A stretch of DNA of 63,435 bases, filler included, from Actinomycetota bacterium (GTDB lineage Bacteria > Actinomycetota > Actinomycetes > JAKEEW01): NCBI GenBank assembly GCA_046725875.1. It is 5 parts of 5 records of this genome, joined end to end, with 100 filler letters (N's around TTAATTAATTAA, not from the genome) between each part and the next. Parts side by side here need not be neighbours in the genome. Positions count along the whole stretch, not along the records: positions 45,480 to 55,512 come from JBKOZJ010000092.1; 4 more parts are not named here. One strand, given 5' to 3'. Positions 1 through 63,435 of this stretch are shown here, one piece after another; within the stretch, counting starts at the first letter, position 1, and the number at the start of each line of letters is the position of its first letter. Below the pieces are notes generated by a model, which did not search any database, was not told the origin of the DNA, and saw only the letters and a list, made by a program, of their open reading frames with translations. The translations under genes and the position numbers were made by a program.

Positions 1-1934
1 GCGCCGCGCACCTGATCGGCGACGAGATCCGTCGAGTACGGCCGGTCGAGCGCCGCCCAGTATGACTCCCCGAAGGGTGTCGTACTCGACAGGAGGGCGA
101 TGGCGAAGAACGCGTGGAGGGCCATGGCGGCAAAGAGCACGACGATCTTCAGCAGCGGCTGCACGCGGCGGGGCTGCGGGTCGACTCCCACGAGGACCCA
201 GAAGAACAGCAGGCCGACGGCGAGGAAGTGTACCTCCATCGCGATGTGGCCGAGGTGGCTGCCCATCAGGCCGGCGAACAGCCCGGTGAAGTAGAACCCG
301 TAGAGGCTGCCTATGAACAACGCGACCGCGACGACCGGATGCGATAGAGCCGCGACGGGCCGCGAGTGCAGGATGCGTAGCAGCACCTGCCGCGGGCTCA
401 GGTCGCCGGGCACCCGAGGTCCTGGGAGGGTCCGGATGGCCAGCGTCAGCGGCGCGCCGAGGACGAGCGGAATCGGCGCCACCATCGACAGCGCCATGTG
501 CGCGGTCATGTGCGCGCTGAAGAGCACGTGTGCGTAGAGACCAAGGCCGCCGCAGGTGGCGTACAAGACGATTGCGAGGCCGCCGTACCACGCGATCGTC
601 CGCCCGACCGGCCACCGGACGCCGCGGCGGCGCAGTGACAGCACCCCGGTGGCGTAAAGCGCTCCGGCGAGCCCGACCAGCGCGAGCATGAAGCCGCTGG
701 GGGTGAAGCTGAAGAGGTAACGCGCGAGCGTGGGTTCCGGCGGCAACGGGAAGCCGATCAGGTCTGCGGCGGGGGTCGCGGCCGCGCTCTCGGTGACCGG
801 TGTGGGGCTGCGAGACAGGCCAACCGCGAGCGCGACGGTCGCGAGCATCACGGTCAGCTCGGCCGATGCGAGCCGGAGAAAGCCACGACGGACGCGTTCC
901 GGGCGGGCGGCCTTCGCCTCGTGGCCGTCCTCCGGCGGCCAGCCGGTGCTGGCGCCGCGCGCGCCATCACGGAGAGCTGCGAAGCGGCCGACCGTCGAAC
1001 GGCGGTGCCGCCATCCGAAGGCGCCGAGGATGCCGAGCGCGACCGCCTTGGCGACGACGAGCGTTCCGTAGGAGGTGCCGAACAGGTTGTCCAGGCTTCC
1101 GAGCCGCACGGCGGCGTTGGCTACGCCGCTGATCCCGACGGCGGCGAAACACCATCCGGCGAGGGTGGAGTAACGCGGCACCGCGTATGGCAGCGCCTTG
1201 GACCCGTGGGTCGCCGCCCAGCAGAGGGCGCCGAGGCCACCGATCCAGAGCGCCACCCCGAGCACGTGGACCAGCAGGCTCGCAATGGCGAGGTCATGGC
1301 TGCCCGCGCCAGCCGCGTGACCGGTAAGCGCCTGTGGCACGAAGGCGCCCAGCGCGAGCGCAAGGGCGAGGAGCCCGACCCGGGGGCTGAGGACCCAGGG
1401 CACGCACAGCGCGACCGTGGCCGCGAGCACGGCCTGTACGAGCAGAGACGTGCCGAACGAGGTCTGGGTCAGGAAGCTGCGCAAGCCCGAGCCGGAGATC
1501 GTCGAATGCAACGGCTCACCGATGATGTCCGCGGCGGTAAACAGCGTCTCGGCGAGGATGAGCGCCGTCCACGCGGCGGCGAGTACGGCCGCCCACCGGA
1601 GGCTGCGGAGCTGAAGGCTCCACAGTTCACCGTTGCGCGACGGCAGCAGGACCGCTCCCGCCAGGATGAAGCCGACGGTCGCCATGCCCGCGGCATCGGC
1701 AAGCAGCCGGATGACAGGCAAGCCCCAGCCGACCACGGGTCCGGGGTCGGGCAGCCCGGCGGGGGATGGCTCGTAGGCGCCGTCGCCCACGACCAGAACG
1801 GCTATAAGGATCAGTAGGGAGACCGCGGCGCTGAGCGAGGCCCATCGGATGATCGTCCGGTCGGCCCGGCGCGGCCGGTCGCGGTCGGGCGGCATAACCG
1901 CCGTCCGGGCCGACTCGATGGCCGGATCCGTCAC
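1..1934 (-). CDS. CopD-CtaG fusion (copper resistance D / cytochrome c oxidase caa3 assembly factor); 3' end runs off the window
   Basis: Not in the ORF track. Hand translation gives GLPDPGPVVGWGLPVIRLLAD near the N-terminus, HVLFSAHMTAHMALSMVAPIPLVLGAP near 450-530 and MALHAFFAIA near 100. GGAGG RBS before GTG at 1934, overlapping the copC stop (GTGA). Confidence 0.88.
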   Translation of the reverse strand, partial: MTDPAIESARTAVMPPDRDRPRRADRTIIRWASLSAAVSLLILIAVLVVGDGAYEPSPAGLPDPGPVVGWGLPVIRLLADAAGMATVGFILAGAVLLPSRNGELWSLQLRSLRWAAVLAAAWTALILAETLFTAADIIGEPLHSTISGSGLRSFLTQTSFGTSLLVQAVLAATVALCVPWVLSPRVGLLALALALGAFVPQALTGHAAGAGSHDLAIASLLVHVLGVALWIGGLGALCWAATHGSKALPYAVPRYSTLAGWCFAAVGISGVANAAVRLGSLDNLFGTSYGTLVVAKAVALGILGAFGWRHRRSTVGRFAALRDGARGASTGWPPEDGHEAKAARPERVRRGFLRLASAELTVMLATVALAVGLSRSPTPVTESAAATPAADLIGFPLPPEPTLARYLFSFTPSGFMLALVGLAGALYATGVLSLRRRGVRWPVGRTIAWYGGLAIVLYATCGGLGLYAHVLFSAHMTAHMALSMVAPIPLVLGAPLTLAIRTLPGPRVPGDLSPRQVLLRILHSRPVAALSHPVVAVALFIGSLYGFYFTGLFAGLMGSHLGHIAMEVHFLAVGLLFFWVLVGVDPQPRRVQPLLKIVVLFAAMALHAFFAIALLSSTTPFGESYWAALDRPYSTDLVADQVRG

Positions 1935-2596
1935 TGGTTCCTCCGATGCCGTGGCTGCCGAGCGGAGGCACCGTCCGGGCCGGCCTCGGTCGGGCCAGGG
2001 GATGTGGGCTCCGCGTCGTATTCACGGTCTTTCCTCAACGCGATGAACGCCGCGACGAGCGCGGCGGCAACGAGGATGCCGAGTGCAACGAGGTGACCGC
2101 GGTGTCCACTGCCGCTCTCGCTGCCCGACGACCCCCCGGGAGCAGCGCTCCCGGCCGCCGTGGGCGCGCTGCCCGCCGCGGCTGCCCCGTCGTTGGCCGG
2201 GGCGAACATGAACGACACCTGGCCGGAGACGGGGTGTGCGTCATCGGAAGCGACGCGGTAGGAAACCGTGTACCACCCTGGATCATTCAGCTGATCGAGC
2301 GGCTGGGTGACGGTATCCTGCCGGATCTGGGCGCGGCCGTGTTCCAGGTGCGTACCGTCCGGGGCCATCACGACGAGCGTCGCGGGCGGGCGCACGGCCT
2401 CGCTGAAGGCAAGCTCGATCTCGGTTGGAGCTTCGGTGACGGTAGCGCGGTCTGCTGGCTTGGACGATGTCAGCGACGCGTGTGCCGAAGCCGGGCCGGC
2501 GAGAGCTGCGGCCAAGCTGAGCCAGGCGACCGCCAGGGCGGCGGCCGTCGCAGCTACCCGCCTCGTTTCGGTCCACGCTGTGTGCTTTGCTCGCAC
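1931..2596 (-). CDS. copC: CopC copper resistance protein with C-terminal membrane anchor
   Basis: Signal peptide ending ASA-HASL (N-terminal His), YTVSYRVASDDAHPVSG motif, C-terminal TM helix; GAGGA RBS before GTG at 2596. Confidence 0.88.
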   Translation of the reverse strand: MRAKHTAWTETRRVAATAAALAVAWLSLAAALAGPASAHASLTSSKPADRATVTEAPTEIELAFSEAVRPPATLVVMAPDGTHLEHGRAQIRQDTVTQPLDQLNDPGWYTVSYRVASDDAHPVSGQVSFMFAPANDGAAAAGSAPTAAGSAAPGGSSGSESGSGHRGHLVALGILVAAALVAAFIALRKDREYDAEPTSPGPTEAGPDGASARQPRHRRNQ

Positions 2597-2780
2597 ATAT
2601 TCCTCGCATGGTGATTTCGAACATCCGGCCCTATGCAGGCCAACCGAGAACTGCTCTCGACCCCAGTCATGCGCCAGGCGACATGCTATGCCGGACCGGG
2701 CTCCTGGACGGGCAGTGACCGGTTCCCGCCGCCGCGCCGTAGCCTGGACCGCGAGGTCAGTCAGGGGAAGGGGAGCCGAA

Positions 2781-3203
2781 ATGTCCGCCACCCTCGATCT
2801 GTCCTCGCATGCGGGACGCCATGCAGCGGACCGGCTGAACACAGACCTGATCGCATGGCTCACGACAGTCCGGCCGAGCGGGCAGCCGGATACCGTGCCC
2901 GTCTGGTTCCTCTGGCAGGACGGCGGCATCCTCATCTACAGCCAGCCCAACCGCCCGAAGCTGCGCAACATCGCGGGGAACTCGCGGGTGTCGCTCGTTC
3001 TCGATGATACCGACAAAGGGCACGACGTGGTTCGAATCGAAGGGACCGCGCAGGTCGTCGACGCGCAGCCGGCCGCAAGCGAGGTCAAGGAGTACGTGCG
3101 GAAGTACACCAGCGACATACGGTCGTCATTCGGTACGCCCGGAGTCTTCGCTCGCAGCTATTCCGTGCCGATCGTCGTCACGCCGACGAAAATCCAGGCC
3201 TGA
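2781..3203 (+). CDS. PPOX-class F420-dependent oxidoreductase (Rv3369-like)
   Basis: WLTTVRPSGQP..PVWF, YSQP..KLRNI..N.RVSL motifs; RBS before ATG 2781. Confidence 0.85.
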   Translation: MSATLDLSSHAGRHAADRLNTDLIAWLTTVRPSGQPDTVPVWFLWQDGGILIYSQPNRPKLRNIAGNSRVSLVLDDTDKGHDVVRIEGTAQVVDAQPAASEVKEYVRKYTSDIRSSFGTPGVFARSYSVPIVVTPTKIQA

Positions 3204-3226
3204 CCGAAGCACCGCTACATCTACGC

Positions 3227-3254
3227 GCCGAGCGCCGCGGGCGCGGCGCTCGGC
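3227..3254. terminator. GC-rich hairpin between convergent PPOX and hsp20 genes
   Basis: GCCGAGCGCCGC / GCGGCGCTCGGC perfect 12-bp stem with 4-nt loop. Confidence 0.55.
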
Positions 3255-3271
3255 AAGACCGGTGAGTGACT

Positions 3272-3703
3272 CTACCCCCGACTGATGGGGATCTTGTGGC
3301 TCGCCGACTTGGACTCCTCCTTGAGGGGGACCGTGATCGTCACGATGCCGTCCTTGTAGGACGCCGAGATGTTGCCCTCGTCGGCGCCGCGGGGGAGCTG
3401 GATCGTGCGACTGAAGGAGCCATAGCGGAACTCGGACCGGTTCTTCTCGACCGAGCGCTCGGAACGTTCGGCCCGCAGCGTGAGCAGCCCGTCGCTGATG
3501 CTGACGTCGAGATCACGCTCGGGATCGATGCCGGGAATCTCAGCCTTCAGTACGTAGCGGCCCTCCTCCTCGGATTCCTCTATCCGGATGCCGTGCATGC
3601 CGCGGGGCGTCCGCCAGAACGGCATCGCGGGCAGCATCTCGTCGAACCAGTCGAATACGTCCGGCAGGCGCGATGTCTGCCGTCGGGCGGGTGGCATGGC
3701 CAT
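3272..3703 (-). CDS. Hsp20/alpha-crystallin small heat shock protein
   Basis: AEIPGIDP, SEFRYGSFSRTIQLP, ASYKDGIVTI; GGAGG RBS. Confidence 0.93.
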   Translation of the reverse strand: MAMPPARRQTSRLPDVFDWFDEMLPAMPFWRTPRGMHGIRIEESEEEGRYVLKAEIPGIDPERDLDVSISDGLLTLRAERSERSVEKNRSEFRYGSFSRTIQLPRGADEGNISASYKDGIVTITVPLKEESKSASHKIPISRG

Positions 3704-3894
3704 CCTGAACCGCCTCCTCCGATCGAATTGACGTTACTGGTCCTCGTGGTCTACGCCGAAGAGGTCGACTTGGATGTGGTCCTGCCGGAAGCCTAGCCCC
3801 CGAACTTAAACACCCTTCCCAGCCCACCCGTCCATCATGCGACTTCACCATGGCTAGAGTCAGATCGCGCATTTGATCCACGAGAGGAGGCGGG

Positions 3895-4308
3895 GTGGCG
3901 GACGACCGGCCGGACGTGCGACAGCTGCGAGTGGTCGTAACGGCCGGGGATTATGACGACGCCGTGCGCTTCTACCGTGATGTCCTCGGGCTCATCGAGC
4001 GCGAGGCCTACACCAGCCCTGATGGTCGGGTGACGATCCTCGACGCCGGCCGTGCCACGCTCGAGATCGCCGACGAGAACCAGGCCGACTACATCGACCG
4101 GGTGGAAGTCGGCCGGCGGGTCGCGGGGCACATCCGGATTGCCTTCGAGGTCGCGGACTCCAGCTCGGCGACCCGGCTGCTCGCGGCCGCCGGCGGGCAA
4201 GTCGTCGCCGAACCAACCGTTACTCCGTGGCGGTCGCTCAACTCGCGCCTGGAAGGACCCGCCGGTCTCCAGCTAACCCTCTTCGAAGAGCTCGACGAGT
4301 CGGGCTGA
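3895..4308 (+). CDS. VOC/glyoxalase family protein
   Basis: LRVVVTA.DYD.A.RFYRDVLGL, TPWRSLNSRL, LQLTLF. Confidence 0.88.
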   Translation: MADDRPDVRQLRVVVTAGDYDDAVRFYRDVLGLIEREAYTSPDGRVTILDAGRATLEIADENQADYIDRVEVGRRVAGHIRIAFEVADSSSATRLLAAAGGQVVAEPTVTPWRSLNSRLEGPAGLQLTLFEELDESG

Positions 4309-4380
4309 CCCGGCCGGTCGCCGTATCCCGGGTCGATCCGGGGCCGGAATTGTTTGGGCCCGGCCGGGCAAGGGCCAGCA

Positions 4381-5511
4381 GTGCTGGTCGAGGACGTTCG
4401 ACGGATCGCTGTGCTGCGAGCCAGCGGCATCGGCGACTACATCGTCTGCCTCCCTGCACTCGACGCGGTCCGCAAGGCATACCCGCAGGCCGAGGTGATG
4501 CTCCTCGGCCAGCGGTGGCACGCGAGCTTTCTCACGGGCCGGCCCGGCCCGGTCGACCGGGTCGTGCCGCTTCCCCGGATCCCCGGTGTAACAGCATCAG
4601 AGGGGGCAACTGCCGAGCCATCTCGGATCCGGCGCTTCCTCACCTGGCTGCGCGGGCAGCGCCTCGACCTCGCGATCCAGCTGCACGGCGGCGGCCGCTA
4701 CTCGAACCCGCTGATCCGCCAGAGCGGCGCCGGCCTCACCGCGGGGCTGCGGGCGCCCGATGCGGAGCCGCTCGACCGCTGGGTCCGCTACACGCACTAC
4801 CAGCACGAGGTCGTCCGCTTCCTCGAGTCGGTGGCGCTTGTGGGGGCGGCGCCGGTCGGGCTTTCGCCACGGGTCGCCGTGACCGACCATGACCGATTTG
4901 AGCTGAGCCGGCTCGAGCCGCTGCCCGAGCGACTGGTTGCCGTACATCCTGGAGCCCGCGACCCACGACGGCGATGGCCGCTGCAACGGCTCGCCGCCGT
5001 CGCGGACGGGCTCGCCGCCAGTGGCTACCAGATCGTGGTGACCGCTGCGGCGACCGAGCGGCCGATCGCCAGCGAGCTGCTCGAGCACATGCGACAACCG
5101 GCGGGCAACCTGGCCGGCCGGTTGAGCCTCGGTGGGTTGGCCGCGCTCTTCGAGCGCTGCAGTCTGATGGTCGGGAACGACTCTGGCCCCCGCCACCTCG
5201 CCGAAGCGGTGGGCGCGCCGACTGTCTCCGTCTACTGGTGCGGCAACCTGCTAAACGCGGGCCCGCTCGTCCGTGCCCGCCATCGTCCACTGACCTCCTG
5301 GACCACAAGATGTCCCGAGTGCGGGATCGACTGCGTACGGGCGGACGCGGACGCGGTTCGCTGTGACCATACCGTCTCGTTCGTCGCCGACGTGACGGTC
5401 GATCAGGTTCTCGACGCGGCCCGCGACCTGCTGGTCACGATCGATGGCGAGCCAGCGGCGACCGGCCAAGCGGATGGACCGGGCGGGCTGGACCGAGTGA
5501 GCGGCTCCTAG
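4381..5511 (+). CDS. Glycosyltransferase family 9 (heptosyltransferase-like)
   Basis: LRASGIGD, DLAIQLHGGG, HPGA....RRWP, GNDSGPRHLAEAVG. Start uncertain (TTG 4354 or GTG 4381). Confidence 0.88.
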   Translation: MLVEDVRRIAVLRASGIGDYIVCLPALDAVRKAYPQAEVMLLGQRWHASFLTGRPGPVDRVVPLPRIPGVTASEGATAEPSRIRRFLTWLRGQRLDLAIQLHGGGRYSNPLIRQSGAGLTAGLRAPDAEPLDRWVRYTHYQHEVVRFLESVALVGAAPVGLSPRVAVTDHDRFELSRLEPLPERLVAVHPGARDPRRRWPLQRLAAVADGLAASGYQIVVTAAATERPIASELLEHMRQPAGNLAGRLSLGGLAALFERCSLMVGNDSGPRHLAEAVGAPTVSVYWCGNLLNAGPLVRARHRPLTSWTTRCPECGIDCVRADADAVRCDHTVSFVADVTVDQVLDAARDLLVTIDGEPAATGQADGPGGLDRVSGS

Positions 5512-5843
5512 TCCCCATCGCGTTCCAGGTGGAAGAAGTTGCTCTCGCCTCCACCGGCCCGGCTCTCCTGATAAATGAAGTGGACGTCCCGCTCGTCGAA
5601 CGACCGGAACCAGTCATCCCACGATGTCGCCTGAAGATCCGCGCCCCCGTAGCCAGGGAAGTCGAAGGTGAGTACTCCCGGCCGGTCGCCGTGCTCGGTT
5701 CCTGGGGCGGTAGCGGGCTTGGCGCCTCGGTTCTCCGCCCACTGCGTGATCACGTCGTGGTTGGTCGTGACCAGGGTCTCCCCGGGTCGCTGCTCGTGCT
5801 CGTCCGGGGACCGGATCTCTCGACGGCTCGAGTTCTTGGCCAT
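5508..5843 (-). CDS. Conserved hypothetical protein (TT.HD.I..WAE.RG..PA family)
   Basis: TTNHDVITQWAENRGAKPA, SWDDWFRSFD, F.YQ...SNF motifs; GAGGAG RBS before ATG 5843. Confidence 0.78.
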   Translation of the reverse strand: MAKNSSRREIRSPDEHEQRPGETLVTTNHDVITQWAENRGAKPATAPGTEHGDRPGVLTFDFPGYGGADLQATSWDDWFRSFDERDVHFIYQESRAGGGESNFFHLERDGD

Positions 5844-5943
5844 CGTCTCTCCTCGGTCGTGGTCGCCTCCTTCGCCTGGGTACCCACCGAGCGCGACCGA
5901 AACGTCCGCCGCCCGGACGCTACTGGCCGACTGGCGCGCGCCG

Positions 5944-7050
5944 TCACGCGGTTGACAGGGTAAGAACGCCGTCGTCGAGGCCGATGCGAGAGTGGAACGG
6001 GCTGCTAATCCGGTCAAGGATCTCCCGGAGCCAGGCGCGATCGGCTCCCGACGGGTGGCACAGGCGCATTTGACGGGCTTGCATCGGCACCATCCGGAGC
6101 TCGGCCAGCTCACCGGTTTCCGTGCTCAATGTCGGCAGGTAGATCAGACGAAGATCGTCACGGTAATTCTCGAACCCACGGATCCCCTCGTAATCGTCGA
6201 TCAGGTCGCCACAGCCGTAGAGGATGAGCTTGCCGAGATACTCCTCGACTGGCCGTGGATGGTGGGACGAGTGACCATGTACGACGTCGATGCCGTAGTC
6301 CACCAGCCAATGCGCGAAGCGGAACTGCTCCCTCGACACCTCATAACCCCAGTTCGAACCCCAATGGATCGAGACGACGGTGATGTCACCCGGGCGTTTC
6401 ATCGTCCGCACCTGCTCGGCGACGTGTTCCACGGTCGCCTCCTTGAGGTCGGGCAGGAGGTTGACGCCGGGCCGGTCCTGGCCCGCCGCCCAACCTGGCG
6501 GGATCCCACTCGACTCTGCACCGAACGACGCCACGACGATCCGCGCTCCGTCGGACTCGACCAGGGCTGGCCGCTGCGACCCCATCCGGTCCTCACCCGC
6601 CCCAACCGGCTGGATTCCGGCGTCCGTTAGCGTGTCCCGGGTTTCGACCAGCCCGCCCGGCCCGAAGTCGAGCACATGGTTGTTGGCAAGCACGCACACG
6701 TCTAGCTGCGCGACCGTTAGGCAGCCGATATTGCGCGGGCTCATCCGATAGTGAACGGCCTTTCCCGGGGCGAAGTCGTCGCTCTCGGTGATGCTGGTCT
6801 CGAGGTTCACGATCCGGGCGGCAGGCTCCGCCTCGTCAAGGACCTCCAGCGCGTCGCCCCAGATCCATTCGTCGTGAACCGGGCGCTCGATATGTCCGTT
6901 TACCGCCTCGGCCAGGTCGACGTACGTGCGTGCATCCCGCACGAATCGTTCGCGGAGGGTTGGAGTGCCGGGATACGACAGGATCTGGTCGACGCCGCGG
7001 GCGGTAACCACGTCCCCGCCGAGGAACAAGGTCAGAAGCTTATCGGCCAT
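5944..7050 (-). CDS. CapA family (PGA_cap) metallophosphoesterase-fold protein
   Basis: GGDV..ARG, NLET, LANNHVLDFG, SIHWG, HGHSSHHPR, YGCGD.IDDYEG. Confidence 0.9.
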   Translation of the reverse strand: MADKLLTLFLGGDVVTARGVDQILSYPGTPTLRERFVRDARTYVDLAEAVNGHIERPVHDEWIWGDALEVLDEAEPAARIVNLETSITESDDFAPGKAVHYRMSPRNIGCLTVAQLDVCVLANNHVLDFGPGGLVETRDTLTDAGIQPVGAGEDRMGSQRPALVESDGARIVVASFGAESSGIPPGWAAGQDRPGVNLLPDLKEATVEHVAEQVRTMKRPGDITVVSIHWGSNWGYEVSREQFRFAHWLVDYGIDVVHGHSSHHPRPVEEYLGKLILYGCGDLIDDYEGIRGFENYRDDLRLIYLPTLSTETGELAELRMVPMQARQMRLCHPSGADRAWLREILDRISSPFHSRIGLDDGVLTLSTA

Positions 7051-7122
7051 CGCCCTCACCGAGATCCTCCACATGCCCGCCCACGTTCCGGATCGCCCGT
7101 GCTCGCCGGGCGGTCGGCCAAC

Positions 7123-7566
7123 CTACCGCTGGTAAAGGCCGACGAGAGTGGCGCTGGCCAGCTCGCCGGCCTCGGCGTCCTTCCGCAGCTGGTCTGCGCT
7201 GAACCCCATGGCCAGGCCGGTCGGCTCGCGCAGCGCGTGCAGACGGAAGAAGTAGCGGTGCGCCGGGTCGCCCGGCGGAGGCTGCGGACCGTCCCAGCCG
7301 ATGCCGCCGAAGTCGTTGCGACCGAGAACCGCTCCCTGCGGCGTCTCGCCGGCGCTAAATGAGGTTGTCGAGGTGCTGATCCCGACCACCAGCCAGTGGA
7401 CGAACGTCCCGCGTGGTGCGTCCGGATCCTCGCAGATCAGAGCTAGCTCCGCGGTACCGTCGGGGACTTCGGACCACTCCAGCGGGGGTGAGACGTTGTC
7501 GCCATCCCGTGCGTAGCGTCCCGGGATCGGCGTGTGATCAGTGAAGGCGCTGCTCCGAAGATCCAT
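7123..7566 (-). CDS. YbhB/YbcL PEBP (Raf kinase inhibitor-like) protein
   Basis: SPPL.W, DPDAP..TFVHW, GP.PP.G..HRY.F; GAGGAGG RBS. Confidence 0.92.
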   Translation of the reverse strand: MDLRSSAFTDHTPIPGRYARDGDNVSPPLEWSEVPDGTAELALICEDPDAPRGTFVHWLVVGISTSTTSFSAGETPQGAVLGRNDFGGIGWDGPQPPPGDPAHRYFFRLHALREPTGLAMGFSADQLRKDAEAGELASATLVGLYQR

Positions 7567-7713
7567 CGCTACCTCCTCGCATGGCGTTGCTTCTGGTTCC
7601 GGCCAGATCAGCCGTTCCCACAGATCGGCGACGTATCCATTCGCCCTCATCCCAGCAGTTCAGGTTCGACCCTGCGGGGTACTCGTAGTGTCCGCGTTTG
7701 AGAGGAGGGCGTC

Positions 7714-7866
7714 ATGCCAGCCCGTGCCGGCGAGCGAGCCCGCGAAACGGGAACATTCCACTGCGCGAAATGCGGGGCGAAGATGAACGTGAACAAGGGG
7801 GAGAAGATCCCGAAGTGCCCGAACGGCCACACCGCTTTTGAAAGCCGTACCGGCGAGCCGCGTTGA
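7714..7866 (+). CDS. 50-aa zinc-ribbon small protein (below the ORF-track cutoff)
   Basis: MPARAGERARETGTFHCAKCGAKMNVNKGEKIPKCPNGHTAFESRTGEPR; AGGAGG RBS; CxxC...CxxxH; stop overlaps the next start (TTGA). Confidence 0.78.
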   Translation: MPARAGERARETGTFHCAKCGAKMNVNKGEKIPKCPNGHTAFESRTGEPR

Positions 7867-8558
7867 TCGAACCTGTGAGTTCGCTCCCCGACGAGTCGCT
7901 CGAGGAAGTCGTTTCCGACCTTCTCGGCAACGACCGCCGAACCGCCGGCCTCGACCTCAAGGTGCGTTTTGATGGTGGGGTCGCGCACATTGAAGGTGAG
8001 GTCGACTCCGCGCGCGACCGCGACCTTGTCCGGGAGCTGGTCGGCCGGCTCCGTGGGGTGAACGCGGTGTGGGAGCGGCTGCGGGTGGCCGGCGTCGAGC
8101 CGCGCATTGTGGACCTCGGCTGTGGCGTCACAAAACAGCATCCGTCGAATGTCGGCGTTGACATTGTCGCCAGTGAAGCGACCGATGTCATTGCGGATCT
8201 AAGCGCCGGGATCCCGCTTGCGGACGCGTCCGTCGATCAGGTCTTTGCCGTGCATGTGCTCGAGCACCTCATCGACTACCGACCGCTCCTCGCCGACTGC
8301 CACCGGGTGCTGCGCGACGGCGGCGTACTGCATGTCCTGGTTCCGTGGTGGCGTCATGTGAATGCGGTCGCCGACCCGACGCACCTGCGGCTGTTCGACG
8401 TGCAGACATTCAAGTATGTCTGCCAAGCGCGGGCCGGGATCGCCCCGTGGTATCCGCTGCTCGTCGCCAGGGACGACGCGACGGTATTCGCTGACCTGAC
8501 TCCGGTGAACGGCGACCAGCCGTCGGACCCGGCCCGGCTGGCCCGGTTCTTCGCCTAG
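7863..8558 (+). CDS. BON domain + class I SAM-dependent methyltransferase fusion
   Basis: N-terminal BON-like (V..GVAHIEGEV...GVNAV), then VDLGCG motif I and HVLEH...HRVL..GG.L. Confidence 0.8.
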   Translation: MIEPVSSLPDESLEEVVSDLLGNDRRTAGLDLKVRFDGGVAHIEGEVDSARDRDLVRELVGRLRGVNAVWERLRVAGVEPRIVDLGCGVTKQHPSNVGVDIVASEATDVIADLSAGIPLADASVDQVFAVHVLEHLIDYRPLLADCHRVLRDGGVLHVLVPWWRHVNAVADPTHLRLFDVQTFKYVCQARAGIAPWYPLLVARDDATVFADLTPVNGDQPSDPARLARFFA

Positions 8559-8676
8559 GCCGGCCGGTCATTTTTCGTCGTGGCCCGGAGCCCGCTCGGG
8601 CGGCTCGCTACCATGCGGCGGACGCTTGGGGCCGCATTCCGCCGGCCAAAAGACCGGGCCGTGCCGCTGGTTCCCG

Positions 8677-10134
8677 TCATCGGCCGGTCGCCGCGGCGAC
8701 CCCGACCCGCCGGCGGACCGGCGGCAGGTAGTCGCCGACCAATGTGCGCACCCACCATGCACCCGTCTGGCGTCGCTCCCGCCACGTCGTGAAGCGATAG
8801 CGGTAGAACCGCGCCCTCACCCAAGTCGGCGGAGTATGGGGAAACGGGTTATGGCGCAGCAGTTTGAGCGTGGCTCGGTCGTCCTCGAGCAACCGGTTCG
8901 CGAGCAGCGGCAGCCACGGCTCCGCATAGCCAGGCGACAGCGCGGCGAACCACATCAGCCAGTCCAGCCGCAGATGGTAGGGCGCTACCTGCGGCGGGCG
9001 GCGGCGCACGTCGCCGGGTTTGCCCTTGAACTCGTACTCACGCCACCCGGTGTCCGGACCCGGCTCCGACTCGTCCGTTCCTTCGAGTACGACCTCGTGG
9101 CGGACGCGGGTGATGCTGCCGAACGCTCCGTACGTGTTGACCAGGTGCAGGGGGTTGAAGCTGTAGTTCATAAGCTGGCGGCCGTCCCTGGCGAGCAGGT
9201 TTCGCACCGGCCAGTAACTGAGTACGGCCACCATGGCGGCGACCGTGAAGACGATCCCCTCATATAGATCAGTAGGCTGGGCAAGCTCGGCTGGCATTGA
9301 GACCGGCAGGATCGCCTCCCACACTCCGTCGCCGAGGGCGCTGGTCGCGATCACGATCGTAAGCATGTTGAGCCAGGAGAAATTTCCACTAATCACGAGC
9401 CACGCCTGCGTGGCGATGACGACCGCTGCCGCTACACCGGCTACTGGTTGCGGCGTGAAGAGCAGGAACGGCACGCCGAGCTGGGTGAGATGGTTTGCGG
9501 CCGCCTCCACCTTGTGCAGCGACTTGGGCAGGTGGTGGAAATACCAACTGAGCGGGCCTGGCATCGGCTGCGTCTCGTGGTGGTAATAGAGGCAGGTCAG
9601 CGAGCGCCAACAGGGGTCGCCGCGCATCTTGATGAGGCCGGCGCCGAACTCGAGTCGAAAGAGTAGCCAGCGAAGTGCCAGGAGGATCGGCAGCGGTGGC
9701 GCGACGGTAGAAGGACCGAGGAAGATCGCGAGGAAGCCCGTCTCGCAGAGCAGGGACTCCCAGCCGAAGCTGTACCACAGCTGGCCGACGTTGACGATCG
9801 ACAAGTAGAGCAGCCAGAGCACCGCCCAGACAAGCATGTGCGCCGCTAGCGGGAGCTCGTCGGCGATCCCGGTCAGCAAAGCGGCCGCCCCACCGGCGCC
9901 GGTCCAGGCGAGCGCGGCGAAGAACCGGTCGGAGTAGTGCAGATGGAAGAGGCTCGGCGCCTCCCGAAAAGACCGGAGCCGCAGGTAGCGCCGGATCGGC
10001 AGCATGCCGCGCTCGCCGAGCAGGGCCCGGAACTGGTTAGCGGCGGTCAGGAACGCGGCGAGGTAGATCGCAGCCAGGCCTCGTTGGAACACGAGCCGGC
10101 TGAGCCAGTAGCCCTCGGCAGAGAACCACTCCAT
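8677..10134 (-). CDS. Lipase maturation factor (LMF1) family membrane protein
   Basis: FGWESLL.E.GFL, G.IK.RGD.CW, YHHETQP.P, PYHLRLDWLMWFA. Confidence 0.92.
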   Translation of the reverse strand: MEWFSAEGYWLSRLVFQRGLAAIYLAAFLTAANQFRALLGERGMLPIRRYLRLRSFREAPSLFHLHYSDRFFAALAWTGAGGAAALLTGIADELPLAAHMLVWAVLWLLYLSIVNVGQLWYSFGWESLLCETGFLAIFLGPSTVAPPLPILLALRWLLFRLEFGAGLIKMRGDPCWRSLTCLYYHHETQPMPGPLSWYFHHLPKSLHKVEAAANHLTQLGVPFLLFTPQPVAGVAAAVVIATQAWLVISGNFSWLNMLTIVIATSALGDGVWEAILPVSMPAELAQPTDLYEGIVFTVAAMVAVLSYWPVRNLLARDGRQLMNYSFNPLHLVNTYGAFGSITRVRHEVVLEGTDESEPGPDTGWREYEFKGKPGDVRRRPPQVAPYHLRLDWLMWFAALSPGYAEPWLPLLANRLLEDDRATLKLLRHNPFPHTPPTWVRARFYRYRFTTWRERRQTGAWWVRTLVGDYLPPVRRRVGVAAATGR

Positions 10135-10270
10135 CGCGGCACCTCGAAGATCCTATTCTCCAGCAACCGCCCAGTCCATGCGCACGCCGCTCAAACGTCT
10201 GCGGCGGCGAGCTCACCCCATCAGGGCCGTCCACGCCGAAGCTTCCCCTGCCCCTCATCGCCGTCGCCGC

Positions 10271-11011
10271 TCAGATGCGGAAGGCGACAAGCGTCGCGGC
10301 AAGCACGACGGTGGCGAGCGAGAGGAGCCGCAGTGCGGTCTCGGCAGGAGCGGTGAGTCGCCCGGCATCGAGCGGCTGCCTGCTCGCGTCGCGGAGCTCG
10401 AGCTCGCCGTGGACAGCAACCACGTGGCGTCGCACATACCGCACATGGGTGGAGAGCGCGCGCTGGGCGAGCGAGAGCAGCACCCCAAACGCCGCTGCGA
10501 GCACAGTTACAGCACGGATGTCGCCCGCGACGGCCGCGTACCCGTTGAGCACGGGGAAGCCGCCCCAGGCGAGCCCGAACCAGATGTCGGAGTGGAACCG
10601 GCCGCCGCCGAGCTCTAGGTTGTACGCCAACACCAGGAAAAGCCCCAACGGGATGAGCAGCGCGAGCCAGGCCCTGAAGGTAAGAGCGCCCACGAGCCCG
10701 ATCGTGCAGGCACCCGCGAGCGATACGCCCGCGAGCGCGACGAGAACCCGATCGGGGATCTCCGTGCGGAGCGGCCGGCCGTTCAGCTCGTCGAGGGCGT
10801 GCGCGCCGATCCCAACGGCGAGCGCAAAAGCGACGACAACGGCACCGAGCCTTTCCCAGGCGAGGACAGGCGCGAGGCAGCCGCCGATGACGACGTAGGA
10901 CAGATGCCACGCGGTGTAAGGAAGATGCAGCAGCGTCACGTAGTCTCGCCAGCCGCCGCGCGGGAGTGCGTACCAGGCCGGACGGGAGGCCGGGTGAACC
11001 ACGCGCGTCAT
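10271..11011 (-). CDS. Multi-pass membrane protein, UbiA prenyltransferase-like
   Basis: Several TM helices, LHLPYT.WHLSY, AHALDELNGRP, AYNLE...FH.D..F...WG. Family call is tentative. Confidence 0.6.
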   Translation of the reverse strand: MTRVVHPASRPAWYALPRGGWRDYVTLLHLPYTAWHLSYVVIGGCLAPVLAWERLGAVVVAFALAVGIGAHALDELNGRPLRTEIPDRVLVALAGVSLAGACTIGLVGALTFRAWLALLIPLGLFLVLAYNLELGGGRFHSDIWFGLAWGGFPVLNGYAAVAGDIRAVTVLAAAFGVLLSLAQRALSTHVRYVRRHVVAVHGELELRDASRQPLDAGRLTAPAETALRLLSLATVVLAATLVAFRI

Positions 11012-11039
11012 GACGCACTCGGCCGAAGTCTGGGCGGAC

Positions 11040-11729
11040 TCACGTCTTACGTCCCCAGATGACGACGGCGGCGCCGAAGGTCAGCCGCCGGACCGCGACG
11101 CCGTGCAGGCCTGCCGAGTGCCACCACTCGAGCTGGCTTGCGAGCGGATTCGTTTGCCAGAAGGCGCGGATCGACCCTCCTAGGAAGTCGCCAACCTCCG
11201 GCCAGCCGTTTCGGACCACGCGGCCGGCCAACGGCAGCACTGCTTGGACGTACATATTCCAGAGTGTGCGAGCGGGACCTGGCGGGACACCGAATTCGAG
11301 CGCAGCGACGACGCCACCTGGACGCACCACCCGAGCCAGCTCGGCGAGCGTGGCTCGCCGGTCGGCAACATAACGAAGCAGATACGCGAACGTGAGATGG
11401 TCGAAGGACGCGGAATCAAGCGGGAGCGCTTCCGCGGATGCGTTGATCAAGTTGACATCGTCGCCAAAGCGACGCTGCGCGATCGCCAGCATCTCGGGAC
11501 TCTGATCGACTCCGGTCACCCTGAATCCGCGCCGCAGGAGTCCCGCCGCGACGAGGCCCGTTCCGGTCGCCACGTCGAGAACGTGACCACCGCGCGGAAG
11601 GCGTGAGATCAGGAAGCGGCGCCAAAGCGGGTCCTGCCCCAGCGAGAGCATTGCACCCACGCGGTCGTACGTCGGCCCGAGTGGTGCGAAGAGCCCGCGG
11701 GCTTGCTCTTCCAAGCTCCGGTCTGGCAT
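11040..11729 (-). CDS. UbiE/MenG-like SAM-dependent methyltransferase
   Basis: F....TYD....LSLGQD..WR, VLDVATGTG, ELARVVRPGG..LEF. Confidence 0.85.
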   Translation of the reverse strand: MPDRSLEEQARGLFAPLGPTYDRVGAMLSLGQDPLWRRFLISRLPRGGHVLDVATGTGLVAAGLLRRGFRVTGVDQSPEMLAIAQRRFGDDVNLINASAEALPLDSASFDHLTFAYLLRYVADRRATLAELARVVRPGGVVAALEFGVPPGPARTLWNMYVQAVLPLAGRVVRNGWPEVGDFLGGSIRAFWQTNPLASQLEWWHSAGLHGVAVRRLTFGAAVVIWGRKT

Positions 11730-11803
11730 CCGTCCGTCACTCCGATCGCAGGATCGCGGCAGCCTTGCTCGGGCGGCTCGACGGTTGGGCTCGGCGTAGC
11801 CGA

Positions 11804-12487
11804 TCAGCCCGCCTGGCTGTCGACAAAAGCGCAGAACTCGTTGCCCTCGGGATCGGCCAGGACGTTCCAGGCGATGTCGGCTCCTTGGGGCCTTATCAGG
11901 GTGGCACCCATGTCCAGGAGCGCCGACAGGTCGAGCACTGTGAGGTCTTTGTGGATGCGGTTCTTTATGGTCTTGGGCTCGGGCACCGGGACGAAGCCCA
12001 GGGCGTACGGCATCCCCGGCACGTTCTCAACTGTGGAGAATCCCTGCGGATTGTTGATCATCGAGCCTCCGTAGACGCGTGCCCACCATGCAGCCTGCGC
12101 GGTCGGGTCGGCGCTGTCGAAGACAATTTCGCGAAGCCGATTCGGTGGCACCTCGGAACCTAGGAACGCGCAGTATTCTCCGCCTTCGAGGTCAGCCATG
12201 ATGGTCCACCGGCGGTCTTCACCTGCGGGAAGGACAACGCGCGAGCCGAGTGCTTCGAGATCAGCCAGGTCGCGTGCATACACATCGAGATGGACGCGAT
12301 GCTTCACGGTCTTGGGCTCGGGGACCCGGTTGATCCAGATCGCCGGTCGTTGTCCTGATCCGAAGACTCCGCCCTCGCCGTTTTGGTGCGGCCGCCACGT
12401 CAGGCCAAGTACCTCAGCCCAAAACTGGCCCAGCCGCGGAGGATCGTTCGCATCCATACACAGCTTCCTGAATCGGGCAATTGCCAC
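11804..12487 (-). CDS. Two-domain VOC/glyoxalase-like protein
   Basis: Duplicated VPEPKT.K.R.H.D and ADPEGNEFCAF / ADLEGGEYCAF motifs. Confidence 0.88.
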   Translation of the reverse strand: MAIARFRKLCMDANDPPRLGQFWAEVLGLTWRPHQNGEGGVFGSGQRPAIWINRVPEPKTVKHRVHLDVYARDLADLEALGSRVVLPAGEDRRWTIMADLEGGEYCAFLGSEVPPNRLREIVFDSADPTAQAAWWARVYGGSMINNPQGFSTVENVPGMPYALGFVPVPEPKTIKNRIHKDLTVLDLSALLDMGATLIRPQGADIAWNVLADPEGNEFCAFVDSQAG

Positions 12488-12775
12488 GACGGCACCTTAG
12501 TGCCAGCTCAGCAAGGCATCCCAGGCGGCCACGCTGAGTACGTTGGTCGCGGTGGGTGAGCTCCTTCTCTCGCTCGAGGAGCTCGACCCGCGCGACGAGC
12601 CGGCGCTTCTCGCCGGGTTGGCACACTTCGTGGAGCTGTTCGACGCTCCCGGTGAGCATCACGAACGAGGCGTGATGGTCATGGTGGCCGGGATGATTGA
12701 TGGTCCCGTGATGCTCGCTGGTCGCGGCACGGCAGGTGTCATCCTGCCGATCACGACCCCGCGAGCCTTCTGTGG

Positions 12776-13174
12776 TCAGCGGTCGGCAACCGCGATTGCC
12801 TCAACCTCAATGAGGTACTCGGGACGGGACAGGGTCTGGACGCCGATCAGCGCGTCGGCCGGCTTATGGTTTCCGAACAGCGCCACCCGAGCCCGCTCGA
12901 TCATCGGCAGGTACTCGCGCCGATAGCCGACTACATAAAGGGTCAGCTTCGTGACCTGCTCGGGCCGGGCGCCGGCAGCGGCGAGGGCACGGCCCACATT
13001 CGCGAACACCTGGGCGGCTTGGGCCGCCAGGTCACCCACGCCGACCAGGTTGCCGTGCTCGTCCTCGGGCTCCTGGCCAGCGACGAACACCAGCCGACCT
13101 CCAGTGGCGACCACCACCTGGGTGTAGGTCGACGGAGTGGGCAGGTCCTCGGGGTTAATGCATTCCAGCGTCAT
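12776..13174 (-). CDS. RidA/YjgF/YER057c family protein
   Basis: YTQVV, VFVAGQ, Q.F.N...L..AG, LIGVQ.L..PEYLIEVEA. Confidence 0.9.
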   Translation of the reverse strand: MTLECINPEDLPTPSTYTQVVVATGGRLVFVAGQEPEDEHGNLVGVGDLAAQAAQVFANVGRALAAAGARPEQVTKLTLYVVGYRREYLPMIERARVALFGNHKPADALIGVQTLSRPEYLIEVEAIAVADR

Positions 13175-13296
13175 CGACCGCTATCTCCTGAACCTGCGGG
13201 GGGCCGCCTCTCAACCGCCATCGCACGGCGGCGATCCGGTAGCCGGCCTCCGCACCAACGTAATGATCACCTTATGCTGCCGGAACCGCCAGGCGC

Positions 13297-13836
13297 GACA
13301 AGATGCGTGCTCAAGCCCTTGCCCACGTTGGCCAGCCCGCCGTCACGTATGCGGCTGGGTCTGCCGAGCACATCCCGTTGCCAGATGCCTCGTGTGACGC
13401 AGCCTTGCTGTTCTTCGTCTGGCATCACGTAGTCGACGGCGAGGGTGCTGCGCAGGAGTTGCGCCGGGTCGTAAAGCCAGGCGGCAAGCTCTTCGTGGGG
13501 ACGAACTTCTCGGACGGGATGCCTGATGTCTGGTGGTTCCGTGTCGTGCCCGAATGGAGGAAAGTCGACAAGGCGCAGTTCCGGTCCGTGGATGAGGTGA
13601 GAAGTGACTTCACCGGCACCGGGTGGACGGTCGTCTCTCATGATGAAGTCACCTGGCTTCGCTCAGCGAACCTGGCCGAGGACTTCGAGAGGTTGAAGCT
13701 GCGTGCCGTCTCGGTCTTCGAGCACATGAGCGGGGAGGTCGTCGAAGCGGGCTTCGCCAGGATCGAGGCAGCGCTGCCCTCACTCGGCGACGGGCCTCAA
13801 TACGAGACCAGCGAGCTGCGCGTCTTCCAGCGCTAG
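13297..13836 (+). pseudogene. N-terminally truncated class I SAM methyltransferase
   Basis: GSAEHIPLPD.SCD, ELRRVVKPGG are present, but motif I is missing; in-frame TGA at 13264-13266 just upstream. Confidence 0.6.
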
Positions 13837-13908
13837 TCACACCGGGCCGAGCATGTTGGCTACGCCGGACGCCGTGTCCTGAGCTCGCGCAAGTGGTCCG
13901 GCAAGACT
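13837..13908 (+). pseudogene. Remnant of an actinomycete replication initiator (integrative element or plasmid type)
   Basis: Reads SHRAEHVGYAGRRVLSSRKWSGKT, close to the recalled conserved H.G..GRRVLVSRKWSGKT motif; no start codon; about 215 nt from the tRNA-Val 3' end. Confidence 0.5.
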
Positions 13909-14122
13909 GGTGGGCGACGATGGATCCTGACGTTGTATGAAGCGTCCCGGTCAAGCCCCTCCACCGTGATCATTTCATTGCCGAGGTCGGGGTGGCGGCC
14001 GTGGGATCCAGCGTCGGACACCCGCTGCCGGTGGGCTTACCCGTCCTCGGCGCCGGTTGGACGATGTCCGTCCTGGGCGAGCGATTGCTGCGAAGAGGGG
14101 CGCTGACCTGCGGGAACGTGGG

Positions 14123-14194
14123 TGGGCGATACTGGGATTGAACCAGTGACCTCTACCGTGTCAAGGTAGCGCTCTCCCACTGAGCTAATCGCCC
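14123..14194 (-). tRNA. tRNA-Val(GAC)
   Basis: GGGCGATTAGCTCAGTGGGAGAGC...CTACC-TTGACAC-GGTAG...GGTTCAATCC...ATCGCCCA; no encoded CCA. Confidence 0.96.
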
Positions 14195-14207
14195 GGGCGG
14201 TGGTGCG

Positions 14208-14279
14208 AGGCGGAGGCGGGAATCGAACCCGCGTACAGGGCTTTGCAGGCCCTTGCCTATGCCACTCGGCCACTCCGCC
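14208..14279 (-). tRNA. tRNA-Cys(GCA)
   Basis: GGCGGAGTGGCCGAGTGG...AGGGC-CTGCAAA-GCCCT...GGTTCGATTCC...CTCCGCCT. Confidence 0.96.
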
Positions 14280-14318
14280 AGGGCCGAGGTCCGTACGGAA
14301 AGCCGATCGGCACCTCCG

Positions 14319-14391
14319 AGCGGACGACGGGACTCGAACCCGCGACCCTCACCTTGGCAAGGTGATGCTCTACCAACTGAGCCACGTCCGC
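14319..14391 (-). tRNA. tRNA-Gly(GCC)
   Basis: GCGGACGTGGCTCAGTTGGTAGAGC...TCACC-TTGCCAA-GGTGA...GGTTCGAGTCC...CGTCCGCT. Confidence 0.96.
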
Positions 14392-14458
14392 AATGCCCGG
14401 GATGCTTCCCGGCGCGCACTGAACTTTAGCCCATGCTCCGGCCCGGGCCCAACTCGGA

Positions 14459-14932
14459 TCAGGGTGCCGCGGCCCCCTGGAGCGGGCCGAGTTGGTCGGC
14501 ATACCAGGTCACCTCGGCCACGTGCTCGGCGATCTCGCGGAGAGTCCAGGACGGGGTTCGCGGCTTGTCCCATTCGTCCGGTCCAGCCGCGGCCAGGCGG
14601 AGTTCGTACATCTGCGCCAGCCTCACCAGGCGGGAGCGCGCCTCGTCCAGGTCGGCCTCGGTGAATCGCGCCCAGTCCGAGTCCAGAGTGATCATCCGGC
14701 CGTGCCAAGTGTCGGGCACGCTCGGCGCTCCCGCCAGCAGCGCCTCGATCTCGGCCAGATGATCAAGGAGATGATCGGCCACTCGCCGCATCGCCTTGTG
14801 CGGCGTCCAGACGTTCTCGCCGGACGCGACCGGCCGCCCGTCCCAGGCGTACCAGGTCCCCGCAATCTTCAGAACTTCGTCAACTGAGGTACGAACCACA
14901 CTGCCGGGATTGTCGACCTTGATATCGTCCAT
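14459..14932 (-). CDS. DinB-like conserved hypothetical protein
   Basis: WTPHKA.RR..DHL.DHLAE and WTLR.IA.H motifs. Confidence 0.7.
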   Translation of the reverse strand: MDDIKVDNPGSVVRTSVDEVLKIAGTWYAWDGRPVASGENVWTPHKAMRRVADHLLDHLAEIEALLAGAPSVPDTWHGRMITLDSDWARFTEADLDEARSRLVRLAQMYELRLAAAGPDEWDKPRTPSWTLREIAEHVAEVTWYADQLGPLQGAAAP

Positions 14933-14977
14933 GCTTCGACGCTACGGCGAGCATTCTTCTCGTACGGTCGAAGCATG
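14930..14977. promoter_or_regulatory. Inverted repeat spanning both divergent start codons (probable ArsR operator)
   Basis: CATGCTTCGAC (14930-14940) / GTCGAAGCATG (14967-14977); only 42 nt between the genes. Confidence 0.55.
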
Positions 14978-15700
14978 ACAGCACGGCAGCAAGCCTTCGA
15001 CGTGGACATCTCGCCGGTCGCCGCGCTCATTGGTGACCGGACCAGAGCGGCGATGCTTTCCGCGCTCATGTCGGGAACAGCTCTCACTGCCGGCGAACTG
15101 GCAACGGCGGCCGGCGTGAGTGCAGCCACGGCAAGCTCACACCTCGCCCACCTGCTCCGCGGGGAGCTGGTGGCCGTCGAGAAGCAAGGCCGGCACCGCT
15201 ACTACCGGCTCCGTGGACAACATGTCGCCGCCGTCATCGAGGCGCTGGCAAGGGTCAGCCCACCGGTCCAGATACGGAGCTTGCGGCAATCCCGCACCGC
15301 CGCCGCAATGCGTAACGCCCGAACGTGCTATGACCATCTCGCGGGCCGTGCCGGTGTAAGCATCTATGCCGCGCTCGCCGACAAGGGATGGCTTACCGCC
15401 GACGGCGGGGCTGTGAGCGACAGCGGCGAGCGGGAGCTCACGGGCCTCGGGATCGACGTCGTGGCGTTGAAGACCGGCCGCCGCCGGCTCGTTCGACCCT
15501 GCTTGGACTGGACCGAGCGACGACCGCACCTCGCGGGCGCACTTGGCGCAGCGGTTCTCAGGCACGTACTCGACCGCGGTTGGCTGGTGCGGGAGCGAGG
15601 CGAGCCGCGCGTACTGCGCGTTACCGAGGACGGGGAGTACGGGTTCGCAACGACCTTCGGTATCGACCTAACAACGGAATCCGCTTCTGTCTCCAGATAG
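14975..15700 (+). CDS. ArsR/SmtB family winged-helix regulator
   Basis: IGD.TRA.ML, S.ATASSHL, QGRHRYY, ARTCYDHLAG, CLDWTERRPHLAGALG. Confidence 0.92.
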   Translation: MTARQQAFDVDISPVAALIGDRTRAAMLSALMSGTALTAGELATAAGVSAATASSHLAHLLRGELVAVEKQGRHRYYRLRGQHVAAVIEALARVSPPVQIRSLRQSRTAAAMRNARTCYDHLAGRAGVSIYAALADKGWLTADGGAVSDSGERELTGLGIDVVALKTGRRRLVRPCLDWTERRPHLAGALGAAVLRHVLDRGWLVRERGEPRVLRVTEDGEYGFATTFGIDLTTESASVSR

Positions 15701-15786
15701 GTCTAGGCTCGCCATCGATCCTCGGTTGTTGGGAGCTGTCGTCTCCTAACGCACGCGCCGCCGACCGAGCCAACCGGAGATGCACG

Positions 15787-16470
15787 ATGAAGCGTCGCGC
15801 ACTGCTGCTGTTAGCAACTATCGCTGGAGCAGGCCTGGTCGCCTGCGCAGGCGACGACGAGAACCTTACGAGCCTGAGCGCGACCGAGATTCTCGACAAA
15901 ACCAAGCAAGCGGTCTCAGATGCTAAGTCCGTACACGCGTCGGGGGACCGCGTGGACGACGATGGCACGAAGACGAAGCTCGATTTCCACATCTCCGAGA
16001 CGGGTACGACAGGCACGCTCACCGCCGAAGAGTTCAACTTCGAGATCCTCGTCACCGACACGGACTTTTTCCTAAAGGGGGACAAGGAGACCTGGAGCGG
16101 CCTCACCGGAGAGGCTGCCGCCGGTGAGCTGCTCGGCGGTCGGTATGTGAGGATCCCCGCGACCGACGAGAACTTCAAGAAGATCAAAACGCTGGCCGAC
16201 TGGGATTCCTTCGTCAAGGAGACATTCGAGCCTGACGGGCAGGTGACGAAGGGGGAGACCAAGAAGATCGGCGACGTCGAGGTGATTGGGCTAGTCGACA
16301 AGGGCAAGGACGGCGGAACCCTCTGGATTCCGGTCGAGGGCGAGCCACTTCCGGTACAAGGAATCGACGAGGAGGGCAACACCATCGACTTCGATGACTG
16401 GGGCAAGCCGGTCACCATCGAGACGCCGCCAGCTGACCAAGTCGTCGACCTGTCCGAGCTATCGAGCTAG
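15787..16470 (+). CDS. Lipoprotein, LppX/LolA-like fold probable
   Basis: MKRR + hydrophobic stretch + lipobox LVAC; C-terminal F.DWGKPVTIE.PP. Confidence 0.75.
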   Translation: MKRRALLLLATIAGAGLVACAGDDENLTSLSATEILDKTKQAVSDAKSVHASGDRVDDDGTKTKLDFHISETGTTGTLTAEEFNFEILVTDTDFFLKGDKETWSGLTGEAAAGELLGGRYVRIPATDENFKKIKTLADWDSFVKETFEPDGQVTKGETKKIGDVEVIGLVDKGKDGGTLWIPVEGEPLPVQGIDEEGNTIDFDDWGKPVTIETPPADQVVDLSELSS

Positions 16471-16637
16471 TCAGGTGGGATCGGCCGCAACTCGCGGTTG
16501 GGCGGAACTCAGGCGGTCATGGCGCGAGCGGGGTCGGTGCGTCCCACTGACCGTTGACTCTGCTCGGCGACCGACGGCCGAGTGTTGTGCAGTGTGCAGG
16601 GTTGGTGGCGACCGGAGACAGAGCTAGGTTTCGCTGC

Positions 16638-18185
16638 ATGGCAGTTGTGACCGTCAACGGCGACGCGCTCACGGTCGAGGACCTGGTAGCCGTGGCTCGC
16701 GGCGGCGCCCGCGCCGAACTCGATCCCAAGGTCGAGGGGCGCATGGCGCAAAGCCGCGCCGTCGTGATCGGCGCCGTCGAGCAAGGCAAGATCATGTACG
16801 GCATCACCACGGGCTTCGGCGCGCTTGCCGATACTCACATCGGGCGGGCCGACCTCGAGGCGATGCAGCTCGCGCTCGTCCGCTCCCACGCCGCGGGCGT
16901 CGGCGAGCCGCTCCCCGACGATGTGGTCCGCGGTCTGCTGCTCCTTCGGGCCCGGACCCTCGCTGCGGGATACTCCGGGGTCCGACCGGAGCTGCCGCGC
17001 CGCCTCCTCGAGCTGCTCAACCGCGGCCTGCTCCCCGTCATCCCGGCCAAGGGATCGGTCGGCGCGTCGGGCGACCTTGCCCAGCTTGCGCATCTGGCAC
17101 TGCCGCTGGTTGGCGAGGGGCGACTGAGGCGAGTCGGCGCGAGCGGCGACATGCTCCACGGACGGCCCGCGGCGCAACTGCTCGCGGAGGAACGGCTCGC
17201 TCCGCTGACGCTTGCACCGAAGGAAGGCCTGTCGCTGATCAACGGGACGGAGCCCATGCAGGCGCTGTTGGCTCTCGCAGTCGCGGATTCCGACGTGCTT
17301 GCCAAGGCGGCCGATGTCGCCTGCGCAATGTCGGTCGAGGCGCTGCTTGGTACCGACCGTCCCTACGACGAGCGCGTACAGAACCTGCGCCCGCATCCCG
17401 GCCAGCTCGCCAGCGCCAGCAACCTGCGCACGCTGCTCGCCGGGTCGCCCCTCCTGGCGAGCCATCGGGAGAGCGATCACGCGGTCCAGGACTCCTACGC
17501 GCTGCGGTGCGCTCCTCAGATCCACGGCGCGGCGAGAGACGTGCTCGCACACGCCAGGCGGACAGTCGAGATCGAGCTCGGCGCCGTCGTCGACAATCCG
17601 GTGATCGTGGCGGACGGCGAGGTCATGTCGACCGGAAACTTCCATGGGGAGCCGCTAGCTTTCGCCGGCGACATCCTCGCCATCGCGCTCTGCGAGCTGG
17701 CCTCCGTCTCGGAACGGCGGACCTACCGCATTCTTGACCCCGCGGTGTCTCGCGGACTCCCGCCCTTCCTCGCACTACGTGCGGGGACGAACTCCGGCTA
17801 CATGATCGCCCAGTACACGGCGGCCTCGCTGGTCAATGAGAACAAGGTGCTCGCCCATCCAGCGAGCGTGGACACCATCCCGACCAGCGGGAACCAGGAG
17901 GATCACGTCTCGATGGGCTGGACCTCGACGCGCAAGCTGCATGAGGTGCTCGGAAACGTCCGGCACGTCCTTGCCGTGGAGATCATCACAGCGGCACAAG
18001 GCATCGACTTCCGCGTTGACATCGCTCAGCCGGCTCCGGCTGTGGCCGCCGTACAGAAGCGCCTTCGCGATGTAATCGAGCCGATGCTCACCGACCGGGT
18101 CGTCGCCGACCAGATTGACACTGCGGCAAAACTTCTGCCCGAGCTTGTCGCCGTGGCCGAGTCTGCCTCCGGCCCCCTCGCCTGA
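16638..18185 (+). CDS. hutH: Histidine ammonia-lyase
   Basis: YGITTGFG, LVRSHAAGVG (the SH pair typical of HAL), GSVGASGDLA (MIO-forming ASG), KEGLSLING, QDSYALRC, NQEDHVSMG. Confidence 0.93.
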   Translation: MAVVTVNGDALTVEDLVAVARGGARAELDPKVEGRMAQSRAVVIGAVEQGKIMYGITTGFGALADTHIGRADLEAMQLALVRSHAAGVGEPLPDDVVRGLLLLRARTLAAGYSGVRPELPRRLLELLNRGLLPVIPAKGSVGASGDLAQLAHLALPLVGEGRLRRVGASGDMLHGRPAAQLLAEERLAPLTLAPKEGLSLINGTEPMQALLALAVADSDVLAKAADVACAMSVEALLGTDRPYDERVQNLRPHPGQLASASNLRTLLAGSPLLASHRESDHAVQDSYALRCAPQIHGAARDVLAHARRTVEIELGAVVDNPVIVADGEVMSTGNFHGEPLAFAGDILAIALCELASVSERRTYRILDPAVSRGLPPFLALRAGTNSGYMIAQYTAASLVNENKVLAHPASVDTIPTSGNQEDHVSMGWTSTRKLHEVLGNVRHVLAVEIITAAQGIDFRVDIAQPAPAVAAVQKRLRDVIEPMLTDRVVADQIDTAAKLLPELVAVAESASGPLA

Positions 18186-18196
18186 CCGGTGAGCCG

Positions 18197-19282
18197 GTGA
18201 TTAAGCACGACGGTTCCACGCTCGGGGCCGTGCCGGTCCGACCGGTCGACCTGCCTCCGCTGGCCTGGATTGGCGGACGGCTGGCCACCGGCCTGGTCGA
18301 CGTCACCTCCGATGCGACTGCGCTGGACTCCACCGGCTTCTGGGCTGTGGTGGCGACCTTCGAAGGGGAGATCACCTGCGCTCGTTTCGACGACGTACGC
18401 CGTGTGCCGCTGCGCGAGATGCGGCCCCGCTGGCCCTGGCGTGGCCCGGAGCGGAGCAGCTGGACCTCCTCGATGGACGAGGGTGAGTACGTCGCCGGTG
18501 TAGACAAGATCCGGGATTGCATCGTCGGCGGCGAGGTCTACCAAGCCAATCTGTGCCGCATTGTCTCCGCGCCGCTGCCGGTGCCGGCGAAGACCGACAT
18601 CGTCGGCCTGGGCACCGCGCTGGGTCGAGGAAACCCGGCACCCTACGCTGCGATCGTCCGGCTGCCACGTGCCGGCATCGAGACGGCAAGTGCCTCCCCG
18701 GAACTGTTCCTCCGCCGGCACGGTGCGGAGGTCGCCTCCAGCCCGATCAAGGGCACCGGACGCAACCGGGGTGACCTGCTGGAGAAGGACTACGCCGAGA
18801 ACGTCATGATCGTCGACCTGGTGCGGAACGACCTCGGACGAGTCTGTGAGATCGGTTCCGTGAGGGTCCCCGCGCTATGCGTTGTCGAGCACCATCCCGG
18901 GCTCGTACACCTCGTTTCGACGGTCAGGGGACACCTCCGACCGGAGGCCGGCTGGGCCGACCTGATGGCTGCCGCGTTTCCGCCCGGATCTGTGACCGGA
19001 GCGCCCAAGTCCAGCGCCCTGCGGATCATCAAGGAGTTCGAGACTGCGCTTCGCGGTCCGTACTGTGGCGCGATCGGTTGGGTCGACGCCGACCGGCGGG
19101 AGGGCGTGCTGGCGGTTGGCATCCGCACCTTCTGGCGCGACAGCCACGTGCTCAGGTTCGGCACGGGGGCCGGCATTACCTGGGGCTCCAACCCGACGCT
19201 GGAGTGGCGGGAGACCGAGCTGAAGGCAGCGAACCTGCTCGCCGTCGCGTCCACACAAGAAGAGGAGGAGGAGGGCGGCTGA
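18197..19282 (+). CDS. Chorismate-binding enzyme (PabB/TrpE-like)
   Basis: GEVYQANL, SPELFL, PIKGT, EN.MIVDLVRNDLG, PPGSVTGAPK, RGPYCG, GAGITW.S. Confidence 0.9.
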   Translation: MIKHDGSTLGAVPVRPVDLPPLAWIGGRLATGLVDVTSDATALDSTGFWAVVATFEGEITCARFDDVRRVPLREMRPRWPWRGPERSSWTSSMDEGEYVAGVDKIRDCIVGGEVYQANLCRIVSAPLPVPAKTDIVGLGTALGRGNPAPYAAIVRLPRAGIETASASPELFLRRHGAEVASSPIKGTGRNRGDLLEKDYAENVMIVDLVRNDLGRVCEIGSVRVPALCVVEHHPGLVHLVSTVRGHLRPEAGWADLMAAAFPPGSVTGAPKSSALRIIKEFETALRGPYCGAIGWVDADRREGVLAVGIRTFWRDSHVLRFGTGAGITWGSNPTLEWRETELKAANLLAVASTQEEEEEGG

Positions 19283-20133
19283 TGGTGGTCTGGATTGACG
19301 GCAAGCTGTTCGGTCCGGAAGACGCCGTGGTCTCGGTTTTCGACCACGGCTTCACTGTTGGCGACGGCGTGTTCGAGACGGCGAAGGTGGTTGCCGGGGT
19401 GCCGGTTGCGCTCACCCGGCATCTGGACCGGCTCGCTCGATCCGCGGCCGCGTTGGGCCTGCTGCCGGTCGACGAAGGGGCGGTGGGGGATGGCGTCGAT
19501 GCTGTACTGGGCGCGCACCATGTCCCCGATCCTGGCCGGCTGCGGATCACCTACACCGGCGGGGTTGGGCCGCTCGGTTCAGACCGTGGCGACGCCGGGC
19601 CCACCCTCGTTGTTGCGGTGGCGCCGATGCGCGCGTGGCCACCCACGGCCGCGGCTGTCACGGTGCCTTGGGTACGGAACGAGCGCTCCGCGGTCACCGG
19701 CGTCAAGACCACGTCCTACGCAGAGAATGTGGTCGCGCTCGCTTACGCACATGAGCGTGGAGCCAGCGAAGCGATTTTCGGGAACACGAACGGAAGCCTC
19801 TGTGAGGGCACTGGCTCAAACGTCTTTGCCGTCTACGGCGACCAGGTCGTCACGCCGCCACTCAGCGCGGGGTGCCTCGCCGGAATTACTCGGGAGCTCC
19901 TTTTGGAATGGGCCGCCGAGTCGATGCCAGCCGGCGCAACCTCGATGGACGAAGCCAACCTTCCGACGGGCGCCCTAGCCGCCGCCGACGAGGTCTTTCT
20001 GACCTCGGCGACTCGTGATATACAGCCGCTGCACTCGCTCGACGGGCGGCCACTTCCAGGTGCCGACGGGCCAGTGGCGCGCGCCTGCCTCGACCTCTTC
20101 ACCTCCCGGATCACCACCACGCCCGACCCATGA
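19282..20133 (+). CDS. Class IV aminotransferase / aminodeoxychorismate lyase-like
   Basis: DHGFTVGDGVFET, HLDRL..SA, KTTSYAEN, EGTGSN, CLAGITR; TGATG coupling to the upstream gene. Confidence 0.9.
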   Translation: MVVWIDGKLFGPEDAVVSVFDHGFTVGDGVFETAKVVAGVPVALTRHLDRLARSAAALGLLPVDEGAVGDGVDAVLGAHHVPDPGRLRITYTGGVGPLGSDRGDAGPTLVVAVAPMRAWPPTAAAVTVPWVRNERSAVTGVKTTSYAENVVALAYAHERGASEAIFGNTNGSLCEGTGSNVFAVYGDQVVTPPLSAGCLAGITRELLLEWAAESMPAGATSMDEANLPTGALAAADEVFLTSATRDIQPLHSLDGRPLPGADGPVARACLDLFTSRITTTPDP

Positions 20134-20182
20134 CGGTGCCGGGGAGCGGTGTGACAAGGCGAGCCGGTTCTCGCCCTTCCTC

Positions 20183-20746
20183 CTACGCGGTAGTGAGGTT
20201 GGCCCGGCGACGGGCCCGGTAGGCGGCGACATGAAGGCGGTTGCCGCAGGTCCGGCTGTCACAGTAGCGGCGGCAGCGGTTCTTGGACAGGTCGACGAGG
20301 ACATGGCCGCAGTCCGGCGCCTCGCACGTCCGGAGCCGCTCGAGCTCCCCTTCGGCGACCACCCGGGCGAGCGCCATACCGCAGTGGGCGGCGAGCAGCT
20401 CGGCAGCGGGCGCTCCGGGCGCGAAGTAGTGGATGTGCAAAGCGTAGCCGTCGTGATCAGAAAGGTGCGGCGTCACGTTCGCCTCGGCGAGCAGCTCGTT
20501 GAGCATCACTGCGGCGGTCGGGGTGTCGGTCACACCGAACAGCACGCGCAGGCGATCGCGCAGGGCGCGAACCTCGTGCAGATCCTGCTCGGTTAGCCGG
20601 TCGGCGCCGCTGATCTGTCGTTTCTCGGCGAACTCCCGAAGTGTCGCCAGGTCAGGAAGGCTTTCCCGGCCGTTGGCGGCGGGGGAGGTGTTGATCAGGT
20701 CTGTTGCCGTTATGAGTGCGTCCTCGGTGTCGTGCCCCAGATACAC
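20183..20746 (-). CDS. CGNR zinc-finger / ABATE domain protein
   Basis: C-terminal RLRTC...C....D.S.NR.RRYC...CGNR.HVAAYRAR. Confidence 0.92.
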   Translation of the reverse strand: MYLGHDTEDALITATDLINTSPAANGRESLPDLATLREFAEKRQISGADRLTEQDLHEVRALRDRLRVLFGVTDTPTAAVMLNELLAEANVTPHLSDHDGYALHIHYFAPGAPAAELLAAHCGMALARVVAEGELERLRTCEAPDCGHVLVDLSKNRCRRYCDSRTCGNRLHVAAYRARRRANLTTA

Positions 20747-21003
20747 CGTTCCTCACCACGATCACACTCGTGCCGACCGCCCGTACGGCCGGCAGTTTGC
20801 CAGCGTGTCAGGAGTCTAGGCTAGTTTCGAACCTGTCGCATACAGCGCGACTCATCCCTGCCTTGATCGTGATGTTAGCGGTGGATCAGGACATTCGTGA
20901 CTACCCGGTCGGTCCGCCGCGCACCCCGTCGGCCGGGACGGTCGCTGCGACACCGATAACGACCGGCCCGGCCGCGGGAGTCCGCGGAGAGACTTGCCCT
21001 CCG

Positions 21004-21438
21004 CTATGCCGGTAGCTCCCCCTCCAGCAGGGCGACCAGCTCAGCGTCGAGATCAATGTGAAGGTGCTCGCTGCCAGGCGGCACCGTGATGTAAGTGCGG
21101 TTGAGAAAGACCCGCAGGTCTTCGGCGGGCGCCTCGAGGAGGGCATGTCCCTCGGGAGAGGAAAGGGAAATGCACACGACCTCGGCGCCGCGGCTGCGAC
21201 TGGGCCATACCCGAACATCTCCGTATCCGGCGGGCTCGCGGAGACCTTCACCAAGGAGTTCCCGGGCGAATACCCATTCGACGGTCTCGCTCTCGCCGGT
21301 ATGGAACGTTGCGTGGACCGCGTGCGGATCACCGCTGTCGTAGCGCATGGACGCGGCGATCGTCAGCGACGAGTCGCCGGACACCAGCAGGCGAAGCCGC
21401 AGCTCGCAGGATACGGATGCACGGGCTCGACCGCTCAT
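21004..21438 (-). CDS. ssgB: SsgA-like sporulation/cell-division protein (SsgB-like)
   Basis: RYD..DP.AV...F, VEWVFARELL..G, G.GDVRVWP, LSSPEG.A, FL.RT...VPPG.E. Symbol inferred from sequence and the CGNR/PGPGW neighbourhood. Confidence 0.85.
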   Translation of the reverse strand: MSGRARASVSCELRLRLLVSGDSSLTIAASMRYDSGDPHAVHATFHTGESETVEWVFARELLGEGLREPAGYGDVRVWPSRSRGAEVVCISLSSPEGHALLEAPAEDLRVFLNRTYITVPPGSEHLHIDLDAELVALLEGELPA

Positions 21439-21636
21439 GACGCTCGCGGGCCTTTCGCTCGGACCGGGGCCGGCCGCAAAAGCCGGATGTCGCGTAAGTG
21501 CCCGCCGTACGGGAGTCTCCAAACCCGATGGTCCGATATGCACCTAACGGATTGGGGAGAAGGGGCGGACGCATGCCACATCCCGGTCGAGGTGCCGCTA
21601 TTCGGACGACCCGGCCACTTCGTTTAGTCTTGGTCC

Positions 21637-22095
21637 ATGTCGAGCCTGCGGCAGGATGACACGCCGGCAGCGACGCCCAAGACCGCCCCGGCCGAGCAGT
21701 CGGGACGGCGCGGGGGACGGATCCGGACGCAGTATCGGCGGGCCAGGGAGGCCGCCCGGCGACGCCGAGCTCTGGACCTCACCTGGCGATTTACCGTATT
21801 GATGGTCGGCTTTGCGATCATCGTGGGTGGCTTGGTGATGTTGCTCACACCGGGCCCGGGCTGGGCTGCGATCATCATCGGTCTCGCCGTTCTCGCTACC
21901 GAGTACGTCTGGGCAGAACGCCTACTCGGTCGGGTCAAGAAGATCGCGCAACGGGCGGCCGAGCGGGCGCTGGATCCCCGGAAGCGTCGGCGGAACCAGA
22001 TCCTGCTCGCGTTCACGCTCGTTGTCCTGATTGCGCTGGTCTGGGCGTACCTAGGGCGCTACGGCTTCACCCTCCCGGACTGGCTCACGAATTGA
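21637..22095 (+). CDS. TIGR02611 / PGPGW membrane protein
   Basis: PGPGW..II.GLAVLATE..WA motif. Confidence 0.85.
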   Translation: MSSLRQDDTPAATPKTAPAEQSGRRGGRIRTQYRRAREAARRRRALDLTWRFTVLMVGFAIIVGGLVMLLTPGPGWAAIIIGLAVLATEYVWAERLLGRVKKIAQRAAERALDPRKRRRNQILLAFTLVVLIALVWAYLGRYGFTLPDWLTN

Positions 22096-22222
22096 TCTAT
22101 TCGAGCCCGAAGTCCTCCCGGTGGCTCGCCGACGCCCCGGCCGTACGAACTCACGTTGACGGTCGCGTCAGGCCGGTCCGCTCCGCTCTAGGGCGGTGGA
22201 AGCCCGGTGAGCGACGCTCGCC

Positions 22223-23125
22223 TTACGGTTCGGCGACCAGAGCAGGCGCTGGGTGGACCTCGACCGGCCGCGGTGCAGGAGCGCGTCGGGTTGCCAGGAC
22301 CGAGCCGACCAGGACGAGTACGAAGCCGACGGCTATGCCGACTGTCATCGGCTCGTTCACGAAGAGCACGCCGAGCGCGATGGCCACGGCCGGATTGATG
22401 TAGGTGATGACGGTCGACCGTACCGGTCCAACCTCGTCGATGAGCGCGAAGAAGACCAGAAACGCGATCGCGGTGCACAGCAGGCCGAGGACGAGCACGG
22501 CCCCCACGACGGTTCCCCGGGGCATCTCGGCCGGCAGCTGCGCGATGCCCGGCGCTGAATAGGCCAGCCCGGTCAGCAGCAGGGATCCTGCGATCACCCC
22601 GAGCCCCGGAAGGTCCGCGAGATATCGGCTGAGGATGAACGGGCCGACCGCGTAGCCGATGACGACGCCGGCCATCTGCAGGAGCGCCCAGAGGTCCCCG
22701 TGGCCGAGGTCAAGCCCGACCAGGGCCGCGACTCCGGCGATGCCGATCAGCAGCCCCAGGACCCGCCGGCTGCCGAGCCGGTCGGTGCCGGTCAGCCAGC
22801 CGATCAGGGCACCCACAAGCGGGACGGCGGCGATCAGCAGACCGGCGAGCGAGCTGCTCAACCGGCGCTCGGCGCTGGTGAGGAGGAACCAGGGCAATGC
22901 CATCTCCACCGCGGCGAAAACGACCAGCGGGAGCCACCGGGGGAGCAGTGGACGGAGCTGACCGCGCGCGGCGGCGATCGGGACGAGCAGCAGGACCGCG
23001 ATCGCCGTACGCGCGAGGACGAGCGTCGCCGGGGACACCTCGCTCACCGCGACCTTGATCATCAAATACGGGACCCCCCAGATCACGCCCATCGTGATGA
23101 ACAAGATCCATCCACGGCGTGACAT
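22223..23125 (-). CDS. EamA/DMT family transporter
   Basis: About 10 TM helices; WGVPYL.IKVAV, TYINPAVA..LG. Confidence 0.92.
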   Translation of the reverse strand: MSRRGWILFITMGVIWGVPYLMIKVAVSEVSPATLVLARTAIAVLLLVPIAAARGQLRPLLPRWLPLVVFAAVEMALPWFLLTSAERRLSSSLAGLLIAAVPLVGALIGWLTGTDRLGSRRVLGLLIGIAGVAALVGLDLGHGDLWALLQMAGVVIGYAVGPFILSRYLADLPGLGVIAGSLLLTGLAYSAPGIAQLPAEMPRGTVVGAVLVLGLLCTAIAFLVFFALIDEVGPVRSTVITYINPAVAIALGVLFVNEPMTVGIAVGFVLVLVGSVLATRRAPAPRPVEVHPAPALVAEP

Positions 23126-23294
23126 GCATTCCTCCCGGACCTTGGCGGGGACCCGCGTGACAGTCGCCATTCTTTCGTACGGTCATTAGCCGCTACAGCG
23201 AAGTGTCGGCCATCGTTGCCAACTTTCCCGCCAATCTGAACACCGGTCGGTCGCGGCCAGTTGCAGGAGGGCGGCCTAGCCAGCGGCCGGGGGC

Positions 23295-23489
23295 GGAGCG
23301 TGGGACGTCTGGCGGGCGGAGGTTGCGTTCACAGAGAGCTTCCTCGCCGATGAGCCATACCTCGGCGTCGCCGGAAAGGGCGGGATGGAACTGCGCGAGG
23401 TGTTGGTGCACATGATCGAGGAGAACGCCCGATGCTGCGGTCACGCCGACTTCCTCCGCGAACCCATGGACGGCCGGGTGGGCCAGTAA
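23295..23489 (+). pseudogene. C-terminal fragment of a DUF664/DinB family gene
   Basis: Reads AWDVWRAEVAF...LREVLVHMIEENARCCGHADFLREPMDGRVGQ*, a degenerate version of HMIEEYARH.GHAD.LRE.IDG; in-frame TAG just upstream. Confidence 0.7.
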
Positions 23490-23639
23490 CCGGGCCGGGC
23501 CGCCGGTGTCGGCCTCGCAGCCCGGCACGGTTACGCATACGGCCTTCGTGCAAGCCGAGTAGCGCGCTAGTCAGGCGTCTTCTTGCAATCCACCATCAGC
23601 CGATCACTCTTCGCGGCCTGAGGGGCCGCGCTCCCTCAA

Positions 23640-25034
23640 CTACGGCATTGGCTCGATGTTCTGGTTGACGCGGAAAAGGTTGTCTGGGTCGTACTTCGCC
23701 TTGATCCGCGCCAGCCGGTCGTAGTTCTCGCGGTAGCTTGCTCGCACCCGCTCGTGGCCCTCCTCCATCATCATATTGACGTAGGCGCCTCCGGCTGAGT
23801 ACGGGTGCAGGGCCGCAAAGTAGTCGATGCTCCACCGGCTGATGACGTCGACGTTGGCCGGATCCGGGTCGACGCCGGCGAACACCGAGGCCCAGCGCGC
23901 GTCCCGGTAGCTCCACGCAGTGTCCGACGGTCCCAGATTTTGCGCGGCGCCATCGATGGGGTAGAGGTGCATCGTTGACTTCATCGTCGGCATCGCCTCG
24001 CCGAACTGCGCGTGCAGCATCACCGCCTCGTCTGGGATCTCCTTGACGAAGTCGGCCCGCCAGTACCACTGATCCCCGGGCGGGTAGAGGCTGTCGAAGA
24101 GGCTTTGCAGGACGGGATGCGGCATCGGACCGACGGCGTGCAGGATCGGCTGCGGGAGCGCGTCCATGAGTGGAGCCATCGCCTCTGCCGCGTCGGCCTC
24201 TCCCCCCACGTAACACCAGACGAGGACAGCAACCTTGCGCAGGTGGATTTCCTCGGGAAACGGCGGTGCCGGCGGCACCGTATGGAAGCCGAAGAAGGCG
24301 TTCAGCTCCAACGGAGCGGTCGGCAAGAACTCGCGGTAAGCCGAGAGGACCTCGGTGCTGTACTCGACGGGCCAGAACGTGGGGCCGCCGATGACCGTGT
24401 CAACCGGGTGCAGGCGGAAGAGAAATGATGTGACGACTCCGAAGTTGCCGCCGCCACCCCGGATCGCCCAGTAAAGGTCGGGGTTCTCGGTGGTGCTGGC
24501 CCGGACCTGATCGCCGCTTGCCAGCACGAGGTCGGCCTCGAGCAGGTTGTCGATGGCTAGCCCGCACTTTCGGGTGAGGTGGCCTAGGCCGCCGCCAAGG
24601 GTGAGACCACCGACACCGGTTGTCGAGATGATCCCGCTCGGCGTCGCTAGCCCATGCTTGTTCGTTGCGCGGTCGACCTCGCCCCATACGCAGCCCGCCC
24701 CGACCCGCACGGTCCGGGCGTCTGGGTCGATCGCGATGTCCTTGAACAGCGAGAGATCGATGACGACCCCGTCGTCGCATGTCCCCAGGCCGGCGCCGTT
24801 GTGGCCCCCGCTGCGGATGGCCAGCAGAAGGCCATTGTCTCGAGCGAAGCTCACCACCTTGACGATGTCTTCCGTGCTCGCGCACCGGGCGATCAGTGCC
24901 GGTCGCTTATCGATCATCGCGTTGTATACCGCACGAGCCTCGTCGTAGTTGACGTCCGCCGGACCGATGAAATGTCCCTCGAAGCCCGACAGCTCGGATC
25001 GTGCCGCATCCGCGGCCGCTGTAACACTTGTCAT
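23640..25034 (-). CDS. FAD-binding oxidoreductase (VAO/berberine-bridge type)
   Basis: RSGGHN, TGVGGLTLGGG, WAIRGGGGNFGVVT, YVN...KAKYDPDNLF..NQNI. Confidence 0.93.
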   Translation of the reverse strand: MTSVTAAADAARSELSGFEGHFIGPADVNYDEARAVYNAMIDKRPALIARCASTEDIVKVVSFARDNGLLLAIRSGGHNGAGLGTCDDGVVIDLSLFKDIAIDPDARTVRVGAGCVWGEVDRATNKHGLATPSGIISTTGVGGLTLGGGLGHLTRKCGLAIDNLLEADLVLASGDQVRASTTENPDLYWAIRGGGGNFGVVTSFLFRLHPVDTVIGGPTFWPVEYSTEVLSAYREFLPTAPLELNAFFGFHTVPPAPPFPEEIHLRKVAVLVWCYVGGEADAAEAMAPLMDALPQPILHAVGPMPHPVLQSLFDSLYPPGDQWYWRADFVKEIPDEAVMLHAQFGEAMPTMKSTMHLYPIDGAAQNLGPSDTAWSYRDARWASVFAGVDPDPANVDVISRWSIDYFAALHPYSAGGAYVNMMMEEGHERVRASYRENYDRLARIKAKYDPDNLFRVNQNIEPMP

Positions 25035-25142
25035 TTCCCCTCCTTCGAGCGCTGCACCGAAGCTATGGAGCCCGAAGCGTCCTGTCATGACGCGTCCTGA
25101 CCCACTTGCTCCGGCGTCACTCGACTGGGGAGAATGGAAGTG

Positions 25143-25160
25143 ATAGTCAAATCTGACTAT
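25143..25160. promoter_or_regulatory. Palindrome ATAGTCA-N4-TGACTAT between the divergent oxidase and regulator genes
   Basis: Perfect 7-bp arms, overlapping a TATGCT -10-like hexamer (25158-25163) 6 nt before ATG 25170. Confidence 0.5.
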
Positions 25161-25169
25161 GCTGCCCGG

Positions 25170-28130
25170 ATGTCAGACCTCCCGGCATCGCTTCGGTTCG
25201 AGCCGACGTTTCCATTCGTCGGACGGTCGGCGGAGCTCGAGCGCCTTCAAACCCTCGTTCCGTGGGCCGAGGGAGAGGGTCGCCGGGTCGTGTTGCTCGG
25301 TGGCGAGCCTGGATCGGGGAAGAGCCGTCTTGTACGGACGTTCGCGGCTGATGTCGCCCGCGAGGACGTGCTCGTCATATATGGCGCCTGCGATGCGGTC
25401 GTCCACACGCCGTACGGACCGTTTGTCGAGGCCCTCGGACCGGTCGTCCGCACAACAGAACCCGCCGCCCTTCGGGCCGCGCTCGGCGACGGTGGCGGTG
25501 AGCTGATCCGGCTATTCCCGGACCTGCCTGCCCGGGTGGTCGATCTACCGCCTCCGGTCGAGGCTGATCCGGACACCGAGCGCCACCGGCTGCATATCGC
25601 CGTGACCAACCTTCTCGCCGGCATCACCCGACGCTGGCCCGCCCTGCTCGTTCTGGAGGACTGCCACTGGGCCGACGCCGCAACGCTTCTCCTCCTGCGT
25701 CACTTGGCGCGCGCCGGCGGGGAAGCGCGCATCCTGTTGGTTGCGACGTTCCGTGACACCGAGGTAGACGTCCCGGCGACGCTGGCGGACACTCTCGCTG
25801 ATCTTCGTCGGCTGGACGACGTCGTTCGCCTGCATCTGGCCGGGCTTTCCGAAGGGGAGGTTGCCGAGTTCGTCGAGCGTGCAGCAGGAGGTGAGCGAAA
25901 TCAAACGCTGAGTGAGGCCGCTCAGACGATCTACAACCTCACCGAGGGAAATCCGTTCCTTCTCTGTGAGCTGTGGCGTGAGCTTGCCGAGACCGGGAGC
26001 GTCAGCGTGACTGGGGGCGCGCTTCGAGTTGCTCGCCCTCCAGAGGAGCTTGGCAGCCCGGACAGTGTCCGCGAGGTCGTCAACCAACGGCTTTCCCGGC
26101 TGCAACCGCAAGCGATCGACGTGCTCGAGCTGGCCGCCACGGCGGGATCTGAGTTCGAGCTCGACCTCATCCGCCGCGCCGCCGGGCTCGACAGAGCGGG
26201 GCTCCTCGGCGCTCTCGACGAGGGAGTGCGCGGCGGAATGATCGAGGAACTCCCGTCCCGACGATTCGCCTTCCGGTTCACCCATGAGCTGATGCGCCGA
26301 GCCCTCTATGACCGGCTATCGAAGGTTCGCCGCGCGGAGCTCCACCTTCGAGTTGCCGAAGCTCTCGACGAGACCGCGCCTCGTTCCGGACGCCAACTCG
26401 CCGATCTCGCCCATCACTTCGCCTCTGCCGCACCGCTTGGAGATCCCGATCGGGCGGTGGAGTACAACATTCTCGCCGCACAGGCGGCGATCGCCTCCCT
26501 CGCGTTCGATCAGGCCGCATCGCGGCTACGCACGGCGCTGGAGCTTGGCGTCAACGACCCGGAGAAACGCGGAGACGTCCTCCTGCGCCTTGGCGACGCC
26601 TGCCACCGAGGCGGGGAGCTGCTGCCCGCGCTCGAGGCCTTCCGGTCCGCCGCGGAGATCGCCCGGCAATGCGGGGATGTGCGGGTCCTCGCTCGCGCCG
26701 CCATGGGGTACGAGGAAGCATGTTGGCGGCCGGGAATCGTGGATCCGGTCGCTGCCGGCCTGCTGGAGGAGGCAGCGGCGACGCTCGGTGACGAGGACTC
26801 GGAGTTGTTGGTCGGCGTGCTGAGTGGCCTAGCTCGGTCCCTCGACCGCCAAGGAGAGCGTAAGCGCGGGGAAGTCATCCGAACGCGCGCGATCACCATG
26901 GCTCGTCGGCTGGGCGACCGTGTAGGCCTGGCGACAACGCTCGCCCGCTCGTACTGGGCACGAGGAACGACGCCCCTCAAGGAGATTCTCGGCATGCTGT
27001 CGGAAGCAGCGCTCCTCGCCGACGAGTTGGACAATGCCGAGCTTCGAGTCGAGACCATGGCGTGGCGCACCCCAACATTCGTTGCCCTGTTCGACCTGGA
27101 GTCGGCCAGGAGCGAGGCGGCCCGGCAACGCGAAATATCAGAACAGACGGCCCAGCCCTTCTATCTCCATGTTGCTGAGCACTACCGGTCCGCGATCGCG
27201 GTGTGCGACGGCCGCCTGGTGGATGCCGAGATGCTTGCGCACCGATCGCACGAGTGGAGTCGGCTGCTGACCGGACGGGACGCCTCAGGCATCTATGGCA
27301 TCCAGATGTTCACGGTCCGCCGGGAGCAAGGACGCCTCGCTGAACTTGCGCCTGTTATCAGGATCCTGGCTGGCCAAGGACGGGAAGGCCCCTGGCGGCC
27401 TGGTCTTGTCGCTCTGCTGGTCGAGCTGGGCATGTATGCGGAGGGGAGGCGGGAGCTGTCTCGGTTCGTCGCCCACGGGCTCGATCCCTTCCGCGAGTCG
27501 CTATGGCTTGGGTCCCTCGCATACCTCACCGACGCATGTGCCGCACTCGGCGACGAAACAGCGGCGGCCTTGGTCTACCCCGAATTCGAGCGTTACGCAG
27601 GCGGTAACGTCATGATCGGCCATTTGGTCGCTTGCTACGGCGCCGCTGACCGGTACTTGGGAATGCTGGCGACAACCCTTGGCGAATGGGAGCTAGCTGT
27701 GGGCCATTTCGAGCGAGCTCTCGAGCTGAACCGGCGGACTGGAGCGATCACCTGGGTTGCGCACACAGCATTCGAGTACGCGCGGTGTCTGCTTGCGCGA
27801 GGGAGGCGTGACCGAACCCAGGCGGCGGCGCTGCTCGGGGAAGCCGTCCGACTGGCCGAGCGCATCGGCATGCCGGTGCTCCTGGGCAGGATCCGCGCGA
27901 TAGGCGTTCCAGCTCCAGGGCCTGGGCTTCCCGACGGTCTCTCGAAACGTGAAGCGGAAATCCTCGGGCTCGTGGCCCGGGGGCTGAGCAACAGGGAAAT
28001 CGGCGGCGCCCTCTTCATCAGCGAGCACACCGCGGCAAACCACATCCGAAGCATCTTGCAGAAGACCGGTTGCACCAACCGGACCGAAGCTGCGTCATAT
28101 GCACACCGGCACGGACTCGTGACCGTGTGA
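25170..28130 (+). CDS. Large AAA-ATPase / TPR / LuxR regulator (LAL type)
   Basis: FVGR..EL, Walker A GEPGSGKS, LEDCHWAD, GNPF, C-terminal LSKRE.EIL..VA.GLSN.EI...LFIS.HT. Start may instead be 25134. Confidence 0.92.
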   Translation: MSDLPASLRFEPTFPFVGRSAELERLQTLVPWAEGEGRRVVLLGGEPGSGKSRLVRTFAADVAREDVLVIYGACDAVVHTPYGPFVEALGPVVRTTEPAALRAALGDGGGELIRLFPDLPARVVDLPPPVEADPDTERHRLHIAVTNLLAGITRRWPALLVLEDCHWADAATLLLLRHLARAGGEARILLVATFRDTEVDVPATLADTLADLRRLDDVVRLHLAGLSEGEVAEFVERAAGGERNQTLSEAAQTIYNLTEGNPFLLCELWRELAETGSVSVTGGALRVARPPEELGSPDSVREVVNQRLSRLQPQAIDVLELAATAGSEFELDLIRRAAGLDRAGLLGALDEGVRGGMIEELPSRRFAFRFTHELMRRALYDRLSKVRRAELHLRVAEALDETAPRSGRQLADLAHHFASAAPLGDPDRAVEYNILAAQAAIASLAFDQAASRLRTALELGVNDPEKRGDVLLRLGDACHRGGELLPALEAFRSAAEIARQCGDVRVLARAAMGYEEACWRPGIVDPVAAGLLEEAAATLGDEDSELLVGVLSGLARSLDRQGERKRGEVIRTRAITMARRLGDRVGLATTLARSYWARGTTPLKEILGMLSEAALLADELDNAELRVETMAWRTPTFVALFDLESARSEAARQREISEQTAQPFYLHVAEHYRSAIAVCDGRLVDAEMLAHRSHEWSRLLTGRDASGIYGIQMFTVRREQGRLAELAPVIRILAGQGREGPWRPGLVALLVELGMYAEGRRELSRFVAHGLDPFRESLWLGSLAYLTDACAALGDETAAALVYPEFERYAGGNVMIGHLVACYGAADRYLGMLATTLGEWELAVGHFERALELNRRTGAITWVAHTAFEYARCLLARGRRDRTQAAALLGEAVRLAERIGMPVLLGRIRAIGVPAPGPGLPDGLSKREAEILGLVARGLSNREIGGALFISEHTAANHIRSILQKTGCTNRTEAASYAHRHGLVTV

Positions 28131-28182
28131 GGCGGTACCGGCCGGTAAGACGCTGGGCGGCTCGACGAGTAGAGTCCTGCAC

Positions 28183-28515
28183 ATGCCGCTCTACATGATC
28201 GAGCGGACCTTCGCCGAACAGCTCGATCTCACCGACCAGGACGTCAAGCTGATCGAGGAGATCAATGCGGACGAAGGCGTGCGCTGGCTCTTCTCCTTCC
28301 TCACCGCCGATCGGCGACGTACATACTGCCTATACGAGGCGCCATCACCCGAGGCCATCATTGCTTCCGCGCAGCGTGCGGGCATTCCCGCTGACGCGAT
28401 TGTCGAGGTCGGCCCAGCGGCGCCGGTGCTGTCCGATCGCTTGCGTGACTGGGCCTCCGAGGCGAGCCGTCCAGCGGAGCCCGGCCCGGCGAATACGGCG
28501 GCACATGCCCCTTGA
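28183..28515 (+). CDS. DUF4242 (SCO4226-like) protein
   Basis: Y.IER.F, GV.WL.S, TYCLYEAPSPEAI, PAD.I.EV. Confidence 0.85.
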   Translation: MPLYMIERTFAEQLDLTDQDVKLIEEINADEGVRWLFSFLTADRRRTYCLYEAPSPEAIIASAQRAGIPADAIVEVGPAAPVLSDRLRDWASEASRPAEPGPANTAAHAP

Positions 28516-28762
28516 CCGGGATGATCCCGTTCTTAACCCCACCCACACCCAACGGCCGGCCGGCCAAACACGTGCAGAGCCTTTGCATCACGGCTCGCCT
28601 GCTTGTCGCTCACGATCTTCGATCGTAGGGATTGCCGGAAGCTAGATATGCCCACTCGACGATGCGAGATGGCGCACATCCGCCACCACGGCCGGCAATG
28701 TGCATGGCGTCCGCCGCGTCGGGTATCGCGATGCCCACGGAAACCACCCTCCGGGGGTAGTG

Positions 28763-29212
28763 ATGGAAAGCCGCGCAAAGCTGATGGGCCACCCGGTCCA
28801 TCCAATGTTGATCGTCTTCCCGTTGGGGCTGCTCGCGACGGCAGCAGTCTTCGACATTCTGTATTTGATCACCGACCGTTCCGGGTTCCCGATAGCCGCC
28901 GGGTACGCCATCGCCGCCGGCGTCCTGGGTGGTCTGCTCGCTGCGGTGTTCGGCCTGGTCGACTGGCTGGCCATCCCGGCCGGCACCCGGGCCAGGCGGA
29001 TCGGTGCACTGCACGGCATAGGCAACGTGGTAGTCGTGGCGCTGTTCGCGGTGAGCTGGCTGCTGCGCGCCCAGGCCGACAACTGGCACCCGAGCGCTCT
29101 CGCGCTGGTCTTCAGCTTCACCGGTGTGGCCCTGGCCGGGGTGACCGGCTGGCTGGGCGGCGAACTGGTCGACCGGCTCGGGGTGGGCGTGGACAAGGAC
29201 GCCGACCTGAAC
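28763..29212 (+). CDS. DUF2231 membrane protein; truncated at contig end
   Basis: GHPVHPMLIVFPLG, G.VDW, HG..N, GWLGGELV.R.G.GV. Confidence 0.88.
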
Positions 29213-29312
29213 NNNNNNNNNNNNNNNNNNNNNNNNNNNNNNNNNNNNNNNNNNNNTTAATTAATTAANNNNNNNNNNNNNNNNNNNNNNNNNNNNNNNN
29301 NNNNNNNNNNNN
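29213..29312. other. Artificial contig spacer
   Basis: N-run / TTAATTAATTAA (stops in all frames) / N-run, 100 nt. Confidence 0.99.
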
Positions 29313-30850
29313 GCTGGCACATCGCCGACCCGGCGAACCCGGCGAGCAAGCCGGCCGAGGTCGCCTATCCCGCTGCGGGCACGCCGAACGCGGTCGTCTC
29401 GCTCGCCCTGGTCGACCTGGACGGCTCGCGGCAGGAGGTCCGCTGGGACGTGCAGACCTATCCCTATCTCGTGACCGCCAACTGGTCATCCGGCGGTCCG
29501 CCTCTGGTGCTGGTCATGTCCCCGGACCAGCGGGCGAGCCAGATCCTTTCGGTCGACGTCGACAGCGGGTTGACCACGGTCGTGGAGACCGCCACCGATG
29601 GGAGCTGGCTCGACGTGGTCCCCGGCGTGCCGCAGTGGACGCCGGATGGTCGACTCGTGACGACGCGCGACCAGGCCGAGGAGCGCCGCCTCGTCGTTGA
29701 CGGCGCGCCCGTGACCAGCGGGCTCCAAGTCCGTGGCGTGATCGATGTCGGGGAGGACGACCTGCTCTTCGCGGCCTCTGCGAATGACCCGGCTCAGGTC
29801 CACGTCTACCTTGCGCGCATAAGCGCCGGCGAGCCGCCTCGCGCAAGCGAAGGCGGGACCTCCTCGACATCCACAACTGCTCTGGGGTCTGACGGAAGGT
29901 CGTCTGCAGCATCAGTAATAGTGCCGATCTCGGACGGCGTGGGCGTGCACAGTGCCACCCGTGGCGGCCGGGTGACAGTCCTGTCGAGCGCCAGCCTGGA
30001 CTGGTTTGGCGCCCGGGTTCGCGTGCTGCACGACGGCGAGGGGGAGATTGCCGACATTCAGTCGCAGGCCCTGACGCCGCCGCTCACCCCGGCCGTGTCG
30101 ATTCGAGCCGTCGGATCGACGCAGCTGCGCACCGCCGTGGTCTTCCCGGCCGGCCACGTCGGTGGGTCGGCCCGACTGCCCGTCCTCGTGGCGCCGTACG
30201 GTGGCCCCCACCACCAGGAGGTCCTCTTCGCGCGCAACGGCTACCTCAAGCCGCAGTGGCTGGCCGATCAGGGATTCGCCGTCGTCATCGCGGACGGCCG
30301 CGGCACTCCGGGTCGGGGGCCGGCCTGGGAGCGAGCGATCGCCTTCGACGTGGCCGGGCCGGTGCTCGAGGACCAGGTCGCCGCGTTGCATGCGGTGGCG
30401 GCCGACGAGCCCGACCTTGACCTGGGCCGCGTCGGAATCATGGGCTGGTCCTTCGGCGGCTACCTCGCCGCGCTCGCCGTACTCCGCCGCCCGGACGTCT
30501 TCCACGCAGCGGTCGCCGGCGCGCCGCCGACCGACTGGAGGCTCTACGACACGTTCTATACCGAGCGGTATCTCGGGACACCGGACGAGCAGCCGGAGGC
30601 GTACGAACGCACTTCGATCATTCATGACGCACCGCGCCTCGAGCGGCCGCTCATGCTCATCCACGGGCTGTCCGACGACAACGTCGTGGCCGCACATACG
30701 CTCCGCTTCTCCTCGGCGCTGCTCGCCGCCGGCCGGCAGCACACTGTGCTCCCGCTGTCCGGCGTGACCCACATAACGCCGCAGGAGGTGGTCGCGGAGA
30801 ACCTGCTCCTGCTGCAGGTCCGCTTCCTCAAGGAAGCGCTGCGCCTCTAA
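29313..30850 (+). CDS. S9 family dipeptidyl peptidase IV-like; 5' end missing
   Basis: YGGP, DGRGTPGRG, GWSFGG nucleophile, DDNV, catalytic H in GVTH. Confidence 0.93.
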
Positions 30851-30957
30851 AACGTGGGTAGCGGGGACCGTTCCTCCAGCCAGCGACCCGTAGAAGCGCC
30901 CTTGCTCCAAACTTATGGAAGCAAGGACCTTCGACCGATTGGGCGGCGCAGCCGCGG

Positions 30958-32007
30958 CTAGATGAGCTTCTTCTGCTCAGGAAAGTGGCAGGCGACCTCG
31001 TGGCCCGGGGCCTTGAGCTCGAGCGGCGGCACGATGGTCTTGCAGATCTCCTGCGCCTTCCAGCACCGCGTATGGAACACGCAGCCGCTCGGCGGGTTGA
31101 CCGGGCTTGGCAGGTCGCCCTTGAGCAGGATGCGCTCCCGCTTCTGCTCCTTGACCGGGTCGGGGACCGGAACCGCCGACATCAATGCATGGGTATACGG
31201 ATGTAGCGGCTCCCTATAGAGCGTGTCCCGGTCGGTCTGCTCCATGACCTTGCCGAGGTACATGACCGCGACGCGGTCGGAGATATGGCGGACCACGGAC
31301 AGGTCGTGCGCGATGAAGACATACGCGAGGTTGAACTCGTTCTGCAGGTCCTCCAGCAGGTTCACAATCTGGGCCTGGATGGACACGTCCAGCGCGGAGA
31401 CCGGCTCGTCGCAGACGATGAGCTTTGGACGCAGGGCGATCGCGCGGGCCACGCCGATGCGCTGGCGTTGGCCGCCGGAGAACTCGTGCGGGTAGCGGTT
31501 GTAGTGCTCCGGGTTCATGCCGACCCGCTCCATCAGCTCCTGGACCTCGCGCTTGATGCCGCGCTCGGTCTTGATCCCCTGGATCCGGAACGGGGCGCCG
31601 ACGATCGTTCCGACCGTATGCCGCGGGTTCAGCGAGTTGTACGGGTCCTGGAAGATGATCTGCATGTCGCGGCGGTACGGCCGCACGTGGCCGCGGGATA
31701 GCCGGCTGATGTCCCGGCCCTCGAACTCAACCGTCCCGGACGTTGGCTCCAGCAGCTTTGCGACCACCCGGCCGGTGGTCGACTTGCCGCAGCCGGACTC
31801 ACCCACTAGGCCCAGGGTCTCGCCTCGGCCAACATGGAAGGAGACGCCGTCGACGGCCTTCACTGCGCCGATCTTGCGCTGGTAGAGGATGCCGCGCGTG
31901 ATCGGGAAGTGCTTCCTCAGGCCGGTCACCCTCAGCAGCGCGTCGCGACCGGGCGCCTGAGGTTCCTGGCTCGGCTCGGCGGTCGCGGCTGGGCTGGTGG
32001 TGGTCAA
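30958..32007 (-). CDS. Oligopeptide ABC ATP-binding subunit (OppF / BldKE-like)
   Basis: GESGCGKS, FSGGQRQR, DEPVSALD, HPYT, PPSGC.FHTRC; GAGGAGGAG RBS before TTG. Confidence 0.93.
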   Translation of the reverse strand: MTTTSPAATAEPSQEPQAPGRDALLRVTGLRKHFPITRGILYQRKIGAVKAVDGVSFHVGRGETLGLVGESGCGKSTTGRVVAKLLEPTSGTVEFEGRDISRLSRGHVRPYRRDMQIIFQDPYNSLNPRHTVGTIVGAPFRIQGIKTERGIKREVQELMERVGMNPEHYNRYPHEFSGGQRQRIGVARAIALRPKLIVCDEPVSALDVSIQAQIVNLLEDLQNEFNLAYVFIAHDLSVVRHISDRVAVMYLGKVMEQTDRDTLYREPLHPYTHALMSAVPVPDPVKEQKRERILLKGDLPSPVNPPSGCVFHTRCWKAQEICKTIVPPLELKAPGHEVACHFPEQKKLI

Positions 32008-32056
32008 GGGTCTCCTCCTCGGTTCACGAGGACGCGGTGCGGGGTCGATGCTTGCG

Positions 32057-33130
32057 TCAGATCCTCGGTTTGATGCTCTCCTGCCACAAGGCCCGGCGCT
32101 CCTCGGGGTCAATGTGGCACCGCACGCTGTGTCCATCCTGGCTGGCGAGCAGCTCGGGCACCTCGGCCCGGCAGCGGTCGCCCTCGACGTGCCCCTGGTA
32201 CGCGCACCGCGGGTGGAAGGCGCAGCCACTCGGGACATTGATCAGCGAGGGCGGTTGACCCGCGATCGGGAGCAGCCGGGTCTGTCGCTCCCGGTCCATC
32301 CGCGGCACCGAGCTCAGCAGACCCCACGCATAGGGCATCTCCGGCCGGTAGAAGACTTCGGCAGCCGTGCCGCGCTCGACGCACTTCCCCGCATACATCA
32401 CGACCACATCGTCGCAGGTCTCCGCGACGACGCCGAGGTCGTGGGTGATGAGGACGATGGCGGTGTTGAACTCGCTCTGCAGGTCCTTCATGAGCTCGAG
32501 GATCTGCGCCTGGACGGTAACGTCTAGCGCCGTTGTCGGCTCGTCCGCGATGATCAGCTGGGGGGTGTTGATCAGCGCCATCGCAATCATCGCGCGCTGC
32601 CGCATGCCGCCGGAGAACTGGTGCGGGTAGTCGTCGATACGCGAGCTCGGGTTCGGGATGCCCACCCGGTCGAGCATGTCGATGGCGAGCCTGCGCGCCT
32701 CGGCCTTCGAGGCGTGCGGGTGATGCTCGCGGTAGGACTCGATGATCTGGTCGCCAACCTTATAGAAAGGGTGCAACGATGAGAGCGGGTCTTGGAAGAC
32801 CATCGCCATCTTCGGTCCCCGGAGGCTGCGGATCTCGTCCTCGTTCATCGCGACGAGCTCCTGGTTGTCGAGCCAGATCTCGCCGGAGACCCGGGCGCGG
32901 CTGCCCTTGTGGATGCCGAGGATCGCGAGGCTCGTTACCGACTTGCCGGAGCCTGACTCACCGACGATGCCCAGCGTCTTGCCCTTCTCGAGACTGAAGG
33001 ACAGCCCGTCCACCGCCTTGACCAGGCCATCCTCGGTCGGGAAGTGGACCCGCAGGTCCCTTACCTCGAGGAAGGCGTTTGGCGGCTGGACGGGAGCCGG
33101 CTCGTCGAGCACCTCGATGGCTGCGCTCAT
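32057..33130 (-). CDS. Oligopeptide ABC ATP-binding subunit (OppD / BldKD-like)
   Basis: [28 protein letters not shown]. Confidence 0.94.
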
Positions 33131-33227
33131 CGATGAGTCCCCTTCAGTGCTGTGCTGGGGTGTTGCCTAATAATGACCGGTTCTGCGGCAGTTCGCCCAC
33201 TTTCCCCGAGGCGTTTGGCGAGTCGGG

Positions 33228-34229
33228 TCACTGGAGCCTTACCCGCGGATCGACCACGCTATAGAGAACGTCGACGACGATGTTCGCGACGACGATGAAG
33301 ACCGCCGCGAAGATGGTCGTACCCATGATCACCGGCAGGTCTCGACCGGCGATGGCGTCGAAGGACAGCCGGCCGATGCCCGGGATGTTGAAGACGGTCT
33401 CGGTGATGATGGCACCGCCGAGCAGGAGGCCGAGGTCGAGGCCGAAGATCGTCACGATCGGAGTCAAGGCGGCCCGCATGCCGTGCCTGACGACCACTTT
33501 TCGGCGCGGCAGACCTTTGGCCCGGGCGGTTCTGATGTAGTCCTCGCCCATCGTCTCGAGCATGTTGGCGCGCATCAGGCGGGCGTAGAGCGCGGCGAAG
33601 ATCGTTACCAGGGAGATCCACGGCAGGAGCAGATTCTTCGCCCATTCGTACGGGTTCTCGGTGAACTTCACATAATGGACGTTAGGGAACCAGCCGAGCT
33701 TGTAGCTGAAGATCAGCAAGAGCAGGTTGCCGGTGAAGAAGATCGGCAGCGACACGGCGGCCAGGGCGATGCCCATGGTGGCCCGGTCGAGCAGGCTTCC
33801 GCGTTTCAGCGCGGAGAGCACGCCGACGCCGACGCCGAAGATGAGCCAGAGCACCGCGGCGCCGCCGGCGAGGGAGGCGGTGACCGGGAACTTCTCCGCG
33901 ATCAAGCTCGAGACCGTCTTATGTCTGAGGAAGCTGTAGCCGAGACACGGGGCAGGACATTCCACCGTCTGGTTTCCACTGCTGAACTCGCGGCCGGTGA
34001 AGATGCCCTTCACATAGAGGCCGTATTGAACGGGGAGCGGCCTGTCGAAGCCGAGCTTGTGCCGGATCGCCTCCACCTGCGCCTCGGACGGGTGCCGCCC
34101 GGCGTACAGGTAGGCGTAGTCGGCGCCGGTCAGCACCGGCACCCACATGAAGATCCCGAAAGTGATCACGCTTACGACTACAAGGACGAGCAGCGCTCCG
34201 AGCAGCCTGCGGACGACGTAGCGGGCCAT
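33228..34229 (-). CDS. Oligopeptide ABC permease (OppB / BldKC-like)
   Basis: EDYIRTARAKGL, GGAIITETVF.IPG.G, DPRVR. Confidence 0.93.
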   Translation of the reverse strand: MARYVVRRLLGALLVLVVVSVITFGIFMWVPVLTGADYAYLYAGRHPSEAQVEAIRHKLGFDRPLPVQYGLYVKGIFTGREFSSGNQTVECPAPCLGYSFLRHKTVSSLIAEKFPVTASLAGGAAVLWLIFGVGVGVLSALKRGSLLDRATMGIALAAVSLPIFFTGNLLLLIFSYKLGWFPNVHYVKFTENPYEWAKNLLLPWISLVTIFAALYARLMRANMLETMGEDYIRTARAKGLPRRKVVVRHGMRAALTPIVTIFGLDLGLLLGGAIITETVFNIPGIGRLSFDAIAGRDLPVIMGTTIFAAVFIVVANIVVDVLYSVVDPRVRLQ

Positions 34230-34337
34230 CTGCGTCGGCTCCGGTGTGGCCGGCGGGGTCACCGCCGGCCACACCGTGCCTGTTCACCTTCTTTCGGGTG
34301 CGCGTGCGTGTCTTTACTTATTGACTGACAGCCGCGA

Positions 34338-36122
34338 TCATGCGCCGGTCGTGCCCATGTTCACCCAGTCGTACAGACCAAAGAAGTTGGTCGAGTAGAC
34401 GTTGGTGAGGTGCTGGTTGCGCCAGTAGACGCTCTTCGTCCACATGACCGGGACGTAGACCGCCGCTTCCATGATCGCGTCGTCGACCTGGCGGCCGATG
34501 GTGTCCCACTGGTCTGCCGGCGCCGTGAGCGACGAGTCGAGCAGCTGGTTGACCTTCGGGTCGTCGAGGTTGACGTAGTTGCTGTCGGCGGACGGGAGGT
34601 TCGCCTTGCCGTGGGCGATGGACTCCCAGAACCCCATGATGGACGGGAAGTCGGCACCCCAACCCGCGTCCATGATGCCGAGACCGTTCTTCTTCACGCT
34701 GTCCGGCGATGCGATGTAGGTCTGGTAGTAGGTGTCGGCCTCGCCGGGCTTCAGGCTGACCTTGATGCCGACCCGGCCGAGCGCCTCCTGCACCGCCCCG
34801 GCGCGGGCGCCACCAGTGCCCTGGTTGACGAACGCCATGTTGGTCTTGAAGCCGTTCGGCTGGCCGCACTGGCTCAGCTCGTCCTTGGCCTTGGTGAGGT
34901 CACCTGAGAAGTCCGCGCCGTTCGGATACATGTTCGCCTTGGTGTCGTGCCCAGGCAGACCGGACGGCGTCAGGCTCGGGGCGATGTCGCCGGTGACCGC
35001 GCCACCGTAGGCGAGCCGCCAGGCTTGCTTGTTGATGGCGTAGAAGACCGCGCGACGGCAGTGCACGTTGTCGAACGGCTTCACGTCTGGCGAGACCCCC
35101 AGGTAGCGGAGGGATCCGTCGACCGGGTTGTCGATGTACTTCTTCAGATTCGGGTCGGCGAACGCCTCGTTCTGGAACGTCGGCTGGAGATCAGCGTCCA
35201 CCCGGGCGTCCAGCGTGCCCGCCTTCAGCCGGGCGTCGAGGTCGTCCAGGTTCGTGATGTACGTGATCTCGATCCGGTCCGCCTTGGGCTTGCGGATCGA
35301 GTCGGTCTCCTGCTTCCAGTTCGTGTTGCGCTCGAACGTGATCCCGGTGTCCGGATCGTACTGCGTGATCTTGAATGGGCCGGACGAGACCGGGTGCTGC
35401 GTGTAGTTCTCGCCGTCGTCCTTCGCCTGTGGGATCGGCGAGGTTGGGCCCATCGCCATCAGGTAGTCGAAGTCCGCGCGCGCCTGGGCGAGGTGGAAGA
35501 TGATGGTCTTGTCGTCCGGCGTCTCCATCGAGGGAGCGCCGTTGACCATCGGCTCACCCTTCTTGTCCTTGTAGGGCCCCTGATAGGTCGGCGTACTGTC
35601 CTTGCAGGTGTCCAGCAGACAGAGGAAGTAGCCGGTCGGGCCACCGTTGATCACGTCGGTGGCGAAGCCGCGCTCGATGGCGTACTTGATGTCCTTCGTC
35701 GTGATGGGCGTTCCGTCGTCGTAGGTGACGCCGTCGCGCAGCGTGTACTTGTACGTCTTGAAATCGGCGCTCGCCTCGCCCTTCGCGGTTGCAAGGTCAG
35801 GCTCCACCTGTGACGCCCGCTTCGGGTCTGACACAAAGCCCATGAGCGTCCGCGCATAGAGCCGCTGCAGGTTCCAGACGAAGCCGTAGTAGGCCCGCGC
35901 CGGGTCCCACGAGTCGGCGTCCGAGCCGGCGCCAAGCCGGATGGTGCCGCCGGTCTGGTCATTCGGATTGATGATCGTGGTGGTGGAGATGTTGAAGGCC
36001 GGGGCGGTGCCGCCAGCGGCGCCCCCGGTCGTGTCGTCGTCTCCACCACCGCAGGCAGCCAGGATCAGCGCGCCGGCAGCAGCGACGGCGGCGAACCTGG
36101 CCGAACGACGGAGGTTCGACAT
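34338..36122 (-). CDS. Peptide ABC substrate-binding lipoprotein (OppA / BldKB-like)
   Basis: Lipobox LAAC, DSWDP..YY, LRDG.TYDDG.PIT..D.KY, SSGP, W.ADFP. Confidence 0.93.
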   Translation of the reverse strand: MSNLRRSARFAAVAAAGALILAACGGGDDDTTGGAAGGTAPAFNISTTTIINPNDQTGGTIRLGAGSDADSWDPARAYYGFVWNLQRLYARTLMGFVSDPKRASQVEPDLATAKGEASADFKTYKYTLRDGVTYDDGTPITTKDIKYAIERGFATDVINGGPTGYFLCLLDTCKDSTPTYQGPYKDKKGEPMVNGAPSMETPDDKTIIFHLAQARADFDYLMAMGPTSPIPQAKDDGENYTQHPVSSGPFKITQYDPDTGITFERNTNWKQETDSIRKPKADRIEITYITNLDDLDARLKAGTLDARVDADLQPTFQNEAFADPNLKKYIDNPVDGSLRYLGVSPDVKPFDNVHCRRAVFYAINKQAWRLAYGGAVTGDIAPSLTPSGLPGHDTKANMYPNGADFSGDLTKAKDELSQCGQPNGFKTNMAFVNQGTGGARAGAVQEALGRVGIKVSLKPGEADTYYQTYIASPDSVKKNGLGIMDAGWGADFPSIMGFWESIAHGKANLPSADSNYVNLDDPKVNQLLDSSLTAPADQWDTIGRQVDDAIMEAAVYVPVMWTKSVYWRNQHLTNVYSTNFFGLYDWVNMGTTGA

Positions 36123-36221
36123 TGCGTTAGTCCACCTTCTCCTCGGGGTGGTTCCGGGTCACCGGGTCCGGTGCCCGGTCTCGGCGTGTGGCCGAGAGCT
36201 TCTGGGGGATCAAGCCGGCCA

Positions 36222-37226
36222 TCACCGGCTCGACTTGGGATCGACGGCGTCGCGCAGACCGTCGCCGAACAGGTTGATCGACAACACGGCAATGAAGATC
36301 ACCGCGCCGGGCGCGATCAGGTAGAGCGGGTCGAGCCGGGAAATGCCCGACGCAGCGGCCACCATCTGCCCGAGCGAAGCGGTCGGTGGGGATATGCCGA
36401 CGCCCAGGAAGGACAAGCCCGCCTCGGTCAGGATGTTGGTCGGGAACAGCAGGGTCGCGTAGACCAGGATCGGCGCGACGAGATTCGGCAGCATCTCCCG
36501 GAACAGGATTCTCGAGCTGGAGGCGCCGAGACTTCGGGCTGCCTCGACGAACTCACGTTCCCGCAGCGAGATGACCTGCCCACGGATGATCCGCGCGGGA
36601 TACGCCCAGCCGAAGACGCCGATGACAAAGATCATCGCCGCAACGCTCAGCGAGTTTCCGTCCAGCGGGCCGATGCCACCAGTGGCCTGCCGGACGATCA
36701 CAAGCAGGGCGATCGAGAAGAGCAGAATCGGGAAGGCCAGCGTGATGTCCATCAGTCTGGAGAGGACGGTGTCGACCCAGCCGCCGAAGTAGCCGGCCAC
36801 GATCCCGCCGAGCACGCCAAGAGTGACCGCAAGGACGGTGGCCGATCCGGCGATAAACAGCGAGACCTGCAGGCCGACGATGACCCGGTCCATGATGTCC
36901 CGCCCGTTCAGCGGCTCCACCCCGAGCGGGTGCTCCCAACTGACGCCCCCGAGCGCCCCCTGGGGCATGGAGTTTTGCTGGTTCAGGGCATCGGTGTTGC
37001 TCTGGTTGGGATGGATGAGGTCGAAGCTCTGCAAGGGCCACGCGGCTATTGCGATGCCGACGAGGATGAGGGCGATGATGCCGCCCGCCATCGCGACCCG
37101 GTCCTTGCGGAGCCTTGCCCAGGCGATCTGGCCGAGTGATCGGCCTTCGATCCGACGCTCGCCCTCGCTGACCGCCGCGATCGGCTGCTCGCCGACCTCT
37201 TCAAGAGCGCCAGGGCTCACAGTCAT
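36222..37226 (-). CDS. Oligopeptide ABC permease (OppC / BldKA-like)
   Basis: HPLGVEP..GRD, REFVEAARSLGA, EAGLSFLG.G, GDGLRDA.DP. Confidence 0.93.
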   Translation of the reverse strand: MTVSPGALEEVGEQPIAAVSEGERRIEGRSLGQIAWARLRKDRVAMAGGIIALILVGIAIAAWPLQSFDLIHPNQSNTDALNQQNSMPQGALGGVSWEHPLGVEPLNGRDIMDRVIVGLQVSLFIAGSATVLAVTLGVLGGIVAGYFGGWVDTVLSRLMDITLAFPILLFSIALLVIVRQATGGIGPLDGNSLSVAAMIFVIGVFGWAYPARIIRGQVISLREREFVEAARSLGASSSRILFREMLPNLVAPILVYATLLFPTNILTEAGLSFLGVGISPPTASLGQMVAAASGISRLDPLYLIAPGAVIFIAVLSINLFGDGLRDAVDPKSSR

Positions 37227-37525
37227 GGGGGTCGTTCCTTCCGGACGTCACGGGACACGACATGGGGTCTTGTGGACCATCCGTGCCGGGCATTCGGACG
37301 GTACGATGCCCGCCCGGATCTGCATATGTAGCCCGCGCGGTTGTCGTCGATTTGTGACCCAGTGGTTGCGTTTGTGTATTCAGCCTCTGAGTTGAAGCAA
37401 CGCGCAGAAACGGCCATCTACCAGCCGATTTTGCCGTCACTTTAGAGCCTCTTTTGCGACGCTGTGGTTTTCCCGTACAGCGTCAAAATGGCCGCTGCTG
37501 CACGGCCCGGTTTCCGTCCTACTTG

Positions 37526-37560
37526 GCGGGGCCCGGTGGCTCTTCCGCCACCGGCCCCGC
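37526..37560 (-). terminator. Hairpin downstream of the second substrate-binding gene
   Basis: GCGGGGCCCGGTGGC / GCCACCGGCCCCGC near-perfect stem. Confidence 0.5.
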
Positions 37561-37635
37561 TTGTTGCCTCACCGCCTCCGTCTGACCAGTGAGGCATCCC
37601 CAAGGAGAAACCGTCCCCCGGCCCGGGCTAGATGA

Positions 37636-37728
37636 TCAGGCGCCGTCGCTGACGCCGATGTTCACCCAGTCATAGAGTCCGAAGAAGTTGGTCGAGTAGA
37701 CGTTGGTCATCCGCGGGTTGCGGTAGTA
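37636..37728 (-). CDS. C-terminus of a second, paralogous peptide-binding protein; truncated at contig end
   Basis: YYRNPRMTNVYSTNFFGLYDWVNIGVSDGA* versus YWRNQHLTNVYSTNFFGLYDWVNMGTTGA* of 34338-36122. Confidence 0.88.
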   Translation of the reverse strand, partial: YYRNPRMTNVYSTNFFGLYDWVNIGVSDGA

Positions 37729-37828
37729 NNNNNNNNNNNNNNNNNNNNNNNNNNNNNNNNNNNNNNNNNNNNTTAATTAATTAANNNNNNNNNNNNNNNN
37801 NNNNNNNNNNNNNNNNNNNNNNNNNNNN
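37729..37828. other. Artificial contig spacer
   Basis: N-run / TTAATTAATTAA / N-run. Confidence 0.99.
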
Positions 37829-37829
37829 A

Positions 37830-38069
37830 CTGCGAAACGAGCTCGACGGCGAGATCCTCGTCTACGGCAGCCGCCGCCTCTCGCACGCCCTGATCGGGAT
37901 GGGGCTGGTGGACGAGCTGCGCCTACTGGTCTACCCGGTGGTGCTCGGTGCCGGAGACCGCCTGTTCGAAGACACGCAGGACAAGATCGCGCTGCGCCTG
38001 GTCGAAACGCGCCCGTTCGAGGCAGGCGTGGTGAGCATGATCTACGCACCCGCCACGGCGAACGGATGA
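37830..38069 (+). CDS. RibD C-terminal / dihydrofolate reductase-like protein, 3' part only
   Basis: GEILVYGS..L...L...GLVDELRL.VYPVVLGAGDRLF. Confidence 0.85.
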   Translation: MRNELDGEILVYGSRRLSHALIGMGLVDELRLLVYPVVLGAGDRLFEDTQDKIALRLVETRPFEAGVVSMIYAPATANG

Positions 38070-38296
38070 TCTGACCGGTCCTCGACCGCAAGCCGGGGCG
38101 GATCGCGCGAGCGCCGTGACCAGTACACAGGCCGAGGGCATTGCCGGTGCCCGGGAGATCCTCGGCAATGAAGGTGGGGGAGAGCTGCAGGTTCGGGGCT
38201 CTCGACGGCATTTTCCGCGCGCAGGACACCATCCCGCCGGGCAATGACCCGCGTTCATTCAAGCGCTGACCGAGCGGTCGCCTTCTCGGCGCCAGC

Positions 38297-39124
38297 GGGT
38301 CTGTTGCGTTCGTGGCTCGTGGCGCAAGCCAGGGTGCCGGGCGTCCCACGAAGTCCTTCAGATTGCCTTGGCCAGTTCGCGGAATGCCACGGGGAGCCGA
38401 AGGTCTCGGGGTTGCTCAGATGCGATCTCGTAATGGCCGCGGCGCAGGTTCTGGACGAAGCATGGCCCGCGGCGAGAACCCGTAGCCCGGTCATCGTCTT
38501 GATCCCGCGCATCGGGCGCAGGCGACGTTTCAGCTGGGCGTGGTCGGCCTCGACCCGGTTGTTCGCATATCGCTCGATGTGGTGCCAGGTCGCCGGCCAC
38601 AGCTGGTCGAGGACCCGCGGGTAGGTCGGTGCGCGATCGGTGACGACCTCCACCGGCACCACACCGGTGGCCTTCCTGGCACGCTGGAAGAACCGACACG
38701 CCGCCCCAGCATCCCGGCGGGTCGACGCGTACACGTGGATGACCTGCCCGAACTGGTCGACCGCTCGATACAGGTAGACCCACCGACCGGCGACCTTCAC
38801 GTACGTCTGGTCCACCTGCCAGCGGTCGCCGACTCGATGCCGGCCGAACCGGGCCGCGTCGACCAGCAACGGCGCAAACCGCTGCACCCACCGGTGCACC
38901 GCGACATGATCCACCTCGATGCGGCGCTCGGCCAGTAGCTCGTCCACGTCCCGGTAGGACAGGCAAACCGCAGGTACCACCGCACCGCCAGCACGATCAC
39001 ATCCGGCGGGAAGCGGAACCCGGCGAACGCCGAGCGTGGAGGAGTTGGACGGCCAGTCGGCCGGATCGGCTGCACGCGGCCGGATCTTGCCGAAGCGACA
39101 CCTCACTCGTCAATGCACAGACCC
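38297..39124 (-). mobile_element. Degenerate IS6-family insertion sequence (about 828 bp)
   Basis: Ends GGGTCTGTTGCGTT and (reverse complement) GGGTCTGT-GCATT; no target duplication seen. Confidence 0.82.
38358..39075 (-). pseudogene. IS6 transposase with two frameshifts
   Basis: GFRFPPDVIVLAVRWYLR, LSYRDV.ELL.ER...VDQTYVKV.G.W.YLYRAVD...NNRVEADH and FVQNLRRGHYE lie in three different frames. Confidence 0.88.
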
Positions 39125-39541
39125 GGTCCAACGGGGTACGGACGTGAAGGCCTGGCTGTACCGCGCCTTGAACAGCACCATCGCCGACATCAGCGGGTGG
39201 CGGCAATCTCAGGCCCAGCCGACGGCCGCCGACAACCCCGGGCATTTGCTACCTGCCGATGCAGAGCCCCGACCCCGACTCGGATGGGGCGGACCGAGAG
39301 CGAGGCGCTGAACCAGCTACCCGACTCCCAGATAAAAGGCCCTGCAAAAGTTGCCCGTAGATCTCTGCCTCACGGCCTACTTTGCCGACGTGAGGGCTAC
39401 ACGTATGCGGAGATTGCGGAAATCGTCGAAGCGCCGATTCCCGTCGTGGCGGCGCGATTGCATCAAGGCCGCCGTCGGCTGCGTGGACTCCTTCTCAGTC
39501 ATGCGAACACAGCTGCTCTCGTCAGCCTCCAGCCGAGATGA
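39125..39541 (+). pseudogene. ECF sigma factor (SigH/SigR-like) remnant, frameshifted and lacking its N-terminus
   Basis: GTDVKAWLYR, EALNQLPDSQIK, LQKLP....AYFADV and EGYTYAEIAEIV..PI..V.ARLH.GRRRLR are spread across frames; begins at the IS6 end. Confidence 0.75.
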
Positions 39542-39765
39542 AGAACTTCGACCGCGCCGCGCACTACGAGATCCGGGTTGAGGGCACCCTCGACAGCTGC
39601 TGGGAGACATGGTTCGACGAGCTCCAGGTCAGGAACGAGCGCGGCGAGACTGTCCTCTCGGGCCTGCTGATCTTGATCGATCAGGCCGCGCTGCATGGTG
39701 TGCTCGCAAAGATCCGCGACCTCGGGCTCTGCCTGATCTCTGTGCGCCGGCTGGGCCCCGAATAG
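39538..39765 (+). CDS. Small conserved hypothetical protein (YEIRV.G.L...WF / DQAALHG.L..IRDLGL family)
   Basis: Recognisable conserved motifs; ATGA overlap with the sigma remnant stop. Confidence 0.75.
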   Translation: MKNFDRAAHYEIRVEGTLDSCWETWFDELQVRNERGETVLSGLLILIDQAALHGVLAKIRDLGLCLISVRRLGPE

Positions 39766-40222
39766 CAACGTGGCAACAATCACACGGAAGCCAGCACAAA
39801 ACTCCCGGCCGATTCCCTCCCCCCGGAGTGTCCCCTCCCACGCCTCCCGGTCGTCGTCATAACGACGCCACTCGAGGAGGACGAGATGCGAACCCCGCGG
39901 ATCCAACCATCTGGACGGGGTCGGTGCTGCGAACCCACAGCTGGGGTTTTGCGCCGCTGCGAGGCTCGGCCTGTTCCCCGGCCTGTCACGCTCGCCGATC
40001 GACGGCGGCTCCTTCGTGCTCGGGACCGGCTTGGCAGCACCTTCGTGCCGGGGCGCCGACCGCGAGAGATTCCACCGGCCGCGCACGTTCGAGTGACGCT
40101 CAGGCACCCGCGCCGGCTCATACCGTCGCTAACGGAAGCCGACCTCCCTGCCTTGTCACATTTGCGGTGGATCCACTGTCTCAACCATTAGGACCCTGGC
40201 AAGAGCCTTCAGGAGACAAATC

Positions 40223-41764
40223 ATGTCCCGAACACAATCGATACCTAGAGCCAGAGCCGTGCCGGACGTCGAGGCGACCGGCCTCAGGCCGCGGCTGGGC
40301 TTGGCGCTTCTGGTGATCGCGACGGCGCAGCTGATGGTGGTGCTGGACGCGACCATCGTCAACGTCGCGCTGCCGCATATCCAGCGCGCGCTCGGCTTTT
40401 CCGGCACCGGCTTGCAATGGGTGGTCAACGCCTACGCACTCACGTTCGGTGGGCTGATGCTGCTCGGCGGCCGGGCCGGTGACCTGCTGGGCCGGCGCCG
40501 AATGTTCATCGCCGGGCTGCTGCTGTTCTCCGCTGCGTCGCTGCTCGGCGGATTCGCGACCTCCGAGGCATGGCTGCTAGGTGCGCGCGCGGTGCAGGGC
40601 GCCGGCGCCGCGATCATCGCGCCGACGGCACTCGCACTGATCACCACGACCTTCGCCGAAGGCGCGGCGCGGAACCGGGCGATGGCCGTCTACGCCGCGA
40701 TGAGCGTCGCGGGCGGCGCGGTCGGGCTGCTCGCCGGGGGGCTGCTCACCACGTACGCGTCCTGGCGCTGGGTGCTGTTCGTCAACGTACCGATCGGCCT
40801 CGCAGCGGCGCTGGCCGCGCCGCGGGTGTTCACCGAGTCGGCGCCGCAGCGGGGCCGGTTCGACCTGCCCGGTGCGCTGGCCGGGACCGGCGGACTCGCC
40901 GCGCTGGTCTACGGGCTGACGAACGCGGCCACCACCGCGGACGGGGTCTCGCACTGGGGCGACGCGAAGGTAGTGGCGGCGCTGGCGGCGTCGGTGGTGC
41001 TGCTCGCGGCGTTCGCGGTGATCGAGCTGCGGAGCCGGAATCCTTTGCTGCCGCTGCGGTTGCTCCGCGACCGCGACCGGACCGGGGCGAACCTGATGAT
41101 GCTGTGCCTGGGGGCCGCCCTCTTTGGCGTGTTCTTCTTCCTGACCGTGTTCGTGCAGACGGTCTGGGGATACTCGGCGCTGAAGACCGGCGTGGCCTAC
41201 CTGCCGATGATGGCCATGATCATGGTCGGGTCCGGGGTCGCCGCTCAGCTGGTCGCGCGGGTCGGCGCCCGGCCGCTGCTGCTGGCCGGAGCCCCCACCG
41301 CCGCCGCCGGCCTGTTCTGGCTGTCGCGCATCAGCGAAGACGGCAGTTACCTCGGGGATGTGTTGGGGCCGATGCTCGTCCTCGCCACCGGCCTCGGCCT
41401 GCTGTTCATGCCGCTCACCCTCGTCGCCATGTCCCGGGTGCGCGACGAGGAGTCCGGCGTCGCGGCCAGCCTGCGCAACACCGGCCAGCAGGTCGGCGGC
41501 GCGATCGGGCTCGCACTCCTCGGTACCGTCGCATGGACCGTCGTCGCCAACACCGTCCGTGACCAGACGGCGCAGGCGGCGAACCAGCCCGGCCAATCAG
41601 GGCAGCCCAGTCGCGCGGCGCTTACAGCGATCTACAACCACGCGCTCGCCACCGGGTTCTCCCGCGCCTTCGTGGTCGCGGCCGGACTCATGCTGCTCGG
41701 TCTGATCATCGCGATTGTCTCGATCCGGGTGCGCCGCGCAGACCTAGGAGACGTTCGGATCTGA
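40223..41764 (+). CDS. MFS transporter, DHA2 (EmrB/QacA) type
   Basis: LD.TIVNVALP, GGRAGDLLGRRR, WRWVLFVNVPIG; AGGAG RBS. Confidence 0.94.
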   Translation: MSRTQSIPRARAVPDVEATGLRPRLGLALLVIATAQLMVVLDATIVNVALPHIQRALGFSGTGLQWVVNAYALTFGGLMLLGGRAGDLLGRRRMFIAGLLLFSAASLLGGFATSEAWLLGARAVQGAGAAIIAPTALALITTTFAEGAARNRAMAVYAAMSVAGGAVGLLAGGLLTTYASWRWVLFVNVPIGLAAALAAPRVFTESAPQRGRFDLPGALAGTGGLAALVYGLTNAATTADGVSHWGDAKVVAALAASVVLLAAFAVIELRSRNPLLPLRLLRDRDRTGANLMMLCLGAALFGVFFFLTVFVQTVWGYSALKTGVAYLPMMAMIMVGSGVAAQLVARVGARPLLLAGAPTAAAGLFWLSRISEDGSYLGDVLGPMLVLATGLGLLFMPLTLVAMSRVRDEESGVAASLRNTGQQVGGAIGLALLGTVAWTVVANTVRDQTAQAANQPGQSGQPSRAALTAIYNHALATGFSRAFVVAAGLMLLGLIIAIVSIRVRRADLGDVRI

Positions 41765-41838
41765 GCCCGTGCACGGCACAGCAGCGCCGACGTGCCAAAC
41801 CACGCGCGGCGAATGTAGCTAAGGCTCGCGGAACCGGA

Positions 41839-41871
41839 GTGCACATAGCCGACGTCGTCGGCTATGTGCAC
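41839..41871. terminator. Perfect 15-bp hairpin between convergent genes
   Basis: GTGCACATAGCCGAC-GTC-GTCGGCTATGTGCAC. Confidence 0.6.
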
Positions 41872-42332
41872 CCGGTGGATTGCACAGTGCTCACGCTCGG
41901 TGGCGGCCTGGCGAGCGCGGCGATGAGGTCGTCGATTCCACCGCGGGCCCGGGCGGCGCGGACCGGATCGATGTAGTCGCGCGACTCGACGATCTGTCCG
42001 TCGCGGACGCGCATGACGAAGATGCAGGGCACCTTGGTTACCCCGCCGTCCGGCGTCGAGAACTCGTAGCCGAACTCGGCGACTACCACCTCCGGGTCGG
42101 CGGTCTGGTGAACGACGATATCGACGACTCGCCGTTTGGGAACTGAGGCGGCCGGCGGAACGGTGAAGTGCTCGGTAAGCGCGGCGCGGCTCCGCAGCGG
42201 CTCGGCCTCGGGGGTCGCCATCGGATGCCGTACGTCGGTGACCTCGGCGTACAGGCCCGGCAGCTCCTCGAAGCGGCCGTCGGCGACGCCGTGGACCAGG
42301 CGAAGGAATACCTCCCGCGGGCTCGGCGCCAT
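41862..42332 (-). CDS. SnoaL-like / NTF2 family protein
   Basis: LYAE....HP, HQT.DPEVVVAEF.Y, VRDGQIVESRDY.D; GGAGG RBS. Confidence 0.88.
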   Translation of the reverse strand: MAPSPREVFLRLVHGVADGRFEELPGLYAEVTDVRHPMATPEAEPLRSRAALTEHFTVPPAASVPKRRVVDIVVHQTADPEVVVAEFGYEFSTPDGGVTKVPCIFVMRVRDGQIVESRDYIDPVRAARARGGIDDLIAALARPPPSVSTVQSTGCT

Positions 42333-42565
42333 GAGACCTCCGTGGATGGTGCTGTGAGTATTAGACCGACAGGCGGCTGTCGCCCGCCAGCTTTGGAGCC
42401 ACGTCGTCGAGCGACCGTCGGCCGGCGACGCGGGACCATCCATTCTTGCGTTCCAGGCCCGACAACAGCCCCAGCACATACGCTGACACCCGCCACCTGG
42501 GCTAACGCCGGTAGAACGGCGGCACCACCTGCGCGAACAGCCCTCCAGTCGCAGACCGTGTCGGG

Positions 42566-43369
42566 CTATTTGTTGGCGAGGTCGATCACGCGCCGATACG
42601 TGCCGATCTGGTCCGGCGTCCACCCGGCGGGGCCGAGCGCCTTGTCGTGGGTGATGATCCGGTAGATCAGGGCGCGGACCAGCATTTGCCTCCACTCGGG
42701 CAGGTGCGACCATCGGGCGAGCAGGTTGGGCGGGGCGTCGTACCAGCACACGGCGTCGGCGACGGCGACCGCTGACGCCCACGAGGTGGGCCGCCAATAC
42801 GCGGGCCAGTCGATGATTGCTGGTGGCAGGCCGTCGGCAAAGAGCACGTTGCCGAGCAGGTCGCCGTGCACCACCTGCGAGACGAGGTCAATCTGACGGC
42901 GGGCCTGGACGAGCGGCTCCAGCAGGTCCATTGCGGCCGAGGATGCCTGGATGGGGAGTTCGTCCCAGGCGACACGGTCTCCGTAGGACCACGGGTCATC
43001 GCGCTGGTCCAGGAATGCCGGCCGGGGCAGGTCCGCGATCGCTTCGTGGAAGGCGACCCCGGCGCGCAGCACGTCGTCGTGCCGGCAGACATCCGGCACG
43101 CCCGCGACGAGGCGGCTCGCTTCCCAGCCGCGGGCAACCCATGACCCATCCCTGGTCCTGGCCGGCCGCGCGACCCGGAACTCGGCCGAGTCCGGCAGCT
43201 CGTGGAGCACCTCGGCCCGCCATAGCGTCTCGGACAGGAACCCTACTGGCTTGAGGATCAGCCGGCCGGCACGCCACGTCCTCCCTTTGCCGCCCGGCAG
43301 CAGGATCGGTGGGTGCGTGACCCCGAACGCGGCCAGCACGATGCCTGGCGGGCTCGCTGATGACGTCAC
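42566..43369 (-). CDS. TIGR02569-like / aminoglycoside phosphotransferase-fold kinase
   Basis: FRVARP, DPWS..DR.AW, VHGDL.GNVLF, IIDW..YWRP. Confidence 0.82.
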   Translation of the reverse strand: MTSSASPPGIVLAAFGVTHPPILLPGGKGRTWRAGRLILKPVGFLSETLWRAEVLHELPDSAEFRVARPARTRDGSWVARGWEASRLVAGVPDVCRHDDVLRAGVAFHEAIADLPRPAFLDQRDDPWSYGDRVAWDELPIQASSAAMDLLEPLVQARRQIDLVSQVVHGDLLGNVLFADGLPPAIIDWPAYWRPTSWASAVAVADAVCWYDAPPNLLARWSHLPEWRQMLVRALIYRIITHDKALGPAGWTPDQIGTYRRVIDLANK

Positions 43370-43413
43370 ATATGAGAGTAAGTCCCGATGCGCGCCGGCC
43401 TTACGGCCGGAAC

Positions 43414-43869
43414 TTAGCCCAATCCTCCCGCCGACCTCGAGCTGTATCTCGGCGGCCAGTCGTTACGGCTGTCGCGCTCGCCCACCAGCACATCCTCGAT
43501 GAGGAACTCGTACGCCCAGGCCGATCCCACATCGAACGACCACGCTTTCGCGAGCGCGTTCCGCGTTTGGTCGTCGACGCGGCGCACCCGGCCGCGGATC
43601 TGCAGCTCATGGGGCACAGCGGGATCGGGGTAGGCGTGCAAGGCGTAGCGGCCGTCATCCTCGAGGTCAGTCAGCTTCGGCGACGGCAGGATGAATGCGT
43701 ACAGGCCACCTTCGACGATACCGACTGCGATCGGGTGAATCCGTGGCGGCGCGGCGCCGCCACTGACCGTGGCGAGCATCGCCTCGCCGCCGCCGGTCTG
43801 GTACAGCAGCTTCCGTCCCTTCTCCGCCAGTTCGGGCGATCCACTGGCGAACTCACCCCACCTCGCCAT
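43414..43869 (-). CDS. Pyridoxamine 5'-phosphate oxidase-like protein
   Basis: W.EF...P.LA, LATV....PRIHP, SPK..DL..DGRYALH. Confidence 0.82.
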   Translation of the reverse strand: MARWGEFASGSPELAEKGRKLLYQTGGGEAMLATVSGGAAPPRIHPIAVGIVEGGLYAFILPSPKLTDLEDDGRYALHAYPDPAVPHELQIRGRVRRVDDQTRNALAKAWSFDVGSAWAYEFLIEDVLVGERDSRNDWPPRYSSRSAGGLG

Positions 43870-44448
43870 GTGAAACTACACCTCCGGGCTCGGACTGCCT
43901 CTCGACAGAACCCTACGCGCGGGAATCGGTTGCCGAATCGGCCGAGCCTACGAGGAAAGGCCATCGGCCCCTCGCACACGACTGCGGCTGGATGTCCTCA
44001 TGGCTGAGCAGTCACCGCTCTCGGCGGACGAGCTGCCGGACATCGTTGACGAAACGACCGGTCATGCGCCCCCGCAGCGCGGCGTACGCCCACCGATGGC
44101 GGCACCGCTGCGAGCCGCCCTCTCATGCGGCTCCCCTTTAGCCGGCTTCAGGCGTTGGACGCGCTGTTCAGTGTGACGCGATCTGTACACGCTGTCGCTT
44201 CACCTGGACGGTGGGGGCCATGGGCACGCGCGGCTGTCGCCAGGGGGTGTGTCCAGGGCCGAGACCGTGCGCCGCGCGGCTTCGTCGATGTGGATGCGCT
44301 TCGATTCGCTCACTTCGACTCGCACGGAATGAAACGCCTCCCGAGTTGCCGACTGTCTCTTGCGCGGCGGCATCCGCTTCTGCGGCGATCCGCGCTGTCC
44401 TGCCGAATTGAGTGTGTTCCCGGCCGGCAGGGTCTGCGACAGGGAACC

Positions 44449-44902
44449 ATGCCCGATGGCTATGGCCCGAAGGTACGACCTTGTTGAGCGAATGCGCGAG
44501 CTGGGTGCGGGTGACCCCGAGGGATGGGCGCGCTCGGAACTGTGGAAGACATTCCAGGCGGCACGCTGGCTTGTCCTGCGCCGGATCCTGGCCTGACTCG
44601 ATCAACGGTTGGAGCCCGGAGAGCATCGCCGCGATTCCGGCTGCGCAACGTGCTGTCGAAGCCGGAGCCAACGCGGCCGACGTGGCGCAGGCTATGCGAG
44701 CCGCCGCATATGAGGCCGCGTTCGGGTGCTGTCCTTGATCGATGAGGGTATGACTCGGATCCTCCGGCAGAGGGCCTTGGCCGAGATCCGTTTCCACGAT
44801 GGTGGAGAGCGCGAGCCGAGCGGCCGCATCGTCGACGGCTTGCATGAAGACGTCCTCGGTGCAGACCCCTCCGGTTGGGAGGGCGCGGACCTGGGGGAAT
44901 GA
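44449..44902 (+). pseudogene. Frameshifted conserved hypothetical gene
   Basis: Segments ELGA.DPEGWARSE, QAARWLVLRRI, AAAYEAAF and GRIVDGLHEDVLGADPSG fall in different frames but read as one protein. Confidence 0.45.
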
Positions 44903-45379
44903 GCCCAAGCTTCTATGCCGCGATGAGGTTTGGCCGTCCAGCGATCCCGCATGCGCGCAGAACCCGGCATCCGGTGCGCGGGGTCTCGCGCAGTCCGACG
45001 TCCAGTAGGGACAGCTGGCCCTCGATCGGGGTTCGCCGGTGGGCAGCAACGCTACGTCCCACCCGGTCAGCCCGCTCGACCACTATCCACCGACCGCCTC
45101 CCCGGCCGAGATGATCGCCCCAATGTGCAGACCAACACCAGTGAGTGCACACAGTCCGGCACCAAAGACCTTGTTGAGGCCACGGACCCAGCCTGGCTGT
45201 CCCGGATAGATCGAGTCCATCAAACGCGGAACGTATGTCCACGCCACGCCCGCGCGAGCTAGGAACCCGAGGCCAAGAACGAGGATGCCGAGGGCTTCCG
45301 ACAGCTTCCCCGCCATCCCACACCTCAGCTGAAGACTTGACGGCCAACGAGCCGACCGCCGAGTGCGGAAAGTCTCCCC

Positions 45380-45479
45380 NNNNNNNNNNNNNNNNNNNNN
45401 NNNNNNNNNNNNNNNNNNNNNNNTTAATTAATTAANNNNNNNNNNNNNNNNNNNNNNNNNNNNNNNNNNNNNNNNNNNN
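45380..45479. other. Artificial contig spacer
   Basis: N-run / TTAATTAATTAA / N-run. Confidence 0.99.
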
Positions 45480-46009
45480 CCCGGTTCCATCCTGATCCGG
45501 TTGACACCGTCGTTGTCGTGGACCTCCCAGTCCTTTGCTCCGTACGTCTGGACAACGAATACATCGTGGGTGTCCGAATGCAGCGCAAAGCCTTGCGATC
45601 CGGCTGGGGTGAGATATGCGTTCGCCTGGCAGGCGTGACCCAGGCTCAGCTCGAGGTCTCGGACAATCTCCGTCAGCGGCGGCCAATAGCGCTGCAGCCC
45701 TTGCAGTACGACGCTGGCTCCGCCGTCGAAGAGAGCCAGCACCTTGCGTGGATCGACCAAGCCGGTCAGCGCGACACCGCCCATTGTGCCCGCGCGGGTG
45801 TAGTGCGTTGACGGCAGCACCGATCCGTCCTGGACCATCCGCACCGCCGGCGTGCGCAGCCCGGTCGACGTCAGCAAGTGATCGACGTCGTCGACGTCGA
45901 GCAAGGCGACCAAGTCGGTTGCCTCGGCGCGGTGTACGTGTATGCGACGCGACCACACCTTGTCGACGAAGGTCCGTGCGTCACCCGAGAGGAGGGTCAG
46001 TGCATCCAA
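45480..46009 (-). CDS. JmjC / Cupin_4 (YcfD/NO66-like) 2OG-Fe(II) oxygenase; truncated at contig end
   Basis: GASVVLQGL.R.WPP, QANAYLTP..SQGF..HSD.HDVFV.Q..G.K.W with the HxD iron motif and 2OG-binding Lys. Confidence 0.9.
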
Positions 46010-46043
46010 TGGTCAGAGGCTTCTTGGTCGTCGCGGTTAACCA

Positions 46044-46331
46044 TCAAGCGTCCACGCCATCGGCGTCGCGCTGGTCGGCGTCGGTCGTGTCGGTGCCGTC
46101 CGCATCGGTGGTGTCGGCGTCGTCGGAGTCTGTGGTGTCAGCGCCATCCGCATCGGTCATGTCGGTGCCGTCTGCGTCGGCCGCATCCGTGCCATCGGCG
46201 TCGGTCGAGTCCAGGCCGTCCGCATCCCCGGCGTCAAGGCTGTCGGCATCCCGCCTCCCCGTCGTGTCACTTCCACCGCCGACAGTTTCCATGTCGTCAT
46301 CGCTCAGCGGGCCGTTCGGGTTCACACTCAT
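46044..46331 (-). CDS. 95-aa Asp-rich repeat peptide with double-glycine-type leader (putative RiPP precursor)
   Basis: GGAGG-N5-ATG at 46331; leader ...LSDDDMETVGGG; octapeptide repeats D-A-D-G-x-D-x-x; stop 34 nt upstream of the cupin start, same strand. Confidence 0.8.
   Translation of the reverse strand: MSVNPNGPLSDDDMETVGGGSDTTGRRDADSLDAGDADGLDSTDADGTDAADADGTDMTDADGADTTDSDDADTTDADGTDTTDADQRDADGVDA
46047..46250 (-). repeat. Degenerate 24-bp coding tandem repeat (7 full units + 2 partial)
   Basis: DADSLDAG/DADGLDST/DADGTDAA/DADGTDMT/DADGADTT/DSDDADTT/DADGTDTT/DADQR/DADGVDA. Confidence 0.88.
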
Positions 46332-46646
46332 GGTTGCCTCCAATCAGCGCGGCGGCGGGCCCACCGCTCCAAGACCCAACCCTGTCGGCCCGATCTTCCC
46401 GGCGCAACCCATACCAGGCGCCGTCTCGCGCCATGCTCTTCGGGATTCGGGGGTTGATCGCGACCAATGGCGGGGCCCGGCCAGCCTGGTCGGCGCTCGC
46501 GGAGAACATTGCGATGAGCTCCGCCCGCGGTGTGCCGTGCTGCGGCCGGCTGGCCTCGTGGCCAGTTTCTGGCCTGGCGGGATTGAGGGGGCGATTCGGC
46601 GCGTTGTCGTGACGTAGGCATGAATGCGGTCGTTACTGTTGGAGGG

Positions 46647-47378
46647 ATGTTGGGTCTTCCTGAGCCGATCCAAGGTTGCCTGTTCGATCTCGACGGTGTC
46701 CTTACCCGCACCGCCGACCTTCATCGAGCGGCCTGGAAGGAAGTATTCGACGCTGTGCTCGCCGAGCTAGGCCCGACGCCGATCAAGCCATTCAGCGAGT
46801 CGGACTACCTTGAGTACGTCGACGGCAAGCAGCGCCGCGATGGCGTCCGGGACTTCTTGGCGTCTCGCGGCATCCATCTGCCAGAAGGTGACCCGGACGA
46901 CCCTCCAACGGCGAACACGATCGCTGGAGTGGGGAATCGCAAGAACGAGCTGTTCCTGCAGAAGGTAGAGACCGAGGGCGTTCACGTATACGAGGGGTCG
47001 CGACGTTATCTGGATGCCGTGCGGGAGGCCGGGCTCCTCCGCGCCGTTGTCACGGCCTCAGCCAACGCTAGGGCCGTTCTCGACGGCGCCGATCTGGGCG
47101 GCATGTTTGACGTGATCGTCGACGGCAACGTCGCCGCGGAGCAGCAGCTGGCTGGCAAACCGGCACCCGATACGTACCTGGCCGGGGCGGAGGCACTGGG
47201 TCTCGAACCCCGACAAGCGGCAGTCTTCGAGGACGCGCTGGCCGGTGTCGCGGCTGGGCGGGCCGGTCGGTTCGGCTACGTGGTTGGCGTAGACCGGGCG
47301 AACCAAGCGGCAAAGCTACGTGAACAAGGGGCAAGCGTCGTCGTTGACGACCTTGCCGATCTTTTGGAGCAGGCATGA
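46647..47378 (+). CDS. Beta-phosphoglucomutase family HAD hydrolase
   Basis: LFDLDGVLT, YVDGK.R.DGVR, GKPAPD, FEDA.AGV.AG. Confidence 0.92.
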   Translation: MLGLPEPIQGCLFDLDGVLTRTADLHRAAWKEVFDAVLAELGPTPIKPFSESDYLEYVDGKQRRDGVRDFLASRGIHLPEGDPDDPPTANTIAGVGNRKNELFLQKVETEGVHVYEGSRRYLDAVREAGLLRAVVTASANARAVLDGADLGGMFDVIVDGNVAAEQQLAGKPAPDTYLAGAEALGLEPRQAAVFEDALAGVAAGRAGRFGYVVGVDRANQAAKLREQGASVVVDDLADLLEQA

Positions 47379-49843
47379 CTGTAACCGGCGAGCAGCAGCG
47401 GGAATCCACGGAGGATTCGGCGGATGCTCCGGAGGAGGCCCTTCAGCTGCGCTTCCCGGTCGAGCCCTGGGCGCTGCGGGTCACCGAGCTTGACATGAGC
47501 GCTCTGGCGCAGCTCGAGTCGATCTTCGCGCTCGCGAATGGGCACGTAGGCCTGCGCGGCACTCTCGAAGAGGGCGAGCCGCGCGCCCTCCCCGGCAGCT
47601 ATCTCAACGGCTTCTTCGAGGAGCATCCGCTGCCGCAGGCCGAGTCAGGCTACGGCTACCCGGAGTCTGGCCAGACCGTCGTCAACATCACCGACGGCAA
47701 GCTCATCCGCTTGATCGTCGGCGACTCGCCCTTCGACATGCGCTACGGCCTCACCCGCTCGCACGAGCAGGTCCTGGACTTCCGCTCGGGCCTGCTGTCA
47801 AGACGTACGGAGTGGACCTCGCCGAACGGTCGCTCGGTCCGACTCAGTTCGCAGCGGATGGTGTCGTTTGCCCGCCGCTCCGTCGCGGCAATTGCGTACG
47901 AGGTCGAACCGCTCGATGGCGACCTTTACGTCGCCGTACAGTCCGATCTCCTCGCCAACGAGCCTTCGAACGGCGAGCGCCACGCCGACCCCAGAGCCGC
48001 CGCGGCATTGGCCGCTCCATTGGTGTCGGAGCTCTCTGCCGGTCGGGGGCGGTCCGGTGTCCTCGTTCACAAGACCAAGCGCAGCCTGCTACGGGTCGCC
48101 GTCGGCATGGATCACGTCCTGGAGGTTCCCGGCGAGCTCGACACCTCGCTCGACATCACGGCAGACCTCGCGAGATTCACCATTGCCGCCCGGCTGCCGC
48201 AAGGCACCAAGCTCCGGCTGGTCAAGTTCCTTGCCTACGGTTGGTCACACCGCAGGTCTGCCGCCGCCCTGCGTGACCAGGTCGAGGGAGCGCTCGCCAC
48301 GGCCAAGCTGGCCGGCTGGGACGAGCTCGTCGCCGAGCAGCGGGGGTTCCTGGACGAGTATTGGGCGGGCGCGGATGTAGAGATCGAGGGGGATCCCGAG
48401 CTCCAGCAAGCCGTGCGCTTCGCGCTCTTCCATGTTCTCCAAGCTTCGGCGCGAGCGGAGCAGCGCGCGATCCCGGCGAAGGGCTTGACCGGCCCGGGTT
48501 ACGACGGCCATGCGTTCTGGGATGCCGAGACATTCGTTCTGCCCGTACTCACCTACACGCGGGCGAGCTCGGCGAGGGACGAGTTGCTGTGGCGGTACTC
48601 GATCCTGCCGCTCGCCCAGGATCGAGCCCGAACGCTGGACCAGCGCGGAGCGGCATTCCCGTGGCGGACAATCCGCGGGGAGGAGTGCTCAGGCTATTGG
48701 CCGGCGGGCACCGCCGCCTTCCACATCAACGCTGACATTGCCGACGCGACTGCGAGGTATGTCGCCGCGACCGAGGACTGGGAGTTCGAGCAGGCCGTCG
48801 GGCTCGAGCTGCTCGTCCAGACCGCACGGCTATGGGCGTCGCTCGGCCACTTCGACGGTGCCGGGAATTTCAGGATCCACGGCGTGACCGGCCCGGACGA
48901 GTACACCGCGGTGGTGGACGACAACGTCTACACGAATCTCATGGCGCAGCGGAACTTCCGGGAGGCGGTCGCGGCGTGCAAGCGGTGGCCGGATGTTGCC
49001 GACGCGCTCAACGTCGAAGCCGACGAGCTCGTGCTGTGGACCAGGGCTGCGGACACCGTCTACCTGCCCTATGACGAGCAGTTGCGCGTCCACAGCCAGT
49101 CCAAAGGCTTTACCGAGCACGACGAGTGGGACTTCGAACATACGCCGCCGGAAAACTATCCGCTGCTGCTGCACTACCCGTATTTCGAGCTCTACCGGAA
49201 GCAGGTCATCAAACAGGCCGACCTGGTCCTGGCGATGCACCTGAGGGGCGATGCCTTCACCTCCGATGAGAAGGCGCGCAACTTTGCCTACTACGAGGCG
49301 CGGACGGTCCGGGACTCGTCGCTATCCGCGACTACCCAAGCGGTGCTCGCCGCCGAGATCGGGCATCTCGAGCTTGGGTACGACTACTGGCGGGAGGCAG
49401 CATTCACCGACCTCTACGATCTGTACAAAAACATGGACCTGGGCCTGCACATCGCTGCCCTGGCCGGCGCCTGGATTGCCGCGGTCGCCGGATTCGGTGG
49501 CATGCGCGACTATGACGGTCAGCTGAGCTTTGCGCCGCGGCTGCCGCCCGGGCTGCAGCGGCTGCGCTTTCGGCTCGGCTACCACGGACGCTGCATGGTG
49601 GTGGACGTCGGTCCGCAGTTGGCTACCTACCGGCTGGCCTCCGGTGATCCATTGGAGACTGCGCATTTCGGTGAGCCCATCATCGTTACGGCCGACGAGG
49701 ACACGGTCCGGGACATACCGCCGGCGCCCAAGCTCCCGCCCGTTCACCAGCCGCCCGGGCGTGCGCCGCGGCACCGTCGCCAGCCAGACGCCTCGGCCGA
49801 CCGCCTCGCGGCCCGAAGCGAAACCGAAGCCTCGAAGACCTGA
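47375..49843 (+). CDS. GH65 glycoside phosphorylase (trehalose/maltose/kojibiose type)
   Basis: ESIFALANG.VG.RG, KGLTGPGYDGH.FWD, GPDEY, KQAD, DSSLS. Confidence 0.93.
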   Translation: MTVTGEQQRESTEDSADAPEEALQLRFPVEPWALRVTELDMSALAQLESIFALANGHVGLRGTLEEGEPRALPGSYLNGFFEEHPLPQAESGYGYPESGQTVVNITDGKLIRLIVGDSPFDMRYGLTRSHEQVLDFRSGLLSRRTEWTSPNGRSVRLSSQRMVSFARRSVAAIAYEVEPLDGDLYVAVQSDLLANEPSNGERHADPRAAAALAAPLVSELSAGRGRSGVLVHKTKRSLLRVAVGMDHVLEVPGELDTSLDITADLARFTIAARLPQGTKLRLVKFLAYGWSHRRSAAALRDQVEGALATAKLAGWDELVAEQRGFLDEYWAGADVEIEGDPELQQAVRFALFHVLQASARAEQRAIPAKGLTGPGYDGHAFWDAETFVLPVLTYTRASSARDELLWRYSILPLAQDRARTLDQRGAAFPWRTIRGEECSGYWPAGTAAFHINADIADATARYVAATEDWEFEQAVGLELLVQTARLWASLGHFDGAGNFRIHGVTGPDEYTAVVDDNVYTNLMAQRNFREAVAACKRWPDVADALNVEADELVLWTRAADTVYLPYDEQLRVHSQSKGFTEHDEWDFEHTPPENYPLLLHYPYFELYRKQVIKQADLVLAMHLRGDAFTSDEKARNFAYYEARTVRDSSLSATTQAVLAAEIGHLELGYDYWREAAFTDLYDLYKNMDLGLHIAALAGAWIAAVAGFGGMRDYDGQLSFAPRLPPGLQRLRFRLGYHGRCMVVDVGPQLATYRLASGDPLETAHFGEPIIVTADEDTVRDIPPAPKLPPVHQPPGRAPRHRRQPDASADRLAARSETEASKT

Positions 49844-49982
49844 AACATTCCACGGGCTCCGCGGCGAGCACAGCCGTCTCGCTTCTCCGCCGGTCACTGT
49901 CCCGGAGCATCCGGCACTGTCGGACCGGGCTCGTACAGTCAGGCAACACGCCCGAGTTTTCGATGGTGATCGGAGAGCAGAG

Positions 49983-51635
49983 ATGGCCGTCACCCCGCAG
50001 GTCCGCGACTTCGTCGACGGCTACTGGGCACAGTTCATCGCGCAACACCCTGTGTTCGCCACCAGTGTGGGCGAAGAGGAGCTGGACGACCGGCTGCCCG
50101 ACCTGAGCGAAGGTGGGCTTGCCGACCGGGAACGCGTCAACGGCGCCGCGCTAGACCAGTGCCGAAGGTTCGACCGCGAGGCGCTCGGCCCCGAGGATCG
50201 AGCCGTGCTGGATCTCGTTAAGGCCGTCGCGCGCCGTGAGTTGGACATCGTTCGTTTCCGGTTCGATCGGTTTTGGGCGGTCAGCCATATGATCGGCGGC
50301 CACCTATTTGGCCCGGCACAACTGCCCGGTCAGATCGGCAGCCTCCAGCTGGCCGACACGCCCGCACGTGCTGATCGTTACATAGGGCGGCTCTCGGCCA
50401 TCCCCCGCTACCTGCGCGAGGTCGAGCAGGTGATGGCGGACGGTCTTGCTCAGGATCAGACGGCGCCGCGGCTTGTCGTAGAGCGAAGCATCGATATGGT
50501 CGAGCGGCAGGTGGAAACGCCACCCGCGCAGTCGCCGCTGCTGGAGCCCGTCACCGACACCGGCGTCCGCGAGCGCGTGCAGGGGACGCTCGTAGCCGCG
50601 GTCTATCCGGCGTATGTCCGCTACCTGGCCGCGCTGCGTGACTACGCCGCACGGGCCCGGCCGACGATCGGGCTGAGCGTCCTGCCCGGCGGTGAGGCGA
50701 TGTATGCGGCCGAGATTCGCGGCTGGACCACCCTCAACCTGTCCGCGCAGGAGCTGCACGACCTGGGCACGGCCGAGCTGGCGGCGATCGACGAGGAGCG
50801 GCGCATCATTGCGCGCCGCCTCGGCCATCCGGATGCCGCCCAGGCCGTCGCCCGACTCAACGAGAGCGGCGGAAACACCATCGGCCGGGATGCGCTCGTG
50901 AACTTGGTACGAGACCAGGTGCAACGCGCCTGGACTGCCGCGCCGGCATTCTTCGCCCAGCTCCCCAAGCAGAACTGCGAGGTGCGACCCGTCGCCGAGG
51001 CCCAGGAGGAGCACATTCTCGACTACTACCTTGGCCCGACCACCGACGGCTCGCGACCGGGGGCGTTCTACATCAACACCAAGCCACGCTCGCGGCACAG
51101 CGTGGCTTCGACGACTTACCATGAGTCGATTCCGGGCCACCATTTTCAGATCGCGCTCGCCCTGGAGGATCGTGACCGGCCGGCGCTGTGGCGGTTCGCC
51201 GCCGAGCTACAGGGCGCCGCGTACGCCGAAGGCTGGGGGCTATATAGCGAGCGGCTCGCCGATGAGATGGGCTTGTACGCCGACGACTATGAGCGGCTCG
51301 GCATGCTCGAGCTGCAAGCCTTGCGTGCGGCGCGGCTCGTCGTTGACACCGGTATTCACGCGCTCGGCTGGAAGCGAGACCGTGCGGTCGACGTGCTGGT
51401 TGGCACGGGTCGACGGCCCTGGGAGGCGGCCGCCGAGGTTGACCGGTACATCGCGATGCCGGGTCAAGCATTGTGCTACAAGCTCGGAGAACGCGAGATA
51501 CAGCGGTGGCGGGCGGCCGCCGCGGGTCGAGGTGGAGAGTTCTCGCTTTCTGGCTTCCATGATCGACTGCTGTGGCTGGGCTTCCTGCCTTTGCCGACCC
51601 TCGAACGTGAGCTTGGTGGATCGACCACCGCCTAG
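49983..51635 (+). CDS. DUF885 family protein (metallopeptidase-like)
   Basis: HESIPGHHFQ, EGWGLYSE, RAARLVVDTG.H, EVDRY...PGQAL.YK.G. Confidence 0.9.
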   Translation: MAVTPQVRDFVDGYWAQFIAQHPVFATSVGEEELDDRLPDLSEGGLADRERVNGAALDQCRRFDREALGPEDRAVLDLVKAVARRELDIVRFRFDRFWAVSHMIGGHLFGPAQLPGQIGSLQLADTPARADRYIGRLSAIPRYLREVEQVMADGLAQDQTAPRLVVERSIDMVERQVETPPAQSPLLEPVTDTGVRERVQGTLVAAVYPAYVRYLAALRDYAARARPTIGLSVLPGGEAMYAAEIRGWTTLNLSAQELHDLGTAELAAIDEERRIIARRLGHPDAAQAVARLNESGGNTIGRDALVNLVRDQVQRAWTAAPAFFAQLPKQNCEVRPVAEAQEEHILDYYLGPTTDGSRPGAFYINTKPRSRHSVASTTYHESIPGHHFQIALALEDRDRPALWRFAAELQGAAYAEGWGLYSERLADEMGLYADDYERLGMLELQALRAARLVVDTGIHALGWKRDRAVDVLVGTGRRPWEAAAEVDRYIAMPGQALCYKLGEREIQRWRAAAAGRGGEFSLSGFHDRLLWLGFLPLPTLERELGGSTTA

Positions 51636-51661
51636 ACAATCCATCCGACCTGGAGGGTGTT

Positions 51662-51967
51662 GTGATTGCACGGACTTGGCGAGGCTGGACGACAGCCGAA
51701 GATACCGACGCATACATCAGATACCTGTATGCGACCGGCATCCCCGACTACCGCCGAACTCCGGGAAACAGGGCCGCGTACATCCTCTACCGGACGGTCG
51801 GCGACCGGACTGAGTTCGTGACGCTCACATTCTGGGAGTCCATCGAATCCGTCAAAGCTTTCGCGGGCGACGACTATGAGACCGCGGTGTTCTACAGCGA
51901 GGACGATCAATTTCTCGTCGACCGCGAGACGACCGCAACCCATTACGAGGTCTCCGAGGCCACCTGA
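51662..51967 (+). CDS. Antibiotic biosynthesis monooxygenase-like protein
   Basis: IAR.W.G, GN..A, F...TFWES..S.KAFAG.D...AV.Y.ED; GGAGG RBS. Confidence 0.85.
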   Translation: MIARTWRGWTTAEDTDAYIRYLYATGIPDYRRTPGNRAAYILYRTVGDRTEFVTLTFWESIESVKAFAGDDYETAVFYSEDDQFLVDRETTATHYEVSEAT

Positions 51968-52061
51968 CTGGCCCGGCACTCGACGCATTGCCCTCGGCCC
52001 AGGCATTGCAATTTCTCGAGTGGCGAAATGGCGGCGATCGCGGGCGCCTTGAGATTGGCGC

Positions 52062-52113
52062 GTCAACCTGGGTTGACACGGCTCATGGTGTCAACGTAAG
52101 TTGACACCATGAG
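52062..52113 (+). promoter_or_regulatory. Two GTCAAC-N4-GTTGAC operators overlapping a TTGACA/TAAGTT promoter
   Basis: Sites at 52062-52077 and 52090-52105; the second extends to a 14-bp perfect inverted repeat (52082-52113) covering the ATG. Confidence 0.78.
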
Positions 52114-52339
52114 TGACACTCTGCAGCTCGCCTCCGAGGCCGGCGGTCGCGATCCGGCAGTCGGGCTGCGCGCCGTACGCGCCCTTCGAACCTTGGTCGA
52201 GCGCCTCGAAGCCCTCCAGGTCCACAACGCACGGGACCTCGGCTGGTCGTGGCAGGAGATCGCGCTGCACCTTGGGGTGAGCAAGCAAGCGGTGCACAAG
52301 AAGTACGCCAGGCGCGGGCTGCTCTCGAGGGAGAAATGA
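52109..52339 (+). CDS. Small HTH DNA-binding protein
   Basis: DPAVGLRAV.ALR.L.E.LE..QV..AR..GWSW.EIA..LGVSKQAVHKKY. Confidence 0.88.
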   Translation: MSDTLQLASEAGGRDPAVGLRAVRALRTLVERLEALQVHNARDLGWSWQEIALHLGVSKQAVHKKYARRGLLSREK

Positions 52340-52932
52340 CGATGTTCGAACGCTTCACTGAGAGTGCCCGCGAGGTCGTGCGCCAGGCTGAACTGGAGGC
52401 GCTAGAGCTCCGGCACCGCTGGATCGGCACCGAACACCTGCTCCTGGCGCTCGTTCGTGATCCAGACACGATCAGTGCCCGTATGCTGTGGATTCAGGGC
52501 ATCGACCACGCACGGGTCGCGGCCGCGCTCGCGAGCCTGATCCCTGCCGATTCGGACGATCTCGACGCCCACGCTTTGGAGACCATCGGGATCGACCTCT
52601 CCACGGTCCGGGAGAAGGTGGAAGCCTCCTTCGGCCCCGGCGCGCTCGATGCGCCGTCCGGCTGCCGAGCCGGCCGTCCGAAGCACCGTGGGCAGCTGCC
52701 CTTCACGCGGAGATCGAAGAAGGCACTCGAGCTTTCTTTGCGCGAGGCCCTGCGTTTGAAGCACAACTACATCGCCGACGGTCACCTGCTGCTCGGCATC
52801 CTCCGAGAGGGTGAGGGACTCGCCCCCCGAATCTTGACCGATGCCGGCATCGACTTCGGCGTGCTCCGCCACGACACCATCGCCGCGATGTCCCGGCCGG
52901 CCGGCGGATCAGGCACCGCCGCCACCGCCTGA
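52336..52932 (+). CDS. Stand-alone Clp N-terminal (repeat) domain protein
   Basis: MFERFT..AR, IGTEHLLLAL, PFT..KK.LELSLREAL.L.HNYI..GHLLLG; no ATPase domain. Confidence 0.9.
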   Translation: MTMFERFTESAREVVRQAELEALELRHRWIGTEHLLLALVRDPDTISARMLWIQGIDHARVAAALASLIPADSDDLDAHALETIGIDLSTVREKVEASFGPGALDAPSGCRAGRPKHRGQLPFTRRSKKALELSLREALRLKHNYIADGHLLLGILREGEGLAPRILTDAGIDFGVLRHDTIAAMSRPAGGSGTAATA

Positions 52933-53091
52933 TCGCTGGAGGCACCGCGGGCCGTCCGCGCGGCGCAAAGGCCGAAATGCCCGTGCCCGGGTTCCACCGC
53001 CTCTGGTGTCGGTGCGCGGTCTGACGCACCGTTCCAGCTGATCGGCGCGGTGCGTCCCATAGAGGTTGGGCAGCCTCTAGGGTCTCTTCTC

Positions 53092-53709
53092 GTGGGGACT
53101 CGAGTGCGGCGGCAGCATGCGGCGGCCCGCAGGGAAGAGATCTTACGCACCGCCGTGGCGGAGATCGAGCGCCGTGGCTTCGCCAGCACCCGAGTCGCCG
53201 ACGTGGCCGGTGTGTTGGGCGTAAGCCCCGCACTCGTCTTCTATCACTTCACGAACAAAGACCGGCTGCTCGCCGCGGCCTTCGAGTACGCCGCCGAGCG
53301 GGACCTGCTCCGGCTCGCCAAGGCCAGGGAGACCGGCCGCGCTGCGCTCGAGCGACTGCGGGCCGTGCTCCGGCTCTACTCGCCGACCGGCCCGTCCTCG
53401 CCGGGCTGGCGACTGTGGATCGACGCCTGGGGCGCGGCCCTCCGGGTGCCCGAGCTGCGCGCCGTCTCCCGCCGGCTCGACCTGCTCTGGAAGGACGCGG
53501 TGGCCGCGGTCATCGACGACGGCGTGCAGTCGTCGGAGTTCCGCTGCTCGGATCCGCATGCGGCGGCGTGGCGGATTACCGCACTCCTCGACGGCCTCGC
53601 GATCCAGGTGACCGTTCACCGCGGCGTGCTCACTCGGAAGCAAATGGATTCCTGGGTCCGCCGACACGCCGAGCACGAACTCGGGCTCGCCGAAGGCGCG
53701 CTCAGCTAG
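53092..53709 (+). CDS. TetR family regulator (BetI-like C-terminus)
   Basis: RREEIL..A....RGF..TRVADVA..GVS.ALVFYHF..KD.L; start uncertain. Confidence 0.9.
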   Translation: MGTRVRRQHAAARREEILRTAVAEIERRGFASTRVADVAGVLGVSPALVFYHFTNKDRLLAAAFEYAAERDLLRLAKARETGRAALERLRAVLRLYSPTGPSSPGWRLWIDAWGAALRVPELRAVSRRLDLLWKDAVAAVIDDGVQSSEFRCSDPHAAAWRITALLDGLAIQVTVHRGVLTRKQMDSWVRRHAEHELGLAEGALS

Positions 53710-54091
53710 CGGCGGCACCCTCCTCTCGCGGGCGCATCACCTCCTTGATAAGTCCGAGGGAGACGGGCGGCTGCAACGCCACCGCCGGTAGGTCGTATCG
53801 CAGTGGGCTGCGTTTTGAGGCCGGTGATCCACATCGTGAGTTGATGACGGGCCGGCTCCGATCCGACCGACCGTCCCGGGGGTTCCATGACCTCGTCGGC
53901 GAGCTCGCCGAGCTGGCGGCCGTCGAGGTGCTCGAGTGCCGCGACCGAGACCGGCTCGCCACTGCTGTTCGGGTGGTTCCCTCGCGCACCGGCCTGCCGG
54001 TTCCTAGGGCGGAGAAGGGGTCCGTACTCCAATCCACTGAACGGACGGACCCCTTCTACCTGGCGCGGTCGGTCTGGGGTATCGCGCACGA

Positions 54092-54940
54092 TCAGCGCGA
54101 GGTGTTGCGGAACTTGCGCACGGACAACGGCACGAAGACCGCCAGGATAAGCAGGCACCAGCCCACCGAAACCGGCACCGCATGCTCCAGCGGCCATGGC
54201 ACGTCCCCCGGAGTGTTCGCGCTCGGGTTGCCGAAGAGATCTCGCACCGCGGCCGCCATCGCACTGATCGGATTCCACTCGGCGACCGTCTGCAGCCACT
54301 CCGGCATTCCTTGCAGCGGCACGAACAGGTTGGACACGAAGGTCAGCGGAAACAGCCAGATGAAGCCGAGGTTATTGGCGGCCTCGGGGCTCGACACAAT
54401 CATGCCGATCCACGCGCCCACCCAGCTCATGGCGTACGCGAAGAGCATGATCAGTGTGTAGGCGGCAACCGCACTCACGAAGCCGTCCCGGATCCGCCAG
54501 CCGACGATCAGCCCACAGATCGACATGACGAACAGCACTAGAAGGTTGCGGGCCGAGTCACCCAGGGTACGGCCAAGCAGCACCGCCGACCGCGCCATGG
54601 GCAGCGACCGGAAGCGGTCGATCAGACCCCGCTTGAGATCCTCGGCCAGCCCGATCGAAGTCGCGATGGTCGTGAATGCGACCGTCTGCACGAAGATCCC
54701 GGGGACGAGATATTCCCGGTAGCTCCCCTCCACGATCGGGATCGCGCCGCCGAACACGTAGGCGAACAGCAACACGAACATGATCGGCTGGATGGTGGCG
54801 AAAACCAGGAGATCCGGCACGCGGACGGTCTGGAGCAACTGCCGCCAAGTCATGACGATGGCGTCCGAGACCTTGTGGCCCAAGGTGGGCCGGCCGCTCG
54901 GTCGGGGAAGGCCGGCGATTGTCTCGGTCACGGCGGTCAT
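54092..54940 (-). CDS. ABC-2 exporter permease (DrrB-like)
   Basis: QPIMFVLLF.YVFGGAI, G.IDRFRSLPMAR, WNP.S....R.LFG. Confidence 0.92.
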   Translation of the reverse strand: MTAVTETIAGLPRPSGRPTLGHKVSDAIVMTWRQLLQTVRVPDLLVFATIQPIMFVLLFAYVFGGAIPIVEGSYREYLVPGIFVQTVAFTTIATSIGLAEDLKRGLIDRFRSLPMARSAVLLGRTLGDSARNLLVLFVMSICGLIVGWRIRDGFVSAVAAYTLIMLFAYAMSWVGAWIGMIVSSPEAANNLGFIWLFPLTFVSNLFVPLQGMPEWLQTVAEWNPISAMAAAVRDLFGNPSANTPGDVPWPLEHAVPVSVGWCLLILAVFVPLSVRKFRNTSR

Positions 54941-55512
54941 CGCGAACTCCCTTCCGGCTCCGTTGTGGCTTCGGTCGCCGTCTCGTCGCTCTCCGCGTCT
55001 TCGGCGTGGTGTCCGGTGAGCGTGAGGAACACGTCGTCGAGCGTGGGCCGGCGCATCGCGATGTCGTCGATGGCGATGCCGGCCGTGTCGAACTCGCGGA
55101 CAACCTCGACGAGCACCTTGGACCCTCCCACACTCGGCGCCGTCACCTTGCGGGTATGGTCGTCGACGCTCGCCTCGGCCCCGGACACGGTGGTGATGAT
55201 CTGGGTGGCCTCGGCAATGCGCTCGCGCTCGTGTACGACGACCTCGACGCGCTCACCGCCTACCTGCGCCTTGAGCTCGTCCGCAGTACCCCGCGCGATC
55301 ACCCGGCCGTGGTCGACGACTGCGATCGAGTCGGCGAGCCGATCCGCCTCCTCGAGGTACTGCGTCGTGAGCAGGAGCGTCACACCCTCCCGGACCAGCT
55401 CCGAGATCACATCCCACATCGCGAGCCGGCTGCGCGGGTCGAGCCCGGTCGTCGGCTCGTCGAGGAAGAGCACCACCGGCTGGATGATCAAGCTGGCCGC
55501 GAGGTCGAGCCG
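54937..55512 (-). CDS. ABC exporter ATP-binding subunit (DrrA-like); 5' part missing
   Basis: LFLDEPTTGLDPRSR, LTTQYLEEADRLAD, RPTLDDVFL.LTG. Confidence 0.92.
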   Translation of the reverse strand, partial: RLDLAASLIIQPVVLFLDEPTTGLDPRSRLAMWDVISELVREGVTLLLTTQYLEEADRLADSIAVVDHGRVIARGTADELKAQVGGERVEVVVHERERIAEATQIITTVSGAEASVDDHTRKVTAPSVGGSKVLVEVVREFDTAGIAIDDIAMRRPTLDDVFLTLTGHHAEDAESDETATEATTEPEGSSR

Positions 55513-55612
55513 NNNNNNNNNNNNNNNNNNNNNNNNNNNNNNNNNNNNNNNNNNNNTTAATTAATTAANNNNNNNNNNNNNNNNNNNNNNNNNNNNNNNN
55601 NNNNNNNNNNNN
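55513..55612. other. Artificial contig spacer
   Basis: N-run / TTAATTAATTAA / N-run. Confidence 0.99.
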
Positions 55613-56968
55613 GGCATCGCGCGGTGCCGCGATCCGTAGGCCGGGCACGACCTGCAAGACCGACATGTCCCACATTCCGTTGTGGCTCGCCCCGTCCGGG
55701 CCGGTCACGCCGGCCCGGTCGAGCACGAACGTGACGCCGCAGTTGTGCAGGGCCACGTCCATCAGCACCTGGTCGAATGCGCGATTGAGGAACGTCGCGT
55801 AGACGGCGACAACCGGGTGCAGCCCGCCCATGGCAAGCCCCGCCGCCGAGGTCGCCGCATGCTGCTCGGCGATTCCGACGTCGAACACCCGCCCCGGGAA
55901 TGCCTCGGCAAACTTGTGCAGCCCGGTTGGCACGAGCATCGCGGCAGTGATCCCGACGATGTCCTCGCGCTCGGCCGCGATCTTCAGGATCTCGTCGGAG
56001 AAGACCGATGTCCAAGTACGGGCGGCCGGGGCAACCGGCTCGCCGGTCTGCGGGTCGATCACGTCGACTTGGTGAAACTGCATTGCCTCGTCTCGCCGGG
56101 CCGGCGGGTAGCCGCAGCCCTTCTGGGTGAGGCAGTGGACGATCACCGGGCCGCCGAAGCCCTTCGCCCGCCGCAACGCAGACTCCACCGCGGTGATGTC
56201 ATGGCCATCGATCGGGCCGACATACTTCAGCCCGAGATCCTCGAACATGCCCTGTGGAGCGACGACGTCTTTGATGCCTTTTTTCATGCCGTGCAGGGCG
56301 TCGTAGATCGGGCTGCCCACCACCGGAGTCTTGCCGAGGACGGTCTTGCCCCACTCGAGGAAGCGCTCGTAGCCGCGGGTCATCCGCAGCGTCGCGAGGT
56401 GGTTGGCGAGGCCACCGATCGTCGGCGAGTAGGACCGCTCGTTGTCGTTCACGACGATGATGACCGGGCGGTCCTTCGCCGCGGCGATGTTGTTCAACGC
56501 CTCCCAGGCCATCCCGCCGGTAAGGGCGCCGTCGCCGACCAGCGCTACCACGTTCCGGTCGGTCTCGCCGCGGAGCTGGTGCGCCTTGGCCAGCCCGTCC
56601 GCGTAGGAGAGTGCCGTCGACGCGTGAGAGTTCTCGACCAGGTCGTGCTCCGACTCCCGGCGGGAGGGGTATCCGGAGAGGCCACCGCGCTGCCGCAGCT
56701 TCTCGAACCCGCCGGCCCGGCCGGTGAGCAGCTTGTGCACGTAGGCCTGGTGCCCGGTGTCGAAGACGATCCGGTCCCTCGGCGATTCGAAGACCCGGTG
56801 CAGCGCGATCGTCAGCTCGACCGCGCCGAGGTTGGGGCCGAGGTGACCGCCGGTCTTCGCGACCGCCGAGATCAGAAACTTCCTGATCTCATCGGCGAGT
56901 GTGCTGAGCTTCTCGTGATCAAGGTCGCGTAGGTCTTGTGGCCCGCGGATGCTCTCGAGCAGGGTCAC
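55613..56968 (-). CDS. dxs: 1-deoxy-D-xylulose-5-phosphate synthase; 3' end missing
   Basis: [58 protein letters not shown]. Confidence 0.96.
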
Positions 56969-57172
56969 CCCGCCGCCTCCTTAGCCCGGTGCCGCCCTTG
57001 CCTGGTAAACCCAAGAGTGTAGGACGCACACACTCCGCGTTGATCCGGCAAGCGAACGAAACCTTAGCGACCCGGTTGGCAGGCGATGCGCAAAGGACGA
57101 GCTTCGGTGAGCTTGCCGGATCAAAGCGGGCGAAGGAGGACCGGAGCGGCGCGGGGCCACTCGAGGCGGGGG

Positions 57173-59962
57173 CTAGTCGAGGAGGGTACGGAGCACAAAC
57201 GGCATGATGCCGCGGTGGCGGTAATAGTCCGCCTCGCCCGGGGTGTCGATCCGGACCAGCGCTGCGAACTCCTTGTCCCCTGCGCGCACCGTCACCTCGG
57301 GCGGGGTAGCGCCGTCGTTCAACGCGCTAATCCCGGTGATCGTGATCTCCTCCTCGCCGGTCAGTCCAAGCGAGGACGCCGTCTGCCCGTCGCGATATTG
57401 CAGCGGCAGCACCCCCATCCCGATCAGGTTCGACCGGTGGATCCGCTCGTACGACTCGGCGATGACTGCACGGACACCGAGCAGCACAGTCCCCTTAGCA
57501 GCCCAGTCCCGGGACGAGCCGGAGCCGTACTCTTTGCCCGCGAGGATCACGAGCGGGATGCCCGCGGCGGCATAGGAGGTGGCGGCGTCGTAGATCGTCG
57601 CCTGCTCGCCGCCTCGAGTGAAGTCCTTTGTGAACCCGCCCTCGACGCCCGGCACGAGCTGGTTCCGGAGCCGGATGTTGGCGAAGGTCCCGCGGATCAT
57701 GACCTCGTGGTTGCCGCGGCGCGAGCCGTATGAGTTGAAATCCTTCCGGTCGACGCCGTGCTCGGTTAGGTAGCGGCCCGCCGGCGAGTCCGCCTTGATC
57801 GCCCCAGCGGGTGAGATGTGGTCGGTGGTTACGGAGTCGCCCACCATCGCGAGCACCCGCGCACCGGTGATGTCGGTGACCGGCTCCGGCGTGCGCCGCA
57901 TCCCGTCGAAGTATGGGGGTTTCCGCACATAGGTTGAGGCCGGGTCCCAAGCGAAGGTTTCCCCGGTCGGCGTGGGCAGCGACTGCCACCGCTCGTCGCC
58001 GGCGAACACGTCGGCGTAGTCGCGCGCGAACATCTCCGCCGCGATCGCCGAATCGATTACCTCCTCGACCTCCTGGTTGCCAGGCCAGATGTCGCGCAGG
58101 TAGACCGGCTGTCCGGCGGGGTCCCGGCCGAGCGCCGCGGAGTCGAGGTCGATGTCCATCGTGCCGGCCAGGGCGTAGGCGACCACGAGCGGCGGCGACG
58201 CCAGATAGTTCATCTTCACATCCGGATTGATCCGGCCCTCGAAGTTTCGGTTGCCGGACAGCACCGAGACGACGGCGAGGTCCTGCTCGTTCACCGCTGC
58301 CGAGACTTCATCGAGGAGCGGCCCCGAGTTGCCGATGCACGTCGTGCAGCCGTAGCCGACGAGGTTGAAGCCGAGCTTCTCTAGATACGGCGTGAGCCCG
58401 GCCCGCTCGTAGTAATCCATGACCACCTTCGAACCGGGCGCCAGCGTCGTCTTGACCCACGGCTTGCGTGCCAGCCCCCGCTCGACCGCCTTCTTCGCGA
58501 GCAGCGCAGCGCCGATCATCACCTGCGGGTTGGAGGTGTTGGTGCAACTCGTGATCGCGGCGATCACCACGGCGCCGTGATCGATCGTTGCGGGCGCGCC
58601 GTCGATGGTGATATCCACCCGCCGGCTCGGCCCCTCCGCTGCTCCGGCGGTCACCGGTTCGATCGGCGCGCCCAGACCGTTCTCGCCGTGGAAGGCCGGC
58701 GAGTCGCTCGCCGGGAAGGATTCGGCCGACGCCTCGTCCACGCCCGAGTCGATGCCGTTGCCGTGCCCGTGGTCGACGTAATCATGAAGGGCGGCGCGGA
58801 ACGACTGCTTGGCGGACCGCAGCGGCACTCGGTCCTGCGGACGCTTCGGCCCGGCGAGGCTGGGTTCGACCGCACCGAGGTCGAGTTCCAGCGTCTCCGA
58901 GTACGTCGGCTCCGCGTCCGGGTTGTGCCACAACCCCTGCTCTTTGGCGTACGCCTCGACAAGCTCGACCTGCTCAGCGGGTCGGCCGGTGAACTGCAGA
59001 TAGCGCAATGTCTCCGCGTCGATCGGGAAGATCGCACAGGTCGATCCGTACTCCGGCGACATGTTGCCGATGGTCGCGCGGTTGGCCACCGGCACGGCGG
59101 CGACGCCCGGCCCGTAGAACTCCACGAACTTGCCCACGACGCCGTGCTTGCGCAGCATCTCGGTGATGGTCAAGACCAGGTCGGTCGCCGTGGATCCCTC
59201 CGGCAGCTCGCCAGCGAGCTTGAAGCCCACCACCCGGGGCACGAGCATCGATACCGGCTGGCCGAGCATCGCGGCCTCGGCCTCGATCCCGCCGACGCCC
59301 CAGCCGAGCACGCCCAGTCCGTTGACCATGGTGGTGTGTGAGTCCGTGCCCACCAGGGTGTCCGGGTAAGCGAACCGCACACCCGCCACCTCCCGGTGGA
59401 AGACGACCCGGGCGAGATGCTCGATGTTGACCTGGTGGACGATCCCGGTGCCCGGCGGAACGACCTTGAACTCGTCGAAGGCGGTCTGTCCCCAGCGGAG
59501 AAATTGATACCGCTCCTTGTTCCGCTCGTACTCCAGCTCGACGTTGCGCACGAACGCGTCCGGGGCGCCGAACACATCGGCGATCACAGAGTGGTCGATG
59601 ACGAGCTCGGCGGGTGCCAGTGGGTTGATCTTGGCAACATCACCGGCGAGGTCCCGCACCGCCTCCCGCATCGTCGCCAGGTCGACCACCGCGGGCACGC
59701 CGGTGAAGTCCTGCATGAGAACCCGCGCCGGGGTGAACTGGATCTCTTTGCTCGGCTCGGCGATGGGGTCCCACGCCGCGAGTGCCCGGATGTCGTCAGC
59801 GGTGATGTTCGTGCCGTCCTCGGTCCGCAACAGGTTCTCGAGCAGGATCTTCAGGCTGTAAGGCAATCTGCCCGCACCCTCCACTGCGTCGAGGCGAAAG
59901 ATTGCGTACTCCTGACCGGCGGCGCGCAGCTCGCTGCCCGCCGCGAAGCTGTTCACTGACAC
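57173..59962 (-). CDS. acnA: Aconitate hydratase A
   Basis: [53 protein letters not shown]. Confidence 0.97.
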
Positions 59963-60005
59963 CTGGTGGCCTCCTCCGTGCGGACCGGCTCCCGGTCAGT
60001 CAATT

Positions 60006-60023
60006 TATCTTGACGTCAAGATA
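60006..60023. promoter_or_regulatory. 18-bp perfect palindrome upstream of acnA (probable MarR/TamR-type operator)
   Basis: TATCTTGAC-GTCAAGATA, 43 nt upstream of the acnA start. Confidence 0.7.
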
Positions 60024-60079
60024 TCAGATCACATCTTAGCCGCCCGACGGACGCTGCGTTGAGCAGTCCAAGATCCGCC

Positions 60080-60607
60080 TCAGGCCTGCGTAGGTCCGTC
60101 ACCGCTTGGATCGCGAGGCGGGGGCTGTCCCCACTGCGGCCGGGCGCGGGCCGGCGGCGCGAGTACCGGCGGCACAGCCGGCAGCGGAGCCACATCGAGT
60201 TGCGCACCGGCCGGTGGCGACGGTGACGAGTTGCCGCCGGCGGGCCGCGGCGGCTGGAAGTAGGAGCTGGGCAACGGCGGACGCGCCCGCTCAACCTGCG
60301 ACGGATCTGATCGGGTGGGCCGGTGCGGTGGGCGGGTGCCGAAGCGGCGGTCGAGAAAGTCGAGTAGGGCGCGTCCCTGCTCCGTGACAATCACGCCCTC
60401 GCCGGCGCATTCCGGGCACGTCACCTGCTCCGCTTCGGCCGGCGCCCGCTGGACATGGTCGGCAAGAGCGCGTAGGCGGTCCGCGAGATTGGCGATCTGG
60501 GCCAAGCGGTCGTACTCCTCCTGCCATCGTGCCCATTCCGGCACAACGGCCCTCCCGGTGCCGTCGCAGGAGGAACAGATCTCCTCCCACGGCTCGGCCA
60601 CGCCCAT
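60080..60607 (-). CDS. Zinc-binding protein with anti-TRAP / DnaJ-type split CxxCxGxG motifs and Pro-rich tail
   Basis: CSSCDGTG ... CPECAGEGVIVTEQGRALLDFL. Confidence 0.65.
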   Translation of the reverse strand: MGVAEPWEEICSSCDGTGRAVVPEWARWQEEYDRLAQIANLADRLRALADHVQRAPAEAEQVTCPECAGEGVIVTEQGRALLDFLDRRFGTRPPHRPTRSDPSQVERARPPLPSSYFQPPRPAGGNSSPSPPAGAQLDVAPLPAVPPVLAPPARARPQWGQPPPRDPSGDGPTQA

Positions 60608-60814
60608 CGCGACGCCCTCGCCCCACCTCGAATCGCTGCCTGCCCCGAGTTTGGAGCGCCCTCGCCGAGTACGCTCCAGCCGTCTTGGCGGGCTGAAGAC
60701 AAACCGGCATCTTCCCACGGTTGGCGGACCTAATGGTGTTGCTTTCACCGATCGGCGGTTGAATGCCGGGACCTGCGGCCGCCATCGCCGAGCGACTGGA
60801 CAGCGCGGAGGCCG

Positions 60815-61543
60815 CTAATCCGGTGCCGGGTCGAGGTCGGCATCGGCCGCATCCGCTCCCGACTCGGCCGCTTCGCGCAGGCGCTGGGCGAGCTCGGCCG
60901 CTGCGGCTGCCGGATCAGCCGCCTCTGTGATGGCCCGCACGACGACCACTCTTCGTGCCCCAGCATCCAATACCTCCTCCAGCGACTCGCGGTCGATTCC
61001 CCCGATGGCGAACCAGGGACGCGGCAAGACCCCGGCGGGTCCGGCCTCGTCGACCGCCCAACGATCCGCCCGCCGTGCTGTGTACCTCAGCAGGGCCAGT
61101 CCTGGTGCCGGGCGCCCTGGCTTGGTCGGGGTCGGCCAGACCGGCCCCGCACAGAAGTAGTCCACCCCAGATTGCACAAGGGCCAGGTCGACCTCGGATT
61201 CGCTGTGCGTCGACCGGCCGATCAGGATCTCGGGACCGAGCAGCTCCCGCGCCAGCGGGACCGGTAGGTCGTCCTGGCCGAGATGGAGTACGTCCGGGCG
61301 CGCGGCATAGGCGATGTCGGCCCGGTCATTCACTGCGAGAAGCGAGCCGTGCCTGGCGCATGCGTCCGCGAAGACCTCGAGCGTGGCCAGCTCGGCTCGT
61401 GCTTCCATGCCCTTTTGCCGCAGCTGGACGATGTCTACGCCGTTCTGAAGTACAGCATCGAGAAATGCCGGCAGGTCGCCCTGAGCTTCCCGAGCGTCCG
61501 TACACAGGTAGAGCCGGGCGCTCGCCAGCCGTGCTCGCGACAT
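60815..61543 (-). CDS. thiE: Thiamine-phosphate synthase
   Basis: [47 protein letters not shown]. Confidence 0.95.
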
Positions 61544-61589
61544 AACCATCCCGACCATCTCGACCTCGGCCGGCGGCCGGCGGCGGCCC

Positions 61590-61955
61590 TCAGAAGCCCA
61601 GCGCCTGGGCGCGCCGTTTGACTTCGGTACCGCGGTTCTCGCGCAGCGCGATAATCGGCGAGCCGGGCAACGAGTCGTCCTCGGTGAACAGCCAGCGCAG
61701 CGCCTCGCCGTCGGAGAACCCGCTATCGGTGAGGAGCGTGAGAGTCCCCGCCAAACCCTTCAGCACCTTGTCCCCCTCGATGAACGCCTCCGGAATGTGA
61801 AGCGCGTGTTCCTCGCCCCGGCGAACCGCGAGGAGGTGCCGATCCCGGACAAGTTGGCGTACTCGGGTGACCTCGACGCCCAGCCGGTCCGCTACGTCGG
61901 GCAGGGACAGCCAGGAGGGAACCAAGCTCTCCGTTCGTGTGTCGATCTCGGTCAC
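61590..61955 (-). CDS. Rv2175c-family DNA-binding protein
   Basis: WL.LPDVA..LG, V.Q, GL.G.LT.L.D.GF...[17 protein letters not shown]. Confidence 0.88.
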
Positions 61956-62007
61956 CCGCTCAGCCTGCCACGCCGAACCGACAGGGCATACGGTACGGTC
62001 CCCGGCC

Positions 62008-62568
62008 ATGGAGCCCAGGCGCGGCGACGATCCCGAACCAGAGCGCGAGACTTACAGCAACGAGCCGGTATTCGACCTCGGAGATGTGAGCGAGGACCAA
62101 GCTCCCGGGGGCAATGGCACCGCCGCAACCAGGGCCCTCCGGTCGCCGGCGCTGGAGCAGCTCTCGACCCTCTTCCCTCCGGGCGCGCTCTCGCTTGCCG
62201 GTGTGATCGTTGCAGTGCTGGCCGCGCTCGGTCCGCTGTTCGGGACGGCAGCGCTGCTGAACTACGGCTTCGTCGGGGAGCGGCCGAGCGGCGGCTGGGT
62301 GATCGGACCCGTCGCCGTCAGCGGCGCGATCGCGGTGGGTCTGGGCCTCGCTGCCTGGCGGCTAGCCCTGGCGAGTCAGACCGACGTCCCGCGGACTGCC
62401 GGGACCTCCGTTGTACTTGGTGCGCTGCTGCTGATCGCCGCGCTCGTCCTCTGGACCCGCCCGGAACCGGGACAGCAGGCGATCGCGGCGACCGCGACAG
62501 CAACGCCAGGCGCAATCTTCACGGCAGTGGCCGCGAACGGGCCCGAAGGCCAAAGCCAAGTCTGGTGA
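62008..62568 (+). CDS. Hypothetical membrane protein (about 3 TM helices, acidic N-terminus)
   Basis: Hydrophobic segments and GC-biased codon pattern; no family recognised. Confidence 0.6.
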   Translation: MEPRRGDDPEPERETYSNEPVFDLGDVSEDQAPGGNGTAATRALRSPALEQLSTLFPPGALSLAGVIVAVLAALGPLFGTAALLNYGFVGERPSGGWVIGPVAVSGAIAVGLGLAAWRLALASQTDVPRTAGTSVVLGALLLIAALVLWTRPEPGQQAIAATATATPGAIFTAVAANGPEGQSQVW

Positions 62569-62651
62569 CCGTGGTGCTGGCGATCGTGACCGAGGGCCTC
62601 CGGAAGCGGTGCGGCGACATACGGGCAGTGGACGGCATCGATCGGGGCTAG
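62565..62651 (+). pseudogene. N-terminal remnant of an ABC ATP-binding gene
   Basis: VLAIVTEGLRKRCGDIRAVDGID then stop; resembles the AI.TEGL.K.FG...AVDGIDL start of DrrA-type ATPases. Confidence 0.5.
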
Positions 62652-62754
62652 CAAGTCGATCGATCAGAGTGAGCTCAGGCAGATGGATGATGGACGGTCC
62701 ATCGACCTCGGCGCGCGAGAGTCGATCCGAATCGCCGCGGTAACCTGGTGGCGG

Positions 62755-62910
62755 ACACGGGAGCCCGGCGGTACCGGGCTGAGAGGGCGGTACGCCGCCG
62801 GTGGAATGCGCCTTCGGACGGAGGCACATTCGCCCCGCGGCCGGCCGCCGACCGTTAGGTCGCCGCTCGGGCGATCTGAACCTGATCCGGGTAATGCCGG
62901 CGAAGGGAGG
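62755..62910 (+). ncRNA. TPP riboswitch
   Basis: CGGGAGCCCGG..CCGGGCTGAGAG ... GACCG ... GAACCTGATCCGGGTAATGCCGGCGAAGGGAG directly before thiO. Confidence 0.92.
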
Positions 62911-62918
62911 CTTCTGGC

Positions 62919-63435
62919 GTGCCGGATGTGGTCGTGATCGGCGGCGGCTTGATCGGCATGGGCGTCGCGCGGCGCTGCGCGCAGCTCGGGCTGCGGGTGA
63001 TGGTAACGGACCCCTCGCCGGGCGGCGGCGCTTCGCGGGTCGCGGCCGGGATGCTGGCACCCGTCGCCGAACTGCACTATGGCGAGACTGCGTTGCTGCA
63101 CCTCAACCTCGAGTCGAACTCGATGTTCCCTGACTTTGTGGCGGAGCTGGAAGAGGTGACCGGTCTGCCGACCGGCTTCCATCGCAGCGGAACACTGCTG
63201 GTCGGATTCGACAACGACGACATGGCGGTGCTGGCGGATCTGCACGACTTTCAGAGTTCGCTCGGGCTCGCCGTGGACCGGCTTGACAGCCGCGCGACTC
63301 GCCGCCTGGAGCCGCTGCTCGCCCCGACCGTACGAGGCGGGATTCTGGTGCAGGGCGACAATCAGGCGGATCCGCGGCGGCTGCACACCGCCTTGTTGAC
63401 GGCCGCGGAGGCGGCTGGCGTGGAGATCCGCCGAG
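62919..63435 (+). CDS. thiO: Glycine oxidase; runs off the window
   Basis: Not in the ORF track. DVVVIGGGLIG, ASRVAAGMLAPVAE, GD.Q.DPR; follows the TPP riboswitch. Confidence 0.92.
   Translation, partial: MPDVVVIGGGLIGMGVARRCAQLGLRVMVTDPSPGGGASRVAAGMLAPVAELHYGETALLHLNLESNSMFPDFVAELEEVTGLPTGFHRSGTLLVGFDNDDMAVLADLHDFQSSLGLAVDRLDSRATRRLEPLLAPTVRGGILVQGDNQADPRRLHTALLTAAEAAGVEIRR

Follow-up and report, generated by a model that had tools for sequence, protein, structure and literature searches.

The DNA studied here encodes a short Asp-rich peptide and, directly behind it, the first half of a JmjC/cupin oxygenase, both on contig C92 of the actinomycetotal source genome (Table 1). Throughout, the window refers to the whole stretch that was analyzed, 63,435 nucleotides in which parts of this genome are joined end to end with filler letters between them. 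Reading the sequence directly places the peptide open reading frame (ORF) at 46047-46331 on the minus strand and bears out everything that an earlier note, made from the sequence alone, had reported about it: a clean GGAGG ribosome-binding site, a length of 95 residues, 31 Asp among them, and a repetitive C-terminal region. That note had also described a same-strand JmjC/Cupin_4 gene with an intact HxD motif 34 nt downstream, which we now assign to PF08007 with H144 and D146 as the motif residues, and had recognized that the contig stops within this gene, as the position of the artificial joint confirms.

Table 1. Features of the peptide and oxygenase genes, in window coordinates
Feature	Position	Strand	Remark
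Conserved block 5' of the peptide gene, about 75 nt	46345..46420	-	Kept in the window's own clade
Shine-Dalgarno GGAGG	46337..46341	-	5 nt ahead of the peptide ATG
Peptide start ATG	46329-46331	-	
Peptide residues 1-20, leader-like head	46272..46331	-	PLSDDDMET, then VGGG
Peptide residues 21-27, SDTTGRR spacer	46251..46271	-	Head-to-repeat
Peptide residues 28-95, Asp-rich octads DADGxDxx	46047..46250	-	Presumed core/substrate region
Peptide stop TGA	46044..46046	-	
34-nt spacer	46010..46043	-	Peptide stop to cupin TTG start
Cupin start TTG	46007-46009	-	
ROX-type JmjC/cupin 2-oxoglutarate oxygenase, N-terminal 176 codons	45480..46009	-	Cut by the contig end
H144-S-D146 (HxD)	45572..45580	-	First two predicted iron ligands
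Artificial contig joint, N runs around TTAATTAATTAA	45380..45479	.	Non-biological

The peptide is composed of an N-terminal head (MSVNPNGPLSDDDMETVGGG), the spacer SDTTGRR, and a repeat region in which the pattern D.D..D begins at residues 28, 36, 44, 52, 60, 68, 76, and 84. This gives eight in-phase octads; tallied by completeness, seven repeats are full and two are partial, and Tandem Repeats Finder reports periods of 24 and 48 nt for the gene. Across the family, the head carries the motif P-L-x-D-D-D-[M/I]-x-T, in which P8, D11, and T16 are invariant and L9 is nearly so, and the linker between this motif and the repeats, which in the window includes SDTTGRR, has a median length of 13 residues and falls within 12-16 in 63 of 69 peptides. 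The repeat cores consist to 97% of D, G, T, A, and S (D 38%, G 21%, T 17%, A 13%, S 8.5%) with no C, W, Y, or F, and cores of the GADG type contain essentially G, A, and D alone, so that Asp is the one functional side chain that all repeat variants share. Individual peptides hold 16-38 Asp residues and a median of nine DG dipeptides, and their net charge lies between -18 and -32. A short gene next to an enzyme, a conserved leader, and a variable, repetitive core are the attributes of a RiPP-like precursor, and the family displays all of them.

The peptide gene is seldom annotated. We found 19 corresponding database proteins, all of them "hypothetical" or unnamed, and no NCBIfam family matches the peptide, the cupin, or the third protein described below. 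High-GC DNA such as this yields many long spurious ORFs on both strands, and together with the rarity of gene calls this would be compatible with a chance open frame running across a GC-rich tandem repeat where there is no gene. We rejected this explanation, whose likelihood we consider negligible, because the frame, head motif, stop position, and Shine-Dalgarno sequence are kept across 76 loci and beyond. In addition, variation is highest at the third codon position (entropies of 0.57, 0.34, and 0.99 for positions 1, 2, and 3 among 64 distinct motif sequences), which indicates purifying selection on the peptide protein.

The conservation extends to the gene order. Four of the 80 best cupin relatives had their upstream DNA missing and were set aside; in all 76 others, each with at least 235 nt of upstream sequence, an Asp-rich ORF with the conserved head ends beside the cupin start, and the gap between the two genes in orthologues is mostly -3 to +49 nt. 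The same pairing is present in 11 of 11 judgeable published relatives. Among 18 cupin orthologues sampled across the phylum, 16 have a clear upstream peptide; of the remaining two, one is located at a contig end and the other yielded none. A Suc_Fer-like gene follows on the same strand in 79 of the 79 loci that have downstream DNA, as judged by tblastn, and its match is absent in 4 of the 18 phylum-wide orthologues. The clade carrying this arrangement is represented in 58 of 300 sampled Actinomycetota genomes, about a fifth, and its carriers include cultured Nocardioides and Marmoricola strains, among them Nocardioides caldifontis YIM 730233, N. bigeumensis JCM 16021, and Marmoricola sp. URHB0036. 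The peptide and JmjC genes are a dedicated, conserved pair whose association is not due to chance, and with the gene that follows they form a three-gene cassette encoding an acidic repeat peptide, a ribosomal-oxygenase (ROX)-type JmjC oxygenase, and a Suc_Fer-like [2Fe-2S]-type protein.

The scan upstream of cupin homologues and the list of conserved downstream genes had both been proposed in the earlier note, and their outcome upholds its view that the peptide is dedicated to the JmjC enzyme, as regards pairing and not catalysis. The note had pointed out that further enzymes, a protease, or an exporter could not be seen beyond the contig end. The Suc_Fer-like protein is such a partner; the 80 loci have in common neither a C39 peptidase or other protease, nor an exporter, nor any neighbor beyond the three genes. 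These negative results come from a crude GC3-based ORF caller that recovered the Suc_Fer gene in just 42 loci, versus 79 by tblastn, and they are correspondingly weak. We found no description of the cassette in the literature, although paywalled papers and unopened supplements may still contain one, and the repeat strings do not occur in the literature texts searched.

The enzyme is a JmjC oxygenase of the ROX (NO66/MINA53/YcfD) type. The fragment in the window matches PF08007 (JmjC_2) with 44.7 bits against a cut-off of 22, full-length orthologues do so with 64.7-102 bits, and the family profile matches NO66 (E = 3.8e-31), MINA53 (E = 1e-24), and YcfD (E = 2e-11). H144 and D146 are invariant in 24 sequences; the third ligand, H188, is nearly invariant, and its position falls past the contig end in the window copy. 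In the source genome, two pieces of the cupin are assembled: residues 1-176, located by protein search, and its final 10 codons, read from the end of contig C38. About 190 codons are absent from the assembly, which corresponds to a gap of roughly 570 nt between C92 and C38. The complete fold was examined in a 375-residue orthologue from genome G005, with which the window fragment shares 81% identity. Its AlphaFold2 model (pLDDT 92.4) aligns with NO66 over about 447 columns (Foldseek E = 9e-24, TMq 0.67-0.69) and displays the three-domain architecture of JmjC domain, dimerization domain, and C-terminal winged helix. Within this last domain, the secondary-structure order is strands, then helices. 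Pfam searches with the C-terminal 82-89 residues of four cupins identified no PqqD/RRE or other family, the sole match being a chance-level hit to VP9 (E = 0.011). GADG-type cupins possess an additional insert behind the HxD strand.

Co-folding of the peptide with the cupin, an experiment suggested in the earlier note, was carried out with the G005 orthologue pair and gave a score of 0.70, versus 0.00 for the best of three controls. Among solved complexes, 116 of 157 reach this mark, as do 2 of 215 mismatched pairs; both counts apply only roughly here, since the co-fold used alignments of our own. At least 37% of contacts agree between runs, and the partner pLDDT is at least 39, about 40. In the predicted interface, peptide residues 4-11, 13-20, and 22 contact two stretches of the cupin, 319-331 and 353-368, which include the nearly invariant G321, R323, P328, L353, R363, and E368. 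Residues 14-17 of the peptide are paired with strand 324-327 and lie against helix 355-367. In silico, the head (PLxDDD[M/I]xT) seems to sit as a beta-strand on the C-terminal winged helix, in the way that RiPP leaders sit on their recognition domains. What had earlier been described as a leader-like N terminus is a conserved head that a controlled co-fold places on the enzyme. The binding domain in this prediction is that of the 81%-identical orthologue, the window holding only 176 enzyme residues. Complexes of leaders with RRE domains have already been solved, and the co-fold result may therefore partly reflect memory of that binding mode.

The co-fold is confident for the head alone and does not place the repeats in the active site. 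The residues hydroxylated by known ROX enzymes are His or Arg of basic ribosomal proteins, and the titles of Protein Data Bank entries for the family name substrates of this basic ribosomal kind. Both observations would suit an acidic regulatory or chaperone subunit, in which the head is docked and the polyanionic tail gates, inhibits, or targets the oxygenase, for example through nucleic-acid mimicry or by competing against a basic substrate; in that case the enzyme would truly act on some other, perhaps ribosomal, protein. We consider this role unlikely. A linker of 12-16 residues and strict one-to-one gene coupling are what a tethered substrate predicts, and the type of repeat shifts with the enzyme clade, as in the cupins with the GADG-type insert, which suggests co-evolution with the active site. 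The cupins are themselves mildly acidic overall (pI 5.2-6.7 in 22 of 23 full-length alignment sequences, a set without the fragment from the window and without L024, which is truncated at its N terminus), so no general electrostatic match to the peptide is evident.

The third gene of the source genome is found where contig C38 terminates; the final 10 codons of the cupin precede it, and the two genes overlap (TTG/TGA). Its product matches PF06999 with 75-76 bits (75.5-76.2; cut-off 34.9), and the central domain resembles the Aquifex [2Fe-2S] protein Fd4, with a Foldseek TMt of 0.71 (about 0.7) at an E value of just 1.6e-3 and a profile E value of 4e-4. The protein contains CX8C (C132...C141), the first half of the CX8C...HX3H ligand motif; the second half departs from it and reads H165-x3-D169, both residues being invariant in 21 sequences. 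Two further Cys residues, C6 and C278, are also invariant, and there are extra N- and C-terminal domains. 2-Oxoglutarate oxygenases are not known to need a ferredoxin, so the strict linkage of the third gene sits awkwardly with the hydroxylation reading given below.

The N terminus of the peptide had been read in the earlier note as a double-glycine leader, and by eye the head in the window does fit the spacing of such leaders (L-12, D-8, M-7, V-4, GG). A classical secreted RiPP would have this leader cut by a C39-peptidase ABC transporter and would be exported as a hydroxylated, polyanionic chelator; the source genome encodes one C39 ABC transporter, and an MFS gene lies 773 nt past the third gene on C38. 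Across the family the double-glycine assignment does not hold, as only 22 of 72 peptides have GG within six residues past the motif; neither the conserved GG/GA/GS cleavage motif of PCAT leaders nor a linked C39 transporter was found. The absence of a conserved protease or exporter from the 80 loci, seen with the crude ORF caller, and the absence of the MFS neighbor from the closest relatives also speak against export. The sole C39 transporter, the single PF03412 gene of the genome, is located on another contig (C72) beside LanB and LanC in a lanthipeptide cluster, and we discarded it as a candidate for processing the peptide. Secretion by this route appears very improbable to us. With no protease or exporter in the unit, the product probably remains intracellular and keeps its head.

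Upstream of the peptide gene, a block conserved in the window's own clade reads GTGGGTTGCG...GATCGGGCCGACAGGGTTGGG... and could serve as promoter/operator or 5' leader. A search of 45480-47000 against Rfam returned no match at E values up to 1, a consensus fold of the block, built from three sequences only, showed almost no covariation, and simple signal scans of 45480-46700 detected no sigma-70-like promoter and no intrinsic terminator. Many Nocardioidaceae loci carry a SigB-type two-box stress promoter motif, GTTT-N-GGGTA, upstream of the peptide gene; the motif is absent upstream of the peptide in the window.

A stress promoter motif of this type, the charge and Asp content of the peptides, and the assignment of both downstream-encoded proteins to families of iron proteins could also be accommodated by a micro-protein that is never modified, and that binds or buffers metal (Ca2+, Fe, Mg2+) or donates iron, with gene linkage reflecting metal delivery. 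Such a protein would have no use for a conserved 12-residue head with predicted docking and a fixed linker, and generic iron donation needs no private gene before one oxygenase in every lineage. We regard it as improbable.

The reading we favor, with somewhat more confidence than doubt, is leader-guided, repeated hydroxylation of Asp in an intracellular peptide by a tethered ROX oxygenase that acts with an iron-sulfur partner. We infer that the peptide is the oxygenase's own substrate. Its head motif, PLxDDD[M/I]xT, would dock as a beta-strand on the C-terminal winged helix in RRE-leader fashion, and the linker, of fixed length at 12-16 residues, would feed the Asp-rich repeats into the JmjC active site, where several Asp residues, mostly in D-G context, would be hydroxylated, most likely at C3. 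The product would probably be a modified polyanionic micro-protein that binds cations or iron. The iron-sulfur partner could carry out a second redox step on hydroxy-Asp or handle iron for the pair.

A more specific proposal, which we advance tentatively and think rather unlikely, is that the cassette yields a ribosomal product of a new kind, an intracellular, stress-induced (SigB-type promoter) poly-hydroxycarboxylate that buffers or stores metal. A dozen or more Asp residues would be converted to beta-hydroxy-Asp by the leader-tethered ROX enzyme, and the Fe-S partner, with its putative Cys2-His-Asp site, would act on the resulting alpha-hydroxy-acid side chains in a second redox step, or would reduce and release the iron that they bind. 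If true, this would be a genetically encoded, polymeric counterpart of the hydroxy-Asp siderophores.

ROX enzymes are known solely for modifying basic ribosomal proteins, and the clade described here comes with a private polyanionic peptide and an Fe-S partner. Should this peptide be the substrate, it would represent a new substrate class for the JmjC family, possibly one of multi-site Asp hydroxylation. If the predicted docking is correct, the winged helix of ribosomal oxygenases, long unexplained, would be a peptide-docking module. The cassette would also define a minimal RiPP-like system with neither protease nor exporter; a system of this kind, its peptide gene mostly uncalled, escapes current genome-mining rules.

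Several known systems share individual elements with the cassette, and three of them, MppG, CzlI, and SmaO/SmaX, serve as precedents for the reading we favor. The third protein resembles the Apd1/Aim32 thioredoxin-like ferredoxins in matching PF06999 and in carrying CX8C. In the portion of the Apd1/Aim32 report available (PMC8482512), the ligand motif is given as CX8C...HX3H; the third protein differs from this in its HX3D, in C6 and C278, and in its additional terminal domains, and its cluster is putative. A pairing of two iron proteins that resembles ours is described in the accessible text on SmaO and SmaX (PMC12186529), where an Fe/2OG Asp hydroxylase and then an HD-domain iron enzyme convert Asp to hydroxy-Asp and on to aminomalonate. 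There, as in the cassette, a peptide-Asp hydroxylase (putative in our case) is paired with a second iron protein, and the Asp residues stand in Gly-rich DG/GD contexts. According to the same text, SmaX is an HD-domain enzyme and the SmaA precursor carries a genuine GG leader, with a PCAT linked to it, whereas the second protein here has a thioredoxin-like ferredoxin fold and the cassette contains neither of the latter two features.

CzlI of the curacozole cluster is, in the part of its description that we could consult (PMC11575548), a JmjC-type peptide hydroxylase whose closest structure is YxbC. Like the enzyme here, it is an Fe/2OG oxygenase of the JmjC subfamily encoded beside a precursor, and its action depends on flanking sequence. 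It is responsible for a single Phe-to-Tyr conversion within a cyanobactin-like pathway that has many other enzymes, and that part of the description mentions no repeat core and no Fe-S partner, in contrast to the cassette. The ROX enzymes themselves (NO66, MINA53, E. coli YcfD, the Rhodothermus YcfD-like protein, and B. subtilis YxbC) share PF08007, the three-domain fold, and HxD...H with the oxygenase described here. Their known substrates are encoded elsewhere, whereas here a private gene for an Asp-rich peptide lies upstream and a linked gene for an Fe-S-type protein downstream, and the peptide head is the predicted ligand of the winged helix.

Fusions of RRE domains to JmjC (PF08007) have been noted by Bregman et al. 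2025 (PMC12710340), as far as the accessible text goes. For MppG, a cyanobacterial alpha-KG hydroxylase with an RRE domain, and its Nif11-leader precursor MppE, the available part of a preprint (bioRxiv 10.64898/2026.10.04.756588) describes a multi-enzyme lanthipeptide cluster and a long leader folded as a Nif11 four-helix bundle. By contrast, the peptides here have a head of 12-17 residues and an acidic repeat core of 40-90; the cassette includes no other RiPP enzymes, protease, or exporter, and its C-terminal oxygenase domain has no Pfam/RRE sequence match. What the two have in common, on the evidence of that part of the preprint, is a His-Asp-His iron hydroxylase joined to a beta-sheet/helix domain that binds peptide, by prediction in our case, with a stretch of the leader modeled as a sheet-extending beta-strand.

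The window is a chain of contigs with N runs around TTAATTAATTAA as joints, and the peptide-cupin locus lies at the start of one of these, C92 of the source genome G000. The factual statements of the earlier note on this locus all held. A 95-codon ORF with GGAGG 5 nt before its ATG encodes MSVNPNGPLSDDDMETVGGG followed by SDTTGRR and repeats, with Asp at 31 of 95 residues and eight D.D..D octads in phase; the DNA repeats in tandem with periods of 24 and 48 nt. A JmjC_2 cupin gene begins with TTG 34 nt downstream, its HxD motif intact (H144-x-D146), and the contig ends after its first 176 codons (PF08007, 44.7 bits, cut-off 22). A TTG four codons upstream of the peptide ATG, overlapping the GGAGG site, is a less likely start. 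Divergent from these genes are those of an HAD-family hydrolase (252 aa) and a GH65 glycoside phosphorylase (822 aa), the stop of the former overlapping the start of the latter; they look like a beta-phosphoglucomutase/maltose- or trehalose-phosphorylase pair and are not conserved beside the cassette in other genomes. The source genome also holds a second, weak JmjC_2 match (22.7 bits, E 1.6e-4) on another contig.

Features of the cassette and its surroundings in the window, in other contigs of the source genome and in related loci
Feature	Location	Strand	Remark
Contig C87	window 1-29212		
Contig joint, N/TTAATTAATTAA	window 45380-45479		features not readable across joint
Peptide ORF, 95 codons	window 46047-46331	minus	
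Conserved block of about 75 nt before peptide gene	window 46345-46420	minus	
HAD-family hydrolase and GH65 glycoside phosphorylase	window 46620-49843	plus	
Last 10 codons of cupin and 297-aa Suc_Fer-like gene	locus L130 1207-2129 (contig C38)		last 923 nt of contig
MFS_1 transporter gene	locus L131 5765-6907 (contig C38)	same as Suc_Fer-like gene	773 nt downstream of Suc_Fer-like gene
Second JmjC_2 match	contig C62 65012-65230 (locus L002)		
C39-peptidase ABC transporter to LanC group	locus L129 5049-12367 (contig C72)		
GTTTG..-N-GGGTAC/A motif, SigB/SigF type	45-90 nt before peptide start		loci L032, L036, L040, L042, L043, L046 and others

Cupin homologues were detected in 13 of 40 relatives of the genome, a tally that includes the unpublished G035, on which nothing rests. 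All 11 judgeable published relatives have an acidic repeat ORF immediately upstream of the cupin gene and on its strand; the twelfth published match, in genome G001, belongs to a distant paralogue whose locus sits at a contig end, and it stands outside this count. Scanning upstream of cupin homologues for such ORFs had been proposed as a check of the pairing. Using the full-length orthologue from genome G005, we found 246 relatives in public species genomes and kept the best 80, members of Nocardioidaceae, Jiangellaceae and Propionibacteriales, with cultured Nocardioides and Marmoricola among them. Where upstream DNA extends for 235 nt or more, in 76 of these loci, an Asp-rich ORF always ends beside the cupin start (the remaining four have 62 nt or less). 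At three of the 76, the metagenome-assembled loci L090-L092, the reading frame of the peptide passes from the Asp repeats into a differently composed tail or runs on into the cupin; this may reflect a frameshift in the repeat, either real or an assembly error, and these loci were left out of composition and linker counts. For the nine-codon head motif, the conserved leader-like N-terminus of the peptide, 64 distinct DNA versions give entropies of 0.57, 0.34 and 0.99 at codon positions 1, 2 and 3, a pattern indicating purifying selection. Judged by this sequence signature the acidic repeat ORF is a real gene, and we give practically no weight to a chance ORF. Recognizable peptide relatives in databases number only 19, all unnamed or "hypothetical" and none with a Pfam domain.

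Listing conserved downstream genes, another check the note had suggested, revealed a third member of the cassette. In all 79 loci with downstream DNA, a same-strand gene of about 300 codons, often overlapping the cupin stop, encodes a Suc_Fer-like protein (PF06999, about 76 bits, cut-off 34.9). The single copy in the source genome closes contig C38, and its product shares 72% identity with that of G005. Just ahead of the gene the contig reads IREGLLEVER-stop, the conserved cupin C-terminus, whose TGA overlaps the TTG of the Suc_Fer-like gene; this makes C92 and C38 neighbors across an assembly gap. The cassette is thus complete in the organism, split by a gap of roughly 190 codons (about 570 nt). 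Farther along C38 lie the MFS_1 gene and, beyond it, an AAA_16/TPR regulator, neither conserved at the locus in the closest relatives (G005 and G003 for MFS_1). No further conserved gene emerged when neighbors were clustered across the 80 loci, a weak negative given the crude ORF caller used; the next commonest neighbors by the same caller were an ATPase-regulator type (22 loci) and a 460-aa protein (13 loci).

The association extends across the phylum. Of 300 other Actinomycetota genomes sampled evenly, 58 contain a full-length cupin match at E 1e-15 or better; the count includes three unpublished genomes (G126, G306 and G086) that lay outside the set of places fetched. Eighteen of the 20 places fetched from published genomes are orthologues (E below 1e-80), of which 16 have an acidic ORF directly upstream and 14 a Suc_Fer match on the same strand. 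The 16 ORFs comprise DADGTD-like and GADG-like repeats, a different 20-residue acidic repeat (L126) and an acidic non-repeat sequence (L123). Locus L114 lies at a contig end, leaving its peptide ambiguous, and no upstream acidic ORF was found at L124. Neither the peptide nor the third gene accompanies the two distant paralogues (28-29% identity, E about 1e-55), so the association is a mark of one clade within the JmjC family.

The peptide head has the consensus M-T-T-T-P-x-E-P-L-x-D-D-D-M-E-T; across 30 aligned peptides P8, D11 and T16 never vary and L9 hardly does, and more distant peptides begin M-A-L-x-D-D-D-I-T-T. In 63 of 69 peptides a linker of 12-16 residues (median 13) joins the motif to the first DxDx. 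Family cores consist of Asp (38%), Gly (21%), Thr (17%), Ala (13%) and Ser (8.5%), without Cys, Trp, Tyr or Phe in any peptide counted; Asp-Gly dipeptides have a median of 9 per peptide, and net charge ranges from -18 to -32. GADG-type cores hold essentially only Gly, Ala and Asp, and thus Asp is the only functional side chain common to all variants. An unmodified peptide of this composition could itself buffer or donate metal, a reading we consider improbable.

The earlier note had described a double-glycine leader. This did not extend to the family: only 22 of 72 peptides have Gly-Gly within the six residues that follow the motif, and by sequence the double glycine of the window peptide is a local feature. 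That result counts against a secreted RiPP matured at such a leader, as do the lack of conserved genes beyond the three in the 80 loci, subject to the same crude ORF caller, and the position of the only C39 ABC transporter of the source genome, which adjoins LanB and LanC on contig C72. We regard this alternative as very improbable. The C72 group, encoding the C39-peptidase ABC transporter, a 183-aa protein, LanB (PF04738 and PF14028) and a LanC cyclase (PF05147), is a class I lanthipeptide-type cluster.

Profile searches place the oxygenase with the ribosomal-oxygenase (ROX) type. A 24-sequence cupin profile matched solved structures of NO66 (E 3.8e-31), MINA53 (1e-24), YxbC (9e-15), a Rhodothermus cupin-4 protein (5e-14) and YcfD (2e-11). 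The AF2 model of the G005 enzyme (pLDDT 92.4, pTM 0.86) aligns with NO66 in Foldseek over about 447 columns (E 9e-24, TMq 0.67-0.69), so the enzyme is predicted to have the whole ROX build, C-terminal winged helix included. H144, D146 and K159 are invariant in the cupin alignment and H188 nearly so. Behind the HxD strand, the four GADG-type enzymes (L023-L026) have an insertion of 24-27 residues (columns 198-224 of oxygenase alignment A1) that is missing from DADGTD-type enzymes, a hint that oxygenase and core repeat type may co-evolve.

Co-folding of the pair, also proposed earlier, placed the head confidently on the oxygenase and left the repeats unplaced. One co-fold, of the G005 oxygenase and G005 peptide, each with its own alignment, scored 0.70, 0.69 and 0.70 in three runs, against 0.00 for the best of three controls; 116 of 157 solved complexes and 2 of 215 mismatched pairs reach 0.70, a rough calibration since own alignments were used. 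Contact agreement between runs was at least 37% and peptide pLDDT at least 39. The confident interface comprises peptide residues 4-11, 13-20 and 22, that is, the conserved head, and enzyme residues 274-275, 319, 321-328, 330-331, 353-354, 356-358, 360-361, 363-364 and 368. Within the C-terminal domain (strands 299-327, then helices 329-367), peptide residues 14-17 pair with strand 324-327, and L9 and D11 pack on helix 355-367. Six nearly invariant residues of this domain, G321, R323, P328, L353, R363 and E368, fall in the interface. The domain modeled is that of G005, the window's own copy being absent from the assembly, and by sequence it has no Pfam or RRE match (RREs being the domains on which RiPP leaders dock). 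The model thus supports, and does not demonstrate, binding of the head by the oxygenase.

Such binding would also suit a peptide that regulates the enzyme rather than serving as its substrate, which we think unlikely. We lean, with restrained confidence, toward leader-guided multi-site modification: the head would guide the ROX-type JmjC enzyme to its dedicated peptide, the enzyme would hydroxylate multiple Asp residues, and the product would be a polyanionic, metal-binding micro-protein inside the cell, with the Fe-S protein as a second enzyme or iron handler.

The AF2 model of this third protein has a pLDDT of 92.9. Its central domain resembles thioredoxin-like [2Fe-2S] ferredoxins (Aquifex Fd4, TMt 0.71, profile E 4e-4); no Foldseek match reached E 1e-3. 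To our knowledge, 2OG oxygenases need no ferredoxin. C132-x8-C141, H165-x3-D169, C6, H137, D138, C140 and C278 are invariant in 21 aligned sequences (A2). The ligand motif of Aim32/Apd1 is CX8C...HX3H (PMC8482512), whereas all 21 sequences here have HX3D, with Asp at the last ligand position, and the metal site may therefore differ from that of Apd1/Aim32.

Regions upstream of the peptide gene in Nocardioidaceae loci contain a two-box motif, GTTT-N13-18-GGGTA: 13 of 70 have it at a distance of 68-88 nt from the start codon. The exact pattern occurs only 14 times, those 13 included, in 964 kb of both strands. A relaxed form is found in 35 of 69 upstream regions versus 13 of 9388 background windows. 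The motif matches SigB-family promoters of Streptomyces, such as GTTTGC-N14-GGGTAC (PMC8346170), suggesting stress or developmental control of the peptide gene. The window's own clade lacks it. There, the peptide gene is preceded instead by the block of about 75 nt, nearly the same sequence in the window, in G005 and in the G003-like locus L028 and preserved in part in L029 and L030; it gave no Rfam match and no convincing conserved fold.

We found no description of an Asp-repeat core with a ROX enzyme and a Suc_Fer-like partner without protease or exporter, and no occurrence of the repeat strings, in the literature searched; paywalled papers and supplements could hold either. The literature already describes JmjC or alpha-KG hydroxylases, some of them carrying RRE domains, that act on RiPP precursors, among them CzlI (PMC11575548), MppG (bioRxiv 10.64898/2026.10.04.756588) and RRE-PF08007 fusions (PMC12710340). 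The modeled head sits on the winged helix as leaders sit on RREs in RiPP complexes, and as a stretch of the MppE leader was modeled on the RRE of MppG (bioRxiv 10.64898/2026.10.04.756588). Because leader-RRE complexes have already been solved, part of the co-fold score may be memory of this binding mode. For an oxygenase with a second iron protein, the nearest analogy we found is SmaO/SmaX, in which an Fe/2OG Asp hydroxylase acts in Gly-rich DG/GD contexts and a second iron enzyme then cleaves hydroxy-Asp to aminomalonate; that second enzyme is an HD-domain protein, not one with the ferredoxin-like fold predicted for the third protein here (PMC12186529).
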